Source of the DNA: Bacteroidota bacterium
GTDB taxonomy: Bacteria > Bacteroidota > Bacteroidia > CAILMK01
Length of the DNA stretch: 64,000 nt
Reading direction: 5' to 3'
Assembly (NCBI GenBank): GCA_034440515.1
Contig: JAWXCF010000049.1
Location: forward strand, 12,948 to 76,947
Shown here: positions 1 to 64,000 of the stretch, piece after piece
Layout of the letters: each line of letters begins with the position of its first letter
Numbering within the stretch: position 1 is the stretch's first letter
The notes under the pieces: model-generated
Seen by the model: the letters and a program-made list of their open reading frames with translations, nothing else
Told to the model about the DNA's origin: nothing
Database searches by the model: none
Program-made: the position numbers and the translations under genes

Positions 1-12
1 GATTCATATTTA

Positions 13-1932
13 ATGTTAAATAGCAAAAATTTAGGTTTATTTATAATTGGTTTATTTATAATTTTCTCAAACTCAGCATACAGTCAGCCAGGTGAGTTTG
101 AGGGCCGACTAAATTATAGATACACTAAGAAAGCTCAACAGCAAAATATGGGTAATAGGAGAAGAAATCCTCCCAAAACCATAATTCTACCTTTTTTTGA
201 TGATTTCTTTGACTTACAAACTAGACCTAATGCCCAATTGTGGCAAAATGATTACACGCTTGTAAATCGCACTAGTCCATTTAACCCACCTAGCGCAGGA
301 GTTGCAACATTTGATGGTCTCAATGAATTTGGAAGGGCCTATGCACCTGGAAGCCAAGGCAGTCGATCTAGTGATACACTTACCAGTCAATTAATTGATA
401 TAACTACACTAAGCGATAAAGATAGCTTGTATATAAGTTTTTTATATCAAGGGCGTGGACTAAATGATGATGACCCAGACCCAAGTGATAGTTTGGTACT
501 TGAGTTTAAGCCAGACTCTGTAAAAGGCTCTGCAAATAGACCTTATGATTCATTCAAATGGATAAAAGTATGGGCAATAGATGGCAGAAACAGTAATAAG
601 CCCTTTAAATTGGCAATGATTCCGATTAAAAATTTACCTGACTCCGCAAATTATTTTCATAAAAAGTTTACATTTAGATTTAGAAATTTAGCCAGCCCTA
701 GTGGACTACTAGACCCCTGGCATATAGACTACGTATATGTAAATAGAGGAAGAAATAAATTTGACACATCATTTAATGATGTAGCTATGTCATATGCCTC
801 TGGATCTATTTTGAATAAATATTATTCTATGCCTTACGAACACGTGTTGTTTGACTCTAGTAAATGGTTGAGTAAAAAGATTAATATTTATGTAAAAAAT
901 AATTTTAGCCAAACCCGTAATGTTAGGTATGGCTACAAAATATTTAACCTAAATAACAATGTGCTGTTAAGTGCAGGCAGCAGCGTGGTCGATGAAAACG
1001 TTCTACCCTACTCTACCAGCAATTTAGCGCTAAATAGAGGTTCATTGCAGTTTAGTATCAGAAACAATTTGGTGCGATGGCGGGTGCAAACTTTCGCCTT
1101 TAATCAAGCCTCAACATTTGTTAGGACCAATGACAGTATTAATCACATACAGACATTTTCAACCTATTATGCCTATGACGATAATTCAGCAGAAGCATCA
1201 TATTATTTGAATGGTGTGTCTAAAATGAGGGCGGCAGTAAAGTTTGAACTAGCTAAACCAGATACGCTATATGGTGTAGGTATTCACTTTACAGAGGAGG
1301 GTGTAGATCAAAGGCAACAAATATTTGACGTAGCCGTATGGAAAAAAATTAATGCTGTTGGTCAAATGGCTTTTGAAGAGCCAGATGCCTCTGTAAATTT
1401 CACCAAGCAAATGTTCGTTGACTCTGCTAATGGCTTTGCGTATTATCCGTTAGAAAAACCGTTGGCTATTACCAATCAAGTGTATATAGGCTGGATTCAG
1501 AATTCTAACTTTAGATTGAATATTGGCTTTGACAAAAACTATTATTTGCTAAATGGTAATCAGGCGAATCCAAATTTATTCTTTTCGGTAGATGGATTTT
1601 GGAGTAAAACTTCGTTAAAGGGTGCACCAATGATTAGAATGTACACAATTACAAAACCTAATTTTACTGGCATAAAATCAAACGACCAAGCAAAAAGGAA
1701 AATTAGCATTTACCCAAATCCTGCTACCCATCACATAACCGTAAATACTCAAGGCTATTTGGCTAAAAGCATTGAAATAAGAAGTTTTACAGGTCAGATA
1801 GTTGCGGCATCCCAAAACAACTATAACCACGCTAGCCAATTTGATGTAAGTGAATTTCCAGCAGGTATTTATTTAGTTACCGTTACTACTTCAGAAGGCA
1901 TAGCAATTAATCAGAAATTCGTAAAGAATTAA
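13..1932 (+). CDS. Secreted T9SS cargo protein: N-terminal signal peptide, ~560-aa uncharacterised passenger region, C-terminal type-A T9SS sorting domain (Por_Secre_tail-like)
   Basis: N-terminus MLNSKNLGLFIIGLFIIFSNSAYSQ is signal-peptide-like. The C-terminal ~80 aa (KISIYPNPATHHITVN...GIYLVTVTTSEGIAINQKFVKN) match the canonical T9SS CTD pattern. Confidence 0.75.
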   Translation: MLNSKNLGLFIIGLFIIFSNSAYSQPGEFEGRLNYRYTKKAQQQNMGNRRRNPPKTIILPFFDDFFDLQTRPNAQLWQNDYTLVNRTSPFNPPSAGVATFDGLNEFGRAYAPGSQGSRSSDTLTSQLIDITTLSDKDSLYISFLYQGRGLNDDDPDPSDSLVLEFKPDSVKGSANRPYDSFKWIKVWAIDGRNSNKPFKLAMIPIKNLPDSANYFHKKFTFRFRNLASPSGLLDPWHIDYVYVNRGRNKFDTSFNDVAMSYASGSILNKYYSMPYEHVLFDSSKWLSKKINIYVKNNFSQTRNVRYGYKIFNLNNNVLLSAGSSVVDENVLPYSTSNLALNRGSLQFSIRNNLVRWRVQTFAFNQASTFVRTNDSINHIQTFSTYYAYDDNSAEASYYLNGVSKMRAAVKFELAKPDTLYGVGIHFTEEGVDQRQQIFDVAVWKKINAVGQMAFEEPDASVNFTKQMFVDSANGFAYYPLEKPLAITNQVYIGWIQNSNFRLNIGFDKNYYLLNGNQANPNLFFSVDGFWSKTSLKGAPMIRMYTITKPNFTGIKSNDQAKRKISIYPNPATHHITVNTQGYLAKSIEIRSFTGQIVAASQNNYNHASQFDVSEFPAGIYLVTVTTSEGIAINQKFVKN

Positions 1933-1989
1933 AGCCTAGGTCATTTTTCTAATGAATAACTTGTATTAAAACAGTTAGGTTTTTAAAAC

Positions 1990-2964
1990 CCAAGTCTAAA
2001 CTCCATACATTTACTTGATAGGAATACAATCCTTCATCGTTTAATCTCGGTGTCCAACTGCGTGTTATGGCATCGCCGTCATACATTATTTCGCCGCACT
2101 AGTTGAAAATTCGCATACTGGCTCGGGTTATAGACCTGCAATATATACTATATGCCCTTTTGGTAACTTTCTCTCTATTTATGCATACAGTATAAGGTAT
2201 ATAAATAGTGGAAGGAATAGATAATTCGCTATTGTAGGAATATGTTGAGTCTTGCAAAGCGTTAACTAACAATAATTTATAGTAAATTTTGCTTATTTTA
2301 ATAGGTGTGCCGTCTAGCCAGGCTTGTCTATCTACACATCGCTCTACCCTAGAATTTACATTGGTACTTGCTATTTCAGTATAGTTTCCAACATATTTAA
2401 ATGACTTAAACCACTATTACTATAACATCAATGATGCTATTTTAGCTTGCCACTGGGTGGGAATTATGGTCTGTAACTCAACTTCGTTATTATTTAGCCA
2501 AGTACTGACCAATTTTAAATTATCACCATAACTGATGTTGGCAGTATCGTTACATTTATTACTTATCAACAATCTATGCTGATGCCTAGATGAAGTGCTA
2601 GGCTGGTCTCATAGGCTATGAATCTGAGGCAAAGCATTTAATGACTGCCAGTAGTTTACATCTGCGTGTAGGTATTGCAATTTAAAAAAAAGGGAACAGC
2701 TTTACTTAGTTTGCTAGCTGAGATTGCAAATTCTTAAGTACCAACTGCACTCACATTTAGTATGGGTTTGTCTAGGTAATTAGCTACATCATTATATACT
2801 TTTACCAGTACAGAATCTGTCACAACACAACCCGAGGCTATGGCTAGAGTAAGCCTAACATAGTAACTGCCAGGTTTAAGAAAACTTTGAGTAACTGTGG
2901 TTTTATTTACATCTACAGTACCAGTGTCAGACCAATGCCAAATTACTTTTACCACATCTTGCAT
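1990..2964 (-). pseudogene. Decayed remnant of a T9SS/gliding-type adhesin gene: intact PKD-like domain fragment (2734-2964) followed by frameshifted type-B C-terminal-domain-like segments
   Basis: The 76-aa ORF reads WHWSDTGTVDVNKTTVTQSFLKPGSYYVRLTLAIASGCVVTDSVLVKVY, which fits the PKD fold pattern. Downstream minus-strand frames give ISYGDNLKLVSTWLNNNEVELQTIIPTQWQAKIA and YDGDAITRSWTPRLNDEGLYSYQVNV, resembling the gliding-motility type-B CTD (PNGDGIND...NRWG...WDG...GVYYY) but interrupted by stops. No ORF of 60 aa or more elsewhere in 1933-3536. Confidence 0.35.
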
Positions 2965-3536
2965 ATTTACAGTTCTAACTGCTACAAAGTCATAAAAATA
3001 ATGAAATGATTCTTTTCATATATACATTCATATTATATATCACTTGTTTTTCTTTCGAACCTAAAGTCTAATCCTGAATATCTAAAATGTGTATTACTAG
3101 GATATAATCGTTTATTAAACCCAATTCCGTTATCTCAAAAATAATAACTGTATCCAGTACTAAACCGACGATATGGATCAATGTAACCAAACAATTTTAA
3201 CTTACTAAACTAAGTAGTATCAGTTAAATAGTAATCAAATGGTACGTATGTATATTTACTATTACTTGAATCTAAAAAACTAGCAAAGTAAAAATTATTC
3301 TTTTCAATTAGAATTTTTTTGTTGATATAGTTAGCATTATACTCCCCTAACAAATGTAGATACCCCCCCCTGTGCCTAATGCACAAGAGGGTATAAAAAT
3401 GAAATTAAGAAAATAAAATTAACAGGAGTCTTCGTAATCTTTTCTGTATGGCTAAACCATTTTTGTCTTTTGCTTCAAGTGTGTAGTTACTTAACGAAAA
3501 ATACTTTTGTTCTGTAGCCTTGGTCAGTTTTCTTTA

Positions 3537-5165
3537 TTATTTTCCTAAAAAAGGATAAATATAATCTTGTGGCATTGCAAATGTTTCCTTAATGGTTCTA
3601 GGCGAAACCCATCGCATTAAGTTGATGCTACTACCTGCTTTATCATTGGTTCCACTGCCTCTGGCACCGCCAAATGGTTGTTGCCCTACTACAGCTCCTG
3701 TTGGCTTATCGTTTATATAGAAGTTACCAGCAGCATTTTTCAATCCTTCTGTCGCTTTTACAATAGCGTATCTGTCAGTTGCTATTATAGACCCTGTTAA
3801 GGCATAAGGACTGGTTCCGTCTATGATGGTCATAACCTTTTCGAAGTCTTTCGGCTCATAGACATATACAGTCAATACTGGACCAAACAATTCGTCGCAC
3901 ATAGTTACATAGTTAGGGTCTGAGACCTCAATTATGGTTGGTGCAATAAAGTATCCGATTGTTTTATCGTAAGTGCCACCAGTTACAATCTTTACAGATG
4001 AATCATTTTTGGCATTATCTATATAACCTGTTATTTTATCAAAGGCTTTCTCATCTATTACAGCATTTATAAAATTGCCAAAATCCTCAACATCGCCCAT
4101 TTTAAAGTCTTCTATCATTGCTACTGCGCGATCTCTCACTTCAGGCCAAATGTTAGAAGGTATGTATGCTCTTGACGCTGCAGAGCATTTTTGTCCTTGA
4201 TATTCAAATGCTCCTCTGGCTATAGCTACAGCAGTACCCTGTACATCAGCAGATTCGTGGGCCAATATAAAGTCTTTACCACCAGTCTCTCCTACTATTC
4301 TAGGGTACGATTTGTACTTGTGTATGTTATTGCCTATTTGCTGCCAGATAGACTGGAATACACTGGTAGAACCTGTAAAGTGAATGCCACCAAAGTCATA
4401 ATGATTAAAGCAAACTTCAGCACAGTCTTGCCCGCTTGGATATATAAGGTTAATGACACCTGCGGGTAAACCAGCAGCTTGAAATATTTCCATAATTACC
4501 TGAGCAGAATAAACTTGCTTATCGCTTGGTTTCCATACAACAGTATTACCCATTAATGCAGCAGATGCAGGAAGATTTCCTGCTATAGAGGTAAAATTAA
4601 ATGGCGTCAATGCGAATACAAAACCCTCCAAGGCTCTGTATTCTAATCTATTCCACATACCAGGTGCTGACTCTGGTTGATTTTTATATATTTCGGTAGC
4701 GTAAAATGCGTTGAAACGTAGAAAATCTATGAATTCACAAGCAGCATCTATCTCCGCCTGAAATACGTTTTTGCTTTGTGCCAACATAGTTGCTGCGTTC
4801 ATTTTCGCTCTATATGGTCCAGCTAATAAATCTGCCGCTTTCAGAAATATGGCGCAACGGTCATACCAAGCTGTATTTTCCCACGCTGTTTTGGCTGACA
4901 TAGCAGCATCAATAGCAGCTAATATTTGAGACTTCTCAGCTTTATGGTATTGACCAAGTTTATGCTTATGGTTATGTGGAGCAAATATGTCTATTACCTT
5001 GCCCTCTCTTACCGCTTGCCCATTTATATAGGCAGGTATATCTAATTGTTGACCCTTAAGGTCTGCAATTGCAGATATTACTTGATGTTTTTCTAGACTA
5101 TCAGGACTGTAAGGTTTAACAGGCTCATTTACAGGAATAGGAACATTAAAAAATGCATTTGCCAT
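3537..5165 (-). CDS. pruA: L-glutamate gamma-semialdehyde (delta-1-pyrroline-5-carboxylate) dehydrogenase, aldehyde dehydrogenase superfamily
   Basis: 542 aa. Contains the ALDH glutamate motif (VGETGGKDF) and catalytic Cys context (GQKCSAASR). Length and N-terminus typical of bacterial P5CDH. Confidence 0.85.
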   Translation of the reverse strand: MANAFFNVPIPVNEPVKPYSPDSLEKHQVISAIADLKGQQLDIPAYINGQAVREGKVIDIFAPHNHKHKLGQYHKAEKSQILAAIDAAMSAKTAWENTAWYDRCAIFLKAADLLAGPYRAKMNAATMLAQSKNVFQAEIDAACEFIDFLRFNAFYATEIYKNQPESAPGMWNRLEYRALEGFVFALTPFNFTSIAGNLPASAALMGNTVVWKPSDKQVYSAQVIMEIFQAAGLPAGVINLIYPSGQDCAEVCFNHYDFGGIHFTGSTSVFQSIWQQIGNNIHKYKSYPRIVGETGGKDFILAHESADVQGTAVAIARGAFEYQGQKCSAASRAYIPSNIWPEVRDRAVAMIEDFKMGDVEDFGNFINAVIDEKAFDKITGYIDNAKNDSSVKIVTGGTYDKTIGYFIAPTIIEVSDPNYVTMCDELFGPVLTVYVYEPKDFEKVMTIIDGTSPYALTGSIIATDRYAIVKATEGLKNAAGNFYINDKPTGAVVGQQPFGGARGSGTNDKAGSSINLMRWVSPRTIKETFAMPQDYIYPFLGK

Positions 5166-5225
5166 ATATTTTCGAATTAATTAAGGCAAAGGTATATGAA
5201 TTGCCTAAGTAAGGAAATATTGCAA

Positions 5226-6116
5226 TCAGATAATAGACTTAAAATCTGTGATTATTTCATCGGGTGACAACCATTTTGCATCAAGTTGATTTCTAAACCA
5301 AGTAAGTTGACGCTTGGCATAATTTCTAGTATGTTGTTTAAACAGAGCAGTTGCAAAATCTAAGTCATAATTATGGTCTATATATCCAAAAAATTCAACA
5401 TAACCGACAGTATTTAATGCTGGTAAATGCCTGAACTGCACCAAATCAACTACTTCTGCTACCAAACCATCGGCTAGCATTTGGTCACAACGTAAATTGA
5501 TATTCTCATACAGTTTATTTCGTTGTATGTCAATAGCATACACAATAATTTCGTGATTGGGGAATCGTGACTGTCTGTTCCCCGTTTTATAAGATGAAAT
5601 TGTTTGCCCAGTAGTCATATAAACTTCTAAAGCACGCATTAGTCTGGCTGGGTTATCCCCATTGTTCGAGGCAATTGTAATATGGTCTATTTTACCTACT
5701 TCAGTAATTAACCAAGGCAATCCTTTTTCAGCAAATTTTTCTGACAACTCTGCCCTCAATTCCTGACTTGCATTGGGTATTTAATATAATTTATATAGTA
5801 TAGATTGTAGGTAAAGGGTTGATCCACCTACCAATACATAGTTTTGGTTTCTACTATTCACTATGCTTTCTACCAATTCAGCAAATAAATTTACATTTAG
5901 CGACTGATGAATACTGTGGGTACCAATTAAATGGTGCTTTATTTGACTTAACTCTATTTCGGTTGGCTTGGCTACGCCAATATTTAGTTCTTCATATACC
6001 TGCCTGCTGTCAAATGATATTATCTCAGTATCATATAATTGTGCCACACTTATGGCTGTCTTTGTTTTGCCACTTGCTGTTGGCCCAGCTATAATTATTA
6101 TCTTACTCTTTGTCAT
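5226..6116 (-). pseudogene. miaA: tRNA dimethylallyltransferase (MiaA) interrupted by an in-frame TAA stop at 5781-5783
   Basis: The N-terminal piece has the P-loop IIIAGPTASGKT and ends ...GGSTLYLQSILYKLY*. Reading continues in the same frame as IPNASQELRAELSEKFAEKG...RALEV...QTISS...RNYAKRQLTWFRN, and aligns collinearly with E. coli MiaA (GLYFKALLEGLSPLP... with a Ser where the stop lies). The likely real start is the ATG at 6114-6116 (MTKSKIIIIAG). Confidence 0.7.
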
Positions 6117-6126
6117 AGGGTTTGCC

Positions 6127-6720
6127 TTACCACATATCGTCCTCATTACCTACCCTATTTTCATCAAACTCATCATCATCATCATCTTCGTTTCCATCTT
6201 CATCATACTCAGATTTCTCTGAACCCTCTGCACCAACTTCATACATAGTACCAGCCAGTAGCATTAGGTCATCTTCGCCTAATGCTATCATACTTCGCTC
6301 TATTCCGTCATCTTCATTTGGTGCTTTACCGTGAATGTCACTCATATAGGGCGTTGCCTCTAGCAAATCGCCTGTATATTCATTCGCAATTAGGTAAAAT
6401 TTCCATTGACTAGCGAAGTCATATTCATACACCACTTGTAGAGGTAAGTTCTGTGTAAATTCACCAAGAGTATGGTCTTTCATCAGTGAAATGCCATCGT
6501 CAATTAATTCCTCATCGCCCATTTTTATCAGGGTTAACTCTATCTCTTTTATCCAACTGTGATCGCAAATGCTAAATGAAGCCAATTGATCAGCTTTAAA
6601 ATTCACAGCATCAAGTATTGCTTCGTGAATTTGCAACATATTGTCCTCATCTATTGCGATTAGGGCAAACTCAAAATCTTCATATCCATCTACTGTAATG
6701 TGTAATTTATACTTTTTCAT
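6127..6720 (-). CDS. Hypothetical highly acidic protein (possible pRiA4b ORF-3-like / DUF family), poly-Asp/Glu C-terminal tail
   Basis: 197 aa. Its start codon abuts the cca stop (TAAATG) and its stop lies 10 nt before the miaA start. C-terminus EDDDDDEFDENRVGNEDDMW. N-terminal YKLHITV...LQIHEAILDAVNF resembles PF07929-type proteins; this is memory-based and low certainty. Confidence 0.55.
   Translation of the reverse strand: MKKYKLHITVDGYEDFEFALIAIDEDNMLQIHEAILDAVNFKADQLASFSICDHSWIKEIELTLIKMGDEELIDDGISLMKDHTLGEFTQNLPLQVVYEYDFASQWKFYLIANEYTGDLLEATPYMSDIHGKAPNEDDGIERSMIALGEDDLMLLAGTMYEVGAEGSEKSEYDEDGNEDDDDDEFDENRVGNEDDMW
6171..6185. repeat. (CAT)5 trinucleotide microsatellite encoding the poly-Asp tract of the acidic ORF
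   Basis: catcatcatcatcat read directly in the sequence. It is embedded in a longer ATC-rich tract. Confidence 0.8.
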
Positions 6721-8145
6721 TTATATATTTTTCGATGGTTTATAGCCTTTAGTTGCTGCAATATCAAACATTTTTTTCAATGCTGGCTCCCTTTCATTGG
6801 GAATATCGCCATTTAATATTGCATTGCTTACTTCTTCTTTAATTAGTCCTACATCTACACCCGGTCTGATGCTCAATAAATTCATTATATCATCTCCAGA
6901 TATTGCTGGTCGCCAATTTCTCATAGCATCACGCTCTTCTACCTCTGCTATTTTATGTGCCAATTGGTCAAATCGCTTTAGGTAGCGTTCCTTTCGCATT
7001 GGGTTTTTACTGGTTACGTCTGCTTTACACAGTTTTAATAAATCGTCTAAATCGTAACCACAATCGACTATTAAACGCCTAATTGCAGAATCTGTTACCT
7101 CGTGCGTCAATGCGATGGGTCTTAAGTGAAGATTTACCAATTTCTGCACATATTTCATTTTCTCATTCATCGGTAATTTCAATGAATTGAAAATATGTGT
7201 TGTCATTTTAGCGCCGACAACCTCGTGCCCGTGAAAAGTCCAACCTATCTCTTTGTCAAATCTTTGCGTCGCAGGCTTACCTATGTCGTGAAGAATAGCA
7301 GCCCAACGCAACCACAAGTTATCCTCATCAAATTGGGTAATGTTGTCAAGGACTTGTAGGGTATGATAAAAATTATCTTTATGTGCCTTATTATCAATTG
7401 TTGTTACGCCCTTCAGCTTTAACAGTTCTGGCAAAATGTAAGGCAACAACCCACATTCATCTAACAATAAAAAAGCGATACTTGGCTTTGTACAGAGTAT
7501 CATTTTATTGAGCTCATCAGTTATTCGCTCTTTACTTAATATTGTTATTCTATCAGCATTTCTGGCAATAGATTGTAGTGTTAGTGGCTCTATATCAAAG
7601 TTTAGTTGGCAGGCAAACCTAATTGCTCGCAACATTCTAAGTGGATCATCACTAAATGTAACATCTGGGTCTAGGGGAGTTTTTATGATTTTATTGTCCA
7701 AATCACTCAAGCCTTTGTATTTATCTACCAGCTCCCCATCATCAATTAGATTATAAGCTAAAGCATTTATGGTAAAATCCCTCCTAGCTAGGTCGTCAGT
7801 TAGAGTACCATCTTCTACTATAGGTTTTCTGCTATCTGCTCTATATGATTCTTTTCTAGCGCCAACTATCTCAATTTCCAAATTGTTTGGAAACTTTAAT
7901 TGTGCTGTACCAAAGTTTTTATAAATAGAAAGATTTACCCTTTTAAATTTCTTTGAGACATTGGTAGCATACTCTATCCCATTACCAACAACTACTAGGT
8001 CAATATCTTTTTTTATAGCTCTATTCAACAATTGGTCACGCACGTAGCCACCCACCACATAAACTTGTACGTTCATTTCTTTGGCAGTGTCAATAAAAGC
8101 CTTGCCTACCATTGTTTTTAGAAACGGCAATTTCATATTGAGCAT
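6721..8145 (-). CDS. cca: CCA-adding tRNA nucleotidyltransferase with C-terminal HD domain
   Basis: Pol-beta-type head (GGYVRDQLL...DIDLVVVG) and an HD motif (HDIGK). 474 aa. Confidence 0.8.
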   Translation of the reverse strand: MLNMKLPFLKTMVGKAFIDTAKEMNVQVYVVGGYVRDQLLNRAIKKDIDLVVVGNGIEYATNVSKKFKRVNLSIYKNFGTAQLKFPNNLEIEIVGARKESYRADSRKPIVEDGTLTDDLARRDFTINALAYNLIDDGELVDKYKGLSDLDNKIIKTPLDPDVTFSDDPLRMLRAIRFACQLNFDIEPLTLQSIARNADRITILSKERITDELNKMILCTKPSIAFLLLDECGLLPYILPELLKLKGVTTIDNKAHKDNFYHTLQVLDNITQFDEDNLWLRWAAILHDIGKPATQRFDKEIGWTFHGHEVVGAKMTTHIFNSLKLPMNEKMKYVQKLVNLHLRPIALTHEVTDSAIRRLIVDCGYDLDDLLKLCKADVTSKNPMRKERYLKRFDQLAHKIAEVEERDAMRNWRPAISGDDIMNLLSIRPGVDVGLIKEEVSNAILNGDIPNEREPALKKMFDIAATKGYKPSKNI

Positions 8146-8186
8146 ATAACTTTGTGAAATATAATTAAACCAAGGTTATGGTTCAA

Positions 8187-10025
8187 CTATTTTCTTTTAG
8201 TCGATTTTTGATTATTACTACCTCTACTTGTCTTTTGACTTTTAGCTATCTCTTGTTGTTTCTGTATAGCAAGTAATCTGGCTTGGAAACCATTTTTCTT
8301 AAGTTCACTTTCTGGCCTTCTTTTATTCTCTTCTATTTTAGCCTTTAGCTTATCGTCATTTATAAATATCTTAAACAGGTATTGTTGTACGAAAGTCAAA
8401 AGGTTAAAGTACAGGTAATACAAACTTAAACCTGCAGCATACTGGTTAAAGAAACCAAGGAACATAATTGGCATCAGGTAACTTATCCACTGCATCTCTT
8501 TAGGTTGAGAGCTAAGCGAATTATTCATACGAGTATAAATAATAGTAGATACCGTCATTAATAATGTAAATAAGCTGACGTGGTTACCGTAAAATGGAAT
8601 ATTAAATGGCAATGTAGCAATACTATCATAAGTACTTAAGTCTGTAGCCCAAAGGAAACTTTGTTGCCTAAGCTCTATACTACTAGGGAAGAACCTAAAC
8701 ATCGCTATTAATATTGGAAACTGCAGTAACAACGGTAAGCATCCACCTAACGGACTTACGCCTGCTCGCTTATACAACTTCATTTGCTCAGGTTGCATTT
8801 TAGCCATATCGCCACCGTGCTTTTCTTTGAGAGCATCTAAATCTGGTTTAAGTATGCGCATTTTAGCCATACTTATTTGAGATTTATAAGTGAATGGCAA
8901 TATGATTATTTTAATGAAAATTGTCAGCAACAATATGATGATACCAAAATTCAAGGCTGTTCCCTTCAATAAGTCAAATACTGGTAGGATGATAAACCTA
9001 TTAACCCAAGATGTTAAAAAGAATGACCAACCTAATGGTACTTGCTTCTCTAATCCCAAGTCTAATTTCTTTAAAGCCTTATAATCTATTGGACCATAAT
9101 ATAATTTGTAAGTATATGACTCAGTTGGTTTATGATTATATGGGAATGACAAGCTAGTTTCCATTTCCTTCTCATAACCAGCTTGGTTTACAGTAGTAAC
9201 TTTTACATCGCTGCGTTCAAACGGGTTTTCAGGGTCTGCAATAATGGTTTGCGCAAAAAACTGCTGTTTAAATGACACCCAGTCGGTCGGCTTATTAAAT
9301 TTTTCGTCGTCGTCCGAAGTTTCAGACAAGTAACTTGGACTTTCGTCGTGGTGACGATAGTGTACGCTTGTGTTGTTACGAGAAGTAACCGTATCATTTT
9401 CCACCCTACGCGTTAATGCTTTCCACTCAATGTCAATGTTAAGCGCGTTTTTTGCGATTAACTCGTTCATATTTACAAACTCTAGCTTAGACTTAACTTG
9501 ATAAGATCCATTTTCTAAGGAATAACTCTGTACTAATTTTCTACCATTAGCAAAGTCTGCCTCCAATACCAATTTATTGGCGCTGGAGCTGCTCACCTTA
9601 TAGTTTATCTCATTGCTATTTACAGGCTGATTGTCTATGGTTAATACATAGTTTAAATCAGAAGAATTAGAATCAACTAAAACTAATGGTGATACTTTAT
9701 CAAATGCCTTAAATTTTTTCAGTTCTACATAGCTAGGTTGTGCGCCCAGTGTAGAAACTTTCATTTTAATTAAGTCGTTCTGGATAGTAATATTTTCATT
9801 CTTACCTACATAAACGGGCATATTTTTCACCAACGAATTGGTATCCTTTGCAATAGTATCAGGTAAAACATTTTTAACTGTTTTATCTTTTATTGTAGGT
9901 GCTTGAGCCGTAATAGGCTCTTTACTTTTGGTATCAGTCGTTTCTTTATTTTGATTAAAAAAATAAGTAACGCCAAATACGATTGCGGCTATAAGTATAA
10001 AACCAGTGATTTGATTCCTATCCAT
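8187..10025 (-). CDS. yidC: Membrane protein insertase YidC (long Bacteroidota form)
   Basis: 612 aa. N-terminal TM segment, large periplasmic domain, C-terminal 5-TM core with conserved GCLPLLLQFPI..., and a basic C-terminal tail. Confidence 0.9.
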   Translation of the reverse strand: MDRNQITGFILIAAIVFGVTYFFNQNKETTDTKSKEPITAQAPTIKDKTVKNVLPDTIAKDTNSLVKNMPVYVGKNENITIQNDLIKMKVSTLGAQPSYVELKKFKAFDKVSPLVLVDSNSSDLNYVLTIDNQPVNSNEINYKVSSSSANKLVLEADFANGRKLVQSYSLENGSYQVKSKLEFVNMNELIAKNALNIDIEWKALTRRVENDTVTSRNNTSVHYRHHDESPSYLSETSDDDEKFNKPTDWVSFKQQFFAQTIIADPENPFERSDVKVTTVNQAGYEKEMETSLSFPYNHKPTESYTYKLYYGPIDYKALKKLDLGLEKQVPLGWSFFLTSWVNRFIILPVFDLLKGTALNFGIIILLLTIFIKIIILPFTYKSQISMAKMRILKPDLDALKEKHGGDMAKMQPEQMKLYKRAGVSPLGGCLPLLLQFPILIAMFRFFPSSIELRQQSFLWATDLSTYDSIATLPFNIPFYGNHVSLFTLLMTVSTIIYTRMNNSLSSQPKEMQWISYLMPIMFLGFFNQYAAGLSLYYLYFNLLTFVQQYLFKIFINDDKLKAKIEENKRRPESELKKNGFQARLLAIQKQQEIAKSQKTSRGSNNQKSTKRK

Positions 10026-10116
10026 TCAGGGTCTGAAATAGGAGGCGAAATTAAGTATAATTACCCGATACCTGTAAGTTATTCTTGTGAATTGTAATTT
10101 TGTAGGTCTAAAGGCT

Positions 10117-11073
10117 ATGGCAGATATTGGAAATGATATAATTCGTGCAGCAGATTATTTGAATAATGCTGAATTAGTGGGCATACCAACCGAGACTGTT
10201 TATGGGCTGGCAGCAAATGCTTTTAACCAAACTGCAGTAGCTAAGATATTTGATGTAAAGCGACGTCCAAGTTTTGATCCATTAATAGTCCATATTTCTA
10301 ATTTAGACACTTGGCAAAAATGTGTGATTGAAATTTCTACTACAGCTAAAAAATTAGCTGATGCATTTTGGCCTGGTCCATTAACACTAGTTATGGCGAA
10401 AAGCGATCTAATTCCAGATTTAGTCAGTTCTGGCTTAGCTACTGTTGGCATTAGAATGCCTAATCACAAATTAACCTTAGCTTTATTAGATTCATTAAAT
10501 TTTCCATTAGCAGCACCAAGTGCAAACATATTTGGTTACATATCGCCCGTAACAGCCCAACACGTTGAGGAAGGTCTTGGTAAGTTAATACCCTATATAT
10601 TAAATGGTGGCAAGACAAGTATAGGTGTAGAAAGTACTATAGTAGATATTACTACAGAAACTCCCCAATTGTTAAGAGCTGGTGGAATAAGTTTTGAGGC
10701 ATTGCAAAAAATTATGCCCAATATTCAAATAGCAAAACCTAATTCTATTGCATCTAGTCCAGGTTCACTAGACAATCATTATGCCCCAATCAAACCATTA
10801 TTATTAGGAGATTTAGGCGAATTAATTAAAGAGCATTTAGATAAAAAAATCAGCATAATTAGTTATTCCAATTCCTACACATTAACAGACTTAGTTCATA
10901 ACTACATATTATCTCCAACTAATAGTTTAAACGTAGCAGCAAGCAATCTGTTTCAATATATGAGACAAGCCGATGCTGACGCTAGTACAATAATATTAGC
11001 TGAATTAGTACCTAATTTCGGGCTGGGAGTTGCTATTAATGACAGACTTTGGAAGGCATCACTTAAACTTTAA
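10117..11073 (+). CDS. tsaC: L-threonylcarbamoyladenylate synthase (Sua5/YrdC/TsaC family, long form with Sua5 C-terminal domain)
   Basis: YrdC fold motifs (GIPTETVYGLAANA, KRRP). About 320 aa, consistent with the Sua5-type. I chose the ATG at 10117; the ORF track starts at a GTG at 10087. Confidence 0.85.
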   Translation: MADIGNDIIRAADYLNNAELVGIPTETVYGLAANAFNQTAVAKIFDVKRRPSFDPLIVHISNLDTWQKCVIEISTTAKKLADAFWPGPLTLVMAKSDLIPDLVSSGLATVGIRMPNHKLTLALLDSLNFPLAAPSANIFGYISPVTAQHVEEGLGKLIPYILNGGKTSIGVESTIVDITTETPQLLRAGGISFEALQKIMPNIQIAKPNSIASSPGSLDNHYAPIKPLLLGDLGELIKEHLDKKISIISYSNSYTLTDLVHNYILSPTNSLNVAASNLFQYMRQADADASTIILAELVPNFGLGVAINDRLWKASLKL

Positions 11074-12900
11074 TGGTTTATACTTTTTAGGTAAAGTGTA
11101 AACTTTATCCTTATTTAATTCCTTCAAATAGGCCATAAGTGGTTCAAAATATTCTAGCATCGCCTTAGCTTGTAATTCACTGCCTGTATTGTCTTTTAAT
11201 ACCTGGCGCCAATCTTTTGCTGAGCCCCAGTACATTATATTTTTTAAGAACAATCCAATTTCTTTACTACCATGGTAATTAGTATTGTGAGGATCTTGCT
11301 TTAAAATATCTTTTGCAATGTGCTGATGCACTTGAAATAATAGAATAAATGACAATGCATAATCATAATATTGGGCAGGATCATCATTTATATGGGTCTT
11401 AGTTGCCGCATCACAATACAATTCAGATCTAGTCTCAGGAGGGATAATTCCTTGGTAATTTTTTACCAATTCCCACCAACGCTTATTAAATTGATCTTTA
11501 GGTAGTTTGCCTGCATACATTTCATACTCAAACTGTGTCATTACGCCAGCACTGAACGGGATGAACACAACAAATTCTAGTGCTTCCTTTAGTAAAATTT
11601 GCATATCGTCTGTTTCAGCATTATCTGGTAGTAAACCATTAGCAGCCAACATACCTTTCTGCACAGCAGCCTTACCTACTATTGTGCCAAATGCCTCGTG
11701 GTAGGCTCTATTTGCCCCCTCACGTAGTAAATATGGGACATCTGGATTGCTATATGTCATATAATAATATATATGCCCTAATTCGTGATTTACCGTTGAG
11801 TACCATTCTACGTTAGGCTCTACACTCATCAGGCTTCTTACATCTTTGTCTAAATCTAAGTGCCAAGCTGATGCGTGATTATTTTTTGCAAATGTTGCAG
11901 TTGGAGGCAAGGGATATAAGCTGCTTTTCGTGTAAAATGAACTAGGTAGATTATCGTAACCTAAGCTTACGTAGAAATTCTCTCCTGATTTTACCAGCCA
12001 TTCTGGAGTCTTTGTCCCAATAATGCTGTCTAAATTTAAACCCTTTACTTGAATCATACTACTCCAATCTTGACCCCATCTATTTGGCAACCAGTCTGCT
12101 GGTAAATAAGTTGGGACAGATTTATCAGAATATTTATCTGCTAGTGCATATCGTGTGTAGGTATGTAATTCTCTATAAAGTGGCCAAAGCTGTGAAATGA
12201 ATTTTTGATTCATCTTAAGCATTTCCTTAGAACTCATTCCATATTCACTTACTTGATAATTAAAATAATCAGAATACCCCAATTTGGTCACAACTTCATT
12301 TCTAAGGTCTCTTAATTGAGCAAGAGAATCTTTCAACACCTTTCCAATTTCTTTGCTACTTACCCAGGCATTATGTCTTTCTTCTTTATTTATACTATTA
12401 ATTAAAATGCTGTCTAAATAATTGGTAGATACCTTTTTATTTTTATACATATAGTTATACCCATACAGCATCTCTGTTTGAGTGGTTTCTTTTCTTATAC
12501 GTTTAGCAACCAAATCTTTAGCTGTTGCAGGATTTCCTGCAGCCATATATAATATTTTATTTAGTTGCTTAACTTGAATGTTAGTCAATTTTTTAAATTG
12601 GCTTAAGTACATTCTAGCAATTCTTATATTCTCCTCACTTCCAGTAAATGCAGACATAGCTTCATCTGCCTTTTGCGAACGCTGGGCATTGGTATTATCA
12701 CCAGTCACAATATGCGTATTTAGCAACCAGGCAGATTCGCTTGACTCAATATATAGCTTTCGATACTGCTCGTTATATTTCTTTAGGTAAGCCTCTACTT
12801 CTAATTGTAGTGCAGTGTAATTATTAGCCTTTTGTCCAAATATTGAACTGGACATTGACATTCCAATTAGAATGAGTAATAGATATAACTTATTTTTCAT
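11059..12900 (-). CDS. Secreted M2-family peptidyl-dipeptidase (angiotensin-converting-enzyme-like zinc metallopeptidase)
   Basis: Signal peptide. HELGHIYYY matches the ACE HHEMGHIQY zinc motif. 613 aa, typical of single-domain bacterial ACE homologues. Confidence 0.65.
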   Translation of the reverse strand: MKNKLYLLLILIGMSMSSSIFGQKANNYTALQLEVEAYLKKYNEQYRKLYIESSESAWLLNTHIVTGDNTNAQRSQKADEAMSAFTGSEENIRIARMYLSQFKKLTNIQVKQLNKILYMAAGNPATAKDLVAKRIRKETTQTEMLYGYNYMYKNKKVSTNYLDSILINSINKEERHNAWVSSKEIGKVLKDSLAQLRDLRNEVVTKLGYSDYFNYQVSEYGMSSKEMLKMNQKFISQLWPLYRELHTYTRYALADKYSDKSVPTYLPADWLPNRWGQDWSSMIQVKGLNLDSIIGTKTPEWLVKSGENFYVSLGYDNLPSSFYTKSSLYPLPPTATFAKNNHASAWHLDLDKDVRSLMSVEPNVEWYSTVNHELGHIYYYMTYSNPDVPYLLREGANRAYHEAFGTIVGKAAVQKGMLAANGLLPDNAETDDMQILLKEALEFVVFIPFSAGVMTQFEYEMYAGKLPKDQFNKRWWELVKNYQGIIPPETRSELYCDAATKTHINDDPAQYYDYALSFILLFQVHQHIAKDILKQDPHNTNYHGSKEIGLFLKNIMYWGSAKDWRQVLKDNTGSELQAKAMLEYFEPLMAYLKELNKDKVYTLPKKYKPLKFK

Positions 12901-12901
12901 T

Positions 12902-14323
12902 TTATTTTAATGAAGGTGATGATTTATTTTCTTCGTAAATGCTGGGTAGTTGAGTAAATATGCTAGCAATAGGAATATACAATGTTACTATAGTGCCATT
13001 TCCAGCTTCGCTCACAATATTCATTCTACCTTTATGCTGTTGCATTATTCTGGCAACTAATGGTAATCCCAAACCGTGACCTTTTACGTGCCTAGCATTA
13101 TTCGCACGGTAAAATGGTTCTAATATTTTCTTAATTTCTTCCTTTTCTATGCCAATTCCCCTATCAATAAAATCTATAACTACATAATTTTTTTCTCCCT
13201 TTAATGTGACATCTACGTTCTGATCTATACTAAACTTACAAGCATTAGACATAATGTTTATAAATGCTGTCTTAAGCAATTGCTCGTTACCCATTACTAT
13301 TATTTCTTCCTCATTTTCTGGTAGGTCATCGTAATTAATGCCCACATCGTGACCTGGTCTAGATTTCCCTAAGTCAACTCTTGCTTGCCACAATACTTCG
13401 TCTATTCTTAGGGGGGCAAACCTAATTCCGTTTGTATCTAAACTGGCTAAAAGTAAATCTAAAATATTGTTAGCCAACTCTGTTAGCCAATTAATATCTT
13501 CTTTTATAGAATTTAAAGTCTTTTGATAATCATCTAAAGTTCTTGGCTTGAGTAGAGCAACTTCAATTTGTCCATTTATAGCAGTGAGGGGTGTTCTAAG
13601 TTCGTGGGCCGCATTTGCTACAAAACCTCTTTGTAACTCAAAGCTATCTTGCAGGCGAGACAACATTTCGTTAAATACCTTAGTTAGCTTACCCAGTTCA
13701 TCATTATTTTGATTATTTTCAAGCCTTATACCGAGGTTATTGCCCGTAATTGTGGTAATCTTATCTATTACTTTGGTTAATGGGCTCAATGCCTTTTTTA
13801 TTAGAATCCAAGAAACAGTAGTGCTAATAATCAGCATAAATGAAAAAACACCTACTAATATTAATATTAGATCAGTTAGCGCTTTTTCACCCAGTTTGCT
13901 TTTGGCCGAAATATTTACAGTATAACTTTTACCCTCTATTTCAATTGACTTAGAAAGGCTTTGACGTGTAAGACTAGCAGTTGTATCAATTTTACTTCGC
14001 TTTACTTTACTAAGTGCAGGGTGAGAAAATTCATCATTGTTAAAAACAATTTTTCCACTAGCATCTGCAACTTTAATTATTTCGTGATTAAGTCCTTCTG
14101 TAACTAATTTATAGCCAATAAATGCTGCTGAAAAGTTGCCTTTTTCAGCTTTGCTTTGATTTACAAATAAATCTAATGATTCTGTTAGGTGATAGCTACA
14201 ATCTTTGTTTATCGTATCATAAAACAGGTAAAAAATTAAAATTGATGCCAACACCAGTATTATGGTTGACATAATGCCATAAAATAGCTGTAACCGTGCC
14301 CGAAAGGAAAAATTCAAGTTCAA
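12902..14323 (-). CDS. Sensor histidine kinase (two TM segments, periplasmic sensor, HisKA + HATPase_c)
   Basis: H-box HELRTPL and G-box DRGIGI...GHGLGL. Overlaps the response-regulator gene by 4 nt. Confidence 0.85.
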   Translation of the reverse strand: MNLNFSFRARLQLFYGIMSTIILVLASILIFYLFYDTINKDCSYHLTESLDLFVNQSKAEKGNFSAAFIGYKLVTEGLNHEIIKVADASGKIVFNNDEFSHPALSKVKRSKIDTTASLTRQSLSKSIEIEGKSYTVNISAKSKLGEKALTDLILILVGVFSFMLIISTTVSWILIKKALSPLTKVIDKITTITGNNLGIRLENNQNNDELGKLTKVFNEMLSRLQDSFELQRGFVANAAHELRTPLTAINGQIEVALLKPRTLDDYQKTLNSIKEDINWLTELANNILDLLLASLDTNGIRFAPLRIDEVLWQARVDLGKSRPGHDVGINYDDLPENEEEIIVMGNEQLLKTAFINIMSNACKFSIDQNVDVTLKGEKNYVVIDFIDRGIGIEKEEIKKILEPFYRANNARHVKGHGLGLPLVARIMQQHKGRMNIVSEAGNGTIVTLYIPIASIFTQLPSIYEENKSSPSLK

Positions 14324-15015
14324 TCTTTTCCTCCTACTTTAAGTATGTAGCCCATACCTATTTGAGTGTGAATTAGCTTAGGCGTAAAATCTTTGTCAAT
14401 TTTCTTTCTTAAGAAGTTCACATATACGTCAATAACGTTTGTCCCTCTCTCAAAGTTAATTCCCCAAATTTCTTCAGATATGTCATTTCTGCTAATTACC
14501 TTATTCTTATTTTTAATCATAAATACAAGTAATTGAAACTCCTTATTGGTAAGAGATATAGTAGATTCCCCTCTTTTTACAATTTTGCTGTCTTCATTCA
14601 CTACAAGATCTGCAATTCTGTGAATTTTATCTGATGAAGGTATGAATTTACTTCTTCTTTCAAATCTTCTAATCCTTGCCATCAATTCTCTAAATTCAAA
14701 TGGCTTTACCAAATAGTCATCTGCCCCGCTGTCTAGACCAACCTCCTTATCCTCTGTAGTTCCCATTGCTGTCAACATAATAACGGTAACTTCCAGATCC
14801 TTAGTTCTTACGAATTTGCAAAGCTCCACACCATTTATTTGAGGAAGATTAACATCTAATAAAATTAAATCATATTGATTTGCTAAAAACAAACGTTGTC
14901 CGATATACCCATCAAATGCTACATCTACTTGATATCCATTGTCTTCTAAGCCTGACTTCAAGAAACTGGCCACCTTTTGTTCATCTTCTACTACTAGGAC
15001 TCTTTTACTGCTCAT
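14320..15015 (-). CDS. OmpR-family response regulator (receiver + winged-helix DNA-binding domain)
   Basis: Receiver motifs (VLVVEDE, DLILLDVNLP) and a C-terminal trans_reg_C-like region. Confidence 0.9.
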   Translation of the reverse strand: MSSKRVLVVEDEQKVASFLKSGLEDNGYQVDVAFDGYIGQRLFLANQYDLILLDVNLPQINGVELCKFVRTKDLEVTVIMLTAMGTTEDKEVGLDSGADDYLVKPFEFRELMARIRRFERRSKFIPSSDKIHRIADLVVNEDSKIVKRGESTISLTNKEFQLLVFMIKNKNKVISRNDISEEIWGINFERGTNVIDVYVNFLRKKIDKDFTPKLIHTQIGMGYILKVGGKD

Positions 15016-15151
15016 CGGTTGTCAACTTTTTAATATTTACAAATATGCTAATATCTCTGACAAATTGACATTTGAATTAATAATTATTAAACACATAAAG
15101 CAAACATAACCTCTTCTATTACGGATATTTGCAATCTATCTGAACTGTTAA

Positions 15152-15661
15152 ATGAAACATTTATTTTTGATTCGCCACGCTAAGGCTAGTAAAGATTATT
15201 TAGAACTGACTGATTTTGAAAGACCACTTACAGTTAAGGGACGACAAGATGCTGAAATGATGGGTAAATTCTTAAAATCTATACCAATTTATCCAGACTT
15301 AATAGTTAGTAGTACAGCCAATAGAGCTATAACCACTGCCAGAATTTTTGCCAGAGAATTAGCCTATCCTTTGTTAAACATAAGAATAAAAGAAAAAATA
15401 TACGAGGCTTGGGTAGATGATTTGATAAATATCTTACAAGAAATTGAGCCTGTTTACAATACAGTGCTAATGGTAGGTCATAATCCTGGTTTTCAAATGC
15501 TTGCAGAAAGCTTTGGAGAATTTGAAGCAGGTCACTTAAATACTTCAGGCATAATTCAATTATCTTGTATGATAGAAAACTGGAGCGAAATAAATGAAAT
15601 TAATACCAACATAGTCAACTACTTTTCACCCAAAACAATAAAACCAACCATAAATGAATAA
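15152..15661 (+). CDS. sixA: Phosphohistidine phosphatase SixA (histidine phosphatase superfamily)
   Basis: N-terminal RHAKA catalytic motif (LIRHAKAS) and a later GHNP motif. 169 aa. Confidence 0.7.
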   Translation: MKHLFLIRHAKASKDYLELTDFERPLTVKGRQDAEMMGKFLKSIPIYPDLIVSSTANRAITTARIFARELAYPLLNIRIKEKIYEAWVDDLINILQEIEPVYNTVLMVGHNPGFQMLAESFGEFEAGHLNTSGIIQLSCMIENWSEINEINTNIVNYFSPKTIKPTINE

Positions 15662-17369
15662 GTACACCATTTCTGATAATGGCGAAGCCAATATGATAGA
15701 CGTGACTGCTTTAATTGATGTATCAAATTCGAATACGTTTAGGCTAGCAGCTTGGAGACCAGGCAGATATGAGTTATCAAATTTTGGACAAAATATTCAT
15801 AACCTTGAAGTATTTGATAGTCTAGGTTTACAAATAAAATGCTCAAAAATTGACAGAGAGGCTTGGCAGTTTAAAAATGAAAACTTAAAAGTAATACAGG
15901 TCAACTTTAAGTATTGGTGTCCTTTGTTGAATGCTGGTAGCTGCTACCCTAGTTCAGATTTTCTATATATTAATCCAATTAATTTGTGCCTATATACTGA
16001 AAGTAAACAAGATGAAGGAATAGAAATAGAATTAATAAATAGAAATGGAGATGTTAAAACTTGGAATTTCACAGGTATTGACAGGTTATTTGATTCACCA
16101 CTAGTTTTAGGACAACCAAATTTGACCTACAGCTATACCATTAACAATCAAAATTTCTACATTGATTTTTTTGCATATTCTGAAAGTTTAGCAGAAATTG
16201 AGAAAAGATTTGACTCTAATGGTGAATATGATTATATAGATAAGTTCAATAAGTTCACTCAAACTTGTTTCGATATGTTTGGTAGTTTTCCTTTTCCTTC
16301 AGACTATCATTTTACAATATTTATTAGAAATGAGTTCATTCACCACGGAGTAGAGCACCTAGATAGTACAGTTATAGTATTAGGCTCTTACATCTTGGAC
16401 GATTTTAGATACTTGGATTATGAATTACTGTCAATCTCTTGCCACGAGTTATTTCACAGTTGGAATGTAAAAACCATTCGCCCAACAGAAATGATGCCTT
16501 ATAATTATGCTCAAGAATGTTACAGCCAATTGCACTACATAACAGAAGGCATTACCACTTATTATGGAGACTATTTACTGCTAAGTTCTGGCTGTATCGA
16601 TGACAAAACTTATCTAACAAGGCTAAATGATGTAATAGCTAAATTTATGACAAATGATGCAATAGCTTTTCATTCCTTAGCCAATGCAAGTATTGATTCT
16701 TGGCTAGATGGCTATAAACCAAATGCTCCAACTAGGCGAATTAGCTTTTATAATGAAGGATCACTTTGGGCATTAGTTTTAGATTTAAAAATTCGAATTG
16801 AGAGCAGAGAATTGTACAAACTTGCCGACTTAATGCGGCTCCTTTATCAATCTGAACAAGTAATTACAAAGGGTTATAACGAACAACTTATAAGGACTTT
16901 GTTAAATGAAATGGTACCTTCAGACTGGGATAACTTTTTCCAGCTAACAATACATAGTCCAGCAAAATATATTGACCAATTATTGTTAGAATATTTCGAA
17001 AGTGAATCTTACAGCTATGCAATACTTCGTCATAATTCTATTTTTGAAGATATATATATTGCAGGCGCATCTTGTACAGTGGATAGAATAGGTAGAAGAA
17101 GAATTAATCAACTTAGGGCCAATTCAGTTTTGACTTCTCAAGGTGCAAAAGTAGGAGACTATATAATTCTACTAAATGAGGACAATCCATTGGAATTAAC
17201 CCAAAACTCTAATTTTAATTCCAAAAAATTAGAATTAGTATTGGTTAATAAATTAGAGGAACACCGAAAAGTTTCAATTATTGTTCCTGAATTGGACGAT
17301 TTTATTTCTAGACCAAAAGTATTTCCTCATCATAAAGTAGTTACTAACTGGTTAAAATCTTCTCATTAA
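15654..17369 (+). CDS. M61-family (glycyl aminopeptidase-like) zinc metallopeptidase with C-terminal PDZ-like region
   Basis: HELFHSWN zinc motif, typical of M61. 571 aa. Overlaps the sixA stop by 8 nt (ATGAATAA). No signal peptide evident. Confidence 0.55.
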   Translation: MNKYTISDNGEANMIDVTALIDVSNSNTFRLAAWRPGRYELSNFGQNIHNLEVFDSLGLQIKCSKIDREAWQFKNENLKVIQVNFKYWCPLLNAGSCYPSSDFLYINPINLCLYTESKQDEGIEIELINRNGDVKTWNFTGIDRLFDSPLVLGQPNLTYSYTINNQNFYIDFFAYSESLAEIEKRFDSNGEYDYIDKFNKFTQTCFDMFGSFPFPSDYHFTIFIRNEFIHHGVEHLDSTVIVLGSYILDDFRYLDYELLSISCHELFHSWNVKTIRPTEMMPYNYAQECYSQLHYITEGITTYYGDYLLLSSGCIDDKTYLTRLNDVIAKFMTNDAIAFHSLANASIDSWLDGYKPNAPTRRISFYNEGSLWALVLDLKIRIESRELYKLADLMRLLYQSEQVITKGYNEQLIRTLLNEMVPSDWDNFFQLTIHSPAKYIDQLLLEYFESESYSYAILRHNSIFEDIYIAGASCTVDRIGRRRINQLRANSVLTSQGAKVGDYIILLNEDNPLELTQNSNFNSKKLELVLVNKLEEHRKVSIIVPELDDFISRPKVFPHHKVVTNWLKSSH

Positions 17370-18571
17370 GAACTATGATATAGTAATTTATCATTTACAG
17401 CGTGAACCTCTACACTTGATGCATTCTTATTGCTATGCTCCTCTACATAACCAATTATTTTAGCATTAATATCGAAAGATTTTATGATGTTAATTATTGA
17501 ATCTGCCTCCTCCTTATTCGTATATATTTCAAGGCGTTGACCCATATTAAATATTTTAAACATTTCTTGATACGCAGTATTATTCTCTGATTGAATCATA
17601 TTAAAAACAGGAGGAATTTCTAATAAGTCGTTTTTAACGATGTTTACGCCCTTAGCAAAGTGCAAAACTTTGGTTTGCCCTCCACCTGTGTTGTGAATAA
17701 TACCGTTAATAGCAGCTCGCTTTTCTTGAAAAAGCATCTTTAATACAGGTAAATATGTTCGAGTTGGTGATAATAAAAGTTTCGCAACTAATTGTCCTTC
17801 ATAAATATCAGATAATGACTTGCTGCCACTATACACATACTCTGAGTCTGTTTCAGGTGCATAACTTTCAGTATGGCGTCTATACTTAGCTGATAAAACC
17901 TCGTGTCTGGCAAAAGTTAATCCATTACTACCTATACCACTATTATACTCTGATTCATAGCTTGCTTGACCGTAACTCTCTACACCTATTACTACTTGTC
18001 CAGGTTGTATATTTATTAATTGAATATCACTTTTAGGTAACCTAGCAAATGCAGTAAAGCCAACATCGAGTGTTCTAACTATATCGCCTACATCTGCAGT
18101 CTCACCACCAGCTAAATGAATCTTAATGCCATTAGCTAACATTAAATCTGCAAACTGAGTGGCACCTTGAATTAGTGCTGCCACTACATTACCTGGAATT
18201 AGCGCCTTATTTCTCCCAATTGTATTGCTAAGCATAATGTTATCTGTCACACCGCTACAGGCCATATCATCAGTATTCATTACAATGGCATCTTGTGTTA
18301 TCCCCTGCCACACAGTTATATCTCCTGTTTCCTTCCAATAAAGGTATGCTAGGGCTGTCTTACTACCAGCAGTATCAGCGTGAAGCATACAAGCGTAATC
18401 ATCGTCTTGAGTGAAGAAGTCAGGTAAAATTTTACAAAATGAATTGTTATACAGACCTTTACTTAAATCGGCAATAGCTGAGTGTACATCCTCTTTATTG
18501 GCAGATACGCCTCTTTTCTCGTAAGACATTTTGTAATCAGAAAGGGTATAAAACTGCAAAGGTACCAACAA
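17366..18571 (-). CDS. AIR-synthase-related (PurM-like superfamily) protein
   Basis: 401 aa with the PurM-like N- and C-domain pattern (DAIVMNTDD..., GGETADVGD). Convergent with the previous gene, sharing overlapping stop codons. Confidence 0.6.
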   Translation of the reverse strand: MLVPLQFYTLSDYKMSYEKRGVSANKEDVHSAIADLSKGLYNNSFCKILPDFFTQDDDYACMLHADTAGSKTALAYLYWKETGDITVWQGITQDAIVMNTDDMACSGVTDNIMLSNTIGRNKALIPGNVVAALIQGATQFADLMLANGIKIHLAGGETADVGDIVRTLDVGFTAFARLPKSDIQLINIQPGQVVIGVESYGQASYESEYNSGIGSNGLTFARHEVLSAKYRRHTESYAPETDSEYVYSGSKSLSDIYEGQLVAKLLLSPTRTYLPVLKMLFQEKRAAINGIIHNTGGGQTKVLHFAKGVNIVKNDLLEIPPVFNMIQSENNTAYQEMFKIFNMGQRLEIYTNKEEADSIINIIKSFDINAKIIGYVEEHSNKNASSVEVHAVNDKLLYHSS

Positions 18572-18609
18572 ATAACTGTTGATACCTTTAATTAAGTGTT
18601 GTAATTAAA

Positions 18610-19719
18610 TTAGGAGCTAAGCTTTAATTCAAAGTCTCCAGCTGGTTCCTTACCCAAAGTAACTAAAACTTTTACGTGAGATGCAACTGCTTGAGAAAAA
18701 GTTTTATGAAAATAATATGGGACATTATAGTTTTTAGCTACACTTTCTACAATGCCACTAATAGCAGGATAATGTATGCTACATATGTTAGGGAATAGGT
18801 GATGCTCCACTTGATAATTAAGACCACCTACATACCAAGTTAATAATTTACTTTTCATACCAAAATTAGCTGTAGTCCTTAATTGGTGTACTGCCCAAGC
18901 ATTCTCCATAGTTCCTTCATATTCTGGTGTAAAATGTTCTGTCTCCTCTACTACGTGAGCTAGTTGAAATATGATACCCAGTGTAAAACCTGCCACCATA
19001 TGCATTAGCATAAAACCGATTAAAAACTGCCACCAAGCTATAGGTAATAACAATAATGGAATCACAATGGTATAAGCATAATAGATTAGTTTAAATATAA
19101 TAGTTTCCCAGACATCTTTAGAATCGTGCTTTTTTTCGAATGGACCAATATTAGGTTGTAAAAGTTTTTTATAGTCTTTTACAAATACCCAAAAGAAAGT
19201 AGCCAAACTATAGACTAACGGAAAATACAGGTGCTGAAATCTATGAATTTTCATTCTAGGTTGATTAGGACTTAAACGCATATAAGTTGTTACGTCTAGG
19301 TCTTCATCCATCGTGTGAATATTAGTGTATGTATGGTGAACTATGTTGTGAGAAATACTCCATACATAACTACTCCCACCTATTAGATTCATACTGAAGC
19401 CCAATATCTTATTTACTGTTTTGTTAGACGAATAACTACCGTGAATTGCATCGTGTGCTATGCTAAATCCGATTCCAGCCTTAGCCAAACCCATAATTAC
19501 TGCAAAACCCAATAAATACCAAACGCTTAGTCCAGTAAGTAATATCAGTAAATAAGCACCAAAATAAATGCCCAATAATGATATTGTTTTTATAATCATC
19601 TGTGCGTTTGCAGTCTTTTTCAAGTTGTTATCCTCAAAATATGCATTCACTTGCGCCTTCAATTCTCTTACGAATTCCTTTGCTGGCGGGTTATTGAACT
19701 TTACATTTTTTACGATCAT
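18610..19719 (-). CDS. Membrane fatty-acid desaturase family protein
   Basis: Three histidine boxes (HDAIHG, HNIVHH, QVEHHLFP) and multiple TM segments. Confidence 0.75.
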   Translation of the reverse strand: MIVKNVKFNNPPAKEFVRELKAQVNAYFEDNNLKKTANAQMIIKTISLLGIYFGAYLLILLTGLSVWYLLGFAVIMGLAKAGIGFSIAHDAIHGSYSSNKTVNKILGFSMNLIGGSSYVWSISHNIVHHTYTNIHTMDEDLDVTTYMRLSPNQPRMKIHRFQHLYFPLVYSLATFFWVFVKDYKKLLQPNIGPFEKKHDSKDVWETIIFKLIYYAYTIVIPLLLLPIAWWQFLIGFMLMHMVAGFTLGIIFQLAHVVEETEHFTPEYEGTMENAWAVHQLRTTANFGMKSKLLTWYVGGLNYQVEHHLFPNICSIHYPAISGIVESVAKNYNVPYYFHKTFSQAVASHVKVLVTLGKEPAGDFELKLSS

Positions 19720-19731
19720 TCTAATGTATGA

Positions 19732-20058
19732 TTATTTTAATTTTACGTTATTTATATGGCGACTTATGTCTCTAGTTGATTTCTTTGTCATATTCTTATC
19801 AAATGCCTCAGTCAAGTTTATACCAGTCTGATTAGCTATGCAAATTAGTACCCAAAGTATATCGGCTAATTCGTCAGCAAATTTACTATCATCTTCTCCC
19901 TCTTTGAAACTTTGCTCACCATATTTTCTTGACATTATGCGTGCTAGCTCGCCAACTTCCTCTACTAATATAGTCATATTAGTTAATTCGTTGAAGTATC
20001 TGACACCAACTGTCTTGATATATCCATCAACTTTTAGTTGAGCTTCTTCTAAAGTCAT
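19732..20058 (-). CDS. Short MazG-like nucleotide pyrophosphohydrolase
   Basis: 108 aa all-alpha NTP-PPase pattern (EEVGELARI...ELADILWVLICIAN). Its start overlaps the dtd stop by 1 nt (TAATG). Confidence 0.7.
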   Translation of the reverse strand: MTLEEAQLKVDGYIKTVGVRYFNELTNMTILVEEVGELARIMSRKYGEQSFKEGEDDSKFADELADILWVLICIANQTGINLTEAFDKNMTKKSTRDISRHINNVKLK

Positions 20059-20513
20059 TATAATTCTATTCTTTTGCTATCTAATATTATGGTCATTGGA
20101 CCATTATTAATACTATGTACGTTCATATCAGTACCAAACATACCACACTTAACATTGTTTTTACATAAAGTATTCAATTCCTGAATGAAACTATGATATA
20201 AGGGTAGGCAAATTTCAGGTTTAGCTGCTTTTGTAAAACTAGGTCTATTTCCTTTTGCTAGGCTTGCATAAAGACTAAATTGACTCACTATCATAAGTTC
20301 TGCATCTGCGTCATTTAGGTTAATATCAGGTTTCCCATTTTCCCCATTAAATATCCTCATTTGAGTTATTTTCTTTGACATCCAAATCACGTCTTCTTGC
20401 TCATCATCATCTATCCAACAAGAGTAAACTAATAAACCAGTTTCGATTTTACTAAATAATTTATCTTCATTTGTCACGCTAGCTTCAATTACTCTTTGTA
20501 CTATTGCTCTCAT
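20058..20513 (-). CDS. dtd: D-aminoacyl-tRNA deacylase
   Basis: MRAIVQRV N-terminus, SQFSLYA and NGPMTI motifs. 151 aa. Confidence 0.9.
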   Translation of the reverse strand: MRAIVQRVIEASVTNEDKLFSKIETGLLVYSCWIDDDEQEDVIWMSKKITQMRIFNGENGKPDINLNDADAELMIVSQFSLYASLAKGNRPSFTKAAKPEICLPLYHSFIQELNTLCKNNVKCGMFGTDMNVHSINNGPMTIILDSKRIEL

Positions 20514-20524
20514 AGATAACCGAT

Positions 20525-21418
20525 ATGTTTAAAAACTTAATACTCATTATTGTTCTAAATATACTGACACAAACATCAGTATTTGCACAAGTTCTAACTA
20601 CAAAAATGGAGCTTTACTCAGTGAAAATTAAATTTGTTAAGTCAAAATTGACAATTAACGAATATAAGAAAATAGATAACGTCGAGCCAACAGCTACTTA
20701 CGTAAATCAACCTTGGTTTGATGCAGATAATAAAAAACTTTATTATAGTGCAAGTTCAGGTAAACGCATTGACATTCACGTATATGATATTAATAATTCT
20801 ATAATTACTCCATTTATTGTATCAGAATTTGACAAGTTTAGCCCAATGAAAAGACCAGATGGGAAATACTTAAGCTGTGTGGTAGTAGAATCAGATTCTG
20901 CCCAACGAATTTGGCTCTACGACAATAATGGAAAATTTGTAAAGAAACTAAGCGAGAGACACGATTCCATTGGCTATTACGTATGGTTAACTAATGGTAT
21001 TATGGGAACTGTGAATGTCCCAGTTCCACTTTCAGCTCATTGGCTGTACATACCTACAGATTCTATGTTCAAAAAATGCTCATACTCAGGTAGAAACCTT
21101 CAAAGAAGGCCAGTAAAAACCCCTACCCTTACGTTTATAGACAGAACACATAAGTCCGATGATAGTGACGTAATATTTATAACTGACATAAAAGGACATT
21201 TAGAAAAAATAATACGGGTTGTACCTGGTGCTGAAGATTATGTATGGTATGATGCTAATACTTTAATAATGACAGCCAACAATAAACTATGGGGTTATAA
21301 TTTAAAAAATCCTAAGCTAGGTTGGTACCTAATTTGGGATATAGTTATTACCAATGGTACAGTTTATCGTTTTGCTATAAGCCCTGATAAAAAGCATATT
21401 GCATTAGTATCTCACTAA
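20525..21418 (+). CDS. Secreted hypothetical protein, probable TolB/PD40-like beta-propeller
   Basis: Signal peptide. PD40-like SPDKKHIALVS and repeated aromatic/Gly beta-strand patterns. Confidence 0.4.
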   Translation: MFKNLILIIVLNILTQTSVFAQVLTTKMELYSVKIKFVKSKLTINEYKKIDNVEPTATYVNQPWFDADNKKLYYSASSGKRIDIHVYDINNSIITPFIVSEFDKFSPMKRPDGKYLSCVVVESDSAQRIWLYDNNGKFVKKLSERHDSIGYYVWLTNGIMGTVNVPVPLSAHWLYIPTDSMFKKCSYSGRNLQRRPVKTPTLTFIDRTHKSDDSDVIFITDIKGHLEKIIRVVPGAEDYVWYDANTLIMTANNKLWGYNLKNPKLGWYLIWDIVITNGTVYRFAISPDKKHIALVSH

Positions 21419-21435
21419 TCTTTGTTTTCAATTTT

Positions 21436-22896
21436 TTATTTTGATGGAGAAATAAACTGCTCTGCGTCTTCGTAAATTAATGGTGCAATTATTTTACCTG
21501 TAGTATCTATAAAACCCCACTTACCTGCTTTATTTACAGCAGCCAAGCCTTGACTGAAGTCACGAACTTCATCATACGCTGGTTTTATAACCATTGCTCC
21601 TGATGAATTTATAAATCCCCATTTAGCCCCTTGTTGTACTCCCGCTAAACCTCCTTGAAAACCGTGAGCACCATTATATATTAGTTTAATGTAAACTACA
21701 CCTTTATCATTTACAAACCCAGATTTGCCGTCTTTGCTTAAAGTACCAACTTTTTCTTGATAGTCAAACTGAATAAAATCATATTCGGGTTTAAGGACTG
21801 GCTTATTTGTTTGGTCGGTCATACCCCATTTACCATTAACATTCATTAGCGCCAATCCATTATAGAAGCTACTAGCTTCAAAGAAAATAGCAGGAACTAC
21901 CATTTTACCTGTAGGGTCAATAAATCCCCATTTCAAACCTTTTTTTACAGCTGCCAATCCTTCAGCAAATGGTTTAGCATCATCATATACTGCAGGTATA
22001 ACCAATTTGCCAGTTCTATTCATAAAGCCGACCTTCTTACCCTTAGTTACTATCATTAAATCATTTACAAAGCCACTATTAAAAGCGTCGTAACTATTTG
22101 TCCCCGTTATTAATTTTCCAGTTTTATCTATTAGACCATATCCACCTGAGCCTTTTTCTACCTGAGCAAAGCCTTCTGAATTAAATGGAGCTGCTGACTT
22201 AAACTGTGCACTTATTACCATTTTACCATTAGTACCTAAGTAGCCATATTTACCCATACTCTTTACAATGGCTAATTTATCTGCAAAAGGATTTGCATCA
22301 TCATAGTTTGCTGGTATAACCAATTTACCTGTTTGGTCTAAATATCCCCATTTTCCACCTTGTACACCATTGTCACCTAATGGCTTACCACCTTTATTTA
22401 CACAAGCTAACCCATCAGTAAATGGTCTGGCAAACTCATATGTGGCTGGTATAATTAATTTACCTGCTTTATTTACAAAGCCCCACTTACCCAGCTTTTT
22501 TGCTGGTTTCAGTTCTCCTGATGAAGCTTCAATTTTTTCATATTCAGCTTCACCCACAGGTTTACTATTAGCATCAAGCACACCATATTTACCAGAAATT
22601 TTATAAGTACCTGTTCTATCACTACTTAAGTTTATCTCTTCATATTTTAGTGGTAGAATTTCTACGCCTGTCTTTGGTGAAATAATCCCATAATTACCAT
22701 CATTACTTACAATTGCTTGTTCATCATTAATAATAATTATTGATTCAAATTTTGGAGCAACTATTGGTTTGCCATTTGTACCCAGAAGACCAATTTTGGG
22801 ACCTTTGTGAATTTTAGCTACATAGACTTGAGCATTAGTATTGACTACTAATGCTACAGTTGCCAATAAGGTAAATAAATAAGAGAAAAATTTCAT
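21436..22896 (-). CDS. Secreted WG-repeat (KWG-type) protein
   Basis: Signal peptide followed by about 10 tandem ~35-aa repeats of the form KWGFIDxxGKxVIPxxYDxAxxFxxGLAxV. Confidence 0.7.
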   Translation of the reverse strand: MKFFSYLFTLLATVALVVNTNAQVYVAKIHKGPKIGLLGTNGKPIVAPKFESIIIINDEQAIVSNDGNYGIISPKTGVEILPLKYEEINLSSDRTGTYKISGKYGVLDANSKPVGEAEYEKIEASSGELKPAKKLGKWGFVNKAGKLIIPATYEFARPFTDGLACVNKGGKPLGDNGVQGGKWGYLDQTGKLVIPANYDDANPFADKLAIVKSMGKYGYLGTNGKMVISAQFKSAAPFNSEGFAQVEKGSGGYGLIDKTGKLITGTNSYDAFNSGFVNDLMIVTKGKKVGFMNRTGKLVIPAVYDDAKPFAEGLAAVKKGLKWGFIDPTGKMVVPAIFFEASSFYNGLALMNVNGKWGMTDQTNKPVLKPEYDFIQFDYQEKVGTLSKDGKSGFVNDKGVVYIKLIYNGAHGFQGGLAGVQQGAKWGFINSSGAMVIKPAYDEVRDFSQGLAAVNKAGKWGFIDTTGKIIAPLIYEDAEQFISPSK

Positions 22897-23014
22897 AAGT
22901 GTTACGTTTAGGACTGAGCCTGTAAATTTAATGTTTCATTAATATAATTCGATTAGCAATTTAAATATTAATTCTTTAAAATATTTCATCTTTGCATCTA
23001 AACACGATTTAATT

Positions 23015-23503
23015 ATGGCTTCATTTGATATAGTGAGTAAAGTAGATGGTCAAACCTTAGATAATGCTATTAATGCAGCAATCAAAGAAGTTGCTAATAG
23101 ATACGACTTTAGAGGTTCAAAAACTGAAATCGAATTACAGAAAAAAGAAAGTAAAATAATAGTAGTAACTGAAGACAGTATGAAGTTGGGCCAAATAGAA
23201 GACTTAATCAGACAAAAACTTTCAAAACAAGGAATTGACCCGAGAGTTGCTGACTTTGGTAAAGAGGAATACGCCAGTGGAAATATGATAAGAAAAGAAA
23301 TAGTCATTAAGCAAGGCATGGATAAAGAAATGGCTAAAAAGGTAGTAAAACAAATAAAAGACCTAAAACTAAAAGTAGAACCAGCTATTATGGAAGATCA
23401 AGTTCGTGTCTCTGCTAAAAAGATTGACGATTTGCAAGAAGTAATTAATGCTCTTCGTGGTAGTGAGTTAGAAATTCCAATGCAATTTATAAATATGAAA
23501 TAA
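23015..23503 (+). CDS. yajQ: YajQ-family (UPF0234) nucleotide-binding protein
   Basis: MASFDIVSKVDGQTLDNAINAAIKEVANRYDFRGSKTEIEL matches the YajQ N-terminus. 162 aa. Confidence 0.85.
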   Translation: MASFDIVSKVDGQTLDNAINAAIKEVANRYDFRGSKTEIELQKKESKIIVVTEDSMKLGQIEDLIRQKLSKQGIDPRVADFGKEEYASGNMIRKEIVIKQGMDKEMAKKVVKQIKDLKLKVEPAIMEDQVRVSAKKIDDLQEVINALRGSELEIPMQFINMK

Positions 23504-23551
23504 AAAAAAGGGTTGCAGAAATTTAATGCTACAACCCTTAACTTATTTTTA
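23501..23551. terminator. Bidirectional rho-independent terminator between convergent yajQ and the S9 peptidase gene
   Basis: An A8 run, then the GGGTTGCAG...CTACAACCC hairpin, then a T-rich tract. Confidence 0.6.
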
Positions 23552-23564
23552 GATCAACTTTAAG

Positions 23565-25640
23565 TTATTTTTTTTCAGGCAAAGTTCTCTCCAACCAATC
23601 GTAGAATACACGAGTCCAAAGTAGTCCATTTTGCGGTTTTAGTACCCAGTGGTTTTCATCAGGGAAATATAGAAACCTACTTTTAATTCCCTGAGATTGT
23701 GCAGCATTGAATGCATCTAAACCTTGAGTTAATGGTACTCTGAAATCTTTTTCATTATGAATGACTAATATCGGTGTATTCCAATTTTTTGCAAAATTGT
23801 GAGGTGAATTCTTATCAAAGTTTGCAGGATTGTCCCAATATGATTCCTTTTGGTCGTTTTTAGCAAAGAACATTTCTTCAGTACTTCCATACCAAGACTC
23901 CATATTATACATTCCACAATGTGCAATGAAAGATTTAAACCTTCTATTTGTGTTGTGACCTGCCAACCAATAAACTGTGTAACCCCCAAAACTGGCGCCC
24001 ACTGCACCAATTCTAGCCGTATCCACATAGCTTTCTTTACTTACTTCATCTATTGCAGTAGTTAAATCTGTCATAGCTTGACCACCATAGTCACCAATGA
24101 TTGCATCGCACCATTCTTGACCAAAAGATTGAAGACCTCTTCTATTAGGGGCAACAACTATATATCCATAACTAGCCATTAACTGAAAGTTCCATCTAGA
24201 GCTAAAAAATTGACTAACTGCACCTTGTGGTCCACCTTGGCAATATAAAAGCGTAGGATATTTCTTAGTAGCATCAAAATTTGGCGGATAAATCACCCAA
24301 GTCAATATGTCTTTACCATCTGTGGCTTTTATCATTCTTTTTTCTACCCTACCCATTTTTATTGCCGCTAATGCTTCTTTATTAGTATGGGTTAGTTCTG
24401 TTTCTATACCAGTTTTAGCATCTATTGCATAAAATTCAATTGGCTGGCTAATGGTCATTTTACCTCCTACTATCACTGGGGCTTTACCATCTAAACCTAC
24501 AGTTATGCTTACATAGTCGTGCTCACCTTTTGTAACCGGGTTTAATGTCTTTTTCTTTATATCATAAGCATATACTTGCTTGGTAGCTTGGTCTTCAATA
24601 ATAGCGTATAGCATTTTACCGTCAGGCTGCCAGCTAATTGCATTTGTCGTTCTATCTAATTTTTCTGTAACTTCTATTACAGTTTTTTTCGCAATGTCAT
24701 ATAACATAATTCTATTCTTATCGCTTTCATAGCCAGCCCTTGCCATACTTAAATAGGCAATAAATTTACCATCAGGTGAGAAAGTAGGGTCCATATCATA
24801 TCCCTTATTACTTTCAGTCAAGTTTAATTCAGTACCAGTAGTTAGATCGTACATATATAGGTCAGAATTAGTTGAATAGGCATACTCAGTACCAGTCTGT
24901 TTCTTACAAGCATATACTACAGAATTACCATCTATAGACCAAGCTAATTGCTCGGTACCACCAGATGGTTTAATAGGTGAATCAAACCTTTGTCCTTTTA
25001 ATAAATCTTTTCCATCAGCTGCATAGTGACCAGTACGGTCTATGTTTGTAACAAAAATGTGGGTGTAGCTTCCATCATTCCAAGTATCCCAATGGCGGTA
25101 GTTTAGTTCGTCATATATTCTACCTTTTACTTTAGTTAGGTCAGGGTATAAGTCCTGAATGGTAGGCTCTACCTGAATATCTTTCACATACAGTAATTTG
25201 TTCCCATCTGGACTATACACAAATCCAGAAATGCCATCTACAATATTGGTTAGCCTTTGCTTATCAGTTCCATCAGGGTTCATTTCCCACATTTGGGGAG
25301 ATCCAGAAGAGGTTGCCATATATCCAATTTTTTTACCGTCTGGTCTCCATACAGCATATAATATTTTGTCTTCTACAGTAGAAATGAGTGTTTTTGATTC
25401 ACCTTTTAAATCGGTTGTGTAAAGCAAGCGAATTGTCGCATTGTCTTTCATTACTGTTTCACCGACTATGAAAAGCAGTTTTTTACCATCAGGTGATAAT
25501 TCTGCATTACCCACTCGTTTCAACTGAAAAAGCTTATCAATGGTAAGTTGCTGTTGCGCATTTGTAATTAAGGTAATTGCTAGGAATGCTACTACAAGGC
25601 ATACTTGTTTCGTCTTATTGTACATAATATTTATTTTCAA
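23565..25640 (-). CDS. Secreted S9-family serine peptidase (prolyl oligopeptidase / dipeptidyl-aminopeptidase type) with N-terminal beta-propeller
   Basis: Signal peptide, PD40-like repeats, a GASFGGY nucleophile elbow, and a C-terminal alpha/beta-hydrolase domain with Asp/His. Confidence 0.85.
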   Translation of the reverse strand: MKINIMYNKTKQVCLVVAFLAITLITNAQQQLTIDKLFQLKRVGNAELSPDGKKLLFIVGETVMKDNATIRLLYTTDLKGESKTLISTVEDKILYAVWRPDGKKIGYMATSSGSPQMWEMNPDGTDKQRLTNIVDGISGFVYSPDGNKLLYVKDIQVEPTIQDLYPDLTKVKGRIYDELNYRHWDTWNDGSYTHIFVTNIDRTGHYAADGKDLLKGQRFDSPIKPSGGTEQLAWSIDGNSVVYACKKQTGTEYAYSTNSDLYMYDLTTGTELNLTESNKGYDMDPTFSPDGKFIAYLSMARAGYESDKNRIMLYDIAKKTVIEVTEKLDRTTNAISWQPDGKMLYAIIEDQATKQVYAYDIKKKTLNPVTKGEHDYVSITVGLDGKAPVIVGGKMTISQPIEFYAIDAKTGIETELTHTNKEALAAIKMGRVEKRMIKATDGKDILTWVIYPPNFDATKKYPTLLYCQGGPQGAVSQFFSSRWNFQLMASYGYIVVAPNRRGLQSFGQEWCDAIIGDYGGQAMTDLTTAIDEVSKESYVDTARIGAVGASFGGYTVYWLAGHNTNRRFKSFIAHCGMYNMESWYGSTEEMFFAKNDQKESYWDNPANFDKNSPHNFAKNWNTPILVIHNEKDFRVPLTQGLDAFNAAQSQGIKSRFLYFPDENHWVLKPQNGLLWTRVFYDWLERTLPEKK

Positions 25641-25647
25641 CTCTTAT

Positions 25648-27294
25648 TTATTTCTTACTGTTTCTATCATAGACCTTTACACCAGCTACATAAGTACTAA
25701 TTGGCTTGGTCTGGGCTATTTTCTTAGGACTATCTTTTATTAAGTCAGTTTCCAAAATTATGAAATCTGCCCATTTTCCCACTACAAGGCTACCTTTCTC
25801 ATTCTCTTCTCTACAGGCATAAGCAGCCCAAATTGTCATTCCCTTCAGCGCATCTTGTCTAGATATGCTGTTTTCGGGCGCAAAAACTTTTTGTTTTGTA
25901 TTTGTAGCTGGCTGTCTAAATATAGCAGCATAATAGCCCAACATTGGATTAATAGGTTCTACAGGAAAGTCTGTCCCCATTGCTATTAATCCAGTTCTTT
26001 GAATCAATTTCTTATAAGGATAAGCACTATCTGCACGAGTACCTATTCGCCCATATACCCAAGCTGCGTCGCTGGTAGCGTGTGCAGGTTGAACTGATGG
26101 TACAATATGGTATTTTACTATAATATTAAATTCTTCATCTTCAGCCATTTGCAAATGCTCTATTCTCCATCTTAATTGATTATATGTAGGAAGTACCTTA
26201 GAATAGTTACCCAATATTAATCTAAGTGAAGAATCACCAATGCAATGTGTATTTAATTGAAAGCCATAATTATAAACTTTCTTGGCAATAGAAAGAAGGT
26301 ACTCTTCTGATTCAATTAAAATGCCGTTAGAGGATGGTTTATCAGTATAAGGTTTAAGAAGTAATGCTCCCCAACTACCAAGTGAGCCGTCTGCATAACT
26401 TTTTACAGAGCAAAAGTGAAATTTAGGTTTAAATATTTCACCTTTTTGCAATGCAGTAACTAAATTAGAGTCATTATACAACAGCATTGCATTTACCCTT
26501 ATCGTCAATGAATCAGACATTTTATCTAGTGCTAAAATCTCCTTATAACTTATTCCTGCATCACATACAGAAGTTAATCCATTACTTAGGCAGATTTTCT
26601 CCATCTTTTTAACAGCTAAGTACATTTCCTGATAACTATGACTAGGAAGTTTTGCCTTAACTCTGTCCATAGCTTTATCTACAAGTATTCCATTTAGCTT
26701 GCCATTTTCATCTTTACCTATTTCTCCTCCTTGTATTTGTGTGTTTAGGTCTATTCCAGCTAATTGAAGTGCTTTAGAGTTTACTAATACTGAATGTCCG
26801 TCTATCCTAGTTAAGTAAATAGGGGTTTCTGGGTATCGCTTATCTAACTCAACAATAATGTTTAAAGACTTATTTTTCCAAAGGTTTTGATCCCAGCCCC
26901 TACCAATTATCCATTTACTAATATTAGATTTTGCATATTTGTCTATCAATTTTATCATTTCAGCTTGGCTTGATACCCCAACTAAATCTAATTCGTTTAA
27001 ACTAAGACCATAGGGTAAAAAATGGCAATGTGCATCGTAAAATCCTGGATAAACATATCGACCATTTAGATTTAGCTTTTGTGCTGAAGTATATTTTGAT
27101 AAAATATCAGCATCTTCACCAATACCAACTATTTTACCACCCTTTATAGCCATAGCAGATTTAACTGTAAAAGATTCATCTACAGTGTAAATAGTACCAT
27201 TATATACTACAAGATCAACAGTATAGTCCTGCCCGAAACCTATTTTACAGAATAATAGAAAGACGGTAAAAATATAAATAAAATATCTGCTCAT
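25648..27294 (-). CDS. Secreted amidohydrolase-family (Amidohydro_3-like) metal-dependent hydrolase
   Basis: Signal peptide. Metal-binding HxH near the N-terminus of the domain (DAHCHF) and a C-terminal Asp region. Confidence 0.65.
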   Translation of the reverse strand: MSRYFIYIFTVFLLFCKIGFGQDYTVDLVVYNGTIYTVDESFTVKSAMAIKGGKIVGIGEDADILSKYTSAQKLNLNGRYVYPGFYDAHCHFLPYGLSLNELDLVGVSSQAEMIKLIDKYAKSNISKWIIGRGWDQNLWKNKSLNIIVELDKRYPETPIYLTRIDGHSVLVNSKALQLAGIDLNTQIQGGEIGKDENGKLNGILVDKAMDRVKAKLPSHSYQEMYLAVKKMEKICLSNGLTSVCDAGISYKEILALDKMSDSLTIRVNAMLLYNDSNLVTALQKGEIFKPKFHFCSVKSYADGSLGSWGALLLKPYTDKPSSNGILIESEEYLLSIAKKVYNYGFQLNTHCIGDSSLRLILGNYSKVLPTYNQLRWRIEHLQMAEDEEFNIIVKYHIVPSVQPAHATSDAAWVYGRIGTRADSAYPYKKLIQRTGLIAMGTDFPVEPINPMLGYYAAIFRQPATNTKQKVFAPENSISRQDALKGMTIWAAYACREENEKGSLVVGKWADFIILETDLIKDSPKKIAQTKPISTYVAGVKVYDRNSKK

Positions 27295-27300
27295 TTTGTC

Positions 27301-30300
27301 TTACATATTTCTTCTATATTTTCCACCAACCTCATACAATGCTGCAGAAATCTGACCTATTGAACAGACCTTACAAGCTTGCATTAATTCAGAAAATATA
27401 TTTCCATTATTAATAGCTACTTGTTGCAATGATTTCAAAGCTTGAGCAGAAACATCTTTATTTCTAAGTTGGAATTGCAATACAGCATCAATTTGTGCTT
27501 GTTTTTCCTGTTCTGTACTTCTTATTACTTCGCCAGGTGTTACAGTAGGTGAACCTGATTTACTTAGGAATGTATTAACACCCATAATTGGTAGCTCGCC
27601 TGTATGTTTTAGATTTTCATAGTAAAGTGATTCCTCTTGTATTAGGTTCCTTTGATACATTGTTTCCATTGCTCCCAACACACCCCCACGTTCACTTATT
27701 CTTTCGAACTCTGCATACACTGCATTTTCAACCAATTCTGTTAATTCATCAATAATAAATGAACCCTGTAGTGTATTTTCATTTTTCACTAGACCTAACT
27801 CTTTATTAATGATTAACTGAATTGCCATAGCTCTTCGCACACTTTCCTCAGTAGGTGTTGTTATAGCTTCATCGTAGGCATTAGTATGTAGGCTATTACA
27901 GTTATCATATATTGCATATAAGGCTTGTAAAGTAGTTCTTATATCATTAAAGTCAATTTCTTGCGCGTGTAGGGATCTTCCTGAAGTCTGAATGTGGTAT
28001 TTAAGCATTTGACTTCTCTCATTAGCACCGTACTTTATTTTCATTGCTTTGGCCCATATTCTCCTTGCAACTCGTCCAATTACTGCATATTCTGCATCTA
28101 TACCATTGCTAAAGAAAAAGCTAAGATTGGGAGCAAAATCATCGATGTTCATACCTCTATTCAGGTAATATTCTACGAATGTGAAGCCATTCGATAAGGT
28201 TAGTGCCAACTGAGTAATTGGATTAGCACCAGCCTCTGCAATATGATAACCTGAAATACTAACGGAGTAAAAATTTCTAACCTTTTGTTGAATGAAATAC
28301 TCTTGTATATCTCCCATCATTCTTAGGGCAAATTCAATTGAAAATATGCAAGTATTTTGGGCTTGATCTTCTTTCAATATGTCTGCCTGAACTGTACCCC
28401 TTACAGAGGCTAAGGTATCCACCATTATTTGTTCATACACTACTTTTGGTAACACTTCGTCACCACTCACTCCAAGTAGTTTAAGGCCAAGACTGTTGTT
28501 AGATGATGGTATTTCACCGATGTACTTAGGAATTTCTACACCCTTACTGTTGTATAGGGTGTTAATTTTAAGATTTACATCATCCCACAGATTATGGTCA
28601 GTTATATACTTTTCACAGTTTTGGTCAATAGCTGCATTTAAAAAGAACCCAAGTAGCATTGGCGCTGGACCGTTAATGGTCATAGATACTGATGTAAGAG
28701 GATTGGTTAGATCAAAGCCGCTATACAGTTTTTTAGCGTCATCTACAGTTGCTATGCTTACACCACTATTTCCTATTTTACCGTATATATCTGGTCTGTA
28801 GTCAGGGTTTTCACCATATAGGGTTACGCTATCAAAGGCAGTAGACAATCTTTTAAAGGGAGAATCTGCACTTACATAGTGAAACCTTTTATTAGTACGT
28901 TCTGGTCCACCCTCGCCTGCAAACATTCTAATTGGGTCTTCCTCTGTACGTTTAAATGGATACAAACCTGCTGCAAATGGAAACCTGCCTGGAATGTTCT
29001 CATTCAAGATCCAATACAGAACATCACCCCAATCTTGAAAGTTTGGTAAACATACTTTAGGTACTTGTATATGACTTAATGTTTCTGTAAATAAAGGAAC
29101 CTCAATATTTTTATTTCTTACTTGGTAGCTTAATACAGACTGTTTATAAGAGTTCTTAAGCTCTGGCCATTCTGTCAATAGCCTTCTGCTATCAGCGTGT
29201 AGATGGTTTTCTGTATCTTTATATAATTGATCTAAATGTGAAGTATCTAAACCCTTTTGCCTAAATAAATCTATAGTTCCGTGTAATTGATATAATTGGC
29301 TCGCTAATTTCTTTTGTTCTAAAGTGAATTTCCTGTATGCTTTAGCATTTTCAACTATTTCAGCTAAGTACCTGTTTCTTGCTGGTGGTATAATGTACAT
29401 TTTTTCTGAAATTGTCTCAGCCAATACAGAAGTGCTTCTTAGGGGAGAGTTCGTAACTGAACTAATGACATCCATTAGTGCTACATACAGTTTATTTACC
29501 CCCGGGTCATTAAACTGCGAAGCCATTGTCCCGTATATAGGCAATTCTTCATCAGCAACTTGAAATAACATTCTGCTCCTTTTAAATTGCTTTTTTACAT
29601 CTCTTATCGCATCAAGTGCACCTTTTTTATCAAACTTATTGATAGCTATAATATTCGCATAGTCTATCATATCAATTTTCTCTAACTGAGTAGCTGCTCC
29701 AAATTCTGGAGTCATTACATACATACTTACATCAGATAAATCTACGACACTGCTATCAGCCTGACCAATTCCAGCACTTTCTAAAATGATTAAGTCAAAA
29801 CCAGACTTACTACATATCTTAATAGCCTCAGCTACAAACGGTGACAAGGCTAAGTTAGATTCTCTAGTAGCCATACTGCGCATATACACTCTATCATTAT
29901 GAATGCTATTCATTCTGATTCTATCACCTAGTAATGCACCCCCAGTTTTTCTCTTACTTGGGTCAACCGAAATAATGGCTAATTTCTTGTCTGGGTGATC
30001 GTTAATAAATCTCCTCACCAATTCATCTACCAAACTAGACTTACCTGCACCCCCTGTACCTGTTATACCAAGTACTGGTACTTTAAGTGTTTTACCTAAT
30101 TCGTTAAGCTTATTGTGTAAACTTTTAATATCATCGTGGTTTTCTGCATACGTAATCGCTTTTGCTATTTCCGCAAAGTCTGATTGCGGAATACCTGCCC
30201 AGTTTACGTCGTCAATGCTAGATATGGTCGGATAATCGCAAGCTTCGACCAACTCGTTAATCATTCCTTGCAGACCTAATTTTCTTCCATCGTCTGGACT

Positions 30301-30663
30301 GTAAATTTTAGTTATGCCATAAGCGTGAAGCTCATTAATCTCCGAATTAAGTATAACTCCACCTCCACCTGCAAATATCTTAATATGACCAGCACCACGT
30401 TCTTTTAATAAGTCAAACATATACTTCAGATACTCATTGTGCCCCCCTTGATATGAGGTTAAAGCAATGCCTTGAACATCTTCTTGAATAGCGCAGTCCA
30501 CTATCTCACCCACACTCCTATTATGTCCCAAATGAATAACCTCACAACCAGTTGCCTGGATTATTCTCCTCATTATGTTTATAGCTGCATCGTGCCCGTC
30601 AAATAAGCTTGCCGCTGTAACTATTCGTATTTTATTCTTTGGTTTATAAACTTCAGTTTCCAT
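27301..30663 (-). CDS. icmF: Fused isobutyryl-CoA mutase-type enzyme (IcmF): B12-binding domain + MeaB-like G-protein + acyl-CoA mutase substrate domain
   Basis: N-terminal B12-binding-domain-like region (LFDGHDAA...VIHLG), a central P-loop GTPase ([12 protein letters not shown]), and a large C-terminal methylmalonyl-CoA-mutase-like barrel. About 1120 aa, as for IcmF. The real start is probably the ATG at 30661-30663; the ORF track starts at a TTG at 30687. Confidence 0.8.
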
Positions 30664-30685
30664 TTTACTAATTAATTGCCCATAC

Positions 30686-30693
30686 AAAGGTAA
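30686..30693 (-). promoter_or_regulatory. Candidate -7 element (TACCTTTG on minus strand) about 22 nt upstream of the icmF ATG at 30663
   Basis: Exact TAnnTTTG match. Confidence 0.3.
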
Positions 30694-30762
30694 ATTTTTT
30701 TACCTTGCAGATTATTGCTGTACTACTTCAACAAAATGAAAAGTAATCCGTATTTCATTACT

Positions 30763-30770
30763 TAGTTTTG
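30763..30770 (+). promoter_or_regulatory. Candidate Bacteroidota sigma-A -7 element (TAGTTTTG = TAnnTTTG) 24 nt upstream of the 30794 ORF
   Basis: Exact match to the TAnnTTTG consensus at an appropriate distance from the start codon. Confidence 0.3.
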
Positions 30771-30793
30771 CGGGTTTTAAAAAAAATATTAGA

Positions 30794-31375
30794 ATGAATT
30801 TAAAGGAGATTATATCTATAACAGGTAAACCTGGATTGTATAAAGTTATTGCTCAGGCAACCAGAGGCTTCATAGTAGAGAGTATTGATGAAAAGAAGTC
30901 TAGAACTTCTATTAGTTCAAATCATCAGGTGGCTATGTTAAGTGAAATAACCATTTATTCTATTGATGAGGAAAGTATAATGTTGGCTGATATATTTTTG
31001 AATCTTAAGAAGATAGACGAAGAAGGCACACTACCACAGTTAAACGCAGATGCTAGATATTTGCAAGAAATGCTAGCAAAGGTTGCACCTACATATGATA
31101 CTGAACGTGTGTATAATAGCGACATAAAAAAGCTATTAAAATGGTATAACATTTTAGAAGCAGCTAATTTATTAATTGAAGAGACTCAAGAAGTTGAAAG
31201 CACAGATGCTCAAATTGAAGTTAAAGTTGCAGAAAGCATAGAGGAACCTCTAATTTCAGAATTAGAAGAATCTAAAGAAGAGGAAATGAACACAGAAAAT
31301 ACAGAAAGTACAGAAAATGAGCCTGAGAGCGATGACCCTGAAGAAGACACCAAAACAGCAAAAGTGACTGAATAA
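30794..31375 (+). CDS. Hypothetical protein with acidic Glu-rich C-terminal tail (Bacteroidota DUF)
   Basis: 193 aa, no recognisable catalytic motif. Its stop lies 2 nt before the start of the following M3 peptidase gene. Confidence 0.5.
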   Translation: MNLKEIISITGKPGLYKVIAQATRGFIVESIDEKKSRTSISSNHQVAMLSEITIYSIDEESIMLADIFLNLKKIDEEGTLPQLNADARYLQEMLAKVAPTYDTERVYNSDIKKLLKWYNILEAANLLIEETQEVESTDAQIEVKVAESIEEPLISELEESKEEEMNTENTESTENEPESDDPEEDTKTAKVTE

Positions 31376-31377
31376 TA

Positions 31378-33096
31378 ATGGAGAACGAACAAATAGAACA
31401 GATAAATTACATAAGTCCAAGTTTAAAAATAGATGATCTAAAATCCTTAGAACAATACTTTGAAGATTTAAAGGGTAGAAAAATTCTTTCTAAGGATGAT
31501 TTAGTGAATTGGATATTTGACAAAGACGATTTAGAATCTACTATTAATGAGGACGCAGCTTGGCGATATATAAGATATACTTGTCATACTGATAATGAAG
31601 ATATTACAAAATCGTATATTGACTTTATAAATGTAATAAGTCCTTACATCAAGCCAAAATTTCACGATCTTGATACAATCTTACTTAATAATGAATTTTC
31701 TAAAGAGTTAGAGGGTAAGGCTTATGAAATATATTTGAGGAGCCTTAAAAAAGATGTTGATTTATTTAGAGAGGAAAGTATTGATTTACAAACCAAAGAG
31801 CAGGAGCTAAATCAACAATATAGCCAGATTCAGGCTGGTCAGACCATACATTATTCTGGTGAAGAATTAACGCTTCAACAAGCTGCAGTCTATTTAAAAG
31901 ATAATAATAGAACTGTACGAAAAGAAGTTTATGAACTATTGGTGGAACGCCGTGCCCAAAACACAGATAAATTACACGAAATTTTAAGTGAATTGGTAGC
32001 AATTAGACATCAAATTGCATTAAACGCAGGATTTGAAAATTTTAGAGACTATAAGTTTGTACAACTGGGAAGGTTTGACTACACCAATAAAGATGTTATA
32101 GATTTTCACCAATCAGTAAAAAATATTATTGTCCCTTTAGTAACTAAAAAACTATTGGTCAAACAAAGTAAACTAGGACTAAGTGAGTTAAAACCCTATG
32201 ACATTACAGCGGAATTACCTGGAAATAAAGCATTAAGACCTTACGAAACTTCAACAGAGTTAATTGAAAAAAGTATAAAAGTCTTTACTGCTATTCATCC
32301 AAAAATGGGCGAATATCTAACTAATATGAAAGATTCTGCTCTACTAGACCTAGACACTAGAAAAGGTAAGGCACCTGGTGGATACAATTACCCATTAGAC
32401 AAGACTAAAAAACCATTTATATTTATGAATGCTAGTGGCAAACATAGAGATATGGTTACTATGATGCACGAGGTAGGCCACGCTATTCATACTTTCCAAA
32501 GTGCTGCCTTACCATTGAATATATTTAGGCACGTACCATCAGAATTTAGCGAGGTGGCCAGTATGAGTATGGAGTTAATTTCTATGAGCCATTGGCAGGA
32601 TTTTTTTGACAATGAAGAGGATTTTAAGCGTGCAAAACACGAGTTGTTAGACGGCATATTAGAAAGTTTAACTTGGATAGCAAACGTAGATAAGTTTCAA
32701 CAGTGGCTATATACAAACCCAACACATAAAGTTTCTGATAGAAATGAAGCTTGGGTAAAGATTTACCAAGAATTTCATAGTGGTGATGTAAATTGGATTG
32801 GCTACGAGTCTGCCCTTGATACAATGTGGCAAAGGCAGTTACACATATATGAGGTTCCTTTTTACTATATTGAATATGGCTTTGCCCAGCTAGGTGCTTT
32901 AGCCGTTTGGAAGAACTATTTAGCCAACCCTAGTGTAGCAATAGAGCAATATATGAATGCCTTAGCTAGTGGCTACACCAAAACTATTCCAGAACTTTAT
33001 GAAGAAGCTGGAATAGCATTTAAGTTTGATGAAAGCTACATTAAGGACTTGAGCGCCACATTAATTACTGAATTGGAGAAATACGAGAGCAACTAA
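31378..33096 (+). CDS. pepF: M3-family oligoendopeptidase (PepF-like)
   Basis: HEVGHAIH zinc motif. About 570 aa, typical of oligoendopeptidase F. Confidence 0.8.
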   Translation: MENEQIEQINYISPSLKIDDLKSLEQYFEDLKGRKILSKDDLVNWIFDKDDLESTINEDAAWRYIRYTCHTDNEDITKSYIDFINVISPYIKPKFHDLDTILLNNEFSKELEGKAYEIYLRSLKKDVDLFREESIDLQTKEQELNQQYSQIQAGQTIHYSGEELTLQQAAVYLKDNNRTVRKEVYELLVERRAQNTDKLHEILSELVAIRHQIALNAGFENFRDYKFVQLGRFDYTNKDVIDFHQSVKNIIVPLVTKKLLVKQSKLGLSELKPYDITAELPGNKALRPYETSTELIEKSIKVFTAIHPKMGEYLTNMKDSALLDLDTRKGKAPGGYNYPLDKTKKPFIFMNASGKHRDMVTMMHEVGHAIHTFQSAALPLNIFRHVPSEFSEVASMSMELISMSHWQDFFDNEEDFKRAKHELLDGILESLTWIANVDKFQQWLYTNPTHKVSDRNEAWVKIYQEFHSGDVNWIGYESALDTMWQRQLHIYEVPFYYIEYGFAQLGALAVWKNYLANPSVAIEQYMNALASGYTKTIPELYEEAGIAFKFDESYIKDLSATLITELEKYESN

Positions 33097-33104
33097 ACAA
33101 GTAA

Positions 33105-33719
33105 ATGAAGATAATTTGTATCGGAAGAAATTATGATGCCCACATTAAAGAGTTGCAAAATGAAACCCCCGAAGACCCAATTATATTCCTAAAACCAGAT
33201 ACTGCAAGGCTTACTGACAATAAAGATTTCATATTGCCCCCTTGGTCAGATGATATGCATTATGAGCTAGAATTGATATTAAAAATAGGTAAAAATGGAA
33301 AATTTATACCAGAGAAATTTGCATATAAATATATTTCAGCTTACTCTGTTGGTATAGATTTTACAGCTAGAGACGTTCAGTCTAAATTAAAAGCCAAAGG
33401 TTTACCTTGGGAATTATCAAAGGCATTTGATAATAGTGCCGTAACTGGAACTTGGATAGAGGTGAATGATGGGAATGATTTACCAGACAATATAGAGTTT
33501 TGCTTAAAGATAAATAATGAGCTAAAACAATTAGGAAAAACTGCTAATATGATTTATAGTTGGCCTAAAATAATTGAATTCATATCTCAATACTTTACAT
33601 TGCGCCAAGGCGACATAATATATACTGGAACACCACAGGGTGTAGGTAAAATACATTCTGGTGATAAATTAGCAGGTTATATTGAAGAAAAAGAATTGTT
33701 TAATTTTTTAGTCAAGTAA
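33105..33719 (+). CDS. Fumarylacetoacetate-hydrolase-family protein (small FAH-domain acylpyruvase/hydratase type)
   Basis: 204 aa, YcgM-like. Conserved GxDYxxH-like region and C-terminal GDxIxTGTPxGVG. Confidence 0.75.
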   Translation: MKIICIGRNYDAHIKELQNETPEDPIIFLKPDTARLTDNKDFILPPWSDDMHYELELILKIGKNGKFIPEKFAYKYISAYSVGIDFTARDVQSKLKAKGLPWELSKAFDNSAVTGTWIEVNDGNDLPDNIEFCLKINNELKQLGKTANMIYSWPKIIEFISQYFTLRQGDIIYTGTPQGVGKIHSGDKLAGYIEEKELFNFLVK

Positions 33720-35468
33720 ATGACTAATAACAAGATATATATAATATTTTTTATACTGTTTGGCAGTTATGTAAATGGTCAAACTATAGCAGAAAATAGA
33801 AATTATTTTGGCAACCCCCTTTATCTACCTACAGAATTAGCAGGTACATTCGGAGAATTACGTGCTAATCATTTTCATACAGGAATCGACATTAAAACCT
33901 GCGGCGTAGAGGGTTTACCCATATATGCAGTAGCTGATGGCTACATAGGAAGAATCGGAATAAGTAGTGGCGGTTACGGATTAGTTCTATATCTGAATCA
34001 CCCAAATGGCTATACATCAGTTTATGCGCACTTGTGGAAGTTTAATGGAAAGATTGCCAAGTACATAAAATCTAGACAGATAGAACAAGAAGCTTTTGAA
34101 ATTGACATTCCTTTAGATAGCTCCCTATTGAGATTTAAAAAAGGAGAAATAATAGCTTTTAGCGGCAACAGTGGCGGCAGTACAGGACCGCATCTACACT
34201 ATGAGATAAGGGAAACACTGACCGAAAAACCTGTTAATCCTTTACTATTTGGTAGTGATATATACGACAATATAGAGCCAATAATGCAAGGCATTAAACT
34301 ATATCCTCTTACAGAAACTTCATATCTGGAGGTAGAACTACCCAATGGTAAAATAATTACTGTAAACTATAGGCAGAATTATAAGTTTTATTGTACTAAG
34401 TCAAGTGGAGGATATGTACTAAAAGGCATAAAGAAAATATCAGGCTACGGTGAAATAGGACTGGCTACACGTGGGGTGGACTTTATAAATGGAAGTTCCA
34501 ATAAATTGGGGTTGTATAAAATTCAATTGTGCGTAAACGATAAAGCACACTTTGAAAAGTGTATGAATAAATTAGACTTTAGTTTAAAGAGATTTATTAA
34601 CAACCACTGTGACTTTGCTGAATGGAAAAAAACAGGTGAGTGGTATGAGAAATGCTTCGTGCAGAATAACAACGTATTGCCAATATATGAGAACTATATA
34701 GATAACGGAGTTATAAAACTAAGTAGTACTGAAAAAACTAAAATTACCGTATATGCAATTGACATATTCAGCAACAGCAGCTCACTACCTTTTACAATTT
34801 ATAACGTAAGTAAAAAAAATCCTATAGTATCTAAAGTACAAGACACTTATGATACACTTCTACTTTACGGACAAGAAAATATAATTTCTAAACCAGATGT
34901 TTATATTAAATTCCCATTAGGTACATTTTATGACGATGTAGAATTTAGATACACAGAGAAACCAATTACTGAAAAAATATATTCCAATATTCACGTAATC
35001 GACAATACTTCAATTCCAATAAATGATTATTTTGAGGTCGCAGTAAAGCCAATAACTCTTCCAGATCATTTAAAATCTAAAGCTTGCTTAATAAACAATG
35101 CAACAGGATATATAGGTGGTACTTGGGATAAAGATATGCTTAAAGCAAAGTCAAGGTCGCTAGGAAGTTTCTACATTGTTACTGATATTGATGCTCCTAA
35201 ATTGATACCATTAAATATAAAAAATAATGCAGATTTGACTGGGAAGGCATACATAACTTTTAAGGCAACTGATAATCTAAGTGGCATAGCTACTTATAAA
35301 GCCTATATTGACAATAAATATGTATTGTTACAACGGGATGCTAAAGCGGCTCAGTTGTATTATGAGATTGACGAAAACTGTACAAAAGGTACTCATACCT
35401 TCAAAATAGTAGTTTCAGATAATAAATCAAATGTTACGTCACAAACCTATTCTTTTATTAGACGTTAA
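33720..35468 (+). CDS. Secreted M23-family metallopeptidase with long C-terminal extension
   Basis: Signal peptide. HFHTGIDI and GPHLHYEIRE (the HxxxD and HxH M23 motifs). Confidence 0.75.
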   Translation: MTNNKIYIIFFILFGSYVNGQTIAENRNYFGNPLYLPTELAGTFGELRANHFHTGIDIKTCGVEGLPIYAVADGYIGRIGISSGGYGLVLYLNHPNGYTSVYAHLWKFNGKIAKYIKSRQIEQEAFEIDIPLDSSLLRFKKGEIIAFSGNSGGSTGPHLHYEIRETLTEKPVNPLLFGSDIYDNIEPIMQGIKLYPLTETSYLEVELPNGKIITVNYRQNYKFYCTKSSGGYVLKGIKKISGYGEIGLATRGVDFINGSSNKLGLYKIQLCVNDKAHFEKCMNKLDFSLKRFINNHCDFAEWKKTGEWYEKCFVQNNNVLPIYENYIDNGVIKLSSTEKTKITVYAIDIFSNSSSLPFTIYNVSKKNPIVSKVQDTYDTLLLYGQENIISKPDVYIKFPLGTFYDDVEFRYTEKPITEKIYSNIHVIDNTSIPINDYFEVAVKPITLPDHLKSKACLINNATGYIGGTWDKDMLKAKSRSLGSFYIVTDIDAPKLIPLNIKNNADLTGKAYITFKATDNLSGIATYKAYIDNKYVLLQRDAKAAQLYYEIDENCTKGTHTFKIVVSDNKSNVTSQTYSFIRR

Positions 35469-35512
35469 TTGGGAGTTGTTTAGCATATTTGTTAAATAAC
35501 TTTTATGTTATT

Positions 35513-35971
35513 ATGAAATTAGAAGTAGGAAACAAAGCTCCAAATATATTAAGTATAGACCAAAATGGTCGAGAAATACAACTCTCAAATTACCTAGGAA
35601 AAAAAATAATTTTATACTTCTACCCCAAAGATGATACACCAGGATGTACAGCAGAGTCGTGTAATCTAAGAGATAATTACCAAGAATTAATGCATAAGGG
35701 TTTTGAAGTAATAGGTGTTAGTACCGATAGCCAAAAATCACATTTGAAATTTGCCACTAAACACAATTTACCTTTTCCGCTAATTGTTGACGAGGACAAA
35801 AAAGTAGTAAACGACTACGGAGTGTGGGGTGAAAAGAAAATGTACGGAAAAACATATATGGGTACCAATAGGGTAACATTCATAATAGATGAGAAAGGCA
35901 TAATAGAAGAAATAATAGAAAAAGTGGATACAAAAAACCACACAAGCCAAATAGAACTGTTGACTAAATAA
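35513..35971 (+). CDS. bcp: Thiol peroxidase Bcp (peroxiredoxin, AhpC/TSA family)
   Basis: PKDDTPGCTAESC peroxidatic-Cys motif. I chose the ATG at 35513; the ORF track starts at a TTG at 35489. Confidence 0.85.
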   Translation: MKLEVGNKAPNILSIDQNGREIQLSNYLGKKIILYFYPKDDTPGCTAESCNLRDNYQELMHKGFEVIGVSTDSQKSHLKFATKHNLPFPLIVDEDKKVVNDYGVWGEKKMYGKTYMGTNRVTFIIDEKGIIEEIIEKVDTKNHTSQIELLTK

Positions 35972-35977
35972 CAAACA

Positions 35978-36655
35978 ATGTCTATAATTAAAAATAAACT
36001 AGGTGAATCCTCGCCAAACTTGAATTTACAAGATATGCGGGAAAATTACACCAAAGGAGAACTACTAGAATCAGAGATTAGTCAAAATCCTATTCAACAG
36101 TTTGCACAGTGGATGGAATTTGCAGTTGCAAATAAAGTAAAAGAGCCTAATGCAATGCAATTAGCGACAGTAAGTAAACTAGGTCAACCAACCATCCGTA
36201 CAGTTTTGTTGAAAAATTTTGATAAAAATGGATTTACTTTCTTTACAAATTATTTAAGTAGAAAGGCAAATGAAATTCAAGATAATAATCACGTTGCATT
36301 ACAATTCGTGTGGTTAGACTTAGAGCGTCAAATAAGAATAGAAGGTACAACTTCTAAACTAACTAATTTACAGTCAAAGGAATACTTCAAATCACGACCA
36401 CGTGAAAGTCAATTGGCAGCTTGGGCAAGCCCTCAAAGTGATAAAATTGAAAAAATTTCACTTAAGAAACGCTTAGATCGATATAAAAATGAATTTGAAC
36501 ATTATCGATTAATACCTAAGCCTGATTTCTGGGGAGGTTACGTAGTTAAACCACATTTAATTGAGTTTTGGCAAGGGAGAGAAAGCAGATTGCACGATAG
36601 AATACAGTATGAACTTAACAATGGTATCTGGCTGATTAGTAGATTAGCGCCTTAA
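35978..36655 (+). CDS. pdxH: Pyridoxamine 5-prime-phosphate oxidase
   Basis: 225 aa. Conserved IEGT and C-terminal RLHDRIQY motifs. Confidence 0.9.
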   Translation: MSIIKNKLGESSPNLNLQDMRENYTKGELLESEISQNPIQQFAQWMEFAVANKVKEPNAMQLATVSKLGQPTIRTVLLKNFDKNGFTFFTNYLSRKANEIQDNNHVALQFVWLDLERQIRIEGTTSKLTNLQSKEYFKSRPRESQLAAWASPQSDKIEKISLKKRLDRYKNEFEHYRLIPKPDFWGGYVVKPHLIEFWQGRESRLHDRIQYELNNGIWLISRLAP

Positions 36656-36663
36656 TTACCAAT

Positions 36664-37305
36664 ATGGAAATATTAGACCTAGTCAGATTTGCCCCAGTTT
36701 CATTTTACATCCTTCTCATTACAGTATTAATTAGTTTGGCGAGCCTTTATAATGAGGGCATTCAACAACAATTAATATTACACCCATACACTTTAGTTAA
36801 GGGGCAACGACCATATTCAATCATTTCTAGTGGCTTTATTCACGGCGATTTCGGACATTTAATATTTAATGCCATTTCGTTTTACTATTTCTGCCCATTA
36901 GTGGAGACTGCTTTTGCATCATTTACATCATACGGTCACGTACTTTTTGCAATTATGTATGTTTCAGGCATCATAATTAGTGATCTAGTTTCTGTATATA
37001 GAAATCAAAATAATGCTGGTTATTTTAGTTTAGGGGCAAGTGGAGCTATATCTGCTGCTCTGTTTAGTAGCATTCTATTAGTTCCAGATATTAAGGTAGG
37101 TATTATTTTTCTACCTATCCCTATTCCAGGACCCATTTTCGCTATATTGTATGTTATTTTCAGCATCTATTCTGCACGTAGCCGAAGAGATAATATCAAT
37201 CACGAAGCACATTTATTTGGAGCCCTATATGGTTTAATATTCACGCTAATAGCTATTCCAGAATCTATTATGATATTTAGAACATATTTGGCTAAGTACA
37301 TTTAA
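36664..37305 (+). CDS. Rhomboid-family intramembrane serine protease
   Basis: 6-TM profile. GASGAISA (GxSG) in one TM helix and a catalytic His in a later TM (EAHLFGALYG). Confidence 0.7.
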   Translation: MEILDLVRFAPVSFYILLITVLISLASLYNEGIQQQLILHPYTLVKGQRPYSIISSGFIHGDFGHLIFNAISFYYFCPLVETAFASFTSYGHVLFAIMYVSGIIISDLVSVYRNQNNAGYFSLGASGAISAALFSSILLVPDIKVGIIFLPIPIPGPIFAILYVIFSIYSARSRRDNINHEAHLFGALYGLIFTLIAIPESIMIFRTYLAKYI

Positions 37306-37308
37306 TTT

Positions 37309-38085
37309 TTAACCTAAGAAACTAATCACAATTTCGTTAAACTTTTGAGGGTTCTCTAAGTTACTTACGTGTCCTACATTCTCAATTATTTGAGATTGAA
37401 TGTTTATGTTTTGTTTTAGCATCAGCTCAACTGCTTCAAGGGGAATTAACTTATCATATTCACCAGTTATAATTAGAGTTGGAACACTCAGATTCATAAG
37501 CACATCTGTATTATCAGGTCTAGCTGCTAAGGCTATTAACGTAGCTGTGATGCTTTGTGGGGAACAAAGTAATATCATATTCTCTAGTCTGCTTAAAATG
37601 TTGGCATCCTCACCGTGAACTACCTTTTTAGAAAACTCAATAGCAAATTCTTTTACCCCTTTTTCTTTAACTAATTTTATATCAGTATATCTAGCATCCT
37701 TATTTTTATTACCATCCGGTTCTGCTTTACTATCAGCCAGTATAATTCCTTTTATATTATCAGGGTATTTTCCTGCATATTGCAGTGCTAAATAGCCACC
37801 CATCGATAATCCACATAAATAAACTTGCTGCAAACCAAGATTTGTTATTAGATTATTTAAATCTTCAACCAAGTGGTGAGTTGTAAATTGAAAATCTCCA
37901 CCATCACTAATTCCGTGTCCTCTAATGTCATAAACTATTACACGGTAGTTTTCAGACATTACCTCAACTTGCTCATCCCACATACTATGATCAAAAGGGA
38001 AGCCGTGAATAAAAATGATTGTTTTTGCATTTTCATTTCCGTGATCTTCAAAATACAATTGTAAGCCTTCTGATTGGTAAAACAT
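37309..38085 (-). CDS. Alpha/beta-hydrolase-fold esterase/hydrolase
   Basis: HGFPFD oxyanion region, GLSMGGY nucleophile elbow, and a C-terminal His. Confidence 0.75.
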   Translation of the reverse strand: MFYQSEGLQLYFEDHGNENAKTIIFIHGFPFDHSMWDEQVEVMSENYRVIVYDIRGHGISDGGDFQFTTHHLVEDLNNLITNLGLQQVYLCGLSMGGYLALQYAGKYPDNIKGIILADSKAEPDGNKNKDARYTDIKLVKEKGVKEFAIEFSKKVVHGEDANILSRLENMILLCSPQSITATLIALAARPDNTDVLMNLSVPTLIITGEYDKLIPLEAVELMLKQNINIQSQIIENVGHVSNLENPQKFNEIVISFLG

Positions 38086-38110
38086 TATGCAAAATTGAGT
38101 AAAAAGTTCT

Positions 38111-38142
38111 TATAAAAAAAATTGCCTCTACTTACGTAGAGG
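38111..38142 (-). terminator. Rho-independent terminator downstream of the rRNA methyltransferase gene
   Basis: On the minus strand, GCCTCTAC-GTAA-GTAGAGGC followed by a T8 run. Confidence 0.6.
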
Positions 38143-38241
38143 CTCAACCTAATACACCAAATATGAGAAATCTAAATTCGAATAACGAAACTAAAAAATA
38201 TATTTAACCTTAGCCAATTGTATTAAAATGATAACAATAAA

Positions 38242-39639
38242 TTAATACTCTTCAAAACTCAATTGCTTTCTGATTTTCCAATCACTTGGATAGTGTACGT
38301 TTAACCTACCATTTACAACCTTGCCCCAACCAATGTTGATGTTAGAATGCCTAAGTATAAGCCATTTATTAGATCCTAGTTCTAGATTTTCAGGGCTTTT
38401 TCGTTGAAGATATTGTAGAGCCTCGCTCAAATTTAAATCCAAGTATTCTGAGTTTTTAGATTCCAAATTATCTAAGATTAAAGCAATATCTGGTATTAAA
38501 TCTTGCCTAATAATGGTTCCTATGTGGGTACCAGCTTTATAGTTTTCCATTTGACCAATTAAATGTTCAAATAAGTTTATAAAAACAGTATCAGTATGTA
38601 CTACTCTATCTAAATAAGTAAACAATAGATCTTGAATACCTTCATTGACAAAATTTACTTTAGGGTTAAACTTGCTTAATACCTTCTTTTTTAAGGGCTT
38701 ATGGTCAGCTATATCATCATCTCCATCTTTTTGAATACAGCTAAGATATTGACCCTCTCCTTGTACTTTATGCATAAAGCAATAATATCCTAGAAATGGC
38801 TTACTATCTGAAACTGGAATTTCTACTGTAGTTAGGTCCCATTTTTTTGCATCATTTTCATTTAAATATACTGGCAGCATTTCACTAGAATTTTCCGCAT
38901 ACAGCTCTACTAATGGATCAAAGTTTTCAGCCGATTCAAATGTGCAGGTACTGTAAATTAATCGACCACCTGGTGCTAATAGTTCCCAAGCCATAGTCAA
39001 CAGATTTTTTTGAATAACAGAACATTGCTTTACAAGTGCTGGGCTCCATTGAGATACAGCGTATTCATCTTTTCTAAACATACCCTCTCCACTACAGGGG
39101 GCATCTATCAGTATTATATCAAAGCATTCTTTAAAATTATTAAAATCATCAACCCCTGCCCTAGTTATTATTACATTTCGTGTTCCCCATTTAGTCAAAT
39201 TTTCTTGCAATACCATATTCCTCTTGCCAACTAATTCATTACTTACCAGTAGGCTACCAGCAGGTAATTCATCATAAAGTAGTGAAGACTTTCCGCCTGG
39301 TGCTGCACACAAGTCAAGAGCACGTACAGGTTGCTCTAAATCTTTTAAGAATTTGTTAAATACCATACTGCTAGCCTCTTGACTGTAATAAGCACCGGCG
39401 TGATACAAAGGGTCTAATACATATTGTGGTCTTGGAGATAAATATCTACCTAACTCAGAATACCAAGGAATGGCTTTAGAATCTGGATATAAACCAGTTC
39501 CTTTAGTCGGGTGTAGTCGTATAGATGAAGGTGAATTACTTTCAAATGACATTAAAAGTGCATCAAATTCTAACTGACCAAACTGCGAAATGAAATTGGC
39601 TTTGAATTTATCTGGTAATTGTATTGATTTTTCCCTCAC
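38242..39639 (-). CDS. NOL1/NOP2/Sun-family rRNA cytosine-C5 methyltransferase (RsmF-like, with C-terminal extension)
   Basis: SAM-binding LDLCAAPGGKS and catalytic DAPCSGEG / YSTCTF motifs. Confidence 0.75.
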   Translation of the reverse strand: MREKSIQLPDKFKANFISQFGQLEFDALLMSFESNSPSSIRLHPTKGTGLYPDSKAIPWYSELGRYLSPRPQYVLDPLYHAGAYYSQEASSMVFNKFLKDLEQPVRALDLCAAPGGKSSLLYDELPAGSLLVSNELVGKRNMVLQENLTKWGTRNVIITRAGVDDFNNFKECFDIILIDAPCSGEGMFRKDEYAVSQWSPALVKQCSVIQKNLLTMAWELLAPGGRLIYSTCTFESAENFDPLVELYAENSSEMLPVYLNENDAKKWDLTTVEIPVSDSKPFLGYYCFMHKVQGEGQYLSCIQKDGDDDIADHKPLKKKVLSKFNPKVNFVNEGIQDLLFTYLDRVVHTDTVFINLFEHLIGQMENYKAGTHIGTIIRQDLIPDIALILDNLESKNSEYLDLNLSEALQYLQRKSPENLELGSNKWLILRHSNINIGWGKVVNGRLNVHYPSDWKIRKQLSFEEY

Positions 39640-39704
39640 TTATCCATTATGATATCGGACATTTGCACCTTGATTCAAAAAAATCCGATTCAAAATATAC
39701 TGTA

Positions 39705-41588
39705 ATGGGTAAAACACTACTAATAACTGAGAAACTTTCTAAATCTTTTGGAATTAATGTACTTTTCAAAGATATAAATCTCACCATATCAGAAGGTGAT
39801 AAAGTCGCATTAATTGCAAAAAACGGAGAGGGTAAATCTACCCTACTTAAAATATTGTGCAGAAAGGAATCTTATGATGATGGTCAAGTAATAATTCCTA
39901 AAGATGTAAACATAGTTTATGTAAGCCAAGAGCCTGATTTAGACCTGACCAAGTCTGTAATAGACAATGTATTAACTACAGACAATGCAGTAACTAAAGC
40001 CATCAGAAATTATTACGCCATAATGGAGGAAGAAAACCCAGATTGGGAAAAACTGCAAGTAGCTAATGACGAAATGGAGCTAAACAATGCCTGGAACTAT
40101 GAGCAAAGAGTAACCAATGTATTGACAAAATTGGGCTTAAAACAACTAAATCAAATAACATCAGAGTTAAGTGGAGGTCAAAAGAGAAGAATATCACTAG
40201 CATCTAGTTTATTGGTTGTACCTGATTTATTAATATTAGATGAGCCGACCAACCATTTAGATGTTGAAATGACAGAATGGCTTGAGGGTTATATAAATAC
40301 ATATATACCAGCACTGTTACTAGTTACTCACGATAGGTGGTTTTTAAACAATACTTGTAACAAAGTATTAGAATTAGACAACAAAAAGCTTCAATATTTT
40401 CCAGGAAACTATGAAGATTATTTGGTGAAAAAAGCAGAACTTGAGCAAAATAATGCAACAGAATTAGATAAAAAACTAAGCCTACAGAGTAAAGAATTAG
40501 AGTGGATGCGCAGGCAACCCAAAGCTAGAACAACAAAGTCTAAAGCTAGGCAAGATAGGTATCACAATCTAAGCGAAGAAATAGTTGATAAATCTGGAGG
40601 ACAGTCAGGAGATTTGAAATTAAATCTCGGCAACACCAGATTAGGTAAAAAAATAATTACGTTAAAGCACGTCAATCATAGATTTGGTGAGACGGTAATA
40701 CTTGATGATTTCAATTTTGAATTTACACGTGGATTAAAATTAGGAATAGCTGGACCTAATGGAACAGGTAAAACTACTTTTTTAGAAATATTAACCAATC
40801 AATTAAAGCCTGATTCTGGTGAAATAGACCACGGCGATACCATCAATATTGGCTACTATCGTCAAAGATCAGTTCAATTTCCAAATGACGATAAGGTCAT
40901 AGAAGTCATTACTAACATAGCAGATTACCTAGTAATCGGAAAAGATGAAACGATAATGGCAAGTCAATTACTTACTCAATTTGGATTTCCTCCTGCAAAG
41001 CAACACACTAAAGTAAGTACACTAAGTGGTGGCGAACTTAGAAGGCTTTACCTGCTGACAATACTAATGAAGCAACCCAACTTCATAATATTAGATGAGC
41101 CTACTAATGACCTTGACATCTTTACCATTCAATTATTAGAAGAATTTCTAGTTTATTTCTCTGGTTGTGTATTAATAGTAAGTCACGATAGGATGTTTAT
41201 GAACAAGATAGTGAATAACTTATTGGTATTTAAAGGAGAAGGCGAAGTAGTTCTTTATAGCGGTAGCTATTCTGACTTTAGAGAAGATGAAAAAGCTAAC
41301 GAGGGCAGTAAAGACCAAGTAGTTGATAAAGTTGCACCAATTGTTGCAACTAAAGTTGAAACTAGTACAGAAAAAACTGACAAGAAAATATCCTACAAAG
41401 AAAAACTAGAATTAGAAAAACTGGATGTAAGCATTGCTGAAATAGAAGCAAACATTAAAGTTTATGAAGACTTGCTTTCATCTGGCGAAACCAACCACGA
41501 AATTCTTCACGATTGGGCCGAGAAATTAAAAGGAAAGCAAGCCGAATTAGACTTAAAAATGGAACGATGGGTAGAACTTAGCGAATAG
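39705..41588 (+). CDS. ABC-F family ATPase (two ABC domains, no TMD; translation factor type)
   Basis: Two Walker A boxes (GEGKST..., GPNGTGKTT), two signature LSGG motifs, and a C-terminal coiled-coil extension. Confidence 0.85.
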   Translation: MGKTLLITEKLSKSFGINVLFKDINLTISEGDKVALIAKNGEGKSTLLKILCRKESYDDGQVIIPKDVNIVYVSQEPDLDLTKSVIDNVLTTDNAVTKAIRNYYAIMEEENPDWEKLQVANDEMELNNAWNYEQRVTNVLTKLGLKQLNQITSELSGGQKRRISLASSLLVVPDLLILDEPTNHLDVEMTEWLEGYINTYIPALLLVTHDRWFLNNTCNKVLELDNKKLQYFPGNYEDYLVKKAELEQNNATELDKKLSLQSKELEWMRRQPKARTTKSKARQDRYHNLSEEIVDKSGGQSGDLKLNLGNTRLGKKIITLKHVNHRFGETVILDDFNFEFTRGLKLGIAGPNGTGKTTFLEILTNQLKPDSGEIDHGDTINIGYYRQRSVQFPNDDKVIEVITNIADYLVIGKDETIMASQLLTQFGFPPAKQHTKVSTLSGGELRRLYLLTILMKQPNFIILDEPTNDLDIFTIQLLEEFLVYFSGCVLIVSHDRMFMNKIVNNLLVFKGEGEVVLYSGSYSDFREDEKANEGSKDQVVDKVAPIVATKVETSTEKTDKKISYKEKLELEKLDVSIAEIEANIKVYEDLLSSGETNHEILHDWAEKLKGKQAELDLKMERWVELSE

Positions 41589-41602
41589 TTATTTTCTACT
41601 TA

Positions 41603-42475
41603 CTATTTTGTAACTCTATAACCATATTGTGCTATGATTTCTGCCCTAGTCAAGTCAAGGCTGGTTACCGTCATTGGAATGTTAGAGTATGGTCTTCCTG
41701 CCACATTCTTAGGCTGTTTTACAATATTTAAGGATACGTCTGTCCCTTTTAAAGTTTTACCAAACACAGTATATTCATTGTTTAGATTAGCTGTACCAGA
41801 AGTGTTTACTACTATGTAAAACTGACTACCATTGCTGGCTTTAGAAGGATTTTGAGCATCACCTAACCTTGCTGCACCAACAGCACCAAAATCGTGCTTT
41901 AAACTTGGCATTATTTCGGCAGGAATGGTATAGCTGGGACCACCTGTTCCGTCATTAGTTGAGTCTAAGTCTTTTGAATTAGGATCTCCACCTTGTATCA
42001 CAAAATTATTTACAAGTCTATGGAATGTTGTTCCATTTAAATATTGCTGAGAAGTCAACTTTAAATAATTATTTCTATGAAACGGTGTTTCGTTGTATAA
42101 AAAAACAATCATTTCTCCGAAGCTTGTATTTATTTTAAGTAATCTTTCCTTAATTATCATATCTGCTGTGCCTGATACACCGGTACCATTTTTCACAGTT
42201 CTAAGAGTAACTACATAAGCAAAAGCACTATCGTAAGTATGCATTATGCTATCACCAGTACTAAACTCGGTTTTACCATCACCAAAATACCACTGTCTTT
42301 TTTCAGTGCCCGATTCTGGATTTAAGTGTTTAAAAGTTACTGTTTTACCAGTGTAATCAACAGTCGAACTGAATTTAGGTGAAGGCTGGGATAAAGTATC
42401 TTTTGCTTTGTCACAAGAAATAAAGCTAAAAGTAAATAGACAAATAAATGCTATCGATTGAAGTATATGTTTCAA
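41603..42475 (-). CDS. Lipoprotein peptidyl-prolyl isomerase: PKD-like domain fused to cyclophilin domain
   Basis: Lipobox (FSFISCD). WYFGDGKTEF...HTY is a PKD pattern. [15 protein letters not shown] and GTGGPSY are cyclophilin motifs. Confidence 0.75.
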   Translation of the reverse strand: MKHILQSIAFICLFTFSFISCDKAKDTLSQPSPKFSSTVDYTGKTVTFKHLNPESGTEKRQWYFGDGKTEFSTGDSIMHTYDSAFAYVVTLRTVKNGTGVSGTADMIIKERLLKINTSFGEMIVFLYNETPFHRNNYLKLTSQQYLNGTTFHRLVNNFVIQGGDPNSKDLDSTNDGTGGPSYTIPAEIMPSLKHDFGAVGAARLGDAQNPSKASNGSQFYIVVNTSGTANLNNEYTVFGKTLKGTDVSLNIVKQPKNVAGRPYSNIPMTVTSLDLTRAEIIAQYGYRVTK

Positions 42476-42556
42476 AGTACTGAAAATTTAGGAAATCAAA
42501 TGTAATGTATTTATGATTATAAGCGGATTTAAAGTTCATAGATTTGAGCAATAATT

Positions 42557-43489
42557 ATGTCGAAAACGCTAAAGGCTTGGATTCTGCTCCTAATTCTTGC
42601 ATTAATATGGGGCAGCTCTTTTTATTTCATAAATAATGCCCTTCAATATTTTTCACCTTTTCAGGTAGGGTGTTTGCGGTTATCAATAGCTGGATTAATC
42701 TTATTTCCGTTTATTATTCCACAATTAAGGACTTTAAATAAACGACAACTTTTTGGCAGCATTTGCTTTGGTTTATGCAATGCGGGACTACCAGCTTTCA
42801 TATTTGCTTGGGCTCAACAATATGTACAAAGTAGCACAGCTGGTGTGTTAAATGCTTTAACACCAATGTTCAATTTCTTAGTTGGCATCTTGTTTTTTCA
42901 AGTAATATTCAAATGGAATAAATTGGCAGGTGTTGTAATAGGATTCATTGGTGCTATTGTTATCATAAATGGAGCAACAAAACTTGGTATTCATTCACGT
43001 ACATTGAAAGGTGAGGCCCATTTAATTCATTACTTAGCAATCGTATTTGCGACCTTCCTATATGGAATAAGTGGAAACATAATGGCGAAGTATTTATATG
43101 ATGTGAAAGGGTATGTTGTATCTGGATTAAGTTATTTTAGTTTTGGCATACCTTTATTAATTATTTGCCTAACAACGACAGATTTAGGTGATAAAATTAT
43201 GAATATTCAATCCGTTTACGATAAACCTATTTATAGCATTTTGGGTTTATCAGTATTGGGATCTGCCTTAGCCATAATTTTGTTTAGTAGTTTGGTCAAG
43301 GCAAGCAATTCACTATTTGCAACCTCTGTAACTTACCTAATTCCATTTGTAGCTTTATGCTGGGGAATTGGTAGCAAGGAAACCATACAATTTAGCATAT
43401 ACGTTGGGTTGATTATGATATTGGCTGGTATAGCCATAGGTACAATTAAGTTTAAGAAGAATAAATTAATTAAAATAAAAAAAGTATGA
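42557..43489 (+). CDS. EamA/DMT-family 10-TM transporter
   Basis: Duplicated 5-TM EamA domain pattern. Its stop overlaps the start of the next gene by 4 nt (ATGA). Confidence 0.8.
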
Positions 43490-43929
43490 CAACAGGAAAA
43501 ATTGTAACCAATAAGGGTACTATGGATTTAGAATTCTATGATACAGATGCACCAGGAACTGTAGCAAATTTTACCAAACTAGCAAATAATGGATTTTACA
43601 ATGGGCTAAAGTTTCATAGAGTAATTCCAGGTTTTGTGATTCAAGGTGGTGACCCCCGTGGAGATGGTACTGGTGGTCCTGGCTATTCAATTCCTTGTGA
43701 GACTAGTGGTGGAAATCAGTTTCACGACAAAGGGGTATTAAGTATGGCACACGCCGGTAAAAATACTGGAGGTTCTCAGTTTTTTATAGTATACTCACGT
43801 AACTCAACCAGTCACTTAGACGGTCAACACACTTGCTTTGGAAAAGTAACCAACGGTTTGGATATTATTGATCAGATAAAAGAAGGCGATACTATAGAGA
43901 GTATTACCATCAACAATATTGAAAATTAA
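43486..43929 (+). CDS. ppiB: Cytoplasmic cyclophilin-type peptidyl-prolyl cis-trans isomerase
   Basis: [22 protein letters not shown] and SMAHAG...GSQFFI motifs. 147 aa. Confidence 0.9.
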
Positions 43930-43956
43930 TAAGAATTTACAAATTCACTTTATTAT

Positions 43957-43985
43957 GCCTGGCTATTTTAGTCAGGCTTTTTTAT
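43957..43985 (+). terminator. Rho-independent terminator after the cyclophilin gene
   Basis: GCCTGGCTATTTTAGTCAGGC followed by TTTTTTA. Confidence 0.65.
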
Positions 43986-44204
43986 GAATACAATGTTTGT
44001 AAAAACGTAGCGGACCTAATTCACTTGGAATTCGTCCGCTACTACCCTAACCAACCAAAACACTCTTAAGTACAAAGTACTTTGCTTTATTAGGTTTTAT
44101 GAAAGTTCAAACATATATCATAATGCGTGCCTTACTTATTAATTTTGATGAAAGGGTAAATTTCAATGATGAAAATTTCTTATTTAGGTACGAATAAGAT
44201 TTTA

Positions 44205-45581
44205 CTACTTTTCAGTACATATTTGTTGCAACTGTAGTTTGATGGGCATAACAAACACGTTGTTAGTTTCATCACTTTCTTTAAATTTATTGGTCGGATC
44301 AACTTCCACTACCAAATAATATTGCCCATTACAAGTATTCTCAGGGATAGTAACATATTGCCCCTCAAACGACTGACCATAATGGTCTATTCCCCCAACA
44401 CTAATACCCTGTAGATTGCTTTCACACTTTATATAGTGCCCAAAACCATAATTAGGTAGGTTCTGCACACTTTTATACCCATTATCACCATCTTGGCACA
44501 TCTGATTTTCATCCGTACAATTACCTGAGTCAAACAGACAATAACTTACTTTATGCCCAATGCTAAGTACTGGCCATTTACGAGCGTCAGGCTCGCCCTC
44601 AATTTTATTTCGAAGTGTTATTTCTATCCAATCATCGGCGTGAAAATGATTATGTCCCCTGCTACTGTCAAAGTAATTAGTACCAGCTCGTTTTCTGTAT
44701 GTTGATATTTTACCTTTTTTCTTATAGTAAATAATCTGGTCTAAATACTGCCTAGCGTTTTGGCCATTAGGGCATCGTATAGGACCATCTACTGGTTTGC
44801 CATCACAAATCCAATTGCCTGTTCCTTGAGTTTCAAGTGGCCCGAACCCAATATTTGGCGTAGCCACAGCTAATCTTACCTGCCTTGGATAATATTTATC
44901 TGTAGTCGAGTACTCTTGAAATTGAATTTCTGTCATTCTAGCACCAATAATTAAATCTGGTAGTAATTCGCATTTCTTACTCTTACGCTTTGGGCAAGCA
45001 CAGGCTGTTGGATTATTTGTATTACAAGGAGTATATGCTTCTTTTGGTGGTTGATTGCCAAAGTCTAAATGAACATAGTCTATGGTACCTTCTACGTCTA
45101 TTAATAAATCTTGAACTACCAAATACCAAGTACCATTTGGATTCTGATTATTGTTGAAATCATTAATTTTTCCATCTGGAATATAAGTTCCTACATAAGG
45201 TGCTTTATTCTCATATAAATGACCTGAAAAACCATTGTCTGCAAAGCAAGTTTCTAAATAATTTTTACCATTATCACCTCCATTTCTATTAGTTACCCAA
45301 ATTGAAGTTGAATCTGGTGAAATCAATTCAATTTTTAAATCGGAAATTCTGTCGTGGGTAATATTTAAGCATACTCTTTCAAGTCCAAACCTTGCGTCAA
45401 TTTTATCGGGTAGCCCTGAGACTTGGACAGCTATAATATATGGTCTGTAAGTAGCGTCATTGTCAGGAATTTGCCCCCCCCTAGTGGTTATGCGTTGTAC
45501 TTCGTGTTTATTTTGTGCAGTTATTTGACCTACATAAAATAATGCTATAATAAGAAAAAAAAATTTGCAGTTCATAGTCAT
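44205..45581 (-). CDS. Secreted lysyl-oxidase-like copper amine oxidase domain protein with N-terminal proprotein-convertase P-domain
   Basis: Signal peptide and a P-domain-like block (RISDLKIELISPDSTSIWVTNRNGGDNGKNY). The C-terminal block aligns with the human LOX catalytic domain: HNHFH vs HQHYH (copper site), GHKVSYCLFDSGNC vs GHKASFCLEDTSCD (LTQ lysine), and GQYYLVVEVDPTNKFKESDETNNV vs [24 protein letters not shown]. Confidence 0.65.
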   Translation of the reverse strand: MTMNCKFFFLIIALFYVGQITAQNKHEVQRITTRGGQIPDNDATYRPYIIAVQVSGLPDKIDARFGLERVCLNITHDRISDLKIELISPDSTSIWVTNRNGGDNGKNYLETCFADNGFSGHLYENKAPYVGTYIPDGKINDFNNNQNPNGTWYLVVQDLLIDVEGTIDYVHLDFGNQPPKEAYTPCNTNNPTACACPKRKSKKCELLPDLIIGARMTEIQFQEYSTTDKYYPRQVRLAVATPNIGFGPLETQGTGNWICDGKPVDGPIRCPNGQNARQYLDQIIYYKKKGKISTYRKRAGTNYFDSSRGHNHFHADDWIEITLRNKIEGEPDARKWPVLSIGHKVSYCLFDSGNCTDENQMCQDGDNGYKSVQNLPNYGFGHYIKCESNLQGISVGGIDHYGQSFEGQYVTIPENTCNGQYYLVVEVDPTNKFKESDETNNVFVMPIKLQLQQICTEK

Positions 45582-45592
45582 ATACTTGCAGG

Positions 45593-45600
45593 CAAATGTA
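45593..45600 (-). promoter_or_regulatory. Candidate -7 element (TACATTTG on minus strand) just upstream of the LOX-like gene
   Basis: Exact TAnnTTTG match 12 nt upstream of the annotated ATG. This implies a very short leader or use of the second Met. Confidence 0.25.
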
Positions 45601-45728
45601 AAGGCTTCCTATTTATAATATTCAGCCATTTCTCATAGTTAAAACTAAAAAGCATTTAGCTAAAATAATAACACGCCGTTAAACTTCAAATGGCTAAGAT
45701 TGTATTTTATTATAATTAGTCCATTTAT

Positions 45729-46253
45729 ATGACAACTATCATCGGCAGTCTTGCTTTTAGTTTTATCCTTTTATTTAACACTTTTATATTACAAGGTGAT
45801 AGAGTTATGCCAGAAGTTGTAGGAAAAGATTTGAATGGAAAGAAAGTGGTATTACCTGCAGCAGCACCTAGAAAATTTATATTATTGGGAGTGGCATCAT
45901 CTGTAAAGTCAATGGATTATATACAGAAATGGGCTGAAGAAACTACTAAAGCCTTTGATGGTAACCAAATGTACCAAGTCGCACTATATTTTGCTGGTTT
46001 CACAGAAAACATTAAGGCAATCAGTCAAGATAAAATTTTCTTGAAAATGAAAGAAAATGTTTCAGAAGACTTTTATCCTCAAGTATTGCAAGTGACAGAA
46101 AAGAACGACGAGCTACTTAGCAAGATGGGTATTACTAATAAAAATGAATTTTATATCGTAATTATAGACCCACGCCACAACATAGTTCATACGGAATCTG
46201 GCGTATATACAGAAAAGAAAATGGAGGCTATTGCAGATTGGCTTACCCGATAA
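45729..46253 (+). CDS. Hypothetical protein with N-terminal hydrophobic segment
   Basis: 174 aa, no recognisable motif. Divergently transcribed from the LOX-like gene. Confidence 0.4.
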   Translation: MTTIIGSLAFSFILLFNTFILQGDRVMPEVVGKDLNGKKVVLPAAAPRKFILLGVASSVKSMDYIQKWAEETTKAFDGNQMYQVALYFAGFTENIKAISQDKIFLKMKENVSEDFYPQVLQVTEKNDELLSKMGITNKNEFYIVIIDPRHNIVHTESGVYTEKKMEAIADWLTR

Positions 46254-46300
46254 AGACTTAAATTGCGATTTTAAAATAATTTAAGCGTAAAGTAAGTACT

Positions 46301-48394
46301 ATGAACAATATTCGATATTTAAAGCACATTATAACTGGTTTTGGTTCAATATTAATTTTACAAGTTGGCACATTGAATGCTAGAACAAAAGAAGGGGAAA
46401 AGCCAAAAACTGAAACTAGTACTGTTGCCCCTGATAATAATGATGTAATAGTAGATAGATTTGCAGACCTACAAGTACTTAGATACAAAATTGACGGATT
46501 TGATGATCTAACCCCTCAACAAAAGCTTCTTTCTTATTATCTATATGAGGCAGCTTTAAGTGGTAGAGACATCATTTACGATCAAAAGTACAAGTACAAC
46601 TTAATTATGCGCAGAACATTAGATGCCATAATTACCAGCTATAACGGGGACAAATCTTCTACAAATTGGATAAATTTCGAAGTATTTGCGAAACGTGTTT
46701 GGTTTAGCAATGGAATTCATCACCATTACTCACAAACTAAAATGTTTCCTGAGTTTGAATCTACCTATTGGTTAGAGCTCATAAAGAATTCAGACAAAAC
46801 TCTACTACCTATTAAAGACAAAAGTGTAGAGGAATATAGTAAATTTATATCAGAAGTAGTCTTATCTAGAAGTAAAGACTTAAAACTGGTAAATCTTGAC
46901 AACGGTGTTGACAATATTGCACTAAGTGCCAATAATTTTTATGAAGGTGTTACCCAATTAGAGGTAGAGGCATATTACGCTAACATAAAAGATAATACAG
47001 CCACGCCGATAATGTATGGTCTTAATTCTAAACTAATTAAGGAAAATGGAGTATTATTAGAAAAAACTTGGAAAGTGGGTGGTATGTACACTGAGGCCAT
47101 AGAGAAAATTGTATTCTGGTTAGATAAAGCTGTACTTGTAGCAGAAAATCCAGAACAAAAAGAAGCCTTAGTAAGACTAATTAAGTTTTATCGTAGTGGC
47201 AATCTGAAAGATTTTGATTTATATAACATTGCTTGGGTAAAAGACGTTAACAGCTCCATCGATTTAACTAACGGGTTCATAGAAGTTTATGGAGATGCCT
47301 TGGGTAAAAGGGGAAGTTATGAATCAGTGCTAAGCATTAAAGATATGGTGGCAACTAAAACCATAAAAACCATTGGTGACAATGCTCAATATTTTGAAGA
47401 CAATAGCCCGATAATGCCAAATCATAAAAAAAAGAATGTAAAAGGCATTACTGCTAAAGTAATAACAGTGATAGTTGAAAGTGGCGATGCTGCACCTGCA
47501 ACACCAATTGGAATAAACCTGCCAAATAGCAATTGGATAAGAGAGCAACACGGAAGTAAATCTGTGTCACTTGGTAATATAGTCAAAGCCTACAACTTAA
47601 GTAAAAATTCTAGTCCTGATTTGGTAGAATTTTACAATGACCCTGCTGTAATAGAAAGAATTAGAAAATATGGAGCCATTGCTGGTGACCTACATACCGA
47701 TATGCACGAGGTGATAGGTCACGCATCAGGTAAAATAAATGAAGGAATTGGCACTCCTGATTTAACATTGAAAAATTACGCTAACACACTAGAAGAAGCT
47801 AGGGCTGATTTAGTTGGACTATATTATATACTAGACCAGAAGCTAGTTGACCTAGGTGTTATGCCGAGTATAGAAGTAGGTAAAGCACAATTTGACATTT
47901 ATATAAACAATGGATTAATATTGCAACTAAATCGAATAAATTTAGGAGACAATATAGAGGAAGCTCATATGCGTAATCGCCAGTTAATTGCAGCTTGGGC
48001 ATTTGAAAAAGGAATGAAAGCAAAAGTAATTACTAAGTTTACTAAAAAAGGAAAAACCTATTATAAAATAAACGATTACAACAAGTTAAGAGAATTATTT
48101 GGTGAATTACTAAAAGAAATTCAAAGAATTAAATCTGAGGGCGACTTTGCCGCAGGTTCTAAATTAGTAGAAACATACGGAGTAAAAGTTGATCAGAAAC
48201 TGCTGAAAGAAGTTAAAGATAGATTCTCTAAACTAAACATAGCACCCTATAAAGGATTTATGCAACCAAAACTAGTAGCAGTATATGATGGTAATGGAAA
48301 CGTAAGTGACGTAAAGGTTCAATATCCAGATAGCTACAAAGAGCAAATGTTAGAGTACGGTAAGAAATATAATTTCTTACCAAATATGAACTAA
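46301..48394 (+). CDS. Secreted M49-family dipeptidyl-peptidase III-like zinc metallopeptidase
   Basis: HEVIGH plus downstream EEARAD match the DPP III HExxGH / EExR(A)E zinc motifs. Signal-peptide-like N-terminus. About 690 aa. Confidence 0.65.
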   Translation: MNNIRYLKHIITGFGSILILQVGTLNARTKEGEKPKTETSTVAPDNNDVIVDRFADLQVLRYKIDGFDDLTPQQKLLSYYLYEAALSGRDIIYDQKYKYNLIMRRTLDAIITSYNGDKSSTNWINFEVFAKRVWFSNGIHHHYSQTKMFPEFESTYWLELIKNSDKTLLPIKDKSVEEYSKFISEVVLSRSKDLKLVNLDNGVDNIALSANNFYEGVTQLEVEAYYANIKDNTATPIMYGLNSKLIKENGVLLEKTWKVGGMYTEAIEKIVFWLDKAVLVAENPEQKEALVRLIKFYRSGNLKDFDLYNIAWVKDVNSSIDLTNGFIEVYGDALGKRGSYESVLSIKDMVATKTIKTIGDNAQYFEDNSPIMPNHKKKNVKGITAKVITVIVESGDAAPATPIGINLPNSNWIREQHGSKSVSLGNIVKAYNLSKNSSPDLVEFYNDPAVIERIRKYGAIAGDLHTDMHEVIGHASGKINEGIGTPDLTLKNYANTLEEARADLVGLYYILDQKLVDLGVMPSIEVGKAQFDIYINNGLILQLNRINLGDNIEEAHMRNRQLIAAWAFEKGMKAKVITKFTKKGKTYYKINDYNKLRELFGELLKEIQRIKSEGDFAAGSKLVETYGVKVDQKLLKEVKDRFSKLNIAPYKGFMQPKLVAVYDGNGNVSDVKVQYPDSYKEQMLEYGKKYNFLPNMN

Positions 48395-48419
48395 ATAATC
48401 ATTCATTTTGCTAACAAAT

Positions 48420-48458
48420 ACACCTGCCCTAGATTCACATTTTAGGCAGGTGTTTTTA
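48420..48458 (+). terminator. Rho-independent terminator after the DPP III-like gene
   Basis: ACACCTGCC...GGCAGGTGT 9-bp stem followed by TTTTTA. Confidence 0.7.
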
Positions 48459-48487
48459 TATAAAGTCCACCTCAATACTACGTTAAT

Positions 48488-49492
48488 ATGATAGAGCCAA
48501 CAAAATCTAAAAAAAATGACGATGAAATACTCGAATTTGAAAGTAATGACAGAAATAAAGTACCAAATAAACAAGATGACCTTGGTCTAGGAACTAAAAT
48601 AGTTGAAAAAGATGCCCGTTGGGTTAATCCTGATGGTACATTTAATGTAAAGCGTGAAGGAATACCTTGGTACCATAAACGAGGGGTTTATCATTACACC
48701 CAAGAACTTTCCTGGCCTAAATTTATAGGAATGATTCTGCTTGCTTATTTAGGCATTAATCTCGTTTTTACAATTTTGTATTTGTTAATAGGTACACATC
48801 AAATAAATGGAATGGGACAAGGTGAATTGGGGAAATTTTGGGAGGCATTCTTCTTTAGTGTTCAAACCTTTACCACAGTAGGTTATGGTGGGCTAAGTCC
48901 AAATGGTTTTGCTGCACATATAGTTGCTTCAATAGAAAGTATGTCCGGTTGGATGGGTTTTGCCATTGCTGGTGCCTTAATGTTTGGTAGATTTAGCAGA
49001 CCTAGAGTGAAAATACTTTACAGTCACAATATTATAATTGCACCTTATGCAGATGGTAAAGGTCTAATGTTTAGAATGGTAAATAAATTAGATAACCAGT
49101 TAATTGAGGTAAATGTGTCTGTAATAATGAGTATAAACGGAACAGAATCTCAAGCAGGTAAAAGACAATTTTATCAATTAAAACTTGAGCGTAGTAAAGT
49201 AGATTTTTTTCCGACTAGTTGGACGGTAGTTCATCCTATAAATGATGAAAGCCCAATGAAAAACCTAAGCATCGAGGATTTAGATAATAGAAAAACAGAA
49301 TACTTACTTCTTATCAAGGCTTGGGATGAAAGCTTTAATCAAACTGTTTATACTAAGCACTCTTATGTAAGCGAAGAATTGGTAAACGGAGCGAAATTTA
49401 AATCGATGACAGATATGGACGGTCGAAGTGAAGTTGTTCTTCATTTAGATAAAATAAATGATATAGAATTATTATTAAACAGCGAGTTTTAA
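48488..49492 (+). CDS. KirBac-type inward-rectifier potassium channel
   Basis: Slide helix, two TM helices flanking a pore helix with the TVGYG selectivity filter (AFFFSVQTFTTVGYGG), RFSRPRVKI after M2, and a C-terminal Ig-like cytoplasmic domain. 334 aa. Confidence 0.8.
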   Translation: MIEPTKSKKNDDEILEFESNDRNKVPNKQDDLGLGTKIVEKDARWVNPDGTFNVKREGIPWYHKRGVYHYTQELSWPKFIGMILLAYLGINLVFTILYLLIGTHQINGMGQGELGKFWEAFFFSVQTFTTVGYGGLSPNGFAAHIVASIESMSGWMGFAIAGALMFGRFSRPRVKILYSHNIIIAPYADGKGLMFRMVNKLDNQLIEVNVSVIMSINGTESQAGKRQFYQLKLERSKVDFFPTSWTVVHPINDESPMKNLSIEDLDNRKTEYLLLIKAWDESFNQTVYTKHSYVSEELVNGAKFKSMTDMDGRSEVVLHLDKINDIELLLNSEF

Positions 49493-49533
49493 TTTTGAAT
49501 GTTTAGTATTCAGCATAAATAGCTGACCTATGT

Positions 49534-51090
49534 ATGAAACAAGTAAGCATAAGAATTCCTGCAGAAATTGGTTTGCAATCTGAATTGTTAGATAAATATA
49601 TTGCAAACAATTATTTTACAACCCAATACGAAATATTAAAAAGGTCTGTAGATGCGAGGGGCAAGATAATTCAGACTGAATTAATAATAAATCTCTATTT
49701 TAAAGAGCAGATACCCAGCTTAAATTTTGCTTATCCAATATCAGCATTGGCCCCACAAAAAAGAATAATTATAATAGGCTCAGGACCAGCTGGTTTATTT
49801 GCTGCACTGCATTGCATTAGTTTGGGAATTAAACCTATAATACTTGAGCGTGGAAACAACGTACAGGGTAGGCGAAGAGATTTAGCAAATATTAATAGGT
49901 TTAATATTGTAAATCCAGATAGTAACTATTGTTTCGGTGAGGGGGGTGCTGGAACTTATTCTGACGGCAAGCTATACACCCGAAGCACAAAACGTGGTGA
50001 TGTAGAAAGCATTTTGCGCATATTGGTAGAGCACGGTGCCACGCCAGAGATATTATTTGATGCTCACCCACATATAGGTACCAATAAACTACCTAAAGTA
50101 GTTGAGTCCATACGCAATAAAATATTGCAATCTGGCGGAGAAATTCATTTTAATACTTTAGTAACTGGCTTAATCCTTAAAGGTGTTACTCTAAAGGGGG
50201 TAATTACAACAGCAGATGAATATCAAGGAGATGCCGTCATAATGGCAACTGGTCACTCAGCCAGAGATATATATGAAATTTTAAACAAAGCTGATGTCGA
50301 AATTCAAGCCAAGCCCTTTGCTATGGGAGTGCGTGTTGAACATCCACAACAGCTAATAGACGATAATTTATATAGATTGCGTGGGCATAGCAGACCAGAT
50401 TATTTACCTGCTGCTGCATACAAATTAGTAACCCAAACCCATCATAACAATCAAGCAAGAGGGGTATATAGTTTTTGTATGTGTCCCGGGGGGTTTATAG
50501 TAGCTGCCGCAACCCAACAAAATGAACTGGTGGTAAATGGTATGTCACCATCTAGAAGAGATAGTAAATATGCCAACAGTGGCTATGTAGTAGCTATTGA
50601 ACCAACAGATTGGGAGCATCATACTGCTGAATACGGCGTATTTGCTGGACTAAAACTTCAGTCAGAGTTTGAGCAAACAATGTGGAGAAGCAGTGGCGAA
50701 ACTCAAACTGCATCTGCTCAAAAAATTGGAGACTTTATTCATTGTAAACTAAGTGAATCTTTACCATCTACCAGTTACATACCGGGAATAGTTTCTAGAA
50801 ATTTTAATGAAATACTTCCTGCTGGAATGGCCGATAGATTTAAGGCTGGTTTCAAAGAATTTGGTAAAAAAATAGATGGTTTTGATAGCAATCAAGGAAT
50901 TATGGTAGGCGCAGAAAGTAGAACCTCATCTCCTATTAGAATTCCAAGACAAAATGATACTTTTGAACACATTAGAATTCAACGATTATATCCCTGTGGC
51001 GAAGGTGCAGGCTATGCAGGTGGCATAGTAAGCGCAGCTATAGACGGTGTAAATTGCGCAGAGAAAGCAGTATTTAAATACTGCATTTAA
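49534..51090 (+). CDS. FAD-dependent oxidoreductase (COG2509-type NAD(FAD)-utilising dehydrogenase)
   Basis: N-terminal GSGPAGLFAA dinucleotide-binding motif. About 520 aa. Confidence 0.65.
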   Translation: MKQVSIRIPAEIGLQSELLDKYIANNYFTTQYEILKRSVDARGKIIQTELIINLYFKEQIPSLNFAYPISALAPQKRIIIIGSGPAGLFAALHCISLGIKPIILERGNNVQGRRRDLANINRFNIVNPDSNYCFGEGGAGTYSDGKLYTRSTKRGDVESILRILVEHGATPEILFDAHPHIGTNKLPKVVESIRNKILQSGGEIHFNTLVTGLILKGVTLKGVITTADEYQGDAVIMATGHSARDIYEILNKADVEIQAKPFAMGVRVEHPQQLIDDNLYRLRGHSRPDYLPAAAYKLVTQTHHNNQARGVYSFCMCPGGFIVAAATQQNELVVNGMSPSRRDSKYANSGYVVAIEPTDWEHHTAEYGVFAGLKLQSEFEQTMWRSSGETQTASAQKIGDFIHCKLSESLPSTSYIPGIVSRNFNEILPAGMADRFKAGFKEFGKKIDGFDSNQGIMVGAESRTSSPIRIPRQNDTFEHIRIQRLYPCGEGAGYAGGIVSAAIDGVNCAEKAVFKYCI

Positions 51091-51121
51091 ATAATTAGCA
51101 TTATAGTAACTTAAATAAATT

Positions 51122-51616
51122 ATGGAAAAAGTAACCCAAGACTGTGTTGTATCTATCAGCTATACCTTAATGGATGATAATGGGAACATTTTAGACCAAT
51201 CACCAGAAGGTGAACCACTTGAATACATACAAGGATATGAAAACATTATTCCTGCTTTAGAAAATGAATTAAATAATCTATCAGTAGGAGATGAAAGAAA
51301 TGTAAGAATAGAAAGCGAAGAAGCTTATGGTCCAATAGTTCAGGAAATGATAATGAAAGTTGATAAAACTAATTTTCCTGCTGATGCTGAATTTGAAGTA
51401 GGCGCTGAATTTGAGGCTAATTCTGAAGAAGGTGAAATGATATTTAGAATTATACAGGTAGAAGGCGAAGAAATTACTGTTGATGGTAATCATCCTTTAG
51501 CTGGTGTTGACTTAAATTTTCAAGTGAAAATAGAAGGAATTAGAGCTGCAACTGCAGAGGAAAAAGAACACGGGCACGTACACGGTATTGGTCACGACCA
51601 CGAAGACGAAAACTAA
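51122..51616 (+). CDS. slyD: FKBP-type peptidyl-prolyl isomerase SlyD with His-rich metal-binding C-terminal tail
   Basis: FKBP fold with an IF insertion and a HGHVHGIGHDHEDEN tail. Confidence 0.8.
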   Translation: MEKVTQDCVVSISYTLMDDNGNILDQSPEGEPLEYIQGYENIIPALENELNNLSVGDERNVRIESEEAYGPIVQEMIMKVDKTNFPADAEFEVGAEFEANSEEGEMIFRIIQVEGEEITVDGNHPLAGVDLNFQVKIEGIRAATAEEKEHGHVHGIGHDHEDEN

Positions 51617-51640
51617 GATTAACACTCTTAATACTTAATA

Positions 51641-51675
51641 AAAAGCCTAATAGAAATATCTATTGGGCTTTTTAT
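51641..51675 (+). terminator. Rho-independent terminator after slyD
   Basis: GCCTAATAGA-AATA-TCTATTGGGC stem followed by TTTTT. Confidence 0.65.
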
Positions 51676-51810
51676 TTGATGATATCAATGGTGATAAATT
51701 AAAAGCGAAGTTTTTCTTTCTTTTTTAATTATTTTATTCTGCTTAGCTACAGGCTAACAGTACCTTTGCAAATTATTATTTGAAGTAATTCAAAGGTTAT
51801 AGATATTTAA

Positions 51811-53493
51811 ATGAGTGATAATAAAGTAATATTTTCAATGGTGAATGTCAGCAAGACATATCCACCTCAAAAACAAGTCTTAAAAAATATATACCTATCT
51901 TTTTTCTATGGAGCTAAGATTGGAATTATAGGGTTAAACGGTTCAGGTAAATCTACCCTACTCAAAATCATAGCTGGCGTCGAAAAATCGTTTCAAGGTG
52001 ATGTAGTTTTTTCGCCTGGTTATACTGTTGGTTACCTTGAGCAAGAACCAAAACTAGATGATACTAAAACGGTAAAAGAGATAGTTCAAGAGGGCGTACA
52101 GGACGTGATGGACATACTAAATGAGTATGAAGAGGTCAATAATAAGTTTGGAGAAGATGAGTATCTGAACAATCCAGATAAAATGGACAAACTAATGGAG
52201 CGTCAGGGCCAGTTAATAGATCAAATAGAGGCAGCTGGTGCTTGGGATATAGATGTGAAGCTAGAGCGTGCTATGGATGCGCTGAGAACACCTGATGGTG
52301 ACGCGTTGATAAAGAATTTAAGTGGAGGTGAAAAAAGACGTGTAGCATTATGCAGATTATTACTAAAACAACCCGATGTATTATTGCTAGATGAGCCTAC
52401 TAACCACTTAGATGCAGAATCTATTGATTGGTTAGAGCAGTTTCTACAACAATATGCAGGCACTGTAATCGCAATAACGCACGATAGATATTTCTTAGAT
52501 AATGTAGCTAAATGGATATTAGAGTTAGATAGAGGTGAGGGAATTCCATTTGAGGGGAATTACAGCAGTTGGTTAGACCAAAAAAGTAAAAGATTAGCAA
52601 ACGAAGAAAAGTCTGAAAGTAAAAGGCTGAAAACACTTCAACGCGAGTTAGAATGGGTACGAATGGCACCAAAGGCGAGGCACGCAAAAAGTAAGGCAAG
52701 ATTAGGCGCTTACGATAAAATGATGAATGAAGATTCTAAGCAAAAAGAAGAAAAACTAGAGATATTTATACCAAATGGCCCAAGGTTGGGTAATAAAGTT
52801 ATAGAAGTTGAAGGCTTAACTAAATCATTTGGAGACAAAATATTGCTTGAAGATTTAACATTTAGCCTGCCACCTGCCGGTATAGTTGGGATTATAGGGC
52901 CAAATGGAGCAGGTAAGACAACAATGTTTAGAATGATAATGGGTGAAGAACAACCAGATCAAGGTAAAATTACCATTGGTGATACCGTTGTAATGTCTTA
53001 CGTTGACCAAACCCACAAAGAAATAGACCCAGAAAAATCAGTATGGGAAGTAATAAGTGGTGGAAATGAAATTATCATATTAGGTAAAAGTTCTATTAAC
53101 AGCAGAGCTTACGTAAGTAAGTTTAACTTTAGTGGTGCAGACCAACAGAAAAAAGTTGGTGTATTGTCTGGTGGTGAGCGAAATAGGTTACACTTAGCAA
53201 TGACTCTAAAGCAAGAGGCTAATGTATTGTTGCTAGATGAACCTACAAATGATATTGACGTAAATACACTAAGAGCGCTAGAAGAAGCCCTAGAAAACTT
53301 TGCAGGATGTGCAGTAATTATAACGCACGATAGATGGTTTCTTGACAGGGTTGCAACACACATTTTATCTTATGAGGGTGACAGCCAATGGTACTGGTAT
53401 GAAGGTACCTATTCTGAATATGAAGAAGCTAAGAAAAAGCGTTTAGGTGATATAGAACCAAAGCGTCCAAGATTTAAGAAGCTTGTAGTTTAA
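51811..53493 (+). CDS. ettA: Energy-dependent translational throttle ABC-F ATPase EttA
   Basis: About 555 aa, with two ABC cassettes (GLNGSGKST, GPNGAGKTT) and an EttA-length linker carrying a P-site tRNA-interaction motif. No TMD. Confidence 0.85.
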   Translation: MSDNKVIFSMVNVSKTYPPQKQVLKNIYLSFFYGAKIGIIGLNGSGKSTLLKIIAGVEKSFQGDVVFSPGYTVGYLEQEPKLDDTKTVKEIVQEGVQDVMDILNEYEEVNNKFGEDEYLNNPDKMDKLMERQGQLIDQIEAAGAWDIDVKLERAMDALRTPDGDALIKNLSGGEKRRVALCRLLLKQPDVLLLDEPTNHLDAESIDWLEQFLQQYAGTVIAITHDRYFLDNVAKWILELDRGEGIPFEGNYSSWLDQKSKRLANEEKSESKRLKTLQRELEWVRMAPKARHAKSKARLGAYDKMMNEDSKQKEEKLEIFIPNGPRLGNKVIEVEGLTKSFGDKILLEDLTFSLPPAGIVGIIGPNGAGKTTMFRMIMGEEQPDQGKITIGDTVVMSYVDQTHKEIDPEKSVWEVISGGNEIIILGKSSINSRAYVSKFNFSGADQQKKVGVLSGGERNRLHLAMTLKQEANVLLLDEPTNDIDVNTLRALEEALENFAGCAVIITHDRWFLDRVATHILSYEGDSQWYWYEGTYSEYEEAKKKRLGDIEPKRPRFKKLVV

Positions 53494-54471
53494 TTAAACT
53501 AGTAGATTACATCCTCTAATATCAGAGTTGTCAAATCTGCCCAAAACATTTATGGTAGAATCAGGTAATACCCTACCTAAATCTTGAGTCGCGATGAAGC
53601 TGATGGAATTTACATTAGCCAGATCAATTATATTTATGCCCCCTGTTTCGCCTGTTTCCAACAGATGCAGGGGGTCATTTATATCTCTAATTAATATTTG
53701 CATCCAATTCGGGCATTTAAAGCCTTTACCAGTATAGTAAGCCTGACTTAATAGTTCTGTCATACCGTATTCACTGATAATTTGGGCTAAGGGATATGCA
53801 GATTGCAGAATATGGTGTAGTTCCTCTCTAATTATTTCTTTTCCACGCCCTTTCATTCCTCCAGTTTCCATAATTATTGTATTGGCAAGTGGAGAATTAT
53901 ACACTTTAACCAAGTTTAATAAAGCATAGCTAACTCCAGTCAAAAAGACTTTTTGATTTTCAGATTCATAATAGCTTAATCTCTTAATTAGTAGTTTAAT
54001 ATCATTGAGATAAAAGCTAGAATCTGCATTCCCAGATATATGGTTTAGATAATTCATCATATAAACTAATGAAGAATTAGCCTGACTGAGATAGTTAGGT
54101 AATAAAGATAAAAATATGAATTGATCTACAGGTCCAAAGCTTTGCTGGAAGTTGGTTATTATCGATGATTCATAAATATTCAAATCTGTTACATAATGCT
54201 TACTTAACTGTTGGCCAGTTGTCCCACTACTTTGAAAATATTTGGTATCCGAGTCTATTTGACCAGCTATTTTGTGCGTTTTAAAAAATTCTATTGGTAG
54301 AAAAGGAATTTCTCTGTATGAATTAATATTAACTGGATGCTTACCTAATAGATTACAATATTTCTTATATATGTCAATTTTATTGTATTGAAATGCAAAG
54401 ATTTGTAAACATAAGTCTTCAAAATCGTGCTGATTATTTATCTTAAATATTCCATCTATAGAAAAATGCAT
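53494..54471 (-). CDS. LuxE-like acyl-protein synthetase / acyl-transferase family protein
   Basis: SSGTTG adenylate-forming-type P-loop near the N-terminus. About 325 aa, resembling the LuxE/PaaK fold. This is a weak motif-only call. Confidence 0.5.
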   Translation of the reverse strand: MHFSIDGIFKINNQHDFEDLCLQIFAFQYNKIDIYKKYCNLLGKHPVNINSYREIPFLPIEFFKTHKIAGQIDSDTKYFQSSGTTGQQLSKHYVTDLNIYESSIITNFQQSFGPVDQFIFLSLLPNYLSQANSSLVYMMNYLNHISGNADSSFYLNDIKLLIKRLSYYESENQKVFLTGVSYALLNLVKVYNSPLANTIIMETGGMKGRGKEIIREELHHILQSAYPLAQIISEYGMTELLSQAYYTGKGFKCPNWMQILIRDINDPLHLLETGETGGINIIDLANVNSISFIATQDLGRVLPDSTINVLGRFDNSDIRGCNLLV

Positions 54472-54525
54472 TGCCCTGCAAAATTACACAGTAGTTTAAA
54501 GCCATATAACAGATATTTTTGCAAA

Positions 54526-55332
54526 ATGAAAAAAGCTGAATTGATTAATCAAATAGTTACCAAAAAATCGTTGCTGACTATTGGATTAGATACAGACCTA
54601 AACAAATTACCAATTGGTATAGAAAAGTCCTGGAAAGGCGTGGTTGAATTTAACAAACGAATTATTGAAACTACTGAACCCTACGCAGTTGCCTATAAAA
54701 TAAATACAGCATTTTACGAGTGGGGCGGAGTTGCGGGCTGGGATGCCTTGGAGAAAACCCTTCAGCTATTACCGAGCAATGTGTTAAAAATAGCAGATGC
54801 TAAACGAGGTGATATAGGTAACACTAGTGATATGTATGCAAAAACTTTTTTTGAGACTTTTGACTTTGATGCTGTGACAGTTGCGCCATATATGGGGTAT
54901 GACAGCATTAAACCATTTACAGATTATACTGACAAATGGACCATAGTGTTAGGCCTAACTAGTAATGCAGGTGCTTATGATTATCAAAAGCTAAAAACAG
55001 AGGATGGTAAATATTTATTTGAGACTGTAATAGAGAAAGCAGCTAAACTAGGTACTGAGAATAATATGATGTTTGTTGTAGGTGCTACACAGTCAGATTA
55101 CCTTCAAATAGTAAGAGAGATAATACCCAATCATTTTCTATTGGTACCAGGTATTGGCTCTCAGGGGGGTGATTTGCAAGCTTTACTAGCTACTGGGTTA
55201 AACCAAGACTATGGCCTGTTAATAAATAGCAGCCGACAAATATTGTACGCTAGTATCGATGAAAACTTTGCAGAAACAGCAATGGATGAGGCCAAGAAAG
55301 TACAAGAACAGATGGCTAAACTTCTGATCTAA
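54526..55332 (+). CDS. pyrF: Orotidine-5-prime-phosphate decarboxylase (type 2, long form)
   Basis: KIADAKRGDIGNT and LLVPGIGSQGG motifs. I chose the ATG at 54526. Confidence 0.85.
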   Translation: MKKAELINQIVTKKSLLTIGLDTDLNKLPIGIEKSWKGVVEFNKRIIETTEPYAVAYKINTAFYEWGGVAGWDALEKTLQLLPSNVLKIADAKRGDIGNTSDMYAKTFFETFDFDAVTVAPYMGYDSIKPFTDYTDKWTIVLGLTSNAGAYDYQKLKTEDGKYLFETVIEKAAKLGTENNMMFVVGATQSDYLQIVREIIPNHFLLVPGIGSQGGDLQALLATGLNQDYGLLINSSRQILYASIDENFAETAMDEAKKVQEQMAKLLI

Positions 55333-56090
55333 TAAATATTGTGATCTTTAAAACTATAGTAGCCTGAGTTTGAAAATATCAAATGATCTAGCAAATTACA
55401 GTCTATCATTTTGCACACTTCATTTATTCTATGAGTAACGTCTATGTCAACCTGACTAGGTTTAAGTGATCCACTTGGATGATTGTGGCAAATAATTAAG
55501 CCACTGGCTTGATAATCACCAACATTTCTAATTATCATTTTTAAGTCAATGCTAAGTGAAGTCGTTGTACCCTTATGCAGTTGAATTGCCTTTATGATTT
55601 GATTAGCCCTATTAAGAAGTATAATGTGAAACTCCTCGTGCAACAAGTCTAAAAACTGATATGAATAGTACTCAAAAACCGATAAACTGGAGGTAATTGC
55701 TGGCTTACTCTCGTTCAGTTTAGCATCTTTATGAACAGGATATTGCGGTAGATTTTCAGTTTGAAGATTAAAATCGCCTTTACGTCTCTTACTTAGTTCT
55801 AAGGCTGCAGCTATAAATGTTGCTTTGGCCTTGCCAATTCCATTTATTTCTTTCATTTGCCTAGGGGTAAGCATATGAAGCTTATCTAATTCTCCCCCTA
55901 CCAATCCAAGTAGTTCTTGGGCTAGATCAATTGCAGATTTCTTCTTTGTACCTGTATTAATTAGTATTGCTAATAATTCCGCATTAGATAATGCAGAGGC
56001 ACCTAAGGTTTCTAATTTCTCACGTGGACGATCAGATTCTTCCCGTTTGTTTATGGGAATATACAGTGGTTCAGGATTTTCAATATTCAT
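55329..56090 (-). CDS. radC: RadC-family JAB/MPN-domain protein
   Basis: N-terminal HhH region (LSNAELLAILI) and a JAMM motif HNHPSG. Confidence 0.8.
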   Translation of the reverse strand: MNIENPEPLYIPINKREESDRPREKLETLGASALSNAELLAILINTGTKKKSAIDLAQELLGLVGGELDKLHMLTPRQMKEINGIGKAKATFIAAALELSKRRKGDFNLQTENLPQYPVHKDAKLNESKPAITSSLSVFEYYSYQFLDLLHEEFHIILLNRANQIIKAIQLHKGTTTSLSIDLKMIIRNVGDYQASGLIICHNHPSGSLKPSQVDIDVTHRINEVCKMIDCNLLDHLIFSNSGYYSFKDHNIY

Positions 56091-56139
56091 ATTAGCTTAT
56101 TTAATATCCAAATATTTACGGGATATTATTTAACCAATA

Positions 56140-56397
56140 CTACTTACTTAATTGATTAACAAATTTAGCCAGTCTTGATTTTTTGTTAGACGCGTTGTTT
56201 TTGTGAATCAAACCACGTTTCGCCAATTTGTCTAATGCTGAGATAACATCAATATATAATTTTTGAGCTTCAGCTACATCTTTTGTAGCACGTAGTTTAC
56301 GTACCATATTACGAGTTGTTTTAGCTTGATATCTATTTCTTAATCTACGCGTCTCAATTTGACGTATTCTCTTGATCGCTGATTTATGGTGAGCCAT
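56140..56397 (-). CDS. rpsT: 30S ribosomal protein S20
   Basis: [14 protein letters not shown]-terminus. 85 aa. Confidence 0.9.
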
Positions 56398-56447
56398 TAT
56401 ACTTTATATTCTATTTTAGAGGTGCAAAGTTAATATAAAAATATTAT

Positions 56448-56975
56448 TTATTTTAACGATTTTAACTTTTCCTCCAGTAAAGATTCCTCTCCTTCTTTAT
56501 AACTGCTATGTTTATACACAATGTTACCGTCTTTATCTACAATTATGGTGTAGGGTACGTTGTCATAGTTTAGCATTCTTTTGCTATCACTATTTACGTC
56601 GGTCAATATAGTGAAGTCCCATTTTTTACCACGTGCATAGGGTGCTACTTTAGCTATGTTCCTTGAATCATCAATTGATACAGCTATCACCTCAACATTA
56701 TACTCTTTCTTCCAATCATCAATAATATCATTAATATTATCTAATTCTTTCTTACAAGGTGAGCACCAAGTTGCCCAAAACGAAATGATAACAGGTTTGC
56801 CTTTGCCAGTTAATTCCTTTAGGTCAACATCTTTACCATCTAAGTCTTTTAGTTTAACACTTGGAATGGCTTTACCCTCAGTTTCATCAGGAGTAATAGG
56901 AATTAACGTAAATGCAGACAGACCTACTAATAAAACAACTAATCCAGCAAAGTATATGTGAAAGTATTTTTTCAT
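56448..56975 (-). CDS. TlpA-like periplasmic thiol:disulfide oxidoreductase (thioredoxin fold)
   Basis: Signal anchor and a WATWCSPC (CxxC) motif. Confidence 0.8.
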   Translation of the reverse strand: MKKYFHIYFAGLVVLLVGLSAFTLIPITPDETEGKAIPSVKLKDLDGKDVDLKELTGKGKPVIISFWATWCSPCKKELDNINDIIDDWKKEYNVEVIAVSIDDSRNIAKVAPYARGKKWDFTILTDVNSDSKRMLNYDNVPYTIIVDKDGNIVYKHSSYKEGEESLLEEKLKSLK

Positions 56976-57052
56976 ATTATTGTTTATTGAAATACAAAAG
57001 GTACGCCAAATAATTAACGTACCTCTGTTTAAAATATTACTATTTATGGTGG

Positions 57053-58180
57053 CTACAAGTTGCCTCTAAGTTCTTGCTCTCTTTCTATAGATTCAAATAG
57101 AGCCTTAAAGTTTCCTTTTCCAAATGAGGTAGCACCCTTACGCTGAATAACTTCTATAAATAAAGTTGGTCTATCTTCAAGTGGCTTAGAGAATATTTGA
57201 AGTAAATAACCCTCTTCATCTCTATCTACCAGTATATTCAATTCTTCTATTGCTTTTATATCCTCATCTATCAAGCCTACTCTATCATACAATTCTTGAT
57301 AATAAGATGATGGCACTGTTAAAAACTCTATGCCTCTTGCTTTTAAGTTTTTTACAGTAGCTATTATATCTTCTGTTGCTAATGCTAAGTGTTGAACGCC
57401 AGGGCCCTCATAGAAATCTAGATATTCTTCTATTTGAGACTTCTTTTTACCCTCAGCTGGTTCATTGATAGGGAATTTAATGTAACCGTTACCATTACTT
57501 ACCACTTTGCTCATTAGTGCAGAGTATTCAGTGCTTATGTCTTTATCATCAAAAGTGATTAGATTATAAAATCCCATTACGCGCTCATAATAGCTAACCC
57601 ACTCGTTCATTTTACCTAATTCAACGTTTCCCACTGCGTGGTCAACGTGTTTAATTCCTGACTCTGGTGCCCTAAATACTGGATTCCAAGCTTTAAAGCC
57701 AGGAAGAAATACACCATCGTATTCGCTACGCTCTACAAATAGATTTACAACATCACCATAGGTTCTAATACCAGAAACCACTACTTTTCCGTTCTCATCT
57801 TGATATGTAGTTGGCTCTAAATAAGATATACCACCCCTATCAGTAGTTTCTTTATACGATAGAGTTGCATCATCTACTGTAATGGCATATGCCTTAACAC
57901 CGTCACCGTGCTTGCGCAGGTGATCGTTAATAGGATTTTTGCTATTAAGTGGGGTGGTCAGCATTATGGTGATTTTACCTTGTCTAACAACATAACTCAC
58001 TTGCTCTCTATTTCCCGTTTCAAGACCAGAATACGCCAGAGGCTGAAAACCCCAAGCTGCCTGATAATAATATGCAGCCTGCTTAGCATTGCCTACATAT
58101 AGTTCTAAATAATCTGTACCTAATAGGGGTAAGAAATCGTCCGCCATTGTCTTTTGTGGTGCTTTTTCTAAAGTTTCCAT
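57053..58180 (-). CDS. hppD: 4-hydroxyphenylpyruvate dioxygenase
   Basis: About 375 aa with two VOC modules and a conserved C-terminal HPPD region. Confidence 0.85.
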   Translation of the reverse strand: METLEKAPQKTMADDFLPLLGTDYLELYVGNAKQAAYYYQAAWGFQPLAYSGLETGNREQVSYVVRQGKITIMLTTPLNSKNPINDHLRKHGDGVKAYAITVDDATLSYKETTDRGGISYLEPTTYQDENGKVVVSGIRTYGDVVNLFVERSEYDGVFLPGFKAWNPVFRAPESGIKHVDHAVGNVELGKMNEWVSYYERVMGFYNLITFDDKDISTEYSALMSKVVSNGNGYIKFPINEPAEGKKKSQIEEYLDFYEGPGVQHLALATEDIIATVKNLKARGIEFLTVPSSYYQELYDRVGLIDEDIKAIEELNILVDRDEEGYLLQIFSKPLEDRPTLFIEVIQRKGATSFGKGNFKALFESIEREQELRGNL

Positions 58181-58207
58181 ATTATAATTTTTCTTTAATT
58201 GTAATTT

Positions 58208-59392
58208 TTAATGTAACCAGCTTTGAAAGTACGACTTATCTTCAACACCTTCGGCGGCTTTAGTTATCCATAGTGGATGAAAGGTATCTACCATAACAGC
58301 TAATTCCTTATTTTCCTTTTGACCAATGCTTTTCTCTACTGTTCCTGGGTGTGGCCCGTGGGGAATACCAATTGGGTGAAGAGTTATTTGCCCCTTTACC
58401 ACGTGTTTTCTACTCATAAAGTCACCATCAACATAATACAACACTTCGTCGCTATCTACATTACTGTGATTATACGGGGCAGGTATGCTATCTGGATGAT
58501 AATCATATAGTCTTGGTACAAATGAGCATATCACAAAATTGTGGGCCTCAAACGTTTGATGTACTGGAGGGGGTTGGTGTAATCTACCCGTTATTGGCTC
58601 AAAGTTGTGGATTGAGAATGCGTAGGGGTATGTGGCTCCGTCCCAACCTATTAGGTCAAAAGGATGGTTGGCATAGGTATATGGGAATAACTCGTTTTGC
58701 TTTTTAATATATACTAAGAAATCACCCTCTTCGTCGTGAGTTTTTAAATTAGCAGGCTTACGAATGTCACGCTCACAAAACGGTGAATTCTCAAGGAGTT
58801 GACCATAAGGACTGCGATAACGCTTAGGTGTTATGATTGGGCTATTTGACTCTATATAAAGTATTCTGTTATTGGCATCATCAAAAGTAAGTTGATAAAT
58901 TACCCCTCTAGGAATGACTAAGTAATCACCATAGCCGAATGCAATTTCACCAAATGCTGTATGTAATATACCACTACCCTGATGTATAAATAAGACCTCA
59001 TCTGCAACTGCATTTTTAAAGAAGTAATTATCCATACTTACCTTAGGTGCTACTGTTCCTACTAGGCAATCGTTATTTAAAAGCAAAGGTGTACGCCCCT
59101 TTAAATAATCATCATCAGACTTAATATCAAATGTAGCATAGCTTCTATGTTGCATATTGTTTTTAGTCTGCAATTCTGGGCTAAGGTCAATGCTGTCTGC
59201 AATTGACTTAATTCTAGTAGGGGGATGAATGTGATATAGCAAAGAGTAGTTATTAGAGAACCCCTCTGTAGAAAACAACTCCTCAGAATATAAATTGCCG
59301 TTTTCCTGTCTAAAAACAGTATGCCTTTTAGGTGGAATATGACCTAAACTGTAATAATGCATATAATATAAATATAATGAAGCCCTATACAA
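58208..59392 (-). CDS. hmgA: Homogentisate 1,2-dioxygenase
   Basis: About 390 aa cupin-type HGD with conserved His/Glu iron ligands in the C-terminal half. The true start may be the internal Met about 10 codons in. Confidence 0.8.
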   Translation of the reverse strand: MYRASLYLYYMHYYSLGHIPPKRHTVFRQENGNLYSEELFSTEGFSNNYSLLYHIHPPTRIKSIADSIDLSPELQTKNNMQHRSYATFDIKSDDDYLKGRTPLLLNNDCLVGTVAPKVSMDNYFFKNAVADEVLFIHQGSGILHTAFGEIAFGYGDYLVIPRGVIYQLTFDDANNRILYIESNSPIITPKRYRSPYGQLLENSPFCERDIRKPANLKTHDEEGDFLVYIKKQNELFPYTYANHPFDLIGWDGATYPYAFSIHNFEPITGRLHQPPPVHQTFEAHNFVICSFVPRLYDYHPDSIPAPYNHSNVDSDEVLYYVDGDFMSRKHVVKGQITLHPIGIPHGPHPGTVEKSIGQKENKELAVMVDTFHPLWITKAAEGVEDKSYFQSWLH

Positions 59393-59463
59393 ATATACCC
59401 ATTCCTATAAAGCAGTAGATATATTATTGATTTATAAATATGTGTTAGGGTCAAATAATACCT

Positions 59464-59754
59464 TTGCAAAATATGGTTCGTTATTTTTATGCTATCGCAC
59501 TAGTCTGCCAGGTAGTTTCCTTTGTTTCTACGTTCTATTTAATGTTTGTTAGGGCCAATATTCCAATTCTATATTTCTCTTTAACTGTATTTTCTTTAGG
59601 TGTCATTGTTATGGCTTTAGGCATATATAAGGGCAGTAAACACGTATCTGGTAACTGCATTTCACTGCTTTTGGTTTTGCTAAATATATTGTTTTATGCA
59701 GTTATATTTTTTGGTCAGGCATCAACCAGTTGGGTTAGCCACGGCAAAGGTTAA
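59464..59754 (+). CDS. Small hypothetical membrane protein (3 TM)
   Basis: 96-aa hydrophobic ORF in otherwise empty spacer. No homology inferred. Confidence 0.3.
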   Translation: MQNMVRYFYAIALVCQVVSFVSTFYLMFVRANIPILYFSLTVFSLGVIVMALGIYKGSKHVSGNCISLLLVLLNILFYAVIFFGQASTSWVSHGKG

Positions 59755-59758
59755 GTCA

Positions 59759-59795
59759 TAAAAAAAGCCTTAGCTGAACTAACAGTTAAGGCTAT
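59759..59795. terminator. Bidirectional terminator between the small membrane ORF and atpG
   Basis: An A7 run, then the AGCCTTA...TAAGGCT hairpin. Read on the minus strand this gives hairpin + T7, immediately downstream of atpG. Confidence 0.55.
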
Positions 59796-59812
59796 ATATA
59801 GTAAATACTTGA

Positions 59813-60682
59813 TTAAGAATTTAATGCTTTCGCACCGCCTACTATCTCTAATATTTCATTAGTAATAGCTGCTTGACGTTCCCTGTTATATCTCAGTTTC
59901 AGATCTTTTAATAAATCACTAGCATTCTCTGTTGCTTTATCCATTGCAGTCATTCTTGCTCCGTGTTCTGCGGCGTTGGATTCTAATACTGCTCTAAAAA
60001 AATCAATTTTTAAGCTTTGATAAACTAGTTGTGCTACAATTTCCTCTTTGCTAGGCTCAAAAATATAGTCCACATTAAACTGAGATTTACCCTCCTCAGA
60101 ATTTTCTTGAATAGGTAAAAACTGCTCAGAAGTAGTTAGGAATATAGCTGCATTTTTAAACTGGTTGTACACCAATTCTACAACATCATACTTACCATCT
60201 ATAAAGCTTTGCATTGCATACTCTGCAATGCTTTCGGCAGCTTCATAAGTCAGTTTATTAAAGAAGCCATTATTCTCCTGAAAAGGCGTAAAGTTGGCTC
60301 TAATAATTGCGTCTCTTCCCTTTTTACCTACGGTTACGATATCAACCTTTATATTCTGATATTTACCTTTTAGCGATCTAATTGCCTCTTTACCAATGCT
60401 ACTATTAAATGAACCTGCAAGACCCCTATCTGCACTAATTACGATAACTAATACATTTTTTACTGGTCTAGCTTCATAAAACTTCAGGGCTTCTGAACCC
60501 TCTAGACTAGCAGAAAGTTGAGATAGCATTTGCTTAAGCTTTACAGCATATGGCCTCATTAACACAATTCTTTGTTGTGCCTTTCTCAACTTTGCAGCAG
60601 AAACCATTTTCATAGCTTTTGTTATCTGCTGTGTAGATTTAACTGATGCTATTCTATTTCGTACTTCTTTTAAATTTCCCAT
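59813..60682 (-). CDS. atpG: F0F1 ATP synthase gamma subunit
   Basis: Conserved N-terminal and C-terminal gamma-subunit helices (C-terminal ...AAITNEILEIVGGAKAL). Confidence 0.9.
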   Translation of the reverse strand: MGNLKEVRNRIASVKSTQQITKAMKMVSAAKLRKAQQRIVLMRPYAVKLKQMLSQLSASLEGSEALKFYEARPVKNVLVIVISADRGLAGSFNSSIGKEAIRSLKGKYQNIKVDIVTVGKKGRDAIIRANFTPFQENNGFFNKLTYEAAESIAEYAMQSFIDGKYDVVELVYNQFKNAAIFLTTSEQFLPIQENSEEGKSQFNVDYIFEPSKEEIVAQLVYQSLKIDFFRAVLESNAAEHGARMTAMDKATENASDLLKDLKLRYNRERQAAITNEILEIVGGAKALNS

Positions 60683-60715
60683 TTAGCTTACGGCTTTACG
60701 CCCATTATCAGTTGA

Positions 60716-62293
60716 CTATTTATAAGAAGGTAAGATTTCCTTAGCTGCAGCCTCTAGTTGACCGGTCAAGTTGTCGTCAATTTTACCTTTCTTTAACTCA
60801 GCCAAAACTTGTGGAAACTTATTCTCTAATAAGTCAAGGTATTGCTCTTCAAATTCTGTAACCCGTTCTATTGGAACGGTAACTAATAGACCCTTTACCC
60901 CTAGGTAAATGATGGCTACTTGTTTTTCTACTGGTACTGGGCTAAATTGATTTTGCTTTAAAATCTCTACGTTTCTTGCACCTTTATCTAAAATTGATTT
61001 TGTAGTCGCATCTAGGTCAGATCCAAATTTAGAGAATGCTGCAAGTGATGTAAATTGAGCTTGGTCTAGTTTTAATGTACCAGCTACTTTCTTCATCGAT
61101 TTAATTTGCGCATTACCACCTACACGAGATACAGATATACCTACGTTAATTGCAGGACGAATACCAGAGTTAAACAAGTCTGACTCTAAGAATATTTGTC
61201 CGTCTGTGATTGAGATAACGTTAGTTGGGATGTATGCAGATACGTCACCAGCTTGTGTTTCAATTATTGGTAGTGCAGTTAATGAACCACCACCTTTTAC
61301 CAATGGCCTAATAGATTCAGGTAAATCATTCATACCCATAGCAATGCTATCATCGTTTACTATTTTAGCTGCGCGCTCTAATAATCTTGAGTGTAGATAA
61401 AATACGTCTCCTGGATATGCCTCACGACCTGGAGGACGTTTAAGAAGTAACGAAACCTCTCTATAGGCTACTGCTTGTTTAGACAAATCATCATAAACAA
61501 TAAGTGCTGGGAAGCCTCTATCTCTAAAGAACTCACCAATAGCGCAACCCGCAAAGGGAGCGTAGAATTGTAATGGAGCAGGGTCTGATGCAGTTGCAGA
61601 TACTATAACTGTGTAAGGCATAGCACCTTTTTCTTCTAATACTTTTACGATGTTAGCTACTGTAGATGCTTTTTGCCCAATGGCTACATATATACAATAT
61701 ACTGGAGTGCCCTTTTCATAGTTCTCCTTTTGGTTAAGGATTGTATCTAATGCAACAGTGGTTTTACCTGTTTGACGATCACCGATGATTAACTCTCTTT
61801 GTCCACGACCAATTGGAATCATTGCATCAATAGCTTTAAGACCAGTTTGCATAGGCTCTGTAACTGGTTCACGAAATATAACCCCTGGTGCTTTACGTTC
61901 AAGTGGCATTTCGTATTTGTCACCTGTTAAAGGACCTTTACCGTCTATGGCTTGACCAATTGTATTTACTACACGGCCTATCATACCGTCACTTACTTGA
62001 ATAGAGGCTATACGACCTGTTCTTTTAGCTGTATCTCCCTCTTTAATACCTTGAGTACTACCTAATAATACGGCACCAATGTTATCTTCCTCTAAGTTAA
62101 GTACTATAGCTTGCACACCGTTGTTAAATTCTATAAGCTCTCCAGCTTGTACTGAATTTAAACCATATATACGGGCTATACCATCACCTACTTGTAAAAC
62201 GGTACCGACTTCTAGTAATTCTGTTTCTGATTTGAATTCAGATAGTTCTTGACGAAGAATTTCTGAAACCTCATCGGGTCTGACTTGAATCAT
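60716..62293 (-). CDS. atpA: F0F1 ATP synthase alpha subunit
   Basis: P-loop GDRQTGKT. 525 aa. Confidence 0.95.
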
Positions 62294-62307
62294 TATATTA
62301 AAGAGTA

Positions 62308-62850
62308 TTAATTATTATTTAAAAGATGAAGACGCATTGCTTTTAATCTAGATGATACACTAGCGTCTAATAGTTTATCGTCGTATTTAATTATGAAACC
62401 GCCCAATATTTCAGGGTTAATTTCTTCTTGAAGTTTAATGGTTTTATGAATTTTATCAGAAACTAATTTGGTTAGTCTCTCTTTTTCTTCAGCACCAATT
62501 TTTACAGCAGTTATTAGTTTAGCTTGTACTATGCCTTTATCTTCATTTACCATTTCAATGAAGGTCTTGAAGATAAGGTCAAGGACTTTCTCTCTATTTT
62601 TTCTAACCACTATAGTTATAAAGCTTTTTGTAATTGGGTGCATACTATCACCTAATATTCGGTCTATAATTGCTTTCTTTTTATCAGCGAAAATGACTGG
62701 GCTTCTCAATACACTAAGAAACTCTCTGCTTTCATTCGCAACTTTTATAAAGTTAACTGCATTTGCCTCTATTGCATCTACTTGCCCTTTTTCTTTTGCT
62801 AATTCGTATAAAGATTTAGCATATCTGGCAGCTACTCTTAGGTTAGACAT
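62308..62850 (-). CDS. atpH: F0F1 ATP synthase delta (OSCP) subunit
   Basis: 180 aa, [13 protein letters not shown]-terminus. Confidence 0.8.
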
Positions 62851-63369
62851 TTAGTTGTTTTGCTCTAAATTAATGTATTTGCCTACCAATTCTTTCTGCT
62901 TATTCTCGCTGCTTAGCTCTGTTTGCAATATTTTACCTGCTGCTTCTATACTTAACTCAACAACTTTGTCTTTTAACTCTCTAAGTGCTGATAATTTTTC
63001 TTTCTCAATAGATTCACGAGCTTGTGCTGTCATTCTAGCTACATCATCTTTTGCCTGATTGTGTGCGTCAGCTAGTATTTTCTCTTTAATTTCCTTTGCC
63101 TCTTTCATTATTATATCTCTTTCTTGTCTAGCTTCTTGTAGCAAGATTTGATTTTCATTCTTCAACAAAGTCATATCTTCTTTGGCTCTTTTTGCTTCAT
63201 CTAGTGCTGACTGTATGCTGGTCTCTCTTTGTTTTAACCCTTCTAGTATGGGTTTCCAAGCAAATTTTCTTAAAACGATTAATAGCCCTATGAAGGTGAC
63301 TAAAGTCCAAAACATTAAACCTATTTTAGGGTTAATCAAAGGGTTTGCAAGTAATATAGCGTTGTTCAT
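62851..63369 (-). CDS. atpF: F0F1 ATP synthase B subunit
   Basis: Single N-terminal TM helix followed by a long charged coiled coil. Operon position. Confidence 0.8.
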   Translation of the reverse strand: MNNAILLANPLINPKIGLMFWTLVTFIGLLIVLRKFAWKPILEGLKQRETSIQSALDEAKRAKEDMTLLKNENQILLQEARQERDIIMKEAKEIKEKILADAHNQAKDDVARMTAQARESIEKEKLSALRELKDKVVELSIEAAGKILQTELSSENKQKELVGKYINLEQNN

Positions 63370-63475
63370 ATATGTATCTTAGTTTTATTTTAACTATTTT
63401 TCTTTTAAAAGTATAAGTTTCTTAAGGAAAGTGCCACAGATGCCAACCGCATCTGTGAACACTTATTTGTTAGCC

Positions 63476-63742
<267 letters not shown>

Positions 63743-63764
63743 TTAAAAAAATGTAATTATTGAC

Positions 63765-64000
63765 TTAATGATGTTCCTCTACTGCCTGACCTATAAATAC
63801 TGCAGTTAACATTGTAAATACATAAGCTTGTAGTAGAGCTACAAATAGCTCTAACAAATCAATGGCTACAATAAATACTGAAGTAAATATTCCGACGCCC
63901 CAACCTGCTACCATATTTTTACCATTCTCGCCAAATATAAATATTAAGCTAAGTAGTGAAATCGTAATAATGTGTCCGCCACTAATGTTAGCAAACAACC
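63765..64000 (-). CDS. atpB: F0F1 ATP synthase A subunit (3-prime part only; gene continues past window end)
   Basis: The C-terminal TM helices match the a-subunit. Confidence 0.75.
   Translation of the reverse strand, partial: LFANISGGHIITISLLSLIFIFGENGKNMVAGWGVGIFTSVFIVAIDLLELFVALLQAYVFTMLTAVFIGQAVEEHH

Follow-up and report, generated by a model that had tools for sequence, protein, structure and literature searches.

Lysyl oxidases (LOX) are best known from animals, where they cross-link collagen and elastin; bacterial LOX homologs have been catalogued since 2015 and their function has been called enigmatic. A LOX-like gene of Bacteroidota bacterium (CAILMK01; assembly GCA_034440515.1) raised the question of whether its product is an enzyme of this family and, if so, on which substrates such an enzyme would act in a bacterium. 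The gene was studied in a 64,000-nt stretch of contig JAWXCF010000049.1 (positions 12,948-76,947, forward strand), hereafter the window, and coordinates in Table 1 and in the text are those of the window. Its open reading frame (ORF) has the limits, strand, ATG start and length of 458 amino acids proposed in an initial sequence-only reading of this DNA. The NCBI start for the same coding sequence is M3, two codons later, resulting in a polypeptide of 456 amino acids. The identical protein is present in NCBI as 'MAG: lysyl oxidase family protein [Bacteroidota bacterium]'. The LOX-like identification was correct, but is not novel because the database already names this exact protein a lysyl oxidase family protein. 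None of the NCBIfam models matched the 458-aa sequence. The protein belongs to a large and uncharacterised branch of the known LOX enzyme family in Bacteroidota.

Table 1. Features of the LOX gene and its predicted product, with positions in the 64,000-nt window
Feature	Position	Strand	Basis
Complete coding sequence, 458 aa plus stop, ATG start	44205..45581	-	ORF call
TACATTTG, 11 nt 5' of the ATG (candidate)	45593..45600	-	read from sequence
Predicted Sec (SPase I) signal peptide, residues 1-22, MTMNCKFFFLIIALFYVGQITA/QN	45516..45581	-	sequence; model helix 3-23
T9 run, codons F7-F8-F9 of the signal peptide	45555..45563	-	run scan
P-domain jelly roll, residues ~28-176	45054..45500	-	Pfam core aa 70-169 = nt 45075-45374
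G8 run, codons R34-G35-G36	45474..45481	-	run scan
Cys-containing linker, residues 177-203	44973..45053	-	alignment of homologs
LOX catalytic domain, residues 204-458, LLPDL to C-terminus	44208..44972	-	
P208-D209-L210, paired with LOXL2 'PDL', invariant in family	44952..44960	-	alignment, profile
Copper site H310-N-H312-F-H314, equivalent to LOXL2 H626/H628/H630	44640..44654	-	hhalign; His invariant
K344, candidate lysine tyrosylquinone (LTQ) lysine, equivalent to LOXL2 K653, invariant	44550..44552	-	alignment, hhalign
Y401, candidate LTQ tyrosine, equivalent to LOXL2 Y689	44379..44381	-	alignment, profile, hhalign
E435-S-D-E-T-N440-N441, equivalent to LOXL2 ESDYSNN calcium-site motif	44259..44279	-	Pfam, profile, hhalign

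An architecture of signal peptide, P-domain and LOX-like catalytic domain with copper and LTQ residues was supported. At the N-terminus (MTMNCKFFFLIIALFYVGQITA/QNK), the n-, h- and c-regions expected of a type I signal peptide can be recognised, cleavage is predicted at ITA/QN after A22, and residues 3-23 formed a single helix in the structure model; the signal peptide of the sequence-only reading, here delimited as M1-A22, was thus recovered by both routes. Sequence inspection found no lipobox cysteine after the hydrophobic region. The P-domain assigned in the sequence-only reading was confirmed by a Pfam search (PF01483, P_proprotein; 35.9 bits against a cut-off of 21, residues 70-169), and both the profile match and a jelly-roll fold were found. 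The P-domain, or Homo B domain, is known from the furin/kexin proprotein convertases and from a serine protease of Aeromonas sobria. In contrast to furin and kexin, the window protein lacks a subtilisin (S8) domain and carries its P-domain N-terminal to an oxidase domain. No peptidase S8 domain was matched in Pfam at E<=1, and only 27 residues separate the start from the P-domain, so that the candidate identity as a subtilisin-like proprotein convertase was rejected. Homologs are annotated as 'lysyl oxidase family protein', 'proprotein convertase P-domain-containing protein' or 'subtilisin-like proprotein convertase family protein', the last being a misnomer because no S8 domain is present. 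The LOX domain is packed against the P-domain. As pairing of the P-domain with LOX recurs in both orders and the model has a high pTM, the P-domain is suggested to be a structural or substrate-positioning unit. It may possibly be autoinhibitory, by analogy with the pro-region of the archaeal enzyme HTU-LOX. In the linker that follows, C186 and C194 were nearly invariant in the alignment of homologs, and a basic KRKSKK stretch was found only in the subclade of the window protein.

The LOX domain was matched by PF01186 (Lysyl_oxidase) over residues 340-454 with 36.7 bits (cut-off 20.4), as the sequence-only reading had anticipated. This match is partial, covering profile positions 107-199 of 204, and taken alone it stops short of the copper site. 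The domain had been put at 150 amino acids; it is about 250 amino acids long (residues ~204-458) and extends to the last residues of the protein. Profile-profile comparison by hhalign with the LOXL2 catalytic domain, fragments of whose sequence were checked against the HMMER alignments, gave Prob 96.6% and E 5.3e-10 over 106 columns. It paired GHNHFH with CHRHYH, GHKVSYCLFD with GHKASFCLED, GGIDHY with GCWDMY and ESDETNN with ESDYSNN, so that the copper-site, LTQ-lysine, LTQ-tyrosine and C-terminal motifs picked out in the sequence-only reading each have a LOXL2 counterpart. A comparison with the LOXL2 structure recovered the LOX catalytic-domain fold. A profile of the homologs searched against the PDB identified human LOXL2 (5ZE3) at E 4e-6 and placed D399-x-Y401 on D-M-Y; a single-sequence phmmer search of the PDB returned nothing relevant, the family profile being required for the LOXL2 match. 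With a profile of the catalytic domain only, LLPDL was weakly aligned with 'APDL' of LOXL2, the 'PDL' of which we take to supply the first calcium-site ligands. A CARDB match in Pfam (residues 406-443) overlapped that of PF01186, and was rejected as a rival identity because the overlap is limited to the strand pair of the LOX domain that carries the calcium motif.

The window protein is 24% identical to LOXL2 (5ZE3) over 176 aligned residues. It differs from animal LOX in its N-terminal domain (a P-domain in place of SRCR repeats or the LOX propeptide), in its cysteine pattern and in a bacterial setting that offers no collagen or elastin as substrate. In LOXL2, H626, H628 and H630 are essential for LTQ biogenesis, the LTQ residues are K653 and Y689, and mutation of the auxiliary histidines H623 and H652 halves LTQ formation (PMC9694262). 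An alignment of 45 homologs (40-58% identity) showed the residues G309, H310, H312, H314, K344, C348, C355, C362 and C386 to be invariant, together with Q391, G392, D399, Y401 (within the motif D399-x-Y401-G402), G402, E406, G407, Q408, L207-P208-D209-L210 and N440. As judged from these alignments, every sequence feature that defines the LOX family is present. The Lys-Tyr distance in the crystal structure of the LOXL2 precursor is 16.6 A (PMC9694262), so that proximity of K344 and Y401 in a model is not decisive. The Bacteroidota family does not conserve histidine at the positions of H623 and H652, which in the window protein are S307 and H343, an observation that counts against the oxidase function favoured below.

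The lack of conservation of the auxiliary histidines, the partial PF01186 match and the report that Haloterrigena turkmenica cells have no detectable LOX activity (PMC6452851) would also fit a non-catalytic relic, in which LOX fold and P-domain served as a binding or structural protein that forms LTQ no more. A dead enzyme of this kind is very unlikely, because H310, H312, H314, K344, Y401, D399, four cysteines and the calcium motif remain invariant among homologs of 40-58% identity, as for an active site under purifying selection.

The best explanation, to which we assign a probability of about 60%, is that the gene encodes a Sec-exported two-domain copper/quinone amine oxidase of the LOX family whose substrates are envelope or surface proteins; we infer that its most likely function is that of a Cu/LTQ amine oxidase acting on the lysines of envelope proteins. 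By extension from LOX and LOXL2, the polypeptide would be exported and its disulfides formed, whereupon bound Cu2+ and O2 would turn Y401 into a quinone, and addition of K344 to this quinone would yield LTQ. The LTQ would then oxidise primary amines, typically the epsilon-amino group of protein lysines, to aldehydes with formation of NH3 and H2O2, and the protein aldehydes would condense spontaneously into covalent cross-links. That a prokaryotic protein of this kind can be active is shown by HTU-LOX of H. turkmenica. No other prokaryotic LOX has been characterised in the searchable literature; HTU-LOX has the same catalytic residues and, after refolding with copper, is an active amine oxidase that is sensitive to BAPN and promiscuous towards small amines (PMC6452851). 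Its N-terminal stretch is partly autoinhibitory and its native function is cryptic (PMC6452851). By its published description HTU-LOX resembles the window protein in signal peptide, LOX domain and the three His, Lys and Tyr, and differs from it in being archaeal and in having a short N-terminal pro-region and no P-domain.

The mode of expression was considered from the sequence around the start of the gene. A sigma-70 promoter scan was not above shuffled sequences (12 predicted against 9.5 +/- 2.8), the fixed-spacing Bacteroidota -33/-7 pattern TTG-N19-TAnnTTTG had no match upstream of the LOX gene, and no terminator was predicted for it. The octamer upstream of the ATG fits what we take to be the Bacteroidota -7 promoter consensus, TAnnTTTG; it is a candidate only, as such a fit would arise by chance in about one in ten such spacers. 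Rfam and tRNA scans of the 64-kb window were empty. The GC content of the gene (0.35-0.39) is that of its surroundings and gives no sign of recent horizontal transfer; GGG glycine codons are enriched.

The T9 run lies where the sequence-only reading had placed it; the G8 run in the same gene is an additional observation that was absent from that reading. Phase-variable expression by slippage at either tract might be suspected, given that both fall within the first 110 nt, that the T9 run is the only A/T run of at least nine bases in the window, and that the gene holds one of the window's two 8-base G/C runs (~0.09 would be expected from base composition), the other lying at 3363-3370; GGG is moreover a rare glycine codon in 24 other genes (7.8%). 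Such expression is very unlikely. The gene recurs, as its 458-aa version, on three further metagenome contigs. Their 6-10 SNPs relative to the window, over 17-20 kb, all lie outside the gene and its flanks, which are identical, and both tracts were identical and in frame in the four independent assemblies as compared at consensus level. Phe-codon runs of T8-T10 occur in the signal-peptide region of seven other homologs, and on both counts the proposal of the T9 run as a phase-variation point gained no support. In the LOX gene itself GGG accounts for 11 of 39 Gly codons, and with GGG common throughout the gene a pair of them side by side is not very improbable; the Gly-Gly pair encoded at the G8 position is conserved in the family, and a G tract at that site occurs in no homolog. 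Phase variation thus has no positive evidence.

Of the claim that the protein is secreted, export by Sec was upheld by the signal peptide, but secretion beyond that was not, as no T9SS C-terminal sorting domain (Por_Secre_tail or type B CTD) was matched by Pfam in the window protein. With neither such a domain nor a lipobox, the protein would be periplasmic by default. From the sequence, Sec export is supported, and either the periplasm or the surface may be its final site.

Bacterial LOX are reported to be frequent in actinomycetes and only occasional elsewhere (PMC6452851); LOX also occurs in Bacteria including Bacteroidetes, and most prokaryotic LOX consist of the LOX domain only (PMC4448552). 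The sequence-only reading likewise called bacterial LOX sporadic, which is wrong within Bacteroidota: a scan of one genome per species identified relatives in at least 539 species-level genomes. These included Hymenobacter, Dyadobacter, Spirosoma, Runella, Emticicia, Arcicella, Fibrella, Lewinella, Taibaiella, Pedobacter and Kaistella, as well as many Saprospiraceae and Chitinophagaceae MAGs. The named genera are free-living soil and freshwater bacteria, and an action on host proteins, as first suggested, goes beyond the evidence. Searched exhaustively, a set of 1.84 billion cluster representatives contained 201 clusters (at 50% identity) that matched with E<=1e-30; the number rose to 1292 when the threshold was relaxed to E<=1e-10. 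The best 120 of 437 homologs from a word-indexed search all contained PF01483 and PF01186 and were ~430-575 amino acids long. A full-text literature search found no paper that deals with a LOX of Bacteroidota or that connects LOX with type IX secretion, and the description of the family as uncharacterised stands, with no characterised Bacteroidota member in the searchable literature.

The substrates of the family were approached through its genomic context. ORFs were called in 84 LOX loci; single-linkage clustering of neighbours merged unrelated proteins via their sorting and PKD domains, and an HMM built from the region common to the recurrent neighbour was used instead. This revealed, in 46 of the 84 loci, a domain of ~345 amino acids that forms the N-terminal part of the protein encoded by the neighbouring gene on the same strand, the partner gene lying directly downstream of LOX in 37 and directly upstream in 7. 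The partner domain belongs to no Pfam family, and a word-indexed homolog search returned five proteins, all annotated 'hypothetical' and none with Pfam domains. It is followed C-terminally by variable modules (SdrD_B, He_PIG or CLIPPER) and, in 10 of 21 non-redundant C-termini, by a Por_Secre_tail T9SS sorting domain, an alternative C-terminus being a Cys-rich basic tail. G, N and T are abundant in the domain, which has only eight invariant columns among 20 sequences of 25-44% identity: four Asn, three Gly and one Lys, the last in a VGDKG motif. Its structure model (pLDDT 70 overall, 76-92 for residues 50-330) consists of regular short strands, and no significant match was found in the PDB, the best (E 0.07) being to the Ig-like C-terminal part. 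The domain is tentatively predicted to be beta-solenoid-like, a label that is tentative because it draws on the regular short-strand pattern and an Asn ladder only. A reverse search of metagenomes with the partner domain gave nine loci, in eight of which a LOX gene, cut by the contig end in two cases, lay immediately upstream on the same strand; the ninth had too little upstream DNA to judge.

LOX also occurs in other contexts. In Hymenobacter, a member of the clade nearest to the window protein, the gene downstream of LOX encodes a protein with five PKD_6 domains and Por_Secre_tail. The N-terminus of this protein shows a remote relationship to the partner domain (hhalign Prob 96%, E 2.6e-9); the invariant partner lysine has no aligned counterpart in this type of partner. 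In a third context, comprising 13 loci of Chitinophagaceae, Pedobacter and Kaistella, LOX is found behind two Cys-rich proteins of ~750 amino acids, and a subset of the 13 then has a ~585-aa protein resembling an outer-membrane barrel, with a 233-aa ORF in between at one locus (L043). Relatives at 35-42% identity (for example database entries P0134, P0141, P0146, P0151 and P0172) have the same P-domain and LOX pairing, in either order, fused to PKD, Ig_7, PKD_6 or GEVED domains and Por_Secre_tail, whereas the window protein ends with its LOX domain. By their domain content these distant fusion relatives are themselves T9SS cargo. Most family members are associated either with a dedicated surface protein that lacks annotation or with the type IX secretion system. 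Since the family is linked to large surface proteins and to the T9SS, protein lysines are the favoured substrates, and comparative genomics would point to envelope or surface proteins, and not small amines, as the natural substrates of the Bacteroidota family.

The window locus differs from the tight two-gene cassette of LOX and partner found in sister clades in that it has no adjacent same-strand partner gene. The LOX gene is solitary, with a convergent cyclophilin gene (43486-43929) as its downstream neighbour, followed by EamA, PKD-cyclophilin and ABC-F genes; upstream and divergent are a 174-aa ORF and an M49 peptidase gene, then genes for a Kir-like channel and an FAD protein. An HMM search of the six-frame translation and blastp found no ORF with the partner domain in the 64-kb window, which encodes at least one T9SS cargo protein with a sorting domain (ORF 13-1932). 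In the closest homolog (P0002, 57% identity) the order M49, LOX, cyclophilin, EamA and ABC-F is kept, and in P0003, P0006, P0010 and P0014 (48-54% identity) LOX is solitary in unrelated housekeeping contexts. Context tracked phylogeny in a neighbour-joining tree, in which the window protein and P0002 formed an orphan branch beside the Hymenobacter group. As its subclade has no adjacent partner, the proteins that the window copy would oxidise in trans would have their genes elsewhere; its orphan subclade and the lack of a partner-like ORF also mean that its proposed substrates are borrowed from the sister clades.

With neither a partner gene nor a T9SS domain in the window copy, a serious alternative, although one that we judge rather unlikely, is that the enzyme is an amine oxidase of broad specificity, periplasmic or released, which acts on small amines or peptides and has no dedicated protein substrate. 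Its products would be ammonia, for nitrogen scavenging by a peptide degrader, or H2O2 and aldehydes, for antagonism. A Sec signal without a T9SS domain predicts the periplasm, and the setting is peptidase-rich, as first noted: this alternative draws on genes for M2, M61, S9, M3, M23 and M49 peptidases, that for M49 lying past the short divergent ORF, and the window also encodes a rhomboid. The M49/LOX neighbourhood is retained in the 57%-identical homolog, but the peptidase setting as such is not conserved, because no peptidase genes accompany LOX in other orphan-subclade members, whose surroundings are unrelated. Among the substrates that HTU-LOX oxidises are taurine, glycine, aminoglycosides and polymyxin (PMC6452851). 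What is conserved in the wider family is an association with large secreted proteins and T9SS domains. The genes next to LOX include none for an amine transporter, an aldehyde dehydrogenase or a catalase, and the window's aldehyde dehydrogenase gene (3537-5165) is 39 kb off. The relaxed specificity of HTU-LOX towards many small amines is in itself an observation that speaks against protein substrates.

The envelope-protein oxidase that we favour could be taken further. It is conceivable, though unlikely, that the P-domain LOX proteins of Bacteroidota are the enzymes of a covalent surface-matrix system and oxidise a specific lysine, for example the one lysine that is invariant in the T9SS protein encoded alongside, which is probably a beta-solenoid. 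Surface proteins would then be cross-linked by allysine chemistry, the window copy being a trans-acting version of the same enzyme. If true, this would be a prokaryotic counterpart of the cross-linking of the animal extracellular matrix.

Bacteroidota harbour a large LOX radiation, hardly mentioned in the literature, in which LOX is repeatedly paired with a P-domain. Soluble bacterial enzymes of ~45 kDa might ease the study of LTQ biogenesis compared with the poorly soluble human ones. For the family as a whole, the cassette of LOX and partner genes, together with the T9SS-linked fusions, provides a testable substrate hypothesis for bacterial lysyl oxidases.

In sister clades, the lysyl-oxidase-like (LOX) gene and a gene for a secreted partner protein are tightly linked as a two-gene cassette (homologue loci L002-L004, L011-L029 and others, and also L092-L099). 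The partner is defined by an N-terminal domain of about 345 amino acids, which was present at 46 of the 84 LOX loci compared and for which neither a Pfam family nor a significant PDB match was found. This domain looks beta-solenoid-like and contains one invariant lysine, located within the motif VGDKG. When it was used as the query, LOX lay directly upstream at eight of the nine loci retrieved. The type IX secretion (T9SS) sorting domain Por_Secre_tail is missing from roughly half of the partners, and these end instead in a short, basic, Cys-rich tail, C-x2-C-x3-5-C-[LIN]P-x3-5-[KR] (for example, at L002, L015, L023 and L039), which may represent a different sorting or anchoring signal. Locus L009 (JBPBPU010000085.1; homologous protein P0012), labelled 'MAG: Janthinobacterium lividum', also carries a LOX gene with a downstream partner. 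Both proteins cluster tightly with those of Hymenobacter, and the label is probably a binning error rather than an indication of a proteobacterial LOX.

A second conserved LOX operon type was identified in Chitinophagaceae, Pedobacter and Kaistella (L043, L046, L051, L057, L060, L062, L065, L066, L072, L073, L079, L081 and L083), in which genes for two Cys-rich secreted proteins of about 750 amino acids each precede LOX. Neither contained a Pfam domain; both share the C-terminal motif CC...FC...C-x-x-C. In six of these loci a protein of about 585 amino acids follows, which looks like an outer-membrane beta-barrel; at L043, a 233-aa ORF lies between it and LOX.

Within the window, two genes encoding cyclophilin-type prolyl isomerases lie less than 2 kb from the LOX gene; one of the two isomerases is exported and carries a fused PKD domain. 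At L001, the locus of the 57%-identical homologue, the short cyclophilin gene keeps its position beside LOX. The sole recognisable domain of the first ORF in the window is a T9SS C-terminal sorting domain, showing that the organism has type IX secretion; this protein has no relationship to any of the families of LOX partners. The peptidase M2 (angiotensin-converting-enzyme) family, which has a full-length homologue here, is, like LOX, best known from animals.

Features of the window and example loci of the LOX/partner cassette
Feature	Position	Strand	Details
T9SS cargo-type protein	13-1932	+	639 aa
Short ORFs only	1933-3536	-	1.6 kb; 40-76 aa, one PKD-like
G/C run, 8 bases	3363-3370		AGG GGG GGG (R-G-G) in its ORF
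Peptidase M2 homologue	11059-12900	-	322 bits
Seven WG_beta_rep repeats	21436-22896	-
Fused B12-binding/MeaB/methylmalonyl-CoA-mutase	27301-30687	-	IcmF-like, 1128 aa
Cyclophilin	41603-42475	-
Cyclophilin	43486-43929	+
Last LOX-domain strands	44259-44363	-	aa 406-443
G8 run, LOX gene	45474-45481	-	AGG GGG GGG, R34-G35-G36
Kir-type inward-rectifier potassium channel homologue	48488-49492	+
Cassette	L015:11362-13074
Cassette	L003:7554-9524
Partner C-terminus	L015:12745-13074
Partner C-terminus	L002:12815-13144

The LOX gene contains a G8 run 74 nt downstream of its T9 run, and this G8 run did not differ among four assemblies. It is one of two 8-base G/C runs observed in the 64 kb, against about 0.09 expected. 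The other lies within the stretch of short ORFs at 1933-3536, possibly the remnant of a surface-protein gene that has decayed or undergone a frameshift.

A calcium motif, DP-x-N...E-x-D-x-x-NN, is found in the final strands of the LOX domain. These strands also matched CARDB (27.7 bits) and, weakly, the solved CARDB domains 2L0D, 2KL6 and 3IDU, which suggests that the LOX fold, in its C-terminal portion, and CARDB have a calcium-binding module in common.
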